Source of the DNA: Gemmatimonadota bacterium
GTDB lineage: Bacteria; Gemmatimonadota; Gemmatimonadetes; Gemmatimonadales; GWC2-71-9
Direction: 5' to 3'
DNA length: 42,157 nt
Assembly (NCBI GenBank): GCA_039586365.1
Contig: JBDHKN010000041.1
Location: forward strand, 1 to 42,157
Position numbers and translations under genes: made by a program. The notes beneath the pieces are model-generated. The model had not been told where the DNA came from. It did no database searches and was given only the letters and a program-made list of their open reading frames with translations. Within the stretch, counting starts at the first letter, position 1; every line of letters begins with the position of its first letter. Positions 1 to 42,157 of the stretch are shown piece after piece.

Positions 1-1
1 C

Positions 2-1018
2 GATCACTGGCATTCTCAGATGTCGATCGACGCGGCCGCCGAAGGTATCCACGTCTACTGCGAGAAGTGCATGACGCGGACCGAGGAAGAGGCGCTCGCC
101 ATGCACGATGCCATCAAGAACTCCGACATCGTCTTCCAGTTGGGCCACCAGAACCGGCAGTCGGAGGCGCACATCAAGGCGCGAGAGGTGATCGACGCGA
201 ACATTCTTGGGCCGATCACGCTGGTCGAGGGCACCACCAATCGGAACTCACCTTGGGGTGCGTGGGTGTGGGACATTCATGAGGAGGGCAACCCTGAGAC
301 GATTGATTGGGATCTGTTTCAGGGACCCACACCGCACAAAGTGCCGTTCAGCCTCGAGCGCTTCTTCCGCTGGCGCTGTTGGTTTGACTATGGGACCGGA
401 CTGTCAGGGGATCTCCTGTCGCACGAGTACGACTCGGTGAATCAGATCCTACAACTCGGGATTCCCAAGAGCGCAGTCGCCTCCGGCGGCATCTACTTCT
501 TCAAAGATGGCCGGGACGTGCCTGACGTTTTTCAGGCAGTATACGAGTACCCCGATCGCGATCTCACCTTCGTCTACAGTGCAACGCTCGCGAACGGGCA
601 CTACCGGGGCCTGAGGTTCATGGGGCATGACGCCTCGATGCAGGTGAGCGGAGCCCTCACGGTCACAGCCGACGGTGAGTCGACCCGCTACGAGCAGAAG
701 ATCACCGACGGGATCATCGATCCGTCGCTTCCGATGTTCACGTACCAGCCCGGGTTCAAGGGTATCGATGCGATTACTTCGGCGACCGCCGAGTACTTCG
801 CCAGCAGGGGGCTGCTGTACACCTATCGCGGTGGCAGGCGCATGTCGGCGTACCATCTCTTGGTTGGCGAGTGGCTCGAAGTGATCCGGAACGGAGGTGA
901 AACGAGCTGCAACATCGACCGCGGCTTCGAGGAAGCGATCAGTTGTCACATGGCTACCCGGTCCTACCTCGAGCAACGCAAGGTCGAGTGGGATCCCGTA
1001 CGCCGCCGCATCGTCTAG
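2..1018 (+). CDS. Gfo/Idh/MocA family oxidoreductase (5'-truncated by window edge)
   Basis: The frame is open from base 2 (DHWHSQM). DHWH...HVYCEK and FQLGHQNR motifs and a RWRCWFDYGTG segment are typical of this family. Confidence 0.9.
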   Translation, partial: DHWHSQMSIDAAAEGIHVYCEKCMTRTEEEALAMHDAIKNSDIVFQLGHQNRQSEAHIKAREVIDANILGPITLVEGTTNRNSPWGAWVWDIHEEGNPETIDWDLFQGPTPHKVPFSLERFFRWRCWFDYGTGLSGDLLSHEYDSVNQILQLGIPKSAVASGGIYFFKDGRDVPDVFQAVYEYPDRDLTFVYSATLANGHYRGLRFMGHDASMQVSGALTVTADGESTRYEQKITDGIIDPSLPMFTYQPGFKGIDAITSATAEYFASRGLLYTYRGGRRMSAYHLLVGEWLEVIRNGGETSCNIDRGFEEAISCHMATRSYLEQRKVEWDPVRRRIV

Positions 1019-1045
1019 TCGTGACACCGTGAAATTGGAGGGGGC

Positions 1046-2272
1046 GTGAGCGCAAAGACTCGGCTGGGCATGATGATGTTCCTCCAGTATGCGATCTGGG
1101 GGGCGTGGGCTCCAGTACTGTCGTCGTATCTGATCAACGATCTGGGGTTCAGCGGCGGTCACGTCGGTTGGATCTACGCGTTGCTGCCGTTGGCCACCAT
1201 AGTATCCCCATTCATCGGTGGGCAGCTCGCCGATCGGTACTTCTCCTCCGAGAAGGTCATCGGGACGCTCTCTTTTGCGGGCGGTATCCTGTTGATCGTA
1301 GTTGCTCGTACCACCGACTTCGGTGCGATGGCAACGCTCATGCTCGTGTACTGCCTGGTATACGCCCCGACGCTTGCGCTGACCAACTCCATTGCGATGA
1401 TCAATCTGGAGGATTCGGAGCGCGAGTTCGGCGCCATCCGAGTATGGGGCACCCTGGGTTGGATCGCGGCAGGACTGCTGCTCACCGGATGGCGCTGGGC
1501 CGGTGACAACGGCACGGCCCTCACGCTACAGGGTGACATGCTTTTGCTGGCAGGCGCGCTCTCGATCGTTATGGGAGTGCAGGCCTTCACTCTGCCACAC
1601 ACACCGCCCGTAAAGGAAGGCGTCAAACCCTGGGCATTCTTGGAATCGCTCAAGATGCTTAAGGTGACCGACTTTGCCGTCTTCGTCGGGATCACCTTCG
1701 TCGTGGCAACCGAACTGGAGTTCTACTACATCCTCACAGCGCCGTTTCTGGAGTCCGACACAATCGGCGTATCCAGCACGAATGTGCCGGCAGTGATGAC
1801 CATCGCTCAGTTCGCTGAGATCTTCGTGATGGCATTCCTGCTGTCACGGTTCCTCAAGAAGTACGGCATGCGCAAGACACTCGCGATCGGAGTGATCGCC
1901 TGGCCGATTCGCTACATAATCTTCGCTATAGGGTCACCGACATGGCTGGTCATCGCATCGCTCGCACTGCATGGCTTCTGCTATGTGTTCTTCTTCGTGG
2001 CCGCCTTCATATACGTGGACAAGGTTGCGCCGCCGGACATCCGCGCATCGGCGCAGAGTCTGATAGCGATCGTAGCGCTCGGTCTAGGTCGCTTCCTCGG
2101 CAGCATTTTCGCCGGCAAGATCAGGGATGTGTTCACCACGGCCGGTGTCACCAATTGGACTTACGTGTTCCTCGTACCCTGTGCCCTCACCGTGCTGTGT
2201 GCGGTGGCTTTCTTGCTGTTCTTCCGTGAGGAGCGTGGAGCGGCTGTGGAGAACACTGTTGGGAGGGATTGA
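1046..2272 (+). CDS. MFS transporter, nucleoside:H+ symporter-like (NupG/XapB/YegT type)
   Basis: GTG start after GGAGGGG; about 12 hydrophobic segments; motifs MMFLQYAIWGAW, GQLADRYF, IRVWGTLGWI and LHGFCY. Confidence 0.9.
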   Translation: MSAKTRLGMMMFLQYAIWGAWAPVLSSYLINDLGFSGGHVGWIYALLPLATIVSPFIGGQLADRYFSSEKVIGTLSFAGGILLIVVARTTDFGAMATLMLVYCLVYAPTLALTNSIAMINLEDSEREFGAIRVWGTLGWIAAGLLLTGWRWAGDNGTALTLQGDMLLLAGALSIVMGVQAFTLPHTPPVKEGVKPWAFLESLKMLKVTDFAVFVGITFVVATELEFYYILTAPFLESDTIGVSSTNVPAVMTIAQFAEIFVMAFLLSRFLKKYGMRKTLAIGVIAWPIRYIIFAIGSPTWLVIASLALHGFCYVFFFVAAFIYVDKVAPPDIRASAQSLIAIVALGLGRFLGSIFAGKIRDVFTTAGVTNWTYVFLVPCALTVLCAVAFLLFFREERGAAVENTVGRD

Positions 2273-2279
2273 TAGAGAG

Positions 2280-3530
2280 ATGGCAGTCAAGAGACTAGGT
2301 GTTGGGTTGGTCGGCGGAGGTTTCGTCGCGCGGTTCCATATCCGCTCATGGGTTGGAGTGCGCGACGCAGATATCCTGGGCGTCGTGGGTCGGGACGACA
2401 ATACGGCGGAAGAGGCAGTGGCTCTGATCGGGCAACTCGGAGTTGGGCAGGCAAAGGTCTACAAGTCCATCACGGACATGGTGGCCGATCCGGCAGTCAA
2501 CGCCCTTTGGATCTGCGCGCCTAACTTCGCTCGCATCGAGGTCATGGAGGAGATAGTCCACGCAATCGAAGCGGGTATTGGGGAACTCGTTGGCGTTGCG
2601 TGCGAGAAACCACTCGGCCGAAATACTGCCGAGGCCCGGCGTATGTTGGAGCTAGTGGAGAGGGTGGGCTTGCTGGACGGCTATCTCGAGAACCAGCTCT
2701 TCTCGCCCGCTATTGTACGGGGCAAGCACATCCTGTGGAGCCGCGGCGCCGCACTCACGGGGCCGCCATACCTCGCACGGGCAGCCGAGGAGCACAGTGG
2801 CCCGCACATGCCATGGTTCTGGGAGGGAGAATTGCAGGGCGGTGGTGTGCTGAACGACATGATGTGTCACTCGGTGGAGGTCGCGCAGTTCTTGTTGACG
2901 CCGCCGGGTGCGGCCCGCAACGCGCTGACACCGGTCAAAGTATCAGCCCATACGTCGTGTCTGAAATGGCAGCAGCCTCACTACGCCGATCTCCTTGCAG
3001 CCAGCAGCCGTGGCAAGACCGATTACCGTAACCGACCGGCCGAGGATTTCGCCCGGGCTCTGGTCGTGTACCGTGATGGTGAAGGCAACGAACGCATCGT
3101 CGAAGCGACCACCTCGTGGTGCTTCGTCGGAGCCGGGTTGAGGCTCAGCATGGAACTGCTCGGCCCGGAATACTCGCTAGCGGTGAACTCGCTGGATGCA
3201 GGTCCGAAGGTCTTTTTCAGCCGGGAGGTTTCAGGCGACGCCGGTGAAGATCTGGTGGAGAAACAGAATGCAGAAATGGGCCTGATGCCGGTGGTCAGCG
3301 ATGAAGAGAGCGAGTACGGCTACATCGGAGAAAACCGACACATGGTGCAGTCTTTTCTCGCAGGTACGCGCCCCTCTGAGAACTTCGCTGACGGTGTCGC
3401 GGTCACCGAGTTACTGATGACGGCCTACATGAGCGCCGAGCAAGAGACGACGATTACGTTTCCGCCGCCCGACCTGCCCGAATTCGTACCATCGGTTGCC
3501 AGAGGGCGGTGGAACCCCCGCCTTCGCTGA
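2280..3530 (+). CDS. Gfo/Idh/MocA family oxidoreductase
   Basis: ATG 2280 directly precedes the Rossmann motif VGLVGGGF; ACEKPL and GGGVLNDMMCH motifs follow. Confidence 0.9.
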   Translation: MAVKRLGVGLVGGGFVARFHIRSWVGVRDADILGVVGRDDNTAEEAVALIGQLGVGQAKVYKSITDMVADPAVNALWICAPNFARIEVMEEIVHAIEAGIGELVGVACEKPLGRNTAEARRMLELVERVGLLDGYLENQLFSPAIVRGKHILWSRGAALTGPPYLARAAEEHSGPHMPWFWEGELQGGGVLNDMMCHSVEVAQFLLTPPGAARNALTPVKVSAHTSCLKWQQPHYADLLAASSRGKTDYRNRPAEDFARALVVYRDGEGNERIVEATTSWCFVGAGLRLSMELLGPEYSLAVNSLDAGPKVFFSREVSGDAGEDLVEKQNAEMGLMPVVSDEESEYGYIGENRHMVQSFLAGTRPSENFADGVAVTELLMTAYMSAEQETTITFPPPDLPEFVPSVARGRWNPRLR

Positions 3531-3589
3531 GCGGCGGACGCTGAGTACCATTCGCCAAGCGCGGGAGACGAAAGGTCGAGGATAGGATC

Positions 3590-4261
3590 ATGCAGCGATC
3601 ACTCGTGGCAGTGGGAATTGGCTTGTTAGTGCTCTCTATTGGAGGATACGCGTCGATGCGATCGGTCTCGGGGCCACAAGGCGGCACGCCCCAGGATGGG
3701 TTCGAACAGATCCTGAAGGAGCGCAACGGCCGTTACACCAAGCACGGCTGGAACCACTACGGTCCCGGCTACTTCGACTTGGATCCGGAGACAGGCGTAC
3801 TCACGTCTCACGGGGGGATGGGGTTGTTCTGGTATGCGGAGAAACAATACGGCGACTTCATACTCGAACTCGAGTTCAAGTGCGCCAATGAGCGCACGAA
3901 CTCGGGGGTCTTCTTGCGAGTACCAGGGGTCCCGGCAAGCGACGACTACATCTATCACAGCTTCGAGATTCAGATCGACGACGCGAGCGAGGGTGTCCAC
4001 CACACGGCCGCCGTTTATGATGCGGAGGCTCCAGCGAGAAGCGCCTCGAATCCGCCGGGCGAATGGAACCACTTCCGAATCGCCTTCGTGGGCACGCGGA
4101 TAACCGTCGACCTGAACGGGGAACAGGTGGTCGATTGGGAGGCGGAGCCGCGTGGGAAGGTCGCGGACTTCGCCGAGCGAGGTTACATCGGCCTACAGAA
4201 TCACGACGACGTGAGTCCGGTGTATTTCAGGAGTATTCGGATCAAGGATTTGTCTCAGTAG
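3590..4261 (+). CDS. DUF1080 / 3-keto-disaccharide hydrolase family protein, exported
   Basis: N-terminal signal or anchor; motifs YGDFILELEF, NSGVF, EIQIDD, GEWNH, GYIGLQNH and VYFRSIRIK. Confidence 0.9.
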   Translation: MQRSLVAVGIGLLVLSIGGYASMRSVSGPQGGTPQDGFEQILKERNGRYTKHGWNHYGPGYFDLDPETGVLTSHGGMGLFWYAEKQYGDFILELEFKCANERTNSGVFLRVPGVPASDDYIYHSFEIQIDDASEGVHHTAAVYDAEAPARSASNPPGEWNHFRIAFVGTRITVDLNGEQVVDWEAEPRGKVADFAERGYIGLQNHDDVSPVYFRSIRIKDLSQ

Positions 4262-4541
4262 CGCCGGTGCCGCACGGCTCCGTCCGACATCATTTGGAAG
4301 GTCCGGTCCCTCATCTCGAAGAGGAGTGCCGGTGCTCCTCTAGGGTCCGGATATCCTCTACGTCGAGGACCACCAGATCCGCAACCTTTCCCGCCTGTAG
4401 ACTACCTCGCGAGTCCGCCTCGTAGCTCAAGTAGGCTCCGTTGATCGTATAGGAGTGGAGGGCTTGTTCGAGATCGAGGGTTTCGTCGGGACCGTAGATG
4501 TCACCGACTGCCTGGGACCGGCGGTACAGGCTGACGGTGGG
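4255..4541 (-). pseudogene. Relic C-terminal fragment of an amidohydrolase-3 (YtcJ-like) gene
   Basis: Manual minus-strand translation gives YGPDETLDLEQALHSYTINGAYLSYEADSRGSLQAGKVADLVVLD. There is no start codon and a TAG lies just upstream. After a frameshift near 4331 it continues ALLFEMRDRTFQMMSDGAVRHRRY*. Confidence 0.8.
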
Positions 4542-4619
4542 CTAGGCGGCGTTCCCAGTACAGCGCTGGCCGCATCTCGAACGGCGCGTACATTGAGCCT
4601 CATCTAATGAGGTGATCCC

Positions 4620-5288
4620 GTGGAATCACAAATCCCTGCTGGACTACTGGAGAGGATTGAACGGTGCGGAGTCGTTGCTGTGCTCGTGGTGGACGAACTG
4701 GCGCACGCCGTGCCGTTGGCGAGGGCGTTGTTAGCCGGCGGTATCGATGCCATGGAGCTGACCCTGCGCACACCCGTAGCGCTCGCCGCGCTCGAGGCGA
4801 TTCGGTCACAGGTGCCTGACATGTTGCCCGGTGTAGGAACCGTGCTTACACCAGAGCAGGCAGGCGAGGCCGCAGCGGCCGGTGCCGCGTTCGGCGTCGC
4901 GCCGGGCTTGAACCCGCGGGTGGTGGGAGCGGCCCAGCAGGTTGGGCTGCCGTTCGCTCCGGGCGTCGCCACTGCATCCGACTTGGAGGCGGCGTTGGAA
5001 TTGGGTTGCCGCGATGTGAAGTTCTTCCCCGCGGAACCGACCGGCGGGATGGCCTACTTGAAGAGCATGGCTGCGCCGTACACGCACCTGGGCGTTCGTT
5101 TCGTTCCGCTGGGGGGCCTCAAACCCGATAACGTGAGTGAGTACCTATCGAGTTCGCTTGTTCTGGCCGTTGGGGGGTCGTGGATTGCACCTCGTGACAC
5201 AATCCGGCAGGAGGACTGGGACGCGATCAGGATCAACGCGCTCCAGGCCCGGGCGATAGTCAACGACCTACGCGAGGCTGGCGGTTAG
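4620..5288 (+). CDS. eda: 2-dehydro-3-deoxy-phosphogluconate (KDPG/KHG) aldolase
   Basis: ELTLRT, GVGTV, PGVAT, VKFFPA (Schiff-base Lys), VPLGG and VGGSW motifs; GAGGTG RBS. Confidence 0.93.
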   Translation: MESQIPAGLLERIERCGVVAVLVVDELAHAVPLARALLAGGIDAMELTLRTPVALAALEAIRSQVPDMLPGVGTVLTPEQAGEAAAAGAAFGVAPGLNPRVVGAAQQVGLPFAPGVATASDLEAALELGCRDVKFFPAEPTGGMAYLKSMAAPYTHLGVRFVPLGGLKPDNVSEYLSSSLVLAVGGSWIAPRDTIRQEDWDAIRINALQARAIVNDLREAGG

Positions 5289-5346
5289 GAGCTAAGGCGG
5301 CCACAGCCTCGCGCACGGCGCGCGGCTGGTTCCACAGGAGATTACA

Positions 5347-6438
5347 ATGGCGAGAGTCGTGACCTTTGGCGAGATAATGGGACGGATGGCGGCACCTGGA
5401 TTCCTGCGCCTGCGGCAGGCGTTGCCGGGTCCGTTGGACGTGACGTTCGGCGGCGCGGAGGCGAATGTTGCCGCCTCACTGGCGATGCTTGGCGCGCAGG
5501 CGGCTTTCGTCACCGCTCTGCCGGGCAACGCTATTGGGGACGCGTGCATCGCTTCACTTCATGCGTTGGGGGTCAATACTCAACACATTCTCCGTACCGA
5601 CGAAGGTCGGTTGGGCCTCTATTTTCTCGAAACGGGCGCCAACCAGCGGCCGAGCCAAGTGGTCTACGATCGGGCGGGATCCGCGGTGAGCCTCACGGCC
5701 GCGGACCGGTACGACTGGCCAGCGATCTTTGATGGAGCGGTGTGGTTCCACGTGACCGGCATTACGCCCTCCATCTCGCGAACGGCGGCCGAAGCGACGT
5801 TGGCGGCCGCCCAAGCTGCGAAGACGGCCAGCCTCACGGTGTCGTGTGATCTGAACTTCCGCAACAAGCTGTGGCGGTGGGAAGCAGCCACCTCGCCCAA
5901 GGAACTCGCGGAAGAGACGCTGCGGCAAGTGTTGCCACACGTCGACTTGGTCGTTGCCAACGAGGAAGACTGTGCCGCCGTGCTGGGAATCCACGCGGCG
6001 CAAACGGATGTGGAGACCGGTGACTTGCGGATCGTGAGCTACCCGGATGTGGCCCGTCAGCTCGTCAGCCAGTTCCCGAACGTCACGAAGGTCGGCATTA
6101 CGCTGCGTGAGAGCATTTCGGCATCGTACAACAACTGGGGCGCAATGCTCTACTGTGCAGCTGAGGACCGGGCGTACTTCGCGCCGATGCGTGACGACGC
6201 CTACCGGCCCTACGAGATTGGCAACATCATCGATCGAGTGGGTGGCGGCGACGCGTTCGCGGCCGGCCTGATCTTCGCGCTGACCAGTGCGGAGCTGAAC
6301 TCACCTGACACGGCCGTTCGGTTTGCGGCCGCCGCGTCTTGCCTGGCGCATTCCATCGTGGGCGATTTCAACTACTCCAGCCGGGCGGAGGTGGAGTCGC
6401 TCATGGGCGGGTCTGGTGCCGGGAGAGTGGTGCGGTAG
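5347..6438 (+). CDS. kdgK: 2-dehydro-3-deoxygluconokinase, PfkB family
   Basis: FGEIM, GGAEANVA, VYDRAGSA, DLNFRNKLW and DRVGGGDAFAAG motifs; adjacent to eda; AGGAG RBS. Confidence 0.88.
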   Translation: MARVVTFGEIMGRMAAPGFLRLRQALPGPLDVTFGGAEANVAASLAMLGAQAAFVTALPGNAIGDACIASLHALGVNTQHILRTDEGRLGLYFLETGANQRPSQVVYDRAGSAVSLTAADRYDWPAIFDGAVWFHVTGITPSISRTAAEATLAAAQAAKTASLTVSCDLNFRNKLWRWEAATSPKELAEETLRQVLPHVDLVVANEEDCAAVLGIHAAQTDVETGDLRIVSYPDVARQLVSQFPNVTKVGITLRESISASYNNWGAMLYCAAEDRAYFAPMRDDAYRPYEIGNIIDRVGGGDAFAAGLIFALTSAELNSPDTAVRFAAAASCLAHSIVGDFNYSSRAEVESLMGGSGAGRVVR

Positions 6439-6518
6439 ATCGGAGCCGCGGTGTGCCCCGACCCAGCGGTCTGCGGACACCGTCGATGCTCCGCGTCAGC
6501 GACGCTGCGAAAGAGTGA

Positions 6519-7466
6519 TCACCTGCGGTCAGGACGATGCGAGGCGTTCAACGGCCTGTCTGGATCTGCGCTCCAATCTTCAATCGAACCGTCGTAGACG
6601 CGGATCTCGTATCCCAAGTGGCGTGCGGCATACGTGACACCGGTGGCCAGTACACCGGTCACGCAGTACGCGACTACGGTATCGCCGGGTGTGAAGCCGA
6701 CATGCTGGAACAGGCGTTCCAGTTCGGCAGCGTGCCTCATCTTGCCAGACTGGTCATACAGTTCCGTCAACGGAAGATTGACGGCTCCTGGGATATGTCC
6801 TTGCCGCGACTCTGTTTGCTCCTGAGTGCCGGCGTACTGCTCATGCGGCCGCGCGTCGACGAGAACGTGACCAGGGGTACTCATCCTCGCAGCTATCCAA
6901 TCGGCGTCTACCACCAGTTCGTTCACGGGTTTGGCGCTCAGGCTGCCAGGTCGAGTATCGCGTAGGTCGGCGGTGACGGGATATCCTGCAGCCTTCCAGG
7001 CAACTAGGCCCCCATCCAGCAAGAACGACTGCTCGCCCAGACCCAGGTAGTCCAATGTGAAGAGAAGACGAGTAGCGAACAGTGTGCGTTCGTTGTCGCT
7101 GTAGACGACGATCTTGGAGTCGTCCGAGACGCCGAGAGCTTCCAGCCGCTGGCGCATTGCATCAGGTGGTGGGAGCTCGTTCCGGAGGCCAGTTGCGCTG
7201 TCGTTGCGAATGGCGAAGTCTGCAAACGACAAGTAGCTGGCACGGGGAATATGTTCCTCATTGAACACTGCTTCACTGCCGACGTGGATCGGCACTATTG
7301 TCGAGTCAGCAGTGTTCTGTGACAGCCAGTCGACCGTGACGATCGATCCCGGACCGTAAGTCGATGTATCCGGTTGACATCCAACCAGCGCGACAAGCGT
7401 TGCGAGCAGGCAAGCGCTCACCGGAACTCGTGTGGTTGCGTGTAAGGGCTCCATTCGAAACACCAT
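6519..7466 (-). CDS. Tandem-domain rhodanese/sulfurtransferase, predicted lipoprotein
   Basis: EHIPRA, LLDGGL, VDAR, GHIPGA, active-site YCVTGVLA and YDGSIEDW motifs; hydrophobic N-terminus ending in lipobox LVGC; AAGGAG RBS. Confidence 0.88.
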   Translation of the reverse strand: MVFRMEPLHATTRVPVSACLLATLVALVGCQPDTSTYGPGSIVTVDWLSQNTADSTIVPIHVGSEAVFNEEHIPRASYLSFADFAIRNDSATGLRNELPPPDAMRQRLEALGVSDDSKIVVYSDNERTLFATRLLFTLDYLGLGEQSFLLDGGLVAWKAAGYPVTADLRDTRPGSLSAKPVNELVVDADWIAARMSTPGHVLVDARPHEQYAGTQEQTESRQGHIPGAVNLPLTELYDQSGKMRHAAELERLFQHVGFTPGDTVVAYCVTGVLATGVTYAARHLGYEIRVYDGSIEDWSADPDRPLNASHRPDRR

Positions 7467-7613
7467 TCTCCTTTAGTCTCCGCGGTGATGAGCCGCGAGA
7501 TGCTTGTTAGGTCTCCGTCATCAGCTCGGTTGGAGTCGATTCCTCATCAAAGTAGTCCAAGTTGTGGAGAGGCATTGCGGCTCCTGCCGCGCTTGAGCTG
7601 CCAATCGTTGCGT

Positions 7614-8381
7614 TCAGAAACGATAGACTCCCGAAACCACCCCGAAGTGGAACCATGCGAAATTGTACACCGACTCTACGTCCGCGCCTCCTTCTATCGT
7701 GCGGTAGCCACCGGTGATGCCCCAGCGATCGTCAAGAAAGTATCCCAGCTTGAGCGCGACGTCGAAGGCGCGTCCCGGCCCGCCGGCCAGGCCATCGAAG
7801 TCGAACAAAGCATGCCACCGGCTGGCAAACCGCCAGTCGGCGGCGAGATGCACAAGAGGTACGAAGCCCACATCGGTGTCCTTGCTAGAGGTGCCCGCCT
7901 GCCGGAGTTCTATCTTCGCGTCACGGATCTTGGCGGTGGCACCGATCCAGAGTCTGAGCCGCTCGCGGTCCACGAAGCGGTAGCGATAGCTGAGCCGCCA
8001 CGAGTTGAACTTGTAGGTCGCTTGAACCGGCGCCCCCGGCTGGTAGGTCTGGCCGGCGAAGTCTGCCGGCTCGGTAAACGACCCGGTCTCCGTGCTAGCG
8101 AGCGGTGCGAGCAGGACGCGCAGGCCGTGACGCCTGTTGATGTTCCAGGTAAGATAGAGGCGGCCAGCGGGCCACGGCCCCTTACCTACCAGGTCGACTA
8201 GGGAGAATCTGGTTCCCGTCTCGTCGTTTGGGATCTGTACGTCGTTACGGCTCTGCCAGACGGGTCCGGCCTCGAGCTCTATCATGAATGCCGACGCGCT
8301 CTGCGCAACGGTCGCCGAAACCGGCGTGAACATCAGCACTGAAGCCACGACACAAGGTATCGATTTACAGGCCTGCCGCAT
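7614..8381 (-). CDS. Outer-membrane beta-barrel protein of unknown function
   Basis: Signal peptide, alternating amphipathic strands and C-terminal ...GVYRF; GGAGGAGG RBS. Confidence 0.75.
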   Translation of the reverse strand: MRQACKSIPCVVASVLMFTPVSATVAQSASAFMIELEAGPVWQSRNDVQIPNDETGTRFSLVDLVGKGPWPAGRLYLTWNINRRHGLRVLLAPLASTETGSFTEPADFAGQTYQPGAPVQATYKFNSWRLSYRYRFVDRERLRLWIGATAKIRDAKIELRQAGTSSKDTDVGFVPLVHLAADWRFASRWHALFDFDGLAGGPGRAFDVALKLGYFLDDRWGITGGYRTIEGGADVESVYNFAWFHFGVVSGVYRF

Positions 8382-8512
8382 GGCACACCTCCTCCAAACA
8401 CGATGCGCTGAGATTTGCCGGACCCGGTGTGTCGATCACGGTCCAAGACGGCCGCGCCACCGTTCTTGACAGTCCAAGTCTCTCGTTGTCTGAACCTGAC
8501 CGTGTGCTGCTG

Positions 8513-9535
8513 TCAGTAACTATGCTCATCGATCTTGACTTTGCCCCGAAATATCCAGTATACCGAAAACGTATACGCCACCACTATCGGCATCCCGATC
8601 AACGCGATGATCAGCATGATCCGGTGGGTCTTGGGGGATGAGGCGGCATTATAGATGGTGAGGCTGTGCTCCGCTATGGGGCGCGAGTAGATCATGTCCG
8701 GATACATCCCGATCCCGAACAGAGCCATGAGCAGTAACATCGCCACGCACGACGACAGAAACGCGCGGAACTCTCTCCCTTGGTGCACTTCCCGCGGGAT
8801 GTTCGCCACGACGAGCACATTGAGCAGAGGCACAACGAACAGTACTGGATAGTCGAACAGCGTCGTCGTCATGTGGGGAATGAAGGCTACGGTCAGACCC
8901 GTCGTGATCACATAGCACACGACGAACATGGTGATCAGCTGAGGAATCCAGCGCCGCACTTTTGCTTGAAGGTCTCCCTCTGTCTTCATAACCACGTAGA
9001 TCGAGCCATGCATGGCGAATAGTGTAACCGTGGTAAGCCCGACCACCAGTGGGTAAGGCCTGAGCAGTCCCAACAAGCTGCCCATGTACTCGCCATCCGC
9101 CGTCAACGGAATGCCTTGTACCACGTTGCCCAATGCCACTCCGATCAACAGTGACGAGACTATGCTACTTACGCTGAAGCTCGTGTCCCATGTCCTGCGC
9201 CATCTATCCGAGGGCCTTTTGCTGCGGAACTCGATGGCCGTTGCGCGGAAGATGAGCGCAAACAGAAGGAGCATGAACGCCAAGTAGAAACCGGAAAACG
9301 AGGTCGCGTATACGTCCGGGAACGCGGCGAACAGCGCGCCGCCACCAGTCACCAGCCATACTTCGTTGCCGTCCCACACCGGGCCGATGCTGTTGATCAT
9401 GATGCGCCGGTCGCGGTCGGTCTTGGTGAACAAATGCAGAGCGCCAACACCAAGATCGAAGCCATCGAGAATCGCGTAGCCGCTCAGGAGCACGCCGATC
9501 AGCAGGAACCAAACCGTGTTCAAGTCGAGGCTCAT
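8513..9535 (-). CDS. cydB: Cytochrome bd ubiquinol oxidase subunit II
   Basis: LDGFDLGVG, GPVWDGNEVWL, AAFP and C-terminal YWIFRGKV motifs; ATGA overlap with the cydA stop. Confidence 0.97.
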   Translation of the reverse strand: MSLDLNTVWFLLIGVLLSGYAILDGFDLGVGALHLFTKTDRDRRIMINSIGPVWDGNEVWLVTGGGALFAAFPDVYATSFSGFYLAFMLLLFALIFRATAIEFRSKRPSDRWRRTWDTSFSVSSIVSSLLIGVALGNVVQGIPLTADGEYMGSLLGLLRPYPLVVGLTTVTLFAMHGSIYVVMKTEGDLQAKVRRWIPQLITMFVVCYVITTGLTVAFIPHMTTTLFDYPVLFVVPLLNVLVVANIPREVHQGREFRAFLSSCVAMLLLMALFGIGMYPDMIYSRPIAEHSLTIYNAASSPKTHRIMLIIALIGMPIVVAYTFSVYWIFRGKVKIDEHSY

Positions 9536-10875
9536 GCCAGCTTGCCCTCCCGGACCGAACCGTCAAAGGGTCCATGCTGGATCTTCTCGTTCAGCAGGTA
9601 GACGAACAGAACGAACAACAAGAGGTAGATCAGTCCGAACAGGATCAGCGACGTGAGCACCTCATCTGCTGTTACGGAGGCTGACAGTGCGTCCGACGTC
9701 CTGAGGAGATGGTACACTATCCAGGGTTGTCGTCCCACTTCGGCGGACAACCAGCCCAATTGGTTCGCGAACTGTGGTCCCAACACAGAGAATACGAGCA
9801 CCCACAACAGCCAGCGCGTGCGGAACAGTCTGTTGCGCCACAGGTAGATCCCGCTCAGCACCGAGATCAAAATCAACAGCATTCCTATCCCGACCATGGC
9901 GTGATAGGACTGAAACACGATGTTGACTGGCGGCCGATCTTCCGGGGCGAACGCATTCAAACCGGTCACGGGAGCATTCATGTCGCCGTGAATCAACCAG
10001 CTGAGCATTCCCGGTACTTGAACGCCGTAGGTGCGCCCGGCGTCTTCATCGACCCATCCGATTACGTAGAGGGCCGCCGGCGCACTGGCCTCGAAGTGAG
10101 CTTCGTACGCCGCCAGTTTGGCCGGTTGATTCTCTGCAACCCCCTCCGCACTACTATGGCCGGTGATCAGCTGAAGCACCGACGCAACAATCGCGAGACT
10201 GAGCGCAATCTTGATCGACGCCTTGGCGAAATCGTGGTGTTTGTTCCTGAGCAAATAGAACGCGCTCACGCTGAGCACCAGGAACGCCCCCGCCTGCCAG
10301 CATCCCATGTAGACGTGGCTGATGCGGTCGAGAAACGACGGATTGAGCACGGCGTCCCAAAAGCTCGTCAGCTCGGCACGAAACCCGTTGCCATGTGCCA
10401 TCAGCTGGTAACCGGCGGGGGTTTGCTGCCACGAGTTTGCCACGACGATCCAGATGGCGCTGAAATGAGCGCCGAGGGCCACCATCACGGTGGAGAGGAA
10501 GTGAGTTCTGGGTTTTACCTTGTCCCAGCCAAACAGTAGGATCGCCAAGAAACCCGATTCGAGGAAGAACGCGAAGATGCCTTCCGCCGCCAGTGCGGCT
10601 CCGAATATGTCACCCACGTAGCGCGAATACGCTGCCCAGTTGGTGCCGAACTGAAACTCCATCACGATTCCAGTCGCCACGCCGAGCGCGAAGATCAGAC
10701 CAAACACCTTGACCCAGAATCGCGTCATTCGGTGATAGAGTTCTTCACCGGTCTTGAGGTAGGTCCCCTCCATAATCACCAGCAGTAGACCCAGCCCAAC
10801 GCTCATCGGCGGGAATATGTAGTGGAAGGCTATGGTGGCAGCAAACTGTATGCGTGACAGGATCTCTACGTCCAT
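9532..10875 (-). CDS. cydA: Cytochrome bd ubiquinol oxidase subunit I (short Q-loop type)
   Basis: [47 protein letters not shown] and EVGRQPW motifs; AGGAGG before ATG 10875. Confidence 0.97.
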
Positions 10876-11060
10876 CAAGGACCTCCTGTGCAGATCAGCA
10901 ACCAGCGGCCGGCGGCCAGCAATAGTGAACCGAAGTTAGTGAGACAATCCGCAATCTCAAATTGCTAGTATGCAATCATGCCGTTCCTTTCCTTTACCCT
11001 GGCGCGTGCGGCGTTGCGGCTACATCTTGCCGTCCATCCTCACCTCCAGGATGATTCACC

Positions 11061-14000
11061 GTGCCAATGATGATTCGGTTCACCATCTCTCTCACTCTCG
11101 CGCTCGCTCTGCTGTACACCGCGTCCACAGCTCAGACCGCGCGCATCTTGGAGCAGACGCGAATCATAACGACCTATCCGTTCTCCGAGCCCAATCCGAT
11201 ACCGATACTGACGCGTGATGCCCGGCTGTATCCCTACCATTCCTTTGAGGGATACGCGAAAGACGGGGTACCACGCGAGTGGAAGGTGGTTCACCTCGAG
11301 AACGATCTCATAGAGGTCTTCGTGCTGCCCGAAGTGGGTGGGAAAGTGTGGGGAGCCGTCGTGAAGCAGACGGGCCATGAGTTCATCTATCGCAACGAGG
11401 TGATGAAGTTCCGGAACATCGCGTTGCGTGGTCCGTGGACGTCGGGTGGCATCGAGTTCAACTTCGGCGTGATCGGCCACACACCCTCCACCGCGACTCC
11501 GGTCGATTACGTGCTGCGCGAGAATCCCGATGGGAGTGTGAGCTGTGTCGTGGGGGCGATGGACCTCCCTTCCCGCACCCACTGGCGGGTCGAGATCCGC
11601 CTGCCCGCTGACCGCGCCTATTTCGAGACCAACGTCTTGTGGTACAATCCTACACCGCTCGAGCAACCCTATTACAACTGGATGACCGCGGCCGCGTTCG
11701 CGCGCGACGATCTGGAGATGTCGATACCGGGGAACGCATACTTGACGCATCCAGGAGCCAGCCGACCGTGGCCCCTCGACGCCACCGGCCGGTACCTGCC
11801 AGCGTATGGCAACAACCGGTTTGCCGGACACAAGTCCTACCACGTGGTGGGCGAACTGAACGACTTCTTCGGTGGCTACTATCACGCCGACGACTATGGT
11901 TTCGGTCACTGGTCGCGCTACGAAGAGATGCCGGGTCAGAAGCTCTGGCTCTGGGCGCTTTCGCCCGAAGGGGGCGTGTGGGAAGACCTGCTCACTGATA
12001 CCGATGGGCAGTATGTCGAATTTCAGGCCGGGCGACTGTTGGTACAGTACTCGCCGGGCGCAGACGTGAATCCGATCACGCAGGCGGGGTTCGATCCCGG
12101 CGCGGGTGACCGCTGGTCCGAGACGTGGTTCCCGCTCGAGGGGATCGGTGGACTGACAGACGCCTCGCGGGACGGGGCCATGTACGTGACCCGCGAAAAT
12201 GGGCAGTTGAGGGTCAGCATCAACGCGTTCGGCAATCTCGTCGACACCCTGCGAGTGTCGTCCAACTCCCGCGTGCTGGCGTCGATCCCGCTGGAGTTCT
12301 CGGCACTGGAACCGGTCGAACGCGTTGTGGATCTCGCTGGTGCTAGCGTCTTCCGGGTGGAGCTGCGGTCACTCGGGCTGGATTACACACCGGACCCCAG
12401 TACGCGCGAACTGGCCCGTCCGTTTGAGCAAGATCCAACTGCACGGGAGCAGATCCCGGGCGCAGATCAGCTGGTGTTCGAGGGACGCGAGCTAGCGAAA
12501 GGCCGACGTTACCACGACGCCGGCAAGATGTTCGAGGCGGCGCTGGCCGAAGGGCCGTGGCATCGTGAGGCGTTGCTCGGGCTCGCTGATCTGGAGTACC
12601 GCCGCGGGCTGTACGAGTCGGGACTTGCTCACGTGACCCGAGTACTCCAGCTCGATGCGTACGACGACGCCGCGAACTTCGTGGCGGGCAACTTGTACCG
12701 GGCGCTGGCTCGCACGACCGACGCACGCGAGGCATACGGCTGGGCGGCCCGCGCCATGGCCTATCGGTCCGCGGCCTACGTGCAACTCGCGGAACTAATG
12801 CTCGCTGCCGGCGACTATTTGGAGACTGTACGCTACGCCCGGCTCGCACTCGACTACGACCGCTACAACATCTCCGCGCGACAGGTGCTCGCCATGGTGG
12901 CCCGTAGAAGGGGAGATGCGGCGCTGGCTGCATCGCTGCGCGACCAGCTGCTGGAACTCGATCCGCTACATCACTTCGTGCTGGCGGAGGTCTATCTCAC
13001 GAAGCCCGATGAATCGTCCGCGAGCGACGTGACCACAGCATTGCGGAGCGAGTACCCGAACCAGACGATCTTGGAGCTGGCCGTCGACTATGTCCGCCGG
13101 GGAGCGCCCGACGATGCTCGGCGGCTGCTGCGGCTGGGGACCGACGTCACGGCGAATCCACTCGTGCAGGCGTGGCTGGCGTGGCTCGACGACGATCCAA
13201 CGCAGTTGCCCCAAGGCGCGGATCTGGCGTTTGCGTTTCCCTTCCGGCGGGAGACCATCCCGGTGCTCGAATGGGTCGTACAACACGACGACCACTGGTC
13301 GTGGTCTTACCTGCTTGCGCTCAATCTCTGGGCGCGGGACCGCGCCACCGAGGCGGCGTCACTGTTGGAGGCGGTAGGTGACACAGCCGATTTCGCACCC
13401 CTGTACGTGACGCGCGCTCACCTACTGGAGCAGGTTCATGGACGGGACCCGGAGACGGACCTGCGTCGGGCCGTACAACTCGACGGTGCCAACCGTACCA
13501 TTCACATTCAACTGATTCGATACCTGCAGGATCGCGGGCGGTGGGAGGACGCGCTGGTCGAGTCTAGTGCAGGCCAGTCGCTGTTCCGGAGTGATTTCAA
13601 TCTCGATCTGCTGCACGTGCGATCCCTGCTTCAACTCGATCGGCCGCGCGAGGCAATCGATATCTTGAATGCCACGCACGTCCTTCCGTCTGAGAACGCG
13701 CGCGAAAGCCATCTACTGTACGAGCAGGCGCACACTCTCGCCGCGCTCGACGCGATGGAAAGTGGCGCGTCTGCTGAAGCGCGACGGCACCTGCGAGTTG
13801 CCCTCGAGTGGCCTGAGCACCTGGGGCAGGGCAGGCCGTACGATCCGGAGGAGCGGCTGGTGCAGTACCTACTGGGTACTGTAGAGCAGCGACTCGGTGA
13901 ACCTGATCGGGCGCGTGAGGCATTCGAGGCGGTGGTCGCAGCCACCGGTCGGACGGGTGTGAGTGCGGATCGACTTGATCTGCTAGCAATACCGTCGTTG

Positions 14001-14225
14001 GCTGCGCTGGGGCGGACTGATGCACTGCGCGAGATCTGGAGCGATACGGGAACAGCTGTGGGGCGCTTCGCGAGCGGTCTGATCCGCGCCATGGAGAACG
14101 GTGAAGATGTCGGTGAAGTCGTTGCGCGACTAGCTCTTGAACACTCCACTTTGTTCGACGATCTCGAGGGTCGCATGCTGCTGCGAGCGTTGATGGCCGC
14201 GGATTCACCGGGAGAGGGCATATGA
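11061..14225 (+). CDS. Exported DUF5107 domain plus tetratricopeptide-repeat protein
   Basis: Signal peptide; YPY..., LENDLIEVFVLPEVGGK, SGGIEFN, GQKLWLW and YVEFQAG motifs, then many TPR-like helical repeats. The start may be ATG 11067 or 11070. Confidence 0.8.
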   Translation: MPMMIRFTISLTLALALLYTASTAQTARILEQTRIITTYPFSEPNPIPILTRDARLYPYHSFEGYAKDGVPREWKVVHLENDLIEVFVLPEVGGKVWGAVVKQTGHEFIYRNEVMKFRNIALRGPWTSGGIEFNFGVIGHTPSTATPVDYVLRENPDGSVSCVVGAMDLPSRTHWRVEIRLPADRAYFETNVLWYNPTPLEQPYYNWMTAAAFARDDLEMSIPGNAYLTHPGASRPWPLDATGRYLPAYGNNRFAGHKSYHVVGELNDFFGGYYHADDYGFGHWSRYEEMPGQKLWLWALSPEGGVWEDLLTDTDGQYVEFQAGRLLVQYSPGADVNPITQAGFDPGAGDRWSETWFPLEGIGGLTDASRDGAMYVTRENGQLRVSINAFGNLVDTLRVSSNSRVLASIPLEFSALEPVERVVDLAGASVFRVELRSLGLDYTPDPSTRELARPFEQDPTAREQIPGADQLVFEGRELAKGRRYHDAGKMFEAALAEGPWHREALLGLADLEYRRGLYESGLAHVTRVLQLDAYDDAANFVAGNLYRALARTTDAREAYGWAARAMAYRSAAYVQLAELMLAAGDYLETVRYARLALDYDRYNISARQVLAMVARRRGDAALAASLRDQLLELDPLHHFVLAEVYLTKPDESSASDVTTALRSEYPNQTILELAVDYVRRGAPDDARRLLRLGTDVTANPLVQAWLAWLDDDPTQLPQGADLAFAFPFRRETIPVLEWVVQHDDHWSWSYLLALNLWARDRATEAASLLEAVGDTADFAPLYVTRAHLLEQVHGRDPETDLRRAVQLDGANRTIHIQLIRYLQDRGRWEDALVESSAGQSLFRSDFNLDLLHVRSLLQLDRPREAIDILNATHVLPSENARESHLLYEQAHTLAALDAMESGASAEARRHLRVALEWPEHLGQGRPYDPEERLVQYLLGTVEQRLGEPDRAREAFEAVVAATGRTGVSADRLDLLAIPSLAALGRTDALREIWSDTGTAVGRFASGLIRAMENGEDVGEVVARLALEHSTLFDDLEGRMLLRALMAADSPGEGI

Positions 14226-17200
14226 GCGGCAGACATATCCTAGCAGCCACGCTGCTGCTGACTGCGTGCGCCGAGCGAGTAGGGTCGGGTGAGCTGTACC
14301 GGGCGCCGGAAATCCCTAACGTCATCGATGGCGTTGCGTTCGAGGCAGGGAATTGGGAACCACACCTGGCAGCAGGTGCGGTCGGGCGATCATGGGGCAA
14401 CCATCGGGCCGTGGTGGTGCTCGACAGTGCCAGTGGTGTGGCGGTGCTGGTCACCATCCCCTGGCGGCGGCACGATCGGGATCCAGCCGCAAAGTCTATC
14501 GTGGTGGTCGATGCGGCGTCCAACCAGCCCGTATTGAACGCCGTTGCACTGCGGGTGGAGAACGTGTCCGGCGACGTGGCGTTCCAGCCGAATCCGGGAT
14601 CGTTGACCTATTACGTCTATTACATGCCCTGGGAGTCCACCGGCGGCTACTATCCGCGCGTCAGTTATCCCCCGGTCGCAGCGGAGACCGACGCTGCTTG
14701 GGAACGGCGCGCGCGGGCAGCATCGCTGGCGGAGTTGCCTCGGGCGCGGACCACCCACATTCAATCGGTCGACGCATTCCATAGTTTCTTCCCCATGGAG
14801 CTGATCGCGAGCGAATCCGAGACCGCTGGCTTCATGTCGGAGGCTGCGGACGGCTGGGCTCTGGTGCCGGAACATCGCGACTACCCCGTGCGGATGCGTG
14901 ACTTCCTGCCTTACCATTGGACTCAACACGAGATCTCCAGCGAGTTCACCGGTCGGGCTCTGCGGGGAGAGTACTTCACGTTTCAACTGGCGGTGGTCGC
15001 CGGTGCGGACACGCTGCGAGATGTTCACGCCAGCTTCGCTGTCTTCCCTGAGTCATTCGCCGAGACGCTCACCTGCTTCAACTGCGGCGGGATCAACGAG
15101 AAAGGCGAATCGTTCGTGACCGACCTGTCGGTGCCGGCCGGGATGGTGCAACCGCTGTGGATCGGGGTACAGGTACCGGCAGACCAACGACCCGGCACAT
15201 ACTCGGGTAACGTGACGGTGTCGACAGCCGACCGGGGGAGCAAGACGGTACGCGTCACGCTGGACGTGCAACCGGGTAGCGCCGTCAACCACGGTTTCGA
15301 TTTGCCCGAGTTGATGACTCGGCTTGCGTGGTTGAACTCCACGGTCGGTACCGATCCCGATTTCGTTATCGGGCCATACCAACCGGTGCGCGTAGACGGG
15401 CATTCACTTTCCATCCTCGGTCGTACGGTGGAGTTGGGTGAGTCGGGGCTGCCGGAGCAGTTGCTCAGCTACTTCAGTCCCGAGCTGACTCATCTGCTCG
15501 ATGAGCCGCAGCCGGTGCTCACCAGGCCGATTGATCTCGCGATTGTCGTTGGCGGCCGCCCGGAGCAGCTCGGACCCCCAGCAACCTATGAGGTGCGGCA
15601 GGAAGCACGCGGCAGGGCAGAGTGGTCGACTGATCGTCAATCCGAACGGTTTGCCGTGCGGGCAGAGGGGGCGCTGGAGTATGACGGCATGCTCGACTAC
15701 CGGATAACCGTGCAGGCGCTGCAAGACATCGACGTGGACGACATTGCGCTGCCGTTGTCGCTGGAGCCGGACGCCGCCGAGTACATGCTGGGGCTGGGGT
15801 TCCGGGGGGGGAAGCGGCCCGAGCGCGTAGACTGGAAGTGGCGGATAGAGAATCATCAGGAGGGTGTGTGGCTCGGTGGAGTGCACAAGGGACTGCAGTA
15901 CGTGTTGCGCGACGACGCGTATGTCCGCCCCCTCAACACAAATTTCTACCAGAACCAGCCGCTCAGGCTGCCAGCGTCCTGGTTCAACGAGGGGCGGGGC
16001 GGCATTCGCATCGAGACGGGGGCAAGCGACGTCACCGCGCTTAATTACTCCGGCGCGAGACGTATGATTGCCGGTGACACGCTGCAGTTCAACATCCGGT
16101 TTCTACTCACCCCGTTCAAGCCGATCGACACGGGCGCACACTTCCGCACGCGTTTCGTGCACCGCTATGTGCCTGTCGATTCCGTAGTGGAGTGGGGCGG
16201 GACGGTGGTGAACATCCACCATGCGAACGAGATCAATCCGTACATCAACTACCCGTTTTTCAACCTGGATTTGCTGGCGGCGTACATCGAAGAAGCCCAC
16301 GCGAAGGGCATCAAGGTCAAGCTCTACAACACCATTCGCGAACTGAGCTATCGCGCCCACGAACTATTCGCCCTGCGCAGTCTCGGCGACGAGATCCTGA
16401 ACGATGGCGAGGGCGGGGGCCACTCGTGGATGCAGGAACATCTCGAGACCAAGTACCACTCGGCGTGGCACGCCTGGCGTGTCGATGATGCGGCCATGCT
16501 CAACAAGGGCACCTCGCGCTGGACCAACTACTACATCGAGGGCCTATCCTGGCTTGCCGCTAACCAACACATCGACGGTTTGTATCTCGACGACATCGCT
16601 TTCAGTCGTGAGACAGTGAAGCGCATGATCTCCGTTTTGCACGAGCAGCGCGACGAGGTCGTCATCGATCTTCATTCGGCCAATCAGTTCAATCCGCGTG
16701 ACGGCCACATCAACAGCGCCATGTTGTACATGGAGCACTTTCCGTTCATCTCGCGGCTCTGGTTCGGAGAATACTTCGAGTATGACCGGGACCAGGATTA
16801 CTGGCTGACCGAGGTATCAGGCCTGCCGTTCGGTTTGATGGGGGAGATGCTGCAGGACGGTGGTCACCCGTACCGCGGCCTGCTGTACGGCATGACGGCC
16901 CGCATATACGGTGACGTGGATCCGCGTCCCGTGTGGCGAATGATGAATGAGTTTGGTATCGCGGAGAGCCGGATGTTGGGTTACTGGCTGCGCGATGCGC
17001 CAGTGACGACCAACAATCCCCGGATCCTCGCCACCAGCTACGTGCGACCCGACGGCGTGCTGATTGCGCTCGCATCGTGGTCGAATGAAGACGAGACCGT
17101 GAGCTTGACACTGGATCCGGCAACATTGGGCGAGATTTCGGGTCTCAGCGCCCACGCCCCGGCCGTCGACGGCCTCCAGGCCGCCGCCGAAGTTGACCTG

Positions 17201-17284
17201 TCGCACGTAGTGGTACCGGCCAATCAGGGACTGTTCGTGATCGTAGGGCCGCAGTTGGGCGCCCCAAGGCCGGATGTCCGCTGA
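14222..17284 (+). CDS. DUF6067-like (GH123-like N-terminal domain) putative glycoside hydrolase, lipoprotein
   Basis: Lipobox LTAC; motifs WGNHRA, RLAWLNST, LEYDG, NIHHANEINPYINYPF and IDGLYLDD; ATGA overlap with the upstream gene. Confidence 0.75.
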   Translation: MSGRHILAATLLLTACAERVGSGELYRAPEIPNVIDGVAFEAGNWEPHLAAGAVGRSWGNHRAVVVLDSASGVAVLVTIPWRRHDRDPAAKSIVVVDAASNQPVLNAVALRVENVSGDVAFQPNPGSLTYYVYYMPWESTGGYYPRVSYPPVAAETDAAWERRARAASLAELPRARTTHIQSVDAFHSFFPMELIASESETAGFMSEAADGWALVPEHRDYPVRMRDFLPYHWTQHEISSEFTGRALRGEYFTFQLAVVAGADTLRDVHASFAVFPESFAETLTCFNCGGINEKGESFVTDLSVPAGMVQPLWIGVQVPADQRPGTYSGNVTVSTADRGSKTVRVTLDVQPGSAVNHGFDLPELMTRLAWLNSTVGTDPDFVIGPYQPVRVDGHSLSILGRTVELGESGLPEQLLSYFSPELTHLLDEPQPVLTRPIDLAIVVGGRPEQLGPPATYEVRQEARGRAEWSTDRQSERFAVRAEGALEYDGMLDYRITVQALQDIDVDDIALPLSLEPDAAEYMLGLGFRGGKRPERVDWKWRIENHQEGVWLGGVHKGLQYVLRDDAYVRPLNTNFYQNQPLRLPASWFNEGRGGIRIETGASDVTALNYSGARRMIAGDTLQFNIRFLLTPFKPIDTGAHFRTRFVHRYVPVDSVVEWGGTVVNIHHANEINPYINYPFFNLDLLAAYIEEAHAKGIKVKLYNTIRELSYRAHELFALRSLGDEILNDGEGGGHSWMQEHLETKYHSAWHAWRVDDAAMLNKGTSRWTNYYIEGLSWLAANQHIDGLYLDDIAFSRETVKRMISVLHEQRDEVVIDLHSANQFNPRDGHINSAMLYMEHFPFISRLWFGEYFEYDRDQDYWLTEVSGLPFGLMGEMLQDGGHPYRGLLYGMTARIYGDVDPRPVWRMMNEFGIAESRMLGYWLRDAPVTTNNPRILATSYVRPDGVLIALASWSNEDETVSLTLDPATLGEISGLSAHAPAVDGLQAAAEVDLSHVVVPANQGLFVIVGPQLGAPRPDVR

Positions 17285-17557
17285 TGCGCACCGAAGTTCC
17301 GGCAGCCGAGCCGCCGCGGCTGTTCAGGAACCGGCCTCGCGCCACCGTGACACCTGCCGTCCTTATCCTCTGGAGCTGGCGGGTAGACCGACGTTGCGGT
17401 GGGAAAGCCGGCCGCAGACTACATCTGAGACCACCGCTCGGCTAGCGCTCATCGCAAGTGAGCAGGTACCGAGTTCGCTCCGACAGCCAGTGTTCGCGCA
17501 GTTAAGCAACCCTGTCTGCTGAAACCCGATTCCCAGTCGTCACGTAGGAGAACGTGT

Positions 17558-17596
17558 GAGTCTACTCAATAGACTCGGAGCCTATCATCTAGACTT
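17558..17596 (+). promoter_or_regulatory. Tandem inverted-repeat operators upstream of padR copy 1
   Basis: Perfect GAGTCTA-N5-TAGACTC (17558-17576) and a second copy GAGCCTA-N5-TAGACTT (17578-17596) at 20-bp period, ending 11 bp before the ATG. Confidence 0.7.
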
Positions 17597-17607
17597 GGGG
17601 ACACAAC

Positions 17608-17943
17608 ATGGCACGCAAGGCAGCACTTGGTGAGTTCGAGCAACTCGTGTTGCTGGCGATTCTCCGATTGCGACACGACGCCTACGGCCTGGGGATTCGG
17701 AAGGAACTAGAAAAAAGAGCTCACAGAACGGTGTCCCGCGGAGCCTTCTATGCCACGCTCGACCGGTTGGAGAACAAAGGGTTGGTCAAGTGGCGGGCGG
17801 TCCCACCGACCGGCTCGCGCGGCGGACTGCCGCAACGCCGCTTCGAGGTGACGTCGGCCGGCGTCCGAGCACTGCGGTCGTCGCGCGAGATTCTGTTGGG
17901 TATGTGGCAGGGACTCGATGCAGTCTTCGAGTTAGGCAAGTGA
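17608..17943 (+). CDS. PadR family transcriptional regulator
   Basis: LGEFEQLVLLA, AYG, YATLDRLENKGLV and RRFEVTSAG winged-helix motifs. Confidence 0.93.
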   Translation: MARKAALGEFEQLVLLAILRLRHDAYGLGIRKELEKRAHRTVSRGAFYATLDRLENKGLVKWRAVPPTGSRGGLPQRRFEVTSAGVRALRSSREILLGMWQGLDAVFELGK

Positions 17944-20639
17944 ACCCTCAAGCCCCTGGTGCAGATCCGCCGCGCGCTGCCGAGCAACTGCTACTCCGGC
18001 TGCTTCCGAGGAGCGTCGCCGGTCTGAGCATCGTTGGCGATCTGGGGGAGGAGTATCGCGATCTTGCACTCCGCATCGGCGCGGTGGCAGCCGCACGTTG
18101 GTACTGGCGTCAAGCGCTAGCCTTGGCTGCTCGCTACAACTGGATTCGGTTACGGGCATCTCTGACGAGCGACCGCCCCGCCAAGGGCTGGCAAAGCAGG
18201 AATTCTACCATGAGAAACGCAACGCAGGATTTTCGCTACGGAACTCGGCGCCTCATCCGCAGTCCCGCATTCTCTGTGATCGTCATAGTCACGCTCGCCC
18301 TGGGTATCGGCGCGAACACGACGATCTTCAGCATCGTCAACAGCTTGCTGCTGAGGCCGCTGCCTTACCCGGAGCCTGAGCAGCTAGTCACGCTCAACCA
18401 CATCTACCCATCCGTCGATCTCGTAGCGGGAGTCTCCCCGCCGGGATTCCGCGATTATCGAGACCGAACTCAGAGCTTTGAGAGCGTTGCCATCACCAGG
18501 GGTTGGTCCGCCAATCTGACCGGGGTCGGCGAGCCTGTGCGCGTCACGGGCAGTCGGGTATCGGCTGACTACTTCAAGACCTACGGGATCGCTCCGGCCA
18601 TCGGCAGGTCGTTCCTCGCCGAGGAGGACAGCCCCGGCAACGAGCACGTCGTGGTGCTAAGCGACGGCTTCTGGAAGCTGCGACTGGGTAGCGATCCAGC
18701 AGTGCTGGGAAGGACCGTACTCTTAAACGACGAGTCGTATCAGGTGATCGGTGTGCTGCCCCCGGAGTTCGAGGATTGCTTCAATCGCGACCGCGAGTAC
18801 TGGGTGCCGATCGCGCTACCGCCCGAGCAGTTTGGTGACGACTACAGATTCTCCGAGAACCAGCAGTCGGTAGCCCGACTCAGGCCCGGCGTCACTGTGG
18901 CGCTGGCGGCGCGAGAGATCACCAACTTGGCCGAGACCATCAAGTCTGAGCTGTCGCGAGACTACCCAGCCGATTGGACCGTGCGGGTCACCTCGCTGCA
19001 CGACAGGATGAGGAGCGGTTACCGATCCACGTTGCTGGTGCTGCTCGGCGCGGTGGGATTCGTACTCCTCATCACCTGTGCCAACGTCGCCAACCTGTTG
19101 CTGGCCAGGGGGATCGGACGCCAGAAAGAAATCGCGATCCGGCAGGCGCTGGGCGCTGGCCGGGGCCAGGTGATCCGTCAGCTTCTGGCGGAGAGCATGG
19201 TACTGTCGTTGGTCGGGGGTGTGGCGGGGCTGCTGCTGGCTTCGTGGGGAATCAACGCGATCGTGGCGATAGGGCCCGAGGTGCTGCAGACCACTCAGGT
19301 TACGATAGACGCACGAGTGTTGTTCTTCACGCTAGGTGTCGCGATGCTCGCTGGTGTGCTGTTCGGACTCGCTCCTGCGGTGCAGGGAACCCGCAGCGAC
19401 GTCCAGAGCACTCTCCGTGAGGGGGGGCAGTCGTCGCGTGCGGACCGCACCGGTCACGGACTGCGCAGGACACTGATCGTCGCGGAGTTCGCTCTCGCGC
19501 TGATCCTGCTCGCCGGCTCGGGCCTCATGATCAAGACTATCGCCGGACTGCGGCAGGTCGATCCCGGTTTCAACCCCGATCACATCTTGGCGGCTGGCAT
19601 TCAACTGCCACAAGCTCGATACCCAGACGTCGCTTCCAGGGTTGCCTTCTACGACCAGCTCCTCGCGGAGCTGGGGGCGCAGCCCGGCATCAGGGCAGTG
19701 GCGACGACCAGCGTGCTTCCGTTTGGCGGGAACTGGAGTACCTCCAGTTTCAGTGTCGAGGGATATGTTCCAGATGACAACAGCCCTCCGCCGTGGGGTG
19801 ACATCCGCATCGTAAGTCCGGGATACGCGGAGACTCTCGAGATCCCGCTGATACAGGGCCGGTTCTTCGACCTGACCGACGGGCCGGAGTCACAGCTAGT
19901 TGCGGTCGTGGACGAAGAGATGGCGCGGCGCTTCTGGCCCGATCAGGACCCCATCGGCAAACGCGTGACCTTCGACGATGCGGACGACCCGGACGCACAG
20001 TGGATCAGAGTCATCGGCGTGGTCGGTCACACGTTGCACGCTGGGCTAGACGATGACATTCGCATCCAGCTATACGGCTCTTCCCGGCAGTTCGGTGGCT
20101 CGGCAGCCACGATCGTGCTGCGGACCGAGACCGACCCTGAAGCCATGGTATCGACTCTCCGGCAAACCGTTCTCTTGGTGGATCCCAGCCAGCCAATCTC
20201 CGACGTGCGCGTAATGGAAGAACTCGTCACCGAGTCCATCGGCAACCGCCGCCTGCTCATGGTACTACTCACATTGTTCTCCGGACTTGCCATGCTGCTC
20301 GCTTCACTGGGCATCTACGGCATCATGGCGCACATGGTGCGCGAACGTTCCAGGGAGCTAGGACTCAGGATGGCGCTCGGTGCCACACGGCCTACTCTCT
20401 TCAACCTCGTCCTCAAGAGCGGACTCAGGCTCGCCGGCTTCGGGTTGTTGCTAGGAGTCGCAGGCTCGTTTGCGCTGACTCGTGTGATGCAGAGTCAGTT
20501 GTTCAATGTCGCAGCAACAGACCCGATCACCCTCGCTGTAGTGGTTGGCATCCTCATGGGCGTAGCGGTCCTGGCCATATGCATCCCAGCGAATCGCGCC
20601 GCGAGGGTGGACCCGATCTCGAATTTGAGATCGGAGTAG
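17940..20639 (+). CDS. ADOP-type duplicated MacB/FtsX ABC permease (orphan)
   Basis: GTGA overlap with padR; QDFRYG.R.L, TLALGIGANTTIFS, LLITCANVANLLLAR, EIAIRQALGA, ELGLRMALGA and RAARVDP motifs. Confidence 0.93.
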   Translation: MNPQAPGADPPRAAEQLLLRLLPRSVAGLSIVGDLGEEYRDLALRIGAVAAARWYWRQALALAARYNWIRLRASLTSDRPAKGWQSRNSTMRNATQDFRYGTRRLIRSPAFSVIVIVTLALGIGANTTIFSIVNSLLLRPLPYPEPEQLVTLNHIYPSVDLVAGVSPPGFRDYRDRTQSFESVAITRGWSANLTGVGEPVRVTGSRVSADYFKTYGIAPAIGRSFLAEEDSPGNEHVVVLSDGFWKLRLGSDPAVLGRTVLLNDESYQVIGVLPPEFEDCFNRDREYWVPIALPPEQFGDDYRFSENQQSVARLRPGVTVALAAREITNLAETIKSELSRDYPADWTVRVTSLHDRMRSGYRSTLLVLLGAVGFVLLITCANVANLLLARGIGRQKEIAIRQALGAGRGQVIRQLLAESMVLSLVGGVAGLLLASWGINAIVAIGPEVLQTTQVTIDARVLFFTLGVAMLAGVLFGLAPAVQGTRSDVQSTLREGGQSSRADRTGHGLRRTLIVAEFALALILLAGSGLMIKTIAGLRQVDPGFNPDHILAAGIQLPQARYPDVASRVAFYDQLLAELGAQPGIRAVATTSVLPFGGNWSTSSFSVEGYVPDDNSPPPWGDIRIVSPGYAETLEIPLIQGRFFDLTDGPESQLVAVVDEEMARRFWPDQDPIGKRVTFDDADDPDAQWIRVIGVVGHTLHAGLDDDIRIQLYGSSRQFGGSAATIVLRTETDPEAMVSTLRQTVLLVDPSQPISDVRVMEELVTESIGNRRLLMVLLTLFSGLAMLLASLGIYGIMAHMVRERSRELGLRMALGATRPTLFNLVLKSGLRLAGFGLLLGVAGSFALTRVMQSQLFNVAATDPITLAVVVGILMGVAVLAICIPANRAARVDPISNLRSE

Positions 20640-20656
20640 GGCGGCGGAACGCCGCC
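20640..20656 (+). terminator. GC-rich hairpin between convergent genes (possible terminator)
   Basis: GGCGGCG-GAA-CGCCGCC immediately after the ADOP stop; no U-tract. Confidence 0.35.
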
Positions 20657-20748
20657 GGAGGAGGCTTGCTAAGGTGGAAGCATCGGGACGGCAAGCACCC
20701 GGTAACTAGCGAGAACGCGCCCACTCGGCGGCGTGGACCAAGGCGGGC

Positions 20749-21801
20749 TCAGCGCCGACCCACGGCCCACGCTTGAGCTCTCAGCTCTTCGATCAACCCG
20801 GCGTCGACCCAGTAGATGTCTGACCTACCGTTTCCCGAGTGCGTGTAAATGCTCGTGATGGTGTCACGCGTGATTGTCTCCGGCAGCTCCTCCCAGGGGG
20901 TGCGGCGGGATGACATGAAGAAGAGATACCTGCCATCTCGTGACACAAAGGGGGAATACTCCCCATCATCAGGTGTGTTGACACGCTCGCCCATGTTGAG
21001 CGGCTCACTCCAGGTGTCTTCTTCGCTGCGGAACACGATGTAGTAATCGGTGCCGCCCCTACTGTCGTCTCGGCCGCTCACCGGCACTATGAGGTAGCTC
21101 TCGTCAGGTGCGATGAAAGCGTTGTACTGGGATTGGGTCGAGTTGACCTGCGGTGGCAGGCGCTCGGCCTCTCGGTAGGACCCATTCACCAATCGTGAGC
21201 GGTAGATGTAACTCTCGCGGGTGTCGGGGTCGGAGCGCGTGAAGTAGACGGTGCCGTCCCGCGTGACGGAGGGAAAGAACTCGGCGCTGTCGCTGTTGAC
21301 GGGAGGGCCGAGATTGTAGGGCTCGCCCCAGTCATCCCCGATTCGGTCCACCACCCATATGTCCTGGTTCGCCCACTCGCCGCGCTCATCGGGCTCGAGC
21401 ACAATGCCGTCTGGGCTGCGATCCGACAGGAAGAACAGCTTGCCGCCGTCCGGCGAAACGTGCGGCTCTATCTCCTGGTGGGCCGCATCGGACGAGAACG
21501 GCACGACCTCGGGTGATGTCCAGCGGCCGTCCACCAGCTTCGTTCCCAGAATCACCGAAAGGCCTGCCTCCATGACGCAGAAGTACAGCTCACTGCCGTC
21601 CGGCGTCATCGCAATGTCGCGGGTGTACATGCCGGTGGATACGATGCCCGGTGCAAAGAGCTGCGGTACGTCTCCGGGCGGCACCTGGCCGAGGTACTCA
21701 CCCGTCAGCTCCGGAAAGCTCGTATCAGCAAGCTCGGTCCGAGTGCCGCAACCCAAAACGACAGAGCAGGCGCAGCCTGCGGCGATTGTCAGTCGTAACA
21801 T
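20749..21801 (-). CDS. PD40 (WD40-like/TolB-like beta-propeller) lipoprotein
   Basis: Start ATG 21801; lipobox VLGC; YLGQ.PPG..P..FAPGIVST followed by repeated P.vSpDG..LFF.S.R units. Confidence 0.85.
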   Translation of the reverse strand: MLRLTIAAGCACSVVLGCGTRTELADTSFPELTGEYLGQVPPGDVPQLFAPGIVSTGMYTRDIAMTPDGSELYFCVMEAGLSVILGTKLVDGRWTSPEVVPFSSDAAHQEIEPHVSPDGGKLFFLSDRSPDGIVLEPDERGEWANQDIWVVDRIGDDWGEPYNLGPPVNSDSAEFFPSVTRDGTVYFTRSDPDTRESYIYRSRLVNGSYREAERLPPQVNSTQSQYNAFIAPDESYLIVPVSGRDDSRGGTDYYIVFRSEEDTWSEPLNMGERVNTPDDGEYSPFVSRDGRYLFFMSSRRTPWEELPETITRDTITSIYTHSGNGRSDIYWVDAGLIEELRAQAWAVGRR

Positions 21802-22193
21802 TCCGGAACACCCTTTCTGCTCATGGCATGATCGTGACCGGTGGATCTGCGTCGAGAAGGTGCCCCCATCCCTGGCGACCACGATCTCCTGCACACACTC
21901 CGCTGGAGCTGATGGATTCCTGCTAGCGTGCCACGCCGCCCAACTGAGCGAGCTGTCGCGCCAGCCACCATCGCCGCGCCGGGCACATAGAGACCTCTCC
22001 CCTCAGCTCGGGTTGTCTCTCTGGTCGTCACCACCACCGGGGCCCGACACAGTATAGCGCTCCGGCCAACCCAGTAATACCTGGTTTGCTCTGGCTGCTA
22101 ACAACCGGTCTCAATTCAGCCCCTTCACGAGACCTGGTGACGGACCAAGAGGGCTGGACTATCTCTCCTCGCAGGCATGCCCCGCAGAGGTGT

Positions 22194-22211
22194 TTGTGAA
22201 TTGTGTCACGA
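22194..22211. promoter_or_regulatory. CRP-like or Rex-like palindromic site
   Basis: TTGTGAATTGTGTCACGA reads as TGTGA-N6-TCACG (9/10 to the CRP core) and matches 12/14 to Rex TTGTGAA-N4-TTCACAA. Confidence 0.5.
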
Positions 22212-22370
22212 AACTGCGCTCGCCTTTACAGTGTCTCCACCCTATAGTTGTGCCGCTACGGACTACCGGAGTTGTCTGAATGGGACAACATCACAGATCA
22301 TCTCGAGATGGCTCTCGCGGGCCGCGGGGCGTGGCTGAGCCATCTATCGAGTCCCACCGCCCACCGATTC

Positions 22371-22676
22371 ATGAGCTGGAACGTGGATAGACCCGGGGCG
22401 ATTTTGCAGCGACCGGCGAGTTCACCGACCGGCCAGGCCGGGCCAACCTCTGGTGTTGGGCTGCCGCCGGATCTCCTGGAGAAAGCACGCGACCGTGTGA
22501 AGCTGATCGCGCTGCTGGTGCTCGGCGCGCCAGGACGGTCGCGATCTACCTGCCTCGTGCGCCAGCGCTTCATGCCGCCGGTCCATCATCGTTGGATCGG
22601 TCCACTGTTCATTCTGCTGGCCGTTCTGGCCGTCCAGCTCCCAATCCCGTTCTCCCGTCTCCTGCGCATCCCCTGA
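22371..22676 (+). pseudogene. Short ORF, probably a truncated or chimeric gene remnant
   Basis: GLPPDLLEKARDRVKLIALLVLGA resembles the start of a membrane protein, then the sequence changes abruptly; a second hydrophobic patch lies at the end. No complete domain is recognisable. Confidence 0.35.
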
Positions 22677-22734
22677 GAGTCCAACGACTCAGGCCGGTGT
22701 GATGTGACCACCCATATACCTCTCTTAAATGACC

Positions 22735-22808
22735 ATCTTGCGTATCGATTGAAACATGTTATTTTATTTTCGTAAAACATAAAAGCGAACCGGTTATAAG
22801 AAGGAGCG
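22735..22808 (+). promoter_or_regulatory. AT-rich promoter/operator region of the blaI-like operon
   Basis: Marked AT-rich island with TTGCGT and TTGAAA -35 candidates, TGnTATTTT, the palindrome AACATGTT, the inverted repeat ATGTT-N15-AACAT and RBS AAGGAG. Confidence 0.55.
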
Positions 22809-22813
22809 GAACA

Positions 22814-23188
22814 GTGGCCAGCCATCTCACCAAGCGAGAGTTGGATCTCATGTCTGTGCTGTGGCGACACGGCTCGGCCACGGTCGCCGAAGTGCTGGAC
22901 GAGATACCGGATGAGATCAGCTACTCCACCGTAATGACCGTCATGCGCACGCTCGAGACCAAGGGCCACGTGCGGCACCAGCAGGAAGGAAAGGCGTTCA
23001 GGTTCTTCCCGGTCACAGAGTCAGAGGAGGCAGGTGACTCGGCAGTGGGTCGGATCCTCCAGAAGGTCTACCACGGCTCCCGCGAACTCATGGTGAACCG
23101 GCTCGTCTCCGACGAGGACGTCTCGGCCGACGAGATCAGGCGCATAAAGGAGTACTTAGAGCAGCGGCTCGAGGAACTGGAACGATGA
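22814..23188 (+). CDS. BlaI/MecI/CopY family transcriptional repressor
   Basis: LTKRELDLMSVLW..G.ATV.EV and YSTVMTVMRTLETKGHV motifs; GTG start after AAGGAG. Confidence 0.93.
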   Translation: MASHLTKRELDLMSVLWRHGSATVAEVLDEIPDEISYSTVMTVMRTLETKGHVRHQQEGKAFRFFPVTESEEAGDSAVGRILQKVYHGSRELMVNRLVSDEDVSADEIRRIKEYLEQRLEELER

Positions 23189-24477
23189 TCGCCACGTGGA
23201 TGCCGTACGCGGTTGCCGTGTCACTCATCTTCGGTCTCGCTGGGATGGCGCTGGAGCAGAGCCTGAGGCTCGCCAGGCTACCGGGCCGATGGGGCGTGGC
23301 GGCTGCACTGCTGGGCTCTATCTTGGTGCCCATCGTTACCCGGGAGGCCCCGGCGTCAGCTCAGGAGACTCTCACACCCGCCGTGCTCAGCGACCCGTTT
23401 GGTGTCGCGGCCCAGGGTCTCCAGACGATTCCCACCTCAATAGACCTAGGCGCGCTTGACCTGCCGCTCGTCGGGCTCTGGATCGCCGGTGCGTTTCTGG
23501 CCCTCGGCCTCGTTATCGGTACGCAGCTCAGGGTACTCAAGGATGCGCGCGAGTGTTCTGAGAGCGTGGTGCACGGAGTGCGCGTGCGGCGGACGCGGTC
23601 GTTCGGGCCCGCCACAGTGGGGTGTGTGAAGAGCTTCATCGTACTCCCCGCCTGGGCCGATCATCTCGACGCCGAGTCGGTACGGCTGATGGTGCTGCAC
23701 GAGCGTGAGCATCTAAATGCCCGCGATCCCCAGTTGCTGTTCGCGGCTCTGGTATTGACCGCGCTCCAGCCGTGGAATCTCGCTCTCTGGTGGCAGCTCA
23801 GGCGCTTGCGGAATGCGATTGAGTTGGACTGTGATCAGCGGGTTCTCGCGACGGGGGCGGATATCCTGTCGTACGTCAGCCTGCTGCTCCGGTTCGCTGC
23901 GAGCCGGGCTCCCACGCGGGTAGCAGCCCTCGCGCTAGCCAACACCAAGACATTCATGGCTCGGAGGGTAAGGACCATGGCAGACCACACGGCCAAGTCC
24001 AAGTACGTGAAGGCGTCGTTCGCCGCACTGTTCGCGGTGTCGTTGGTGGTGCTGGGCTGCGAGACCCCCTCACCTGTGCAGGTGGAAGGGCCCGCCCAGC
24101 CCGTGCTGGTTGGGGAAACGCCTGGTGTGGACGGCGACATACGTGTCCAATCCGAGCACGGGATCAGCGCCAATCCGCTGGTGGAATACAGGGTGACCGC
24201 GGAGCGAATCGACGAAGTGCTGCAGTATCTGCGAGAAGAAGGGGTGAGCCGAGCAATCAGGGACGGCGGTGAGGTCCGGGTCAAGCTCAGGCCCATCTTG
24301 CTGCGCCTGTGGGAGGAAGGTGCGCTGCAGGAAATGCCGCCGTCGGACGATCCGCCGCTCAGCTTCTTGTTCGAGACGCGGGACGGTGCTCCCCTGGGCT
24401 TGATTCGCCTCTACGAAGAAGAGCGCGAACCGCGCGTGCTGCTCTTCAAGACAATCCCGCTGCCCGGAGGCAATTGA
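23185..24477 (+). CDS. M56 family (BlaR1/MecR1-type) membrane metallopeptidase with an unknown C-terminal domain
   Basis: GPATVG...IVLP, zinc motif HEREH, PWNLALWW and ELDCDQRVL; ATGA overlap with blaI; no penicillin-binding sensor domain. Confidence 0.9.
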   Translation: MIATWMPYAVAVSLIFGLAGMALEQSLRLARLPGRWGVAAALLGSILVPIVTREAPASAQETLTPAVLSDPFGVAAQGLQTIPTSIDLGALDLPLVGLWIAGAFLALGLVIGTQLRVLKDARECSESVVHGVRVRRTRSFGPATVGCVKSFIVLPAWADHLDAESVRLMVLHEREHLNARDPQLLFAALVLTALQPWNLALWWQLRRLRNAIELDCDQRVLATGADILSYVSLLLRFAASRAPTRVAALALANTKTFMARRVRTMADHTAKSKYVKASFAALFAVSLVVLGCETPSPVQVEGPAQPVLVGETPGVDGDIRVQSEHGISANPLVEYRVTAERIDEVLQYLREEGVSRAIRDGGEVRVKLRPILLRLWEEGALQEMPPSDDPPLSFLFETRDGAPLGLIRLYEEEREPRVLLFKTIPLPGGN

Positions 24478-26270
24478 TGCAAGGCTTCATCGGTAGGTCG
24501 CATCGCGCGATCTTGCTGTGGATCTTCTTGACGGCTGTGGGAATCCCGGCGCTGGCGCAAGACATTCACACCGCTGCCGAAGCCGGAGACCTGGCACAGG
24601 TGACGGCTCTCCTGGCAGAGAATCCGCAACTGCTGGACGCAGCGAACGAGCGGGGCCTCACGCCACTGCACCTGGCGGCGCGACGCGGTCACAGTGACGT
24701 CGTTCGGTTGCTGATCGAGCGGGGCGCTGATCTGGAGCAGACCGACGAGCTTGGCTTCACCGCGCTGCTGTACGCCGCGAGCAGCATGGACCTCGACCTC
24801 GTGCAATACCTGGTGTCAAATGGCGCCGACGTGACCGTAATGGGGCAGAGTCCGCGCATGCGACTGGCGAGTACCGGCGCGGAGGTCGTAGAGCAAGAAG
24901 GGCAGGGCATCTCGGCAGCCGACGTGGCGTTTCAGCACGAGGTGCAACAGGGCGGGTCGGCGTTGACCCAGTATCTGATCGACAAGGGTGCTGCGTTCGA
25001 CCCCAACGCACTTGTCATGCGCGGGCTGGGCAAGCTCGACTTCGCGGTTCCGCACGGCAACGTAGACATGGTTCGGCTCTTGGTCGAACTCGGAGTGGAC
25101 CCCAACGCTCCGAGCGCCTACCCGCTGAGTCCCCTATTCAATGCCTGCTTGATGGGGCATATCGAGATCGTAGAGACGCTGTTGGGGGCCGGCGCTGATG
25201 TCGATGCGCCCAGCTATGAGGGCAATGTGCCCATTGCCGCGGCCACCACACGCGGCCACGCTGACGTCGTCAGACTCTTGCTGGACCACGGTGCACGATC
25301 GGATTTCGTGCAGGAGAGCACGGGCAGGAACCTACTTCACCTCGCCGTGTTGAGCGGTAGCCTCGAGATTGTCGATCAACTCCTGTCCCGAGGCGTCGCA
25401 CTCGACGAACCGGACAACGATGGTAGGACTTCGCTCTACTATGCTGGTCGCTACGGTCACCGTAGCGTGTACGACCGCCTGATCGAACACGGCGCGAGCG
25501 CGAGCGACGACGTTGAGACGCGCTTCGGTCGGTCCCTGCACCTCGAGCGCACGTTGACCGACGGTGAAGCCATCGCATGGTACCTGAATCACCGTGGCTG
25601 GGCCATCAAGACGAGCAAGCACTTCCTGGTCTTCGACGCCGAGGAGTTCGGCGTCACTCGGCCCACCGATCCCGTGCTCGCCAACGGCTTCCTCACACCT
25701 GCGGAAATTGGCGGTCAGAACTTAGTCGCACTGTACAGCGCCTATCACGGTGAGATCGGCGAGCACGCGTACATCCATGAGATCGAGGACTCCCTCGCGA
25801 GCGTCACCTACGTCCACAACGCGGGTGACCGTTGGCGAGGCTCCGATGCCACCGTCTACCTCTCACCGCGCGACCAAACGTCGGTCGGCGACATCGAGGT
25901 AGTGACCGTCCCGGTAACTGAGACCATGACTTCGCTCGGCTATCTTGTGAAAGTCGACGGGCTGGTGGTCTACTACGCCGGCTTCCGCGCTGAAGACGTG
26001 GAGCAGTTCGAGCCAGAGATCGATTTCCTGGCAGCGCAGACCGATCACATTGATCTGGCGTTCCTGCAGTGGGTTGGGCCCGACGAAGATGACAACGAAG
26101 TGAGGCAGTTCGTCGAGCGCTTCGATCCGCGGGCCGTGCTCGTTCTCAGTCCCGATCGGAGGGAGGACCTGTTCCCCGAGATGGCCGACCGCTTGCGGGC
26201 CTGGGGGTTCGAGGGGGAGATCTTCACTGCAGCGAATGCGGGGGATGAGTTTGTCTTCAAGAGACGGTGA
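24477..26270 (+). CDS. Exported ankyrin-repeat protein with a C-terminal metallo-beta-lactamase-like fold
   Basis: TGATG overlap; signal peptide ending PALA; many G.TPLH.AA..G-type repeats; tail with WYLNHRGWAIKT..LVFD, GYLVKVDGLVVYYAG and IDLAFL. Confidence 0.8.
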   Translation: MQGFIGRSHRAILLWIFLTAVGIPALAQDIHTAAEAGDLAQVTALLAENPQLLDAANERGLTPLHLAARRGHSDVVRLLIERGADLEQTDELGFTALLYAASSMDLDLVQYLVSNGADVTVMGQSPRMRLASTGAEVVEQEGQGISAADVAFQHEVQQGGSALTQYLIDKGAAFDPNALVMRGLGKLDFAVPHGNVDMVRLLVELGVDPNAPSAYPLSPLFNACLMGHIEIVETLLGAGADVDAPSYEGNVPIAAATTRGHADVVRLLLDHGARSDFVQESTGRNLLHLAVLSGSLEIVDQLLSRGVALDEPDNDGRTSLYYAGRYGHRSVYDRLIEHGASASDDVETRFGRSLHLERTLTDGEAIAWYLNHRGWAIKTSKHFLVFDAEEFGVTRPTDPVLANGFLTPAEIGGQNLVALYSAYHGEIGEHAYIHEIEDSLASVTYVHNAGDRWRGSDATVYLSPRDQTSVGDIEVVTVPVTETMTSLGYLVKVDGLVVYYAGFRAEDVEQFEPEIDFLAAQTDHIDLAFLQWVGPDEDDNEVRQFVERFDPRAVLVLSPDRREDLFPEMADRLRAWGFEGEIFTAANAGDEFVFKRR

Positions 26271-26323
26271 GGGACGGTGAGGGTCCACCCTCCCCCACCA
26301 TCCCTCACCGTCTTTCACCGTCC
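26259..26323. repeat. Inverted array of 10-bp units (ACCGTCCCTC-like), hairpin-forming
   Basis: About 2.5 GAGGGACGGT-type units face four ACCnTCyyyC units; perfect 13-bp inverted repeat at 26262-26274 / 26301-26313, between convergent genes. Confidence 0.75.
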
Positions 26324-26366
26324 GCTACTGAGTGGCCCGCCGCTCGTGCAGGGTGTCACTGGCGCG

Positions 26367-29063
26367 CTATTCCTGCCGTAGGGCCTCTACCGGATCCACG
26401 CTCATGGCGCGCCGCGCCGGGACGTAGCAGGCCAGCATACCTGCGACTCCCAGCAAGAGGATCACCATGGCGTGCGTGGCAAGGTCCGTTGGCTGGATCT
26501 GGAACAGCAGGCTCTCGAGGAACCGAACCAGCCCCCAGGCGACCACCACACCGACGGCCATCCCGATTACGGCCGGTCTGGCACCGCTTCCCATCATCAG
26601 TCTCACGATATCGCCGCGCTGAGCGCCCAGGGCCACTCGCAGGCCGATCTCGCGAGTGCGCTGGCTGACCGAGAGAGAGATTACACCGTAGACTCCGATG
26701 GCGGCCAAGAACAGCGCTAGTGCCGCAAACGAGGTGAGTAGCAGCGCGTTGAAACGCGGCCGCGCGATGTTGTCTGTGAACAGCCGGTCCACCAGCGCGA
26801 CGCGATTGATTGGCAGGTCGGGGTCGACCGCCCAGACCTGTTGTTTGAGCAGCGGCACCACATCCGTCGGGTCGCCGGTTGCCCGCACTAGCAGCGTTCC
26901 CTGCAATGCGTCTCTGTCGCCGAACGGATAGTACAGCTGTAGCCGGTTGGGGTCGTCACTCAAGCCGAACACCTGCATGTTCCCCACCACCCCTACTATC
27001 GTCCTCCACCGCGCGACTGAGTCCGCATCGAACTGCTCACCGAACGGGGACTGCAATCGCAGTCGTTGGCCTAATGCCTCTCCGTCAGGCCAAAACGCCT
27101 GTGCCAGCGTTTGGTTCACGATCACGGGACGCACCTCGCCGCGGTCGTGCCGCGGCGTGAACGCAGTCCCCTCGCGGAGCGTCGCCCCCAGGGTGCGAAA
27201 GTAGTCCAGCGAGACGTAGTTCCCCGCCAGAAGCGGCGACTCGTTGGTCGCCTCTGTTTCCCGGCCCTCGATCACGATCGTGCCGAACAGCCACCCCACA
27301 TCGGGCGGTACATAGCGGCTCCAGGCAATGCTGCCCGCCCCGGGCATCCGCCTCATCCGGTCCGCGACCTCCTCAAAGAACCTCATCCGCTGGAGTCTGT
27401 CAGGATAACGGGTGTCAGGTAGTGTGAGGTCGACTGCAATGAGGTTGGCCGGCTCAAAGCCGGGGTCGACTGCGTTCAATCGCACGAAGCTGTTGAGCAA
27501 CAATCCTGCACCGAGGAATAGCACTAGCGCAATCGCGACCTGCACCGCAACCAAAACTTGCCGAACCAACGCACTTGCTCCCGTCGTAGCTTCGCGCCGG
27601 CCGCCACGACTCAGTGCGCCGGTGATGCCAACGTGACGAAGTGCCACCGCCGGTGCAAAACTGAATACGAGACCGGTCAATAGCGTCACAGCGACGGCGA
27701 ACACCAGTACGGTCGGTTCGATGCGTGCCGCCTTGAGTTCACGCAGGTCGGTCGCGGCGACTCCGCTTACCAGATCGACCCCCCAGACCGCCAGCAATAT
27801 GCCGATCGCTCCACCCATCACGCTGAGCACCATGCCCTCACTCAGCAGCTGCCGTGCCACGCGCAAGCGTCCGGCCCCCAATGCCGTGCGGATGGCGAAC
27901 TCGTGGGTGCGGGCCATACCTCGGCTGATCAGCATGTTGGCGACGTTGGCGCAGGTGATGAGCAACACGAACAACACCGCTGCAAGTAGGATCAACAGCG
28001 TCGTTCGCAGGCGGTGCGACACCATGTCACTGGTGCGGAGCACGGCCGGACGCCACTGGTCGTCCGTGATACCCGCCTCGATCATGTGCGCCTGAATCAC
28101 TTCCAACTCGGCCAGGGCTTCGTTCGCGCTCCTGCCCGGTGCCAGCCTCGCGAGGACGGAGGGGGTGTCCTCCCAGGAATCGGTGGGACCGAGCGTGAGT
28201 GGCAGCCAGAGCTGCTTGCGACCGGCCACGAAGAACGGCGCCGCAAACAGTCGTTCGAGTTGCTCCGGCACGATCCCGACCACTAGGTGCGGCGACCCGT
28301 CTAGCGAGATCGAACGCCCAATGACGTCGGGGTCGGAGCCGAACCGGAGCCGCCAGTAGGGTTCGGAGATGAGTGCCGTCGGTTGGCTGCCCGCCAAAGT
28401 GTCTTCCAACGTGAATTCCCGTCCCATCCGCGGTACCACTCCCAATACTGTCATCAGGCCGGGTGATACTGCGGCGGTCCCCAGCACCTCCGGTTCATCG
28501 CCGCCCGTATACGTCGTCTCCGTCTCTCTGTACAGAACCAATCCGTCAAATGACTCTGCGGACTCGAGCCAGGCCTTCAGCATTTCGGGAGTGGGACTGA
28601 TCGTGATCTGTGCTCCCATCTGCTCGCCCTTCGCCCACAGTGCCACCAAACGGTCGGCATCTCGGAAGGGCAGGGGTCTGAGCAGCGTGCCGTTGACCAG
28701 GCTGAACGTCGCGACGTTGGCGCCGATCCCCAGCGCCACCGTCATTGTCGCTACAAGGGTGAAGCCGGGGGCGCGCGCGAACGTCTTCACTGCGAAGCGT
28801 GCATCTTGCCACAAGGACTCCACTCCGGCGAGATCGATAACTGGCGGCAGCGCGAGCCGCCGTGGGCGCAGCAGGCGGCGTCCCAAGCTGGGGCCGATTG
28901 ACCCGCGCACCTGAGCCCAGTACCAGCGGCGTGCTTCGGTTCGTCCCTGCCGTGCTGCACGCTCAGCATACTCCTCGGCGAGATCCGACAGGGCGTAGCT
29001 GCGGTCGCCGCGGTCCAGCGCGAGGGAGAGGAGTAGTGTGGCTACGCGAGGTGGACGCATCAC
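26367..29063 (-). CDS. ADOP-type duplicated MacB/FtsX ABC permease (orphan)
   Basis: WQDARFA, TVALGIGAN..TFS, LLITCANVANM, EFAIRTALGA, QRTREIGLRVALGA and PARRAMSVDP motifs. Start is GTG 29063 or ATG 29060. Confidence 0.93.
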   Translation of the reverse strand: MMRPPRVATLLLSLALDRGDRSYALSDLAEEYAERAARQGRTEARRWYWAQVRGSIGPSLGRRLLRPRRLALPPVIDLAGVESLWQDARFAVKTFARAPGFTLVATMTVALGIGANVATFSLVNGTLLRPLPFRDADRLVALWAKGEQMGAQITISPTPEMLKAWLESAESFDGLVLYRETETTYTGGDEPEVLGTAAVSPGLMTVLGVVPRMGREFTLEDTLAGSQPTALISEPYWRLRFGSDPDVIGRSISLDGSPHLVVGIVPEQLERLFAAPFFVAGRKQLWLPLTLGPTDSWEDTPSVLARLAPGRSANEALAELEVIQAHMIEAGITDDQWRPAVLRTSDMVSHRLRTTLLILLAAVLFVLLITCANVANMLISRGMARTHEFAIRTALGAGRLRVARQLLSEGMVLSVMGGAIGILLAVWGVDLVSGVAATDLRELKAARIEPTVLVFAVAVTLLTGLVFSFAPAVALRHVGITGALSRGGRREATTGASALVRQVLVAVQVAIALVLFLGAGLLLNSFVRLNAVDPGFEPANLIAVDLTLPDTRYPDRLQRMRFFEEVADRMRRMPGAGSIAWSRYVPPDVGWLFGTIVIEGRETEATNESPLLAGNYVSLDYFRTLGATLREGTAFTPRHDRGEVRPVIVNQTLAQAFWPDGEALGQRLRLQSPFGEQFDADSVARWRTIVGVVGNMQVFGLSDDPNRLQLYYPFGDRDALQGTLLVRATGDPTDVVPLLKQQVWAVDPDLPINRVALVDRLFTDNIARPRFNALLLTSFAALALFLAAIGVYGVISLSVSQRTREIGLRVALGAQRGDIVRLMMGSGARPAVIGMAVGVVVAWGLVRFLESLLFQIQPTDLATHAMVILLLGVAGMLACYVPARRAMSVDPVEALRQE

Positions 29064-29404
29064 CGTCTCGCTCGCCCGGATGCGGCGCCAAGCTCCACTC
29101 CTTCCAGCATGCGACCCAGCATGGTGGCGGAATGGGCCAGTGCGCGCCGGCCCTCTGCGGTGAGGCTGCAGTACTTCCGCGATCGGCCGCCCTGGACAGG
29201 TAGGGGATCGGAAGCTCGGAAGACCACCAAGCCTTTGTCGCCCAAGCGGCCTAGCGTGGCGTAGACCGCCCCTATCGATACCGGTCGACCGGTTCGCCCC
29301 TCGATCTCTTGCCGGATGGTCACGCCGTAGGCGGCGTCACCGAGGCGGGCCAGCGCCAGCATCACGTAGAGTTCGAACTCGGCTAAGAAGGATCCCTTTG
29401 GCAT
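29060..29404 (-). CDS. PadR family transcriptional regulator
   Basis: LAEFELYVMLA, AYGVTI, GAVYATLGRL..KGLV and GGRSRKY motifs. Confidence 0.93.
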   Translation of the reverse strand: MPKGSFLAEFELYVMLALARLGDAAYGVTIRQEIEGRTGRPVSIGAVYATLGRLGDKGLVVFRASDPLPVQGGRSRKYCSLTAEGRRALAHSATMLGRMLEGVELGAASGRARR

Positions 29405-29439
29405 GAGGGTATGTTATACAAATGAATATAAAGGTGCAA
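29405..29439 (-). promoter_or_regulatory. Sigma70-type promoter, probably leaderless, with an overlapping inverted repeat
   Basis: The minus strand reads TTGCAC-17 bp-TAACAT-6 bp-ATG with no SD; TTATA-N8-TATAA at 29414-29431. Confidence 0.65.
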
Positions 29440-29603
29440 GTGCGAGGGCGTTCCTGTTGCCCATCCGACGCGCCTCAGCGCGGCTGAAAAGGGCGACTTG
29501 ACTGGTCTGTCGCTGGAGAGATCATCTGTCCACTCCCGCCGTCTGCCGCCACAGTAGCGACAGCGGTGGGCGTTCGGAGCGCGTCAAACCGCCACCACAG
29601 GCC

Positions 29604-30050
29604 TCAATGTCGCAGCGACAATGAGGCCTTCTTGCGTTTGTTGGGGAATACGAAGCGCTTGAACCGCGGTTCCGGGCCGAAGTTAAGTAGCAGGCCAACT
29701 TCAACGGTCGTAGCCCTGAGGCAGCTGATAAGCCGTGCTTCGTGAGCGGGCTCGATGGCGGCACGGGCCTGCAACTCTACCAAGACTGTGTCGTTCACGA
29801 GCAGGTCGGCACTGAACAGGTCCACCGGAAGGTGCTTGCGGCGGACCGCGATCGGCACCTGGCATTCGGCCTTGAGACCGAGGTGACTCAACTCCTTGGC
29901 GAGTGTGCGCGCATACGCCGACTCCATTAAGCCACCACCCAGTTCTTGGTAGACCGAGTAGAAGGCGGCGAGGACCTTGCCGGTCAGCTCATGGTGCAAC
30001 CGCGGCTGCACGATCCGAGTCATGGGGAACAGCGTTGTCTTAGGTGTCAT
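29604..30050 (-). CDS. GxxExxY protein (PD-(D/E)xK nuclease-like), degenerate
   Basis: ELGGGLMESAY, ADLLVND.VLVELQA and GLLLNFG motifs. Start is ATG 30050 or 30023. Confidence 0.85.
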   Translation of the reverse strand: MTPKTTLFPMTRIVQPRLHHELTGKVLAAFYSVYQELGGGLMESAYARTLAKELSHLGLKAECQVPIAVRRKHLPVDLFSADLLVNDTVLVELQARAAIEPAHEARLISCLRATTVEVGLLLNFGPEPRFKRFVFPNKRKKASLSLRH

Positions 30051-30347
30051 GCACCGAGATTGCGCCCAAACTGCCCGCGATGCACCATCGTTTCGTTGCC
30101 GCTGGGTGCGAAATCGTGCAGGGCGCGCTCTGTTGCCCCGAGGCTCCGTGGGTCCTGGGCGCGACGTGCCCGGAGTCCGACAGCCACGCGCTGTCAGCCG
30201 ATCAGCCCGCCCAATGACCTCGATCCCCCTGCTCGCCACCAACTTGCCGCCGTCGTCCAGTTGGAGGCTGTGCCGACAGCCAGCGAGCGGTTTGCCGCCT
30301 GCGCTCAGGTGACGGTAGGAATCAGGCCAAGGACGGGTGCCGGTCGT

Positions 30348-31586
30348 TCAGCGAGGTTCGAGCCTTCGGAGCCGGCCTGTGATCGCGCGCAGCCGCTCGG
30401 ATTGAGGAACCGGTCTCGCGAGTTCGAGTTCGCGTGCTTTTCGGAGGCTCCCCACCGCCGCAGCCGTGTCCCCCGCCATCTGTTCCAGCCGCCCCAGGGC
30501 AAGGTAGGCCACCGAGGAGTGCGGGAATTCCCTGGCGGCGAGTCGCGCGACCTCTAGTGCGGGCCCGATGTCGGGGAGAGTGAGTGACAAGTAGCGGTAC
30601 ACGGAGAGCGGGATGTCCACGGGGTAGCCGCAACGCCCGGAGAGGTCCTGGAAGAAACCCTCCACTGCCGTCAGACCATCCTCCAGCACCGAGGTCGGGA
30701 CAACCCAGTCGTCCCACACGGCAGTAAGGCCGCCGAAGTAGACCTTGTATGGAACATGACCGTGGTCCTCTGCGGCAATCTCGCTGAAGGTGAAGTCGAG
30801 GTTCGACGGGCCCCGCTTGGTGAGTAGCGGTACGAAGTTGCGCCGAACTGCACCGTCCATATCACCGCCCTCGAGGGTACCGAGCGTGATCACCAGGGGC
30901 TTTGCGGACAGAGCGCCTCCGTTTCCGAGGCGTTGCCGCGTCGCCTTCACCACAACGGAATCATCCCACCACAGGCTCGGGCTGATCGCCAAGTAGCGGG
31001 AGAAAAGGTCCGGCTTCTCGAGGTATGCGTGCACGGTGAACAGCCCGCCAAGTGACCACCCCGATAGAGTGCGGTGTGGGTGAGCACGGTACCTCGATTC
31101 GACCAGGGGAAACAGTTCCTGCTCGAGGAAGTTCTGGAACACCTCCGCTCCGCCACTGGTTGGGAAGCTGAGCCGGCCTTGGGCTTGTTCAGGGGCGTAG
31201 GTAGGCGTGTAGTCCCGTTCCCTGTCGACGTTGGGGATCCCGACCACAATCATCTCAGGAACCGGATGTTGCCCTGCCTCGTACCCCAACTCGGAGTGGA
31301 ACTGAACGGCAGAGGACGCCTGCTGGAAGAAGTACTCTCCGTCGAGCACGTATAGGACAGGGTACTTGCGAGTCGTTTGCTCGTATTCCTCGGGTACCCG
31401 CACGAGTATCGTGCGTTCTTCACTCAGTACTGCGGGGCGAAAGGTGATCTTCTCTGTACCCTGCACCTGCTCCACCGCTTGCTCGGTTTGGGCGGTTGAG
31501 AGCCCCGGTGTGATAAGGGCAAGGGCGCTCGACAGGACGGTCAAGCGCAGCAACGTGGGCTTCATTCGGTTCCTACGGTCGGTCAT
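30348..31586 (-). CDS. Exported alpha/beta-hydrolase esterase (IroE/Fes-like) with TPR-like tail
   Basis: YPVLYVLDG, IVVGI, R.RDYTP, GGAE.F, nucleophile elbow GWSLGG, SPSLWW and EDHG motifs; signal peptide. Start is ATG 31586 (GGAGG) or 31565. Confidence 0.87.
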   Translation of the reverse strand: MTDRRNRMKPTLLRLTVLSSALALITPGLSTAQTEQAVEQVQGTEKITFRPAVLSEERTILVRVPEEYEQTTRKYPVLYVLDGEYFFQQASSAVQFHSELGYEAGQHPVPEMIVVGIPNVDRERDYTPTYAPEQAQGRLSFPTSGGAEVFQNFLEQELFPLVESRYRAHPHRTLSGWSLGGLFTVHAYLEKPDLFSRYLAISPSLWWDDSVVVKATRQRLGNGGALSAKPLVITLGTLEGGDMDGAVRRNFVPLLTKRGPSNLDFTFSEIAAEDHGHVPYKVYFGGLTAVWDDWVVPTSVLEDGLTAVEGFFQDLSGRCGYPVDIPLSVYRYLSLTLPDIGPALEVARLAAREFPHSSVAYLALGRLEQMAGDTAAAVGSLRKARELELARPVPQSERLRAITGRLRRLEPR

Positions 31587-31668
31587 CGCTCCTCCCGCAA
31601 AGGGCAGGGCAATTGATCGAACCTCCGTGGTCAACAGCGCGGCGGCGCCTCGAGAGTACGCCATGGAC

Positions 31669-32313
31669 TCACCCACCGATGTGGGCTCCCAGAAAAACGG
31701 CGACCGGGTTGATTCGGACGTCCTGCTGTATGCCACCGGGCGGCGCGGTGAGTTCGATCTGCGTGTATTTGAGTCGCAGGACCTGGACGCCCCCGTCCAG
31801 GGCTATGGGTGCGAGTAGCGGGACGCGAATGCCGGCCATTCCCGAGAGGTAGAAGCCAGTATTGGTCATGCCGCCCGTGGCCTTCTGGCCACCTACTCCT
31901 GCCGCCAGGTAAGGCTCTGGAGATCGTCCCGACTTGGCCAGCGGGTAGAGGACTGCCGACAGGCCGCCGAGGATGAGCCTCAGGTCTTCGTCTTGGGCAG
32001 GTGCGACCTGCGTGAACTGTTGGGGCAAGACGCCGACGGTACCTCGCACGGCGAGGTGCTTCCTCCTCAGTTCCAGGCTTCCCTGGAACAGCATCCGCTC
32101 CTCGAAAGTGCCTCGGATCGTTTCCCAGGTAACTCCGCCTGCGGCGGAGTAGATCGGGTGTGAGATACTCCAATCCGTCCCGTTCAAGACGATGGCCGTC
32201 GAGAGCTGCGCCGAGAACCTCCACGAATCCGCACCCGCTGCTTGAGCGGATGTTTCACTCGTCCACACCAGGCAAATGACGGAGGCTATGATGGGGAGTT
32301 TTCCGAGCAGCAC
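31669..32313 (-). CDS. Exported protein, probable small outer-membrane beta-barrel
   Basis: GTG 32313 after GGAGA; signal peptide; amphipathic strands including PYLAAGVG. Confidence 0.65.
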   Translation of the reverse strand: MLLGKLPIIASVICLVWTSETSAQAAGADSWRFSAQLSTAIVLNGTDWSISHPIYSAAGGVTWETIRGTFEERMLFQGSLELRRKHLAVRGTVGVLPQQFTQVAPAQDEDLRLILGGLSAVLYPLAKSGRSPEPYLAAGVGGQKATGGMTNTGFYLSGMAGIRVPLLAPIALDGGVQVLRLKYTQIELTAPPGGIQQDVRINPVAVFLGAHIGG

Positions 32314-32534
32314 AGTCTCTCCGTTGCGGTTGGCGGGCAGCGTTCCGACCGGTCGAGCGAAACACGCTCTGCTTCGCAATCGGAGGCGTCCCAGTGAACA
32401 CGTTGCTGGGCGCTTTCTCTACCAACCGGACGCCGTGCGGTTGTTGGCTGACGAAGTCGCTGCAGCAACATGTTGGAGTTCGCCGGCGGACCCCCGTTGC
32501 AGCCTCTTGAAACCTTTTCTCCAACATCAACGTC

Positions 32535-32557
32535 TTACATATATGTAATTGACATAT
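32535..32557. promoter_or_regulatory. Overlapping palindromes upstream of padR copy 3
   Basis: Perfect 14-bp palindrome TTACATATATGTAA (32535-32548); ATATGT-N5-ACATAT (32541-32557) overlaps TTGACA (32549-32554). Confidence 0.65.
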
Positions 32558-32583
32558 GTTATTCATCGAGTGAAAGCTTCGCT

Positions 32584-32943
32584 ATGGCCAATATTGACAA
32601 TGAGTTACAGGATCCAGCCGAGTTTCTGCCCCTGAGCCCGCAGGACTTCCAGGTGCTCATGGTGCTGTTCGACCAGCCACTGCACGGCTACGGAATCGTC
32701 AAGGCTGCGACCGATGGTTCGACCAAGCCGGTGCTCGACCTGGGATCGCTGTATCGCATCATCAGCCGCCTGATCAAGCGGGGTCTCGTCGTCGCCGCGC
32801 CGGTCGAGCAGCCGAGCTCGAAACGGCAGCGCCGCTACTATCGAGCGACCGACCTGGGGAGACGGGTGGCGCGGGCAGAGGCTGTCAGACTGCGCGAGCT
32901 GCTCCAGTCCGAACAGGCGGAACTGCTGTGGGAGAAATCGTGA
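32584..32943 (+). CDS. PadR family transcriptional regulator
   Basis: LPLSPQDFQVL, HGYGI, GSLYRII.RL...GLV and RRYYRATDLG motifs; start ATG 32584. Confidence 0.9.
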   Translation: MANIDNELQDPAEFLPLSPQDFQVLMVLFDQPLHGYGIVKAATDGSTKPVLDLGSLYRIISRLIKRGLVVAAPVEQPSSKRQRRYYRATDLGRRVARAEAVRLRELLQSEQAELLWEKS

Positions 32944-35672
32944 AGCGGCACCCGGGCACGCACGGGTTGAGTGGGGCCTGGATCCGAACGCTGATCGGAA
33001 CCTTTCCGGCCGATTTCAGGCGGGACTACGGCCGAGACTTGCTGGGCGCGTTCTTGGACCAGAGAGACGACGCCGTGAACGCAGCACGCTCGAGGCTAGT
33101 GGCCGCAGCGACAGTGGCGCTGATTACTTTCGCGACGAGTTGGCGCGTTGTGCGGGCTGGGATTGCTGAACGGCGATCACAGGCAAGCAAGAGACAGCCG
33201 GTCGAACGACAGCGCAGGAGAGAACCCATGCTGACAACCATGCTGGCAGACCTGAGATACGCAGTGCGCGGACATCTCAGACGGCCGGGCTTCGCCGTGA
33301 TCGCGATCGGTACGCTGGCACTGGGGATCGGTGCCAGCACGGCCATCTTCAGCGTGGTGAACGGTGTGCTGCTGCGTCCACTGCCGTACCAGGATTCGGA
33401 GCAACTCACCTCGATTCAGGTAAACAGTGGCATCGGTGCGAGTGATGGCTTCTACGACTTGTCGGAGCCTGAATTCCTCGACTTCGGCACGCAGATCTCG
33501 TCGTTCTCGCAGGTGGCCGGTTACAGCGGTACAGAGGTCACGCTGGGCGACTCCGTCGCGGCACGCCGCATTCGTATGCTGCGAACGACCGCAAACCTGT
33601 TCCGGTTGCTCGGGGTGAGTCCCCTGATCGGTCGCACGTATGCCGCCGACGAGGATAAACCGGGCGGTCCGCGAGTTGTCGTGCTGAGCTATGGCATGTG
33701 GCAGAGTGAGTTCGCTGGCGATCCGGCTGTAGTCGGCCGGTCGGTGATCATTGCCGATCAACCGGTGCCGATTGTAGGTGTAATGCCCGCCGGTTTCGAG
33801 TTTCCCACCCCCGGTGTGGATGCCTGGGCTCCGCTGCAACTCGACCGCGAGAGTCCCTGGGAACGCAACAACCACTATCTGCCAACGATCGCACGGTTGG
33901 CTCCGGGTGCCACGCTCGAGACCGCCCAGAACGAGATTGACGTGCTCGCAGCACGATCTACTGCGGATTACCCCAGCTACTATCCCAATACGGGCCTGCG
34001 AGTCAGGCTGCAGTCGTTCCAAGACGCCATCGTCGGCAACGCCAAGACCCCAATGTACATACTGTTGGGTGCCGTGGGTTTCGTATTGCTCACGGCGTGC
34101 GTCAACGTTGCCAACCTGCTACTGGCGCGCGGTGAAGTCCGCAAACGCGAGATCGCAATCCGCGCCGCCATTGGGGCGTCAGGTGGCCGAGTCACCCGTC
34201 AGCTGCTGACCGAGAGTTTCTTGCTGGCGGCAGTGGGAGGAATCGCCGGATTGGTGGTTGCCGTAGTCGGTGTCGATGCGCTGCTCGCGATGGGTCCGAA
34301 CAGCGTGCCCCGCCTGGGCGAAATCCGCATCGATCGGTTGGTACTGGTCTTCTCCGTCGCGACCGCGATCGTGACGGGTTTGTTGTTTGGAGTCGTTCCG
34401 GCACTGCATGCCACCAGGCACGATGTACAAGAGGTACTCAAGGAGGGTGGGGGTGCTCGCGGCGGCACTCGTTCGGGACATGCGTTGCGGCGTTTCCTGG
34501 TCGCGACTCAGGTCACTTTGGCCGTGGTATTGGTCACCGGTTCCGGACTCATGCTGCGCAGCGTGCTCAACATGTACAACGTGGACATGGGTTTCGACAC
34601 GAAGAACGTACTCACGTTCCGCCTCAACCCGTCGCCCAACAAGTACGACTCTCAGGAATCGCGGGTAGCCTTCTACCGTGAGTTGCTGCAGCGCCTTAAC
34701 ACTCTGCCCGGTGTAATCTCGGCGGGTGCGACCTATTCGTTGCCACTAACCAGCGGAAGCAACAACTGGTCGATCATCATCGAGGGACACCCCGTCGCGA
34801 ACGTCGGTGAGGCGCCGGCAGATCTGGTGCAGCGTGTCACTCCGGAATACTTCGACGCGCTCGGACTGACACTCCTGCGGGGCCGGCTCTTCACTGCCGC
34901 AGACGATGCGGGGTCGCCACCGGTGGTCGTCATCACCGAGAGTATGGCTGAGAAACACTGGCCGGGTGAGGATGCTATAGGTAAGCGCATGAAGGTGTTT
35001 GTCGACGGGTGGCCGTGGATCGAGGTGATCGGAGTGGTGAAAGACGTGCGCCACCAGGCCCCAAACCAAGATCCCCGCCCCCGTTGGTTTGTGCCCCATG
35101 CGCAAGCCTACGTATCGGCCTACTCGTCACCCTTGCCGCTGACGCTAACAGTCCGCTCAGACGCCGACCCGACACTGCTGATGGGAGCGATCAGGACTCT
35201 CATCGCGGAGTTCGACAGCAGTGTCCCGATTTCCAATATCCAGACCATGGAGCAGGTCTTCGCCAGCGCCTTGGGAGGCCAGCGGTTCGTGACTACCGTG
35301 CTGTCTCTGTTTGGACTGCTGGCGTTGTTCCTGGCGGTGGTAGGAGTCTACGGGGTCGTCTCTTATGCAGTGTCGCAACGAACCCACGAGATCGGTCTCC
35401 GCCTGGCGCTCGGTGCCGCGGGCAAGCGTGTGCTGGTCCAGGTAGTTCGTGACGGCCTCATACTCTCACTCATCGGGGTGGCAGTAGGGCTGATGGGTGC
35501 TGTGGCGCTGTCGCGCGGATTCAACTCGCTGGTGTTTGGCATTACGCCGACCGATCCAGTAACGTATGCGGGCGTGGCCATCGTATTGGTGATCGCGGCA
35601 GTCGGTGCCTCGTTGATACCGGCGCGAAGAGCGAGCAGGGTGAGCCCGATGGTGGCATTGCGAGACGAGTAA
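32940..35672 (+). CDS. ADOP-type duplicated MacB/FtsX ABC permease (orphan)
   Basis: GTGA overlap; DLRYAVR, TLALGIGASTAIFSVVNGVLLRPLPY, ACVNVANLLLAR, QRTHEIGLRLALGA and PARRASRVSP motifs. Confidence 0.93.
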   Translation: MKRHPGTHGLSGAWIRTLIGTFPADFRRDYGRDLLGAFLDQRDDAVNAARSRLVAAATVALITFATSWRVVRAGIAERRSQASKRQPVERQRRREPMLTTMLADLRYAVRGHLRRPGFAVIAIGTLALGIGASTAIFSVVNGVLLRPLPYQDSEQLTSIQVNSGIGASDGFYDLSEPEFLDFGTQISSFSQVAGYSGTEVTLGDSVAARRIRMLRTTANLFRLLGVSPLIGRTYAADEDKPGGPRVVVLSYGMWQSEFAGDPAVVGRSVIIADQPVPIVGVMPAGFEFPTPGVDAWAPLQLDRESPWERNNHYLPTIARLAPGATLETAQNEIDVLAARSTADYPSYYPNTGLRVRLQSFQDAIVGNAKTPMYILLGAVGFVLLTACVNVANLLLARGEVRKREIAIRAAIGASGGRVTRQLLTESFLLAAVGGIAGLVVAVVGVDALLAMGPNSVPRLGEIRIDRLVLVFSVATAIVTGLLFGVVPALHATRHDVQEVLKEGGGARGGTRSGHALRRFLVATQVTLAVVLVTGSGLMLRSVLNMYNVDMGFDTKNVLTFRLNPSPNKYDSQESRVAFYRELLQRLNTLPGVISAGATYSLPLTSGSNNWSIIIEGHPVANVGEAPADLVQRVTPEYFDALGLTLLRGRLFTAADDAGSPPVVVITESMAEKHWPGEDAIGKRMKVFVDGWPWIEVIGVVKDVRHQAPNQDPRPRWFVPHAQAYVSAYSSPLPLTLTVRSDADPTLLMGAIRTLIAEFDSSVPISNIQTMEQVFASALGGQRFVTTVLSLFGLLALFLAVVGVYGVVSYAVSQRTHEIGLRLALGAAGKRVLVQVVRDGLILSLIGVAVGLMGAVALSRGFNSLVFGITPTDPVTYAGVAIVLVIAAVGASLIPARRASRVSPMVALRDE

Positions 35673-35786
35673 CTGCGGCCGCTCGTCAGTCTTCAATCGT
35701 CAATCGTGGGGCAGCTACCGTCGCTGTCCTGACTTTCCGCCTTGCGCCGCCTGCGGCCCTAACCGGTCCTCACACCCTGTTCTCGG

Positions 35787-37355
35787 CTAATTCCGTCCCT
35801 TCATCTCCGGCCACAACTCTTGAAAGGTGCGGTGGGGCTGCCGGGCCACGTAGATCGTCTGATCGCGCTGCTCGGTGACTCCGTACGGATGTCCCACCGT
35901 GACGGCTGGCTCGATCAACTCGAACCGGCTGGCCAACGACTCCCGGCTGAATCCGACTGCAATTGTGACGTCACCGGGCTTGTCGCCCGGTCCGTAGAAC
36001 CAGTAGGTCCCGACATAGGCGATGGCTTCGGGCAGCCCGTAGCGCCGTCCGTAGAAATCGATGGCACCGGCCTCGCCATAGTTGGAGGCCCACAGCACCG
36101 CCCGCCCACGTTCATTGACGGGCAGCCCGTGGTAGACCTCGCTTACGGCTTTAACCAGGTCCTGCCACCCGAGCATGTCCGCGTAGTCCTGGGGCAGGCG
36201 CTCTACCGCTCCCACGTTGGTGGTCACTGCGGATTCTCCTCCAATTCGGGCTGCGTATGATGCCATCGCAGGCGGAGACAGGATGGGGAGTCCGAGCGGC
36301 CAAGTGACCGCTGCAAAGCCAACCACCGAGAGCAACACCACCGTACGGATTACTGCCAGGCCTCGTGGACGCTGCATCTGTTGGAGCAGAAGCGCACCAG
36401 CCGCATAGGCCAGAGGGTACACGGGAGCCAGGTAGTAGTCCTTGGCCTTGAACACTAGCAGCGACACGAAAGTGAGGGTTACGACCCACCCGAGCATCCG
36501 AAAGCGCGCCATCGATCTGCCGAGCAGGACGAAGCCAACTCCTGCCACAGCCAGCAAGGTGGTCGGACCCAGAGTGAGCTGCCCCATAACGAATTGCCAC
36601 GCCGTCACACGTACCAGCTGGTTCTCCCTCAGGTCGGCCAGGTAGCTCAACACCGGGAAGTCCAAGGCGATCTGCCCCACGATGCTAGGACTCCCAATCG
36701 CCAGTGCGAGGGTGAGTGCCAGCCAGGGACCTGCCTTGCGTAGCCATGAGCAGCGGTACGTGAGAAACAGGGCGGCCGTCACTGTCACGCCGAACACGGC
36801 GACAGTGAACTTCGTGAGCAGCCCGATGCCGGTTACTACGCCTAGGGCACTCCACCAGCGCAGTTCATCGGTTGCAGCGACTCGCGCAAGCGAGTAGAAC
36901 CCCGCCGTCCACACGAACTGGTCCACCACGACGGGCTGAAACAGTACACCGGCGCGGAGAAAGAGCGGGTTGGCGAGCACGCAAAGCGCGGCCGTCCCTT
37001 GTGCGAAACGGCCACCCCCTAGTTCGCGCGCGATCAGTGCTGCCAGAACTACCGTCGCCGTGCCGAACGCTGCGGGGACCAGTCGAATAGCGAAGAGCGA
37101 GTCGCCCAGCACAGCGCGGACCAGCTGGGCGAGCAGCGCCATGGCGGGTGGGAAGTCCATGTGGAACAGCGCCAGGTGCTCTCCCATCGCGAAGTAGAGA
37201 AACTCATCGCGGTGGAACTCATATGGGGTGACGCTACTGGTGAAGACGTGTAGCCCGAGCTTGACGGCAGCCAGGGCTACGACGAGCCCGACGGCCAGGT
37301 TCGGACGGTCTGGGGCCTCAAGCGGGATCGGTCCAGTGCTGCCCAGCGTTCGCAC
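35787..37355 (-). CDS. Integral-membrane glycosyltransferase, GT39/ArnT-like (GT-C fold)
   Basis: FHRDEFLY, DFPP, LLTKFT, KDYYLAP and NYGEAGA motifs; polytopic; AGGAGG before GTG 37355. Confidence 0.85.
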   Translation of the reverse strand: MRTLGSTGPIPLEAPDRPNLAVGLVVALAAVKLGLHVFTSSVTPYEFHRDEFLYFAMGEHLALFHMDFPPAMALLAQLVRAVLGDSLFAIRLVPAAFGTATVVLAALIARELGGGRFAQGTAALCVLANPLFLRAGVLFQPVVVDQFVWTAGFYSLARVAATDELRWWSALGVVTGIGLLTKFTVAVFGVTVTAALFLTYRCSWLRKAGPWLALTLALAIGSPSIVGQIALDFPVLSYLADLRENQLVRVTAWQFVMGQLTLGPTTLLAVAGVGFVLLGRSMARFRMLGWVVTLTFVSLLVFKAKDYYLAPVYPLAYAAGALLLQQMQRPRGLAVIRTVVLLSVVGFAAVTWPLGLPILSPPAMASYAARIGGESAVTTNVGAVERLPQDYADMLGWQDLVKAVSEVYHGLPVNERGRAVLWASNYGEAGAIDFYGRRYGLPEAIAYVGTYWFYGPGDKPGDVTIAVGFSRESLASRFELIEPAVTVGHPYGVTEQRDQTIYVARQPHRTFQELWPEMKGRN

Positions 37356-37586
37356 AAGGGAACCTCCTGTTGGGTAGCCCAACTCATAACTCAACGGCTG
37401 CAGGAGCTTGTGGGTTTCGCCGCTGTTCGATCGTGCGATTGCTCGAATGTTCGCCTGTCCCTCAATGACTCCGTGGTGAGCCGATGGGCATGATGGTATC
37501 TGTACGGCTAGTTACCCCTACAGTTTGTCCCTATCTTGCAGGTCCACGCTCCCATCACGGCTGAGCACTGCAGGCGGATACACCAC

Positions 37587-38585
37587 ATGGCGGAGAACCG
37601 GACAGACAATCGTCACCGTCGAGACGAGTACGTTGCGCGCATCAACCGCGTTGTCGATTACATCGAAGCGCACATCGATCGAGATCTCAGTCTCCAGACC
37701 TTGGCGCGGGTCGCCAACTTCTCGCCCTGTCACTTCCACCGCGTCTTCGGCGCGATGATGGGTGAGACGCTCAGCCACTTCATTCAGCGGCTCCGAGTGG
37801 AACGTGCGGCGAACATGCTCCTGCTAAACCCCAAGAGGTCGATAACCGGGATTGCTTTGGATTGCGGTTTCTCCGGCTCCGCACCCTTCGCCCGGGTGTT
37901 CCGGGAGACGTTCGGGATGAGTGCCAGCGAGTGGCGGCGCGGGACACAGCGGGTAGATCGCAAGATGAGTGAAGCGGACCGCAGGCTGGGGCAAACCGAC
38001 AGCAAGGACCGCAAAGACTTCGCGGTAGCAGTGGAGTACAGTTACGGGACACAACTCATGCAACGATGGAGGATCGCCATGAACGCCGAGAGCCCGCTGA
38101 CCGCCGAAGTCACCGTGAAGGAGATCCCGGAATTCCACGTCGCCTACATCCGGCATGTAGGTCCCTATGCCGGAGACGCGGCACTGTTCAAGCAGTTGTT
38201 TGACAAGCTCTTCACGTGGGCGGGGCCGCGCGGTCTGCTGCGCTTCCCCGAGACGAAGTTGCTGTCGGTCTACCACGACAATCCGGAGATCACGGACGAG
38301 ACCAAGCTCCGCCTCGACGTGTGCATCAGTGTTCCGGAGAACACTGAGGTGGATGGAGAGGTCGGCAAGATGGCCATCCCGGCCGGACGCTACGCGGCGG
38401 CGCATTTCGAGATCGCGCCCGACCAATACGGAGATGCCTGGAACGCGGTGTTTGGCGGTTGGTTACCGGAGAGCGGCTATCAGCCCGCCGACAGCCCGTC
38501 CTTTGAACTCTACCTCAACAACCCGGAGGAGCACCCGGAAGGCAAACACATCTTCGACATCTGCGTTCCGGTCAAGCCACTGTAG
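37587..38585 (+). CDS. AraC family regulator with a C-terminal GyrI-like ligand-binding domain
   Basis: RINRVVDYI, FSPCHFHRVF, IALDCGF...FARVF HTHs; then VAYIRHVGPY, YHDNPEIT, WLPESGY and FELY. Confidence 0.93.
   Translation: MAENRTDNRHRRDEYVARINRVVDYIEAHIDRDLSLQTLARVANFSPCHFHRVFGAMMGETLSHFIQRLRVERAANMLLLNPKRSITGIALDCGFSGSAPFARVFRETFGMSASEWRRGTQRVDRKMSEADRRLGQTDSKDRKDFAVAVEYSYGTQLMQRWRIAMNAESPLTAEVTVKEIPEFHVAYIRHVGPYAGDAALFKQLFDKLFTWAGPRGLLRFPETKLLSVYHDNPEITDETKLRLDVCISVPENTEVDGEVGKMAIPAGRYAAAHFEIAPDQYGDAWNAVFGGWLPESGYQPADSPSFELYLNNPEEHPEGKHIFDICVPVKPL
37956..38081 (+). promoter_or_regulatory. Putative intragenic promoter: three 21-bp direct repeats, -10 box, SD and in-frame ATG
   Basis: Repeats start at 37956, 37977 and 37998 (core GCArG-N4-G-N2-AA); TACAGT at 38037-38042; GGAGG at 38068-38072; ATG at 38079. 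Confidence 0.55.
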
Positions 38586-38788
38586 CCGACAGGTGGAAGT
38601 GACAACGGGGCGTGCAGCTCCAGTCGGGCGCATCCCCCATTGGCAAGTCGCTGCCAGCGAGATTTCGCGGTCCAATCCCTTGGGTGGCTGCAATCAACGA
38701 TCACCGCGAATCCGAACGCGGCATGCGAGCCAGAGAGACGTTGACGAAAAGAGAAACTAGCGTCCCGTGGATGCCTTGGAGGGACACC

Positions 38789-40369
38789 ATGAAGAGTGAC
38801 CGTCACCTTATGAGGACCTTGCTGCTCGGACTCGCCGCAGCATGCGCGGGCTGCACCCAGGCCCCGCGCGAGCCGCCCAACATCATTTTCATCTTTGCGG
38901 ACGACCACGCCACGCAGGCGGTGGGCGCATACGGGAGCCGACTCGCATCGCTAGACCCGACGCCGAACATCGACCGGTTGGCTTCGGAGGGGATGCTCTT
39001 CCACTCGGCCTTTGTAACGAACTCGATATGCGCACCAAGCCGGGCCGTGATCCTGACGGGGCAACACAGTCACCTGAACGGTGTGCCCACGAACGCGGAG
39101 CGTTTCGATTCGACCAAGGTGACCTTCCCGCAACTGCTCCAGGACGCCGGGTACCAAACGGCGATCGTGGGTAAGTGGCATCTCAAGAGCGAACCGGTGG
39201 GCTTCGACTATTGGGAAGTGCTTCCGGGGCAGGGTGTATACTACAATCCGGACTTCCGGACGCCCGATGGCATGGTACGGGATACCGGGTACGCCACCGA
39301 CCTCATCACGGACAAAGTGCTCGACTGGCTCGAGACCGGCCGTGACCCGACCCGCCCTTTCCTGCTCATGTACCAGCACAAGGCGCCCCACCGGGAGTGG
39401 ATGCCCGGTCCCGACCATCTCTCCAACTATGCCGACGTGGAGATCCCGGAGCCGCCGACGCTGTTCGACGACTATTACGGGCGCACGACGGCTGCACGGA
39501 CCCAGGCGATGTCGATCGATGTCGACATGCGGTTCGGCTACGACCTGAAGCTATGGCCCAACACCGTCAACCCTGACGACCGCTTGAACGGGGCGGTTGA
39601 GCGGACCCGCAACCGGATGACAGAGGAGCAACTCGCTGCATGGGACGCCGTCTACGGTCCCGTGAGCGCATCCTTCAACGAGGTCTCACCCACGGGAGCC
39701 GACCTTGTCCGTTGGAAGTACCGACGCTACATGGAGGATTACCTGCGATCGATCCGCTCCATCGACGACAACCTGGGCCGGCTGTTGGACTACCTCGAGG
39801 AGAGCGGACTCGCCGAAAACACGGTGGTCATCTACAACTCGGATCAGGGTTTCTTCCTCGGTGAGCACGGGTGGTTCGACAAGAGGTGGATGTACGAGGA
39901 GTCGCTCCGCGCTCCGCTGGTCGTGCGGTGGCCGAACGTGGTCGCGGCGGGGTCGGAGAACACTGATCTGATCCAGAACCTGGACTTCGCGCAGACATTC
40001 CTCGACATGGCCGGAGTCGCGGCCCCCGAGCAAATGCAGGGCCGAAGCTTGGTGCCCCTCCTTGAGGGAGACACACCGGGCGATTGGCGTGATGCCATCT
40101 ACTACCAGTACTACGAGTTTCCCGGCGTCCACTCGGTACAGCGCCACTATGGAGTGCGCACGGACCGCTACAAGCTCATCCACTACTATCTCATCGGTGA
40201 GTGGGAGCTGTTCGATTTGGAGACCGATCCGGACGAGCTACGGAGCGTCTATGACGACCCCGACCATGTGGAGGTGCGTCGAGAGTTGGAGACTCGACTC
40301 GCCGAGTTGAGGGCCCAGTACCGGGTGCCGGAGGTGGACCCGGTACCCCTCCCGGAAGGAGTGGGATGA
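38789..40369 (+). CDS. Cys-type sulfatase (S1 family), probable lipoprotein
   Basis: [27 protein letters not shown] (CxPxR), [16 protein letters not shown] and DKRWMYEES motifs; signal peptide ending AAACAGC; GGAGG before ATG 38789. Confidence 0.93.
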
Positions 40370-40448
40370 GTCCCTAGGGGCTCATCCCGAGTTGGCAAGC
40401 GAGAAGGTCAGCGAGGGTGTGAGAGGCTGAAACCGCTGGTCCAACCGA

Positions 40449-41237
40449 TCACAACTTCAATTCTACCTGCGTAAGTCTTCTGCCGCTCTCAAAGAAACTC
40501 GCCGCCAGATCCGCCAGCACCTCGATGCACTTCTCCCCTATTGGTGCCGACATGCCGCGCGCGTCGCCGAGCACGCCGTTCGGCGTGACGCTCTTCATTC
40601 CTTCGCTGATGATGCGGTCCACTGTGTCCTGCGACAACTCGGCCACGAACCCCGCCTCGGCCAGATCTTCGCGCACCAGGTCAGGGTGGAGACAGAGCAT
40701 GATCGAGGTCTCCGCGATGTCGGCGTGACCTCCCACCCTGTCGCCAAGGCCGCATTCCTCATCCACCACTTGCTTCCAAACCCGCACCGTGCCGAGCAGA
40801 TCGGTGAAAGCCGCCACGTGGCAGTCCGGTCCCACGGCATCGTTTAGATCGCTCAGGGCACGATCGATCGGCGCGAAGTTCCCTCCATGAGTGGGTAGCA
40901 GGCAGATGTACCGGAAGCCGTGGTGTGCCAGACTAGTGCAGTAATCTCGGCATACGGCTACGAACGTCTCTTCTTTCAGAGTGAGGCTTCCCGGGAACGC
41001 TAGATGGTGTTCCGAGCATCCCACCCTGATCGTCGGTGCGACCAAGGCGTTGCCCAAGCGCCGCGCTACCTCCTCGCCGAGGCGCGTACCATGTTCGGCA
41101 TCCACGAATAGCGGTAAATGGGGGCCGTGTTGCTCGACGGCTCCGCAGGGCACCACCACGGTGGTCATCCCGGCTGCCAGGGCCTCAGCGATCTCCGGCC
41201 AGCGGAGGTGTTCGAGGAAGATGGTTTGCTCTGCCAT
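40449..41237 (-). CDS. Creatininase family amidohydrolase
   Basis: GAVEQHGPHLP..D, GCSEHH..FPG, HGGN, GHAD.AETS and NGVLGD motifs. Confidence 0.9.
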   Translation of the reverse strand: MAEQTIFLEHLRWPEIAEALAAGMTTVVVPCGAVEQHGPHLPLFVDAEHGTRLGEEVARRLGNALVAPTIRVGCSEHHLAFPGSLTLKEETFVAVCRDYCTSLAHHGFRYICLLPTHGGNFAPIDRALSDLNDAVGPDCHVAAFTDLLGTVRVWKQVVDEECGLGDRVGGHADIAETSIMLCLHPDLVREDLAEAGFVAELSQDTVDRIISEGMKSVTPNGVLGDARGMSAPIGEKCIEVLADLAASFFESGRRLTQVELKL

Positions 41238-41267
41238 GGTTCAGTCCATTGTTAACCCCGGGCGGTA

Positions 41268-42157
41268 GAGACTGTGTGAAATGTCGTCTTCCTCAGGGGC
41301 CGTTGTCCGGCTAAACGGCAGGTAGGTTGTTTTCCTTCCTGGGACCCTCCGTAGGGGCCTGGGATTGATCTTTTGCTCTTGCGGAATGCCTCCCCTAACC
41401 CAGGGCAGCGATCATCCGGGGCACACCAACAATCCGGATCACACGCTTCAGATTGTAGGCCAGAACCGTCATACTCCATTCCGTCGCGACCTTCTCGAGG
41501 CCACGCAACAGGAAGTAGCCCTGGTCCATCCACCGCTTCGCAGTGCCAAAAGGATGCTCGGCAAGCATCGCACGCTGATTCATTATCTTCGGTCGTGCAG
41601 CAAGCCGTCGCGCCATCTCCTCCAGTACAGCCTCATGCTCCCAACGCTCAATCTTGCGACCATGCCGACTACGCGTACACTGCGCCTTGATTTCACAACC
41701 ACCACAAGCCGCGGTGCGATAATGATGATACCAGCGACCCCGCTTCTCGGCTGTCGATCGATAGCTCAACACCTCGCCAGCGGGACACCGATAACAGTCC
41801 CGTGACTCGTCATACGTGAAGTCATCCTTCGTAAACAGCCCGCGCTGCCAACTGCCCGAGATCCGGCTTCGCAACCAATGGCGTCACTCCAACATCCACA
41901 CACGCCTTGATCTCTGACGCATTGTAGTATCCCCGATCCGCCACTACCGTCAGCCCTTCCACGCCTAACTCCGCCTGCGCCTTGCTCGCCATCGAGCCCA
42001 GGGCGTGTAGGTCATTGACCCCATTCGTTACTTCGTGCGCCACAATCAACTTGTGCTTCGCCTCCACCGCCGCTTGCACATTGTAGCTCACTTCCGTCCG
42101 CATCCCACTCTTCATCCGCCGACTGTCAGGATCCGTAAGAGACACCTGCTGCTCACC
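41268..42157 (-). mobile_element. IS1182-family insertion sequence (3' part; runs off the window)
   Basis: Transposase remains, plus a terminus-like sequence GAGACTGTGTGAAA at 41268-41281 (TTTCACACAGTCTC on the coding strand). The partner end is outside the window. Confidence 0.8.
41395..42157 (-). pseudogene. IS1182-family DDE transposase, frameshifted
   Basis: SLTDPDSR.M, YNVQ and VADRGY lie in one frame; F.YD...D.Y.CPAG, CxxC, EHPFG..K and AYNLKR lie in another; the frames switch near 41863. Confidence 0.88.

Follow-up and report, generated by a model that had tools for sequence, protein, structure and literature searches.

Linker codons of an AraC-GyrI regulator gene appear to carry an activator-dependent promoter and an in-frame start for a GyrI-like protein

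Introduction

Can the codons that spell the hinge of a two-domain regulator serve at the same time as a promoter for its second domain? The question is raised by a gene at 37587..38585 (+ strand) of the window, by which is meant the whole stretch of 42,157 nucleotides analysed here, from a Gemmatimonadota bacterium (contig JBDHKN010000041.1). An earlier note on this DNA had pointed to three direct repeats of 21-bp period between the AraC and GyrI-like domains, followed by a -10 element, a Shine-Dalgarno (SD) sequence and an ATG, and had proposed that the ligand-activated protein binds its own coding sequence and induces a stand-alone GyrI "sponge". In the literature covered, from which most subscription journals are absent, no AraC-GyrI gene is described as having an internal promoter or a nested isoform. 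Statements on published systems draw on passages of the papers cited.

The AraC-GyrI protein and its setting

According to Pfam and a PDB match, the gene encodes a full-length AraC(double HTH)-GyrI-like regulator of 332 aa with Rob/STM3175 architecture. The N-terminal AraC double HTH (PF12833, 73.7 bits against a cut-off of 33.6; PF00165 in two stretches) includes the AraC-type helix-turn-helix region Pfam HTH_18 at aa 39-118 (37701..37940, +), and the C-terminal GyrI-like domain (PF06445, 144 bits) covers aa 174-330. Only the AraC and GyrI-like/Cass2 families are matched; no MerR HTH and no TipAS domain was detected in the protein. The order of HTH before ligand domain is the reverse of that in AraC. 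The top PDB match of the full-length protein is 7R3W (E 1.2e-34), which is STM3175 of Salmonella (PMC10414762). RobA models gave 54 and 44 bits against cut-offs of 380 and 426, the SbmC/GyrI model (NCBIfam PRK10016) gave 81.4 against 179 bits, and the Phe/Tyr albicidin motif of STM3175 is absent, Glu307 being aligned to the Phe position of 7R3W. By these comparisons the window protein is a member of the AraC-GyrI architecture and not an orthologue of Rob, SbmC or STM3175.

A 332-aa protein with 99% identity to the window protein is present in the protein collection searched, and the full-length query retrieved 3,400 protein clusters at E values up to 0.001, some of them outside this regulator clade. 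The neighbours in the window (30348-41237) are genes for an esterase, PadR and a MacB/FtsX permease, a PMT_2 glycosyltransferase on the opposite strand, a sulfatase and a creatininase. At 41395-42157 (- strand) two overlapping ORFs in different frames resemble, as judged by eye, parts of one transposase. The flanks of the gene are common to its 89% relative, L067. A close full-length match occurs in only one of 60 related genomes, so the gene is patchy within its own group.

Elements in the linker

The linker with its boxes is about 55 residues long and holds three 21-mers starting at 37956, 37977 and 37998. Each contains a Rob/MarA-like box on the + strand: the distal box 1 (37957..37976; A site GCAA, 37960-37963), a unit that is optional across the family; the middle box 2 (37978..37997; A site GCAG, GCAA in most relatives; B site CAAA, 37992-37995); and the proximal box 3 (37999..38018; A site GCAA, 38002-38005; B site AAAG, 38013-38016), which lies over the -35 position (AAGACT, 38014-38019). 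After a spacer of 17 nt comes the -10 element TACAGT (38037..38042, +; family form TAnnnT), which encodes Tyr151-Ser152. It is followed by the SD GGAGG (38068..38072, +), which encodes Trp161-Arg162 and stands 6 nt before an in-frame ATG. From this ATG, the codon of Met165, runs a nested in-frame ORF (38079..38585, +) for a predicted stand-alone GyrI-like protein of 168 aa, the size foreseen in the earlier note for a second product; the positions it had given for the repeats, AAGACT, TACAGT, GGAGG, the 6-nt spacing and the ATG were likewise confirmed. Between the -10 and the SD there is a further in-frame ATG, Met158 (38058-38060), which is neither conserved nor preceded by an SD.

Taken alone, the elements of this gene are not beyond chance; they are far beyond chance only by way of the homologues. 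The three repeats share 13, 11 and 11 of 21 bases pairwise, and equally periodic 63-mers amount to 6.8e-4 of the genome total (about 3,700). Tandem Repeats Finder reported nothing, and a sigma-70 consensus promoter scan returned 0 sites. The -35 of this promoter is poor, the -10 fits at only 4/6 positions, and the A site of box 2 is GCAG, not GCAA.

Codon-level selection in homologues

Of 133 loci collected, 92 spanned the linker. Together with the window gene they were filtered to 67 non-redundant genes by dropping those with <33% protein identity or >=90% DNA identity; the resulting set comes from many phyla, with 33-89% protein identity to the query and GC3 from 0.16 to 0.97. Expected counts rest on how GC-matched genes use codons in their domains, conditional on the amino acid.

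At the protein level, 121 close proteins show Ser, Arg or Gly before Lys or Asn at 7-residue steps in a variable linker, and the conserved linker residues are those spelled by GCAA, TAnnnT, GGAGG and ATG, including Tyr151 (119/121), Trp161 (121/121), Arg162 (116/121) and Met165 (118/121). At the codon level, the final T of the -10 is present in 66/67 genes, across 13 amino acids, where 15.3 would be expected, and in 25/25 genes with GC3 >=0.75 (2.5 expected); the 25 GC-rich genes are uniform (25/25) at three positions, for which 2.5-3.8 would be expected. An NGC codon occupies the A site in 61/61 cases for the proximal box (21.0 expected), 64/66 for the middle box (22.3) and 52/56 for the distal box (18.9). 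Third-base A at the B site was counted in 62/63 cases for box 3 (23.4 expected) and 59/64 for box 2 (19.5); the remaining figure for the B sites is 44/59 (18.0). When third-base bias was ranked over 305 columns, the top 11 all fell in the linker, with z up to 16.4, against a maximum z of 6.0 over the 272 columns outside it. P values from such counts are overstated because the homologues are related, and the fair control is this comparison of column with column within the same genes; the signal persists on a subset of 48 genes with <68% DNA identity. Relative to L067, the linker has three synonymous-only and ten amino-acid changes in 43 codons, and the domains show the opposite balance with 65 and 26, respectively, in 289 codons.

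Box number varies among the 67 genes, with no unit in two, one in two, two in 21, three in 39 and four in three genes, and linker lengths step by 7 aa (35/28/42, 34/27/41/20 and 24/17). The 162 units compared, which were selected for GCAA, have G (0.85) and AA (0.94/0.93) one helical turn on, as G-n-n-AA. The earlier note had called for a check on whether homologues conserve the repeats as DNA or only as a protein heptad, and synonymous-site selection was found on both the boxes and the -10. Selection, as read from these codons, is thus acting on the linker DNA (boxes, -10, start-site step, SD and ATG) and not only on the protein: the codon third positions, the restriction of Ser/Arg/Gly swaps to NGC codons, the SD with its ATG and the intergenic copies described below all argue for a DNA element. 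Constraint on the protein seems to be added to this in part of the SD region: Trp161 is invariant in the 121 closest proteins, and the first T of its codon does not belong to the SD consensus.

The internal start and the predicted short product

The expectation that homologues share the SD and the start codon was borne out. An SD of at least 4 nt with an in-frame ATG or GTG is found in 63/67 linkers, against 81/757 equal-size control windows elsewhere, and the figures for an SD of at least 5 nt are 57/67 and 22/757; out-of-frame SD-start pairs occur in 9/67 linkers. Between the -10 and the GyrI domain AGG makes up 74/143 Arg codons, against 142/1142 elsewhere in the same genes. The four genes without SD and start are L039, L121, L032 and L044. 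Box and TACAAT-type -10 are kept without an SD and canonical in-frame start in L044, L108 and the Bacillus locus L219.

In 46/67 genes a pyrimidine-purine step falls 11/12 nt past the first T of the -10, against 3-22 at ten neighbouring offsets, and the start-site pyrimidine is favoured given the amino acid (42/49, 28.1 expected). An internal transcription start at 38049 (+) is therefore likely on the pattern of the homologues; 38051 is an alternative, because the base before 38049 is G in this gene. Genes with a complete 3' end give predicted short products of about 149-175 aa; seven values are lower and belong to genes interrupted by a contig end or a frame break. Among solved structures, SbmC (1JYH, E 5e-14) comes closest to the predicted short form. 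Database entries of 160-175 aa that begin at Met (93/120 matches) are mostly gene calls on short contigs and were not counted as evidence.

Type of the boxes and promoter geometry

AraC at araI1-araI2 occupies direct-repeat half-sites at a 21-bp period, the proximal one over the -35. The same period and the same placement of the proximal site are found here, so that this part of the AraC-type reading in the earlier note stands; the unit itself fits a Rob/MarA box better. AraC also differs from the window protein in its N-terminal sugar-binding dimerisation domain, its intergenic target, its domain order and its box sequence. The 20-bp box of Rob has the A site GCAC and a B site CAAA overlapping the -35 (PMC9178005), and class II boxes are forward and centred at -36 to -55 (PMC12052159). 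The linker unit has the A and B sites of a marbox/robbox, with a difference at the last base of the A site, and the proximal box is forward with its centre at about -40.5 from the predicted start, within the class II range. Class II promoters such as micF and Caf1R R3'/R4' are alike in their 20-bp asymmetric box with A and B sites one turn apart, forward, and B over the -35 (PMC9178005, PMC12052159), and in Caf1R the proximal repeat is preceded by a second one in tandem (PMC8470410). Unlike these, the linkers have GCAA instead of GCAC, two to four tandem units at 21 bp and a promoter that lies in frame inside the regulator's own gene. The comparison suggests that the linker unit resembles a class II Rob/MarA box more than araI1-I2. 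The linker appears, from its sequence, to be dual-coded, as a protein hinge and as a full sigma-70 promoter that depends on an activator and is followed by a ribosome site.

Searches with the DNA pattern

A pattern of two boxes and the -10, taken as DNA only and with SD and ATG left out, was matched in 29/401 spirochaete genomes; the reversed-pattern control matched 0. Eight of the 29 genomes were matched through a 7-base microsatellite, which fits the pattern trivially and was set aside (L259-L263, L270-L272, L285), and one through L032. The 20 non-microsatellite loci include 18 AraC-GyrI linkers, among which L278 repeats the training locus L021. All 18 linkers retrieved contain an SD with an in-frame ATG, 16 of them at 30-39 nt downstream. 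The 401 genomes of one Bacillota phylum gave nine matches in six genomes: two AraC-GyrI linkers, four intergenic or gene-end sites and three in other coding DNA. In both linkers the SD precedes ATA or TTG; L290 and L294 (1560-1610) have such an in-frame codon in place of ATG.

Orthologues at E <1e-50 are present in 46/121 genomes of the genus Vibrio. Of 31 orthologues from Vibrio, including a copy on a Salmonella plasmid and one from Aeromonas, 30 were scored; the box is present in 29/30, and SD with start also in 29/30, against 2/94 controls. The paralogous Vibrio clade (20/20 scored) has the box in 0/20 genes and SD with start in 6/20, against 18/100 controls, which is no enrichment. Supplements on transcription starts in V. 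parahaemolyticus (PMC8577284) contain no AraC/GyrI names or motif text, and their tables could not be linked to the orthologue.

The module outside linkers

A weight matrix trained without the window gene and its 89% relative gave 42.1 bits for the linker and 11.5 bits for the next site in the 5.44-Mb genome. No wider regulon was found in this genome, which is 86% complete; the linker is its sole strong site. With one mismatch allowed, the pattern gave two linkers, the L032 site and L167 in five other genomes, two of which had no match; the L167 match is probably due to chance.

In L032, from a spirochaete MAG, the AraC-GyrI linker is without boxes, -10 and Met. Two boxes, a -10, an SD and an ATG lie instead at 4075-4175 in non-coding DNA, about 150 bp after the regulator stop and before a TrmO-like (TrmO_N-domain) gene. 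In L289 (1465-1570, - strand) the final codons of an AraC gene, one whose HTH is C-terminal, contain the beginning of the boxes; the module extends over the stop, with the -10, SD and ATG of the next gene following; it is possible that L289 represents a pre-fusion state. The copies in L032 and L289 keep the same spacing before the SD and ATG of other genes. Intergenic matches of two boxes and a -10 also occur in L288, L291 and L293 (~1500-1620), with no AraC-GyrI gene within the 3-kb flank, and an SD with a start follows in L288 and L293.

At 2050-2640 of L103/L104, the AraC half is lost in L103, and the boxes, -10, SD, ATG and GyrI frame are retained; L048 (3330-3810) has a frameshift in the linker and another later, and adjoins a probable transposase. 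G208, a candidate for a split AraC and gyrI pair flagged by stop codons, proved to be an intact gene of 303 aa. A promoter for a conserved downstream operon was considered and rejected: clusters among the neighbours of the 66 non-window loci had two members at most, and the conserved SD and ATG, in frame within the gene, also speak against it.

Proposed mechanism and alternatives

Since xenobiotics are bound or destroyed by GyrI-like domains (PMC5684135, PMC10414762), the simplest purpose of such an arrangement would be a sponge that is triggered by ligand and feeds back negatively. The full-length Rob-type protein would bind within its own gene, where the 21-bp boxes run head to tail and each would take up one double-HTH unit, and the proximal box over the -35 would allow class II activation of transcription from near 38049. 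The resulting transcript would be short and have a leader of about 30 nt, and its translation from Met165 would yield the free 168-aa GyrI-like protein. A ligand, probably a hydrophobic toxic small molecule, would load the GyrI domain of the full-length protein, so that only the binding half is amplified; the free half would then sequester or shield against the ligand and turn the signal off. Class II self-activation seems the most likely mode, because the unit matches the Rob box and the proximal unit is centred close to -40.5. The existence of the internal promoter and the short product is, on the codon data, very probable, and it is probable that this protein drives the promoter as activator. 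The whole circuit is at best slightly less probable than that, since ligand gating is argued from what is known of the family. What we infer is binding of the boxes by this protein, activation and not repression, gating by a ligand, and the role of the product as a sponge.

The promoter and short protein might be real while the full-length protein represses or roadblocks transcription (negative autoregulation) or activates when free of ligand, the short protein titrating the regulator and not protecting the cell. This is unlikely. Two to four tandem sites within a transcribed region could stop elongation, and MarA activates or represses depending on box position (PMC12052159), but the fixed forward spacing of the proximal box to the -10 is that of class II activation, beside a poor -35, and the intergenic copies hold to it before the SD and ATG of other genes. 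Rather less likely is a short product that works as an enzyme (cyclopropanoid-hydrolase-like) or by target protection (SbmC-like protection of gyrase) under the same promoter logic, and not as a passive sponge. Glu307 is invariant among 68 aligned proteins, and a conserved Glu is catalytic in GyrI-like hydrolases; the same Glu is, however, widely conserved in GyrI-like proteins, including the binder BmrR (PMC5684135). Cyclopropanoid cyclopropyl hydrolases have two catalytic acids (E157/E185 in lin2189) and an aromatic cage; one invariant Glu was located here, and lin2189 is not among the PDB matches. The position of SbmC as best solved relative of the short form is offset by its NCBIfam model score, which is below the cut-off.

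It is improbable that another member of the AraC/XylS family, or a global factor, binds the boxes in place of this protein. Marbox-type sites are indeed common to MarA, SoxS, Rob and RamA (PMC12052159, PMC10268841), and similar modules stand in L288, L291 and L293, whose fetched flanks contain no AraC-GyrI gene. Nevertheless, the module travels with the gene across many phyla with no neighbour common to more than two loci, the window's own genome has no other strong site, and the L032 module stays directly downstream of the regulator. It is scarcely credible that the linker DNA now has no function of its own and is simply a protein heptad (coiled coil or repeat linker) or what is left of an old gene fusion. 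The appeal of this reading is that 21 nt equal 7 aa, that Trp161 is invariant in close relatives and that L289 hints at an origin in which genes fused across a promoter. Selection on synonymous positions and on AGC, CGC and GGC codons, whose residues are chemically unrelated, led to rejection of the heptad; a vestige would have decayed, whereas the signal persists over the whole GC3 range and in non-coding copies.

Relation to known systems

A self-activated promoter for a nested GyrI-like protein would be a variant of the TipA/NolA design of one gene and two products. TipAL/TipAS of Streptomyces lividans, cited as a precedent in the earlier note, are a regulator and a ligand-binding-only isoform made from two start codons of one gene (PMC7762955); AlbA is grouped with them here. 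The signals for such an isoform are conserved in 63/67 linkers; TipA belongs to the MerR family and has a TipAS domain, and no internal promoter is described for it in the passages covered, whereas here an AraC/GyrI gene would have a separate internal promoter. NolA is for this reason the closer precedent: the Bradyrhizobium gene has three in-frame ATGs, and full-length NolA1 controls the two shorter forms, NolA2 and NolA3 (PMC5596368). It differs in belonging to the MerR family, in its role in nodulation control, in its narrow range and in having neither a linker operator array nor a GyrI-like domain. The nolA gene reportedly has an internal promoter, P2 (Loh et al. 1999). The present gene lies outside both families, as it is not of MerR type, but would work like them.

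STM3175 (YgiV) and Rob share with the window protein the N-terminal AraC double HTH and the C-terminal GyrI-like domain. STM3175 traps albicidin, and the full-length protein gives more resistance than the binding domain alone; its authors suggest autoregulation and leave the target promoter open (PMC10414762). A full-length Vibrio homologue confers resistance without induction, which is lost with the binding domain alone (PMC10414762, Fig T legend). In STM3175 the linker comprises about 10 unresolved residues and a Phe sits at the base of the groove, in contrast to the box-bearing linker and Glu307 here, and the passages of PMC10414762 describe no internal promoter or nested product. AsfR of Aeromonas veronii is built from the same domains, and the passages of PMC12710916 mention no such feature. 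One supplement of PMC10268841 has no entry for ygiV/STM3175.

The analysis names a predicted target promoter and binding motif for a widespread, uncharacterised regulator clade, and points to a complete activator-dependent promoter kept inside coding sequence across many phyla, with a predicted second product that annotation misses. Codon optimisation or domain deletion would destroy or uncouple such a circuit. It also gives a handle on a question raised in PMC10414762, namely what promoters are recognised by AraC-GyrI proteins and what makes the full-length form protect better than the binding domain alone. A broader proposal, which we regard as evenly poised, is that in this clade the main or only target of the regulator is a marbox-type promoter in its own linker codons, that a large share of AraC-GyrI genes are one-gene detoxification circuits, that the promoter was captured by fusion of an AraC gene, its own operator at the 3' end (compare L289), with its target gene, and that other clades, the albicidin-trapping STM3175 type among them, also keep the internal start. 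If true, an overlooked short isoform may contribute to the protection phenotypes of these other clades.

Internal starts in clades without the boxes

STM3175/YgiV-type genes (L221, L227-L256), of which 28/31 were scored, do not match the strict GCAA box pattern; they have an SD with in-frame ATG or GTG at the GyrI boundary in 24/28 cases, against 14/144 control windows. Distant AraC-GyrI genes (L052-L065, L123-L137, many of them clostridial; 20/27 scored) likewise gave no strict-box match. Because both groups have SD and start without strict boxes, the short form can apparently arise without this promoter, and in such clades it may come from plain internal translation. In the distant genes an SD with in-frame Met stands at the domain boundary in 15/20 cases, and an SD of at least 5 nt in 13/20, against 2/88 controls.
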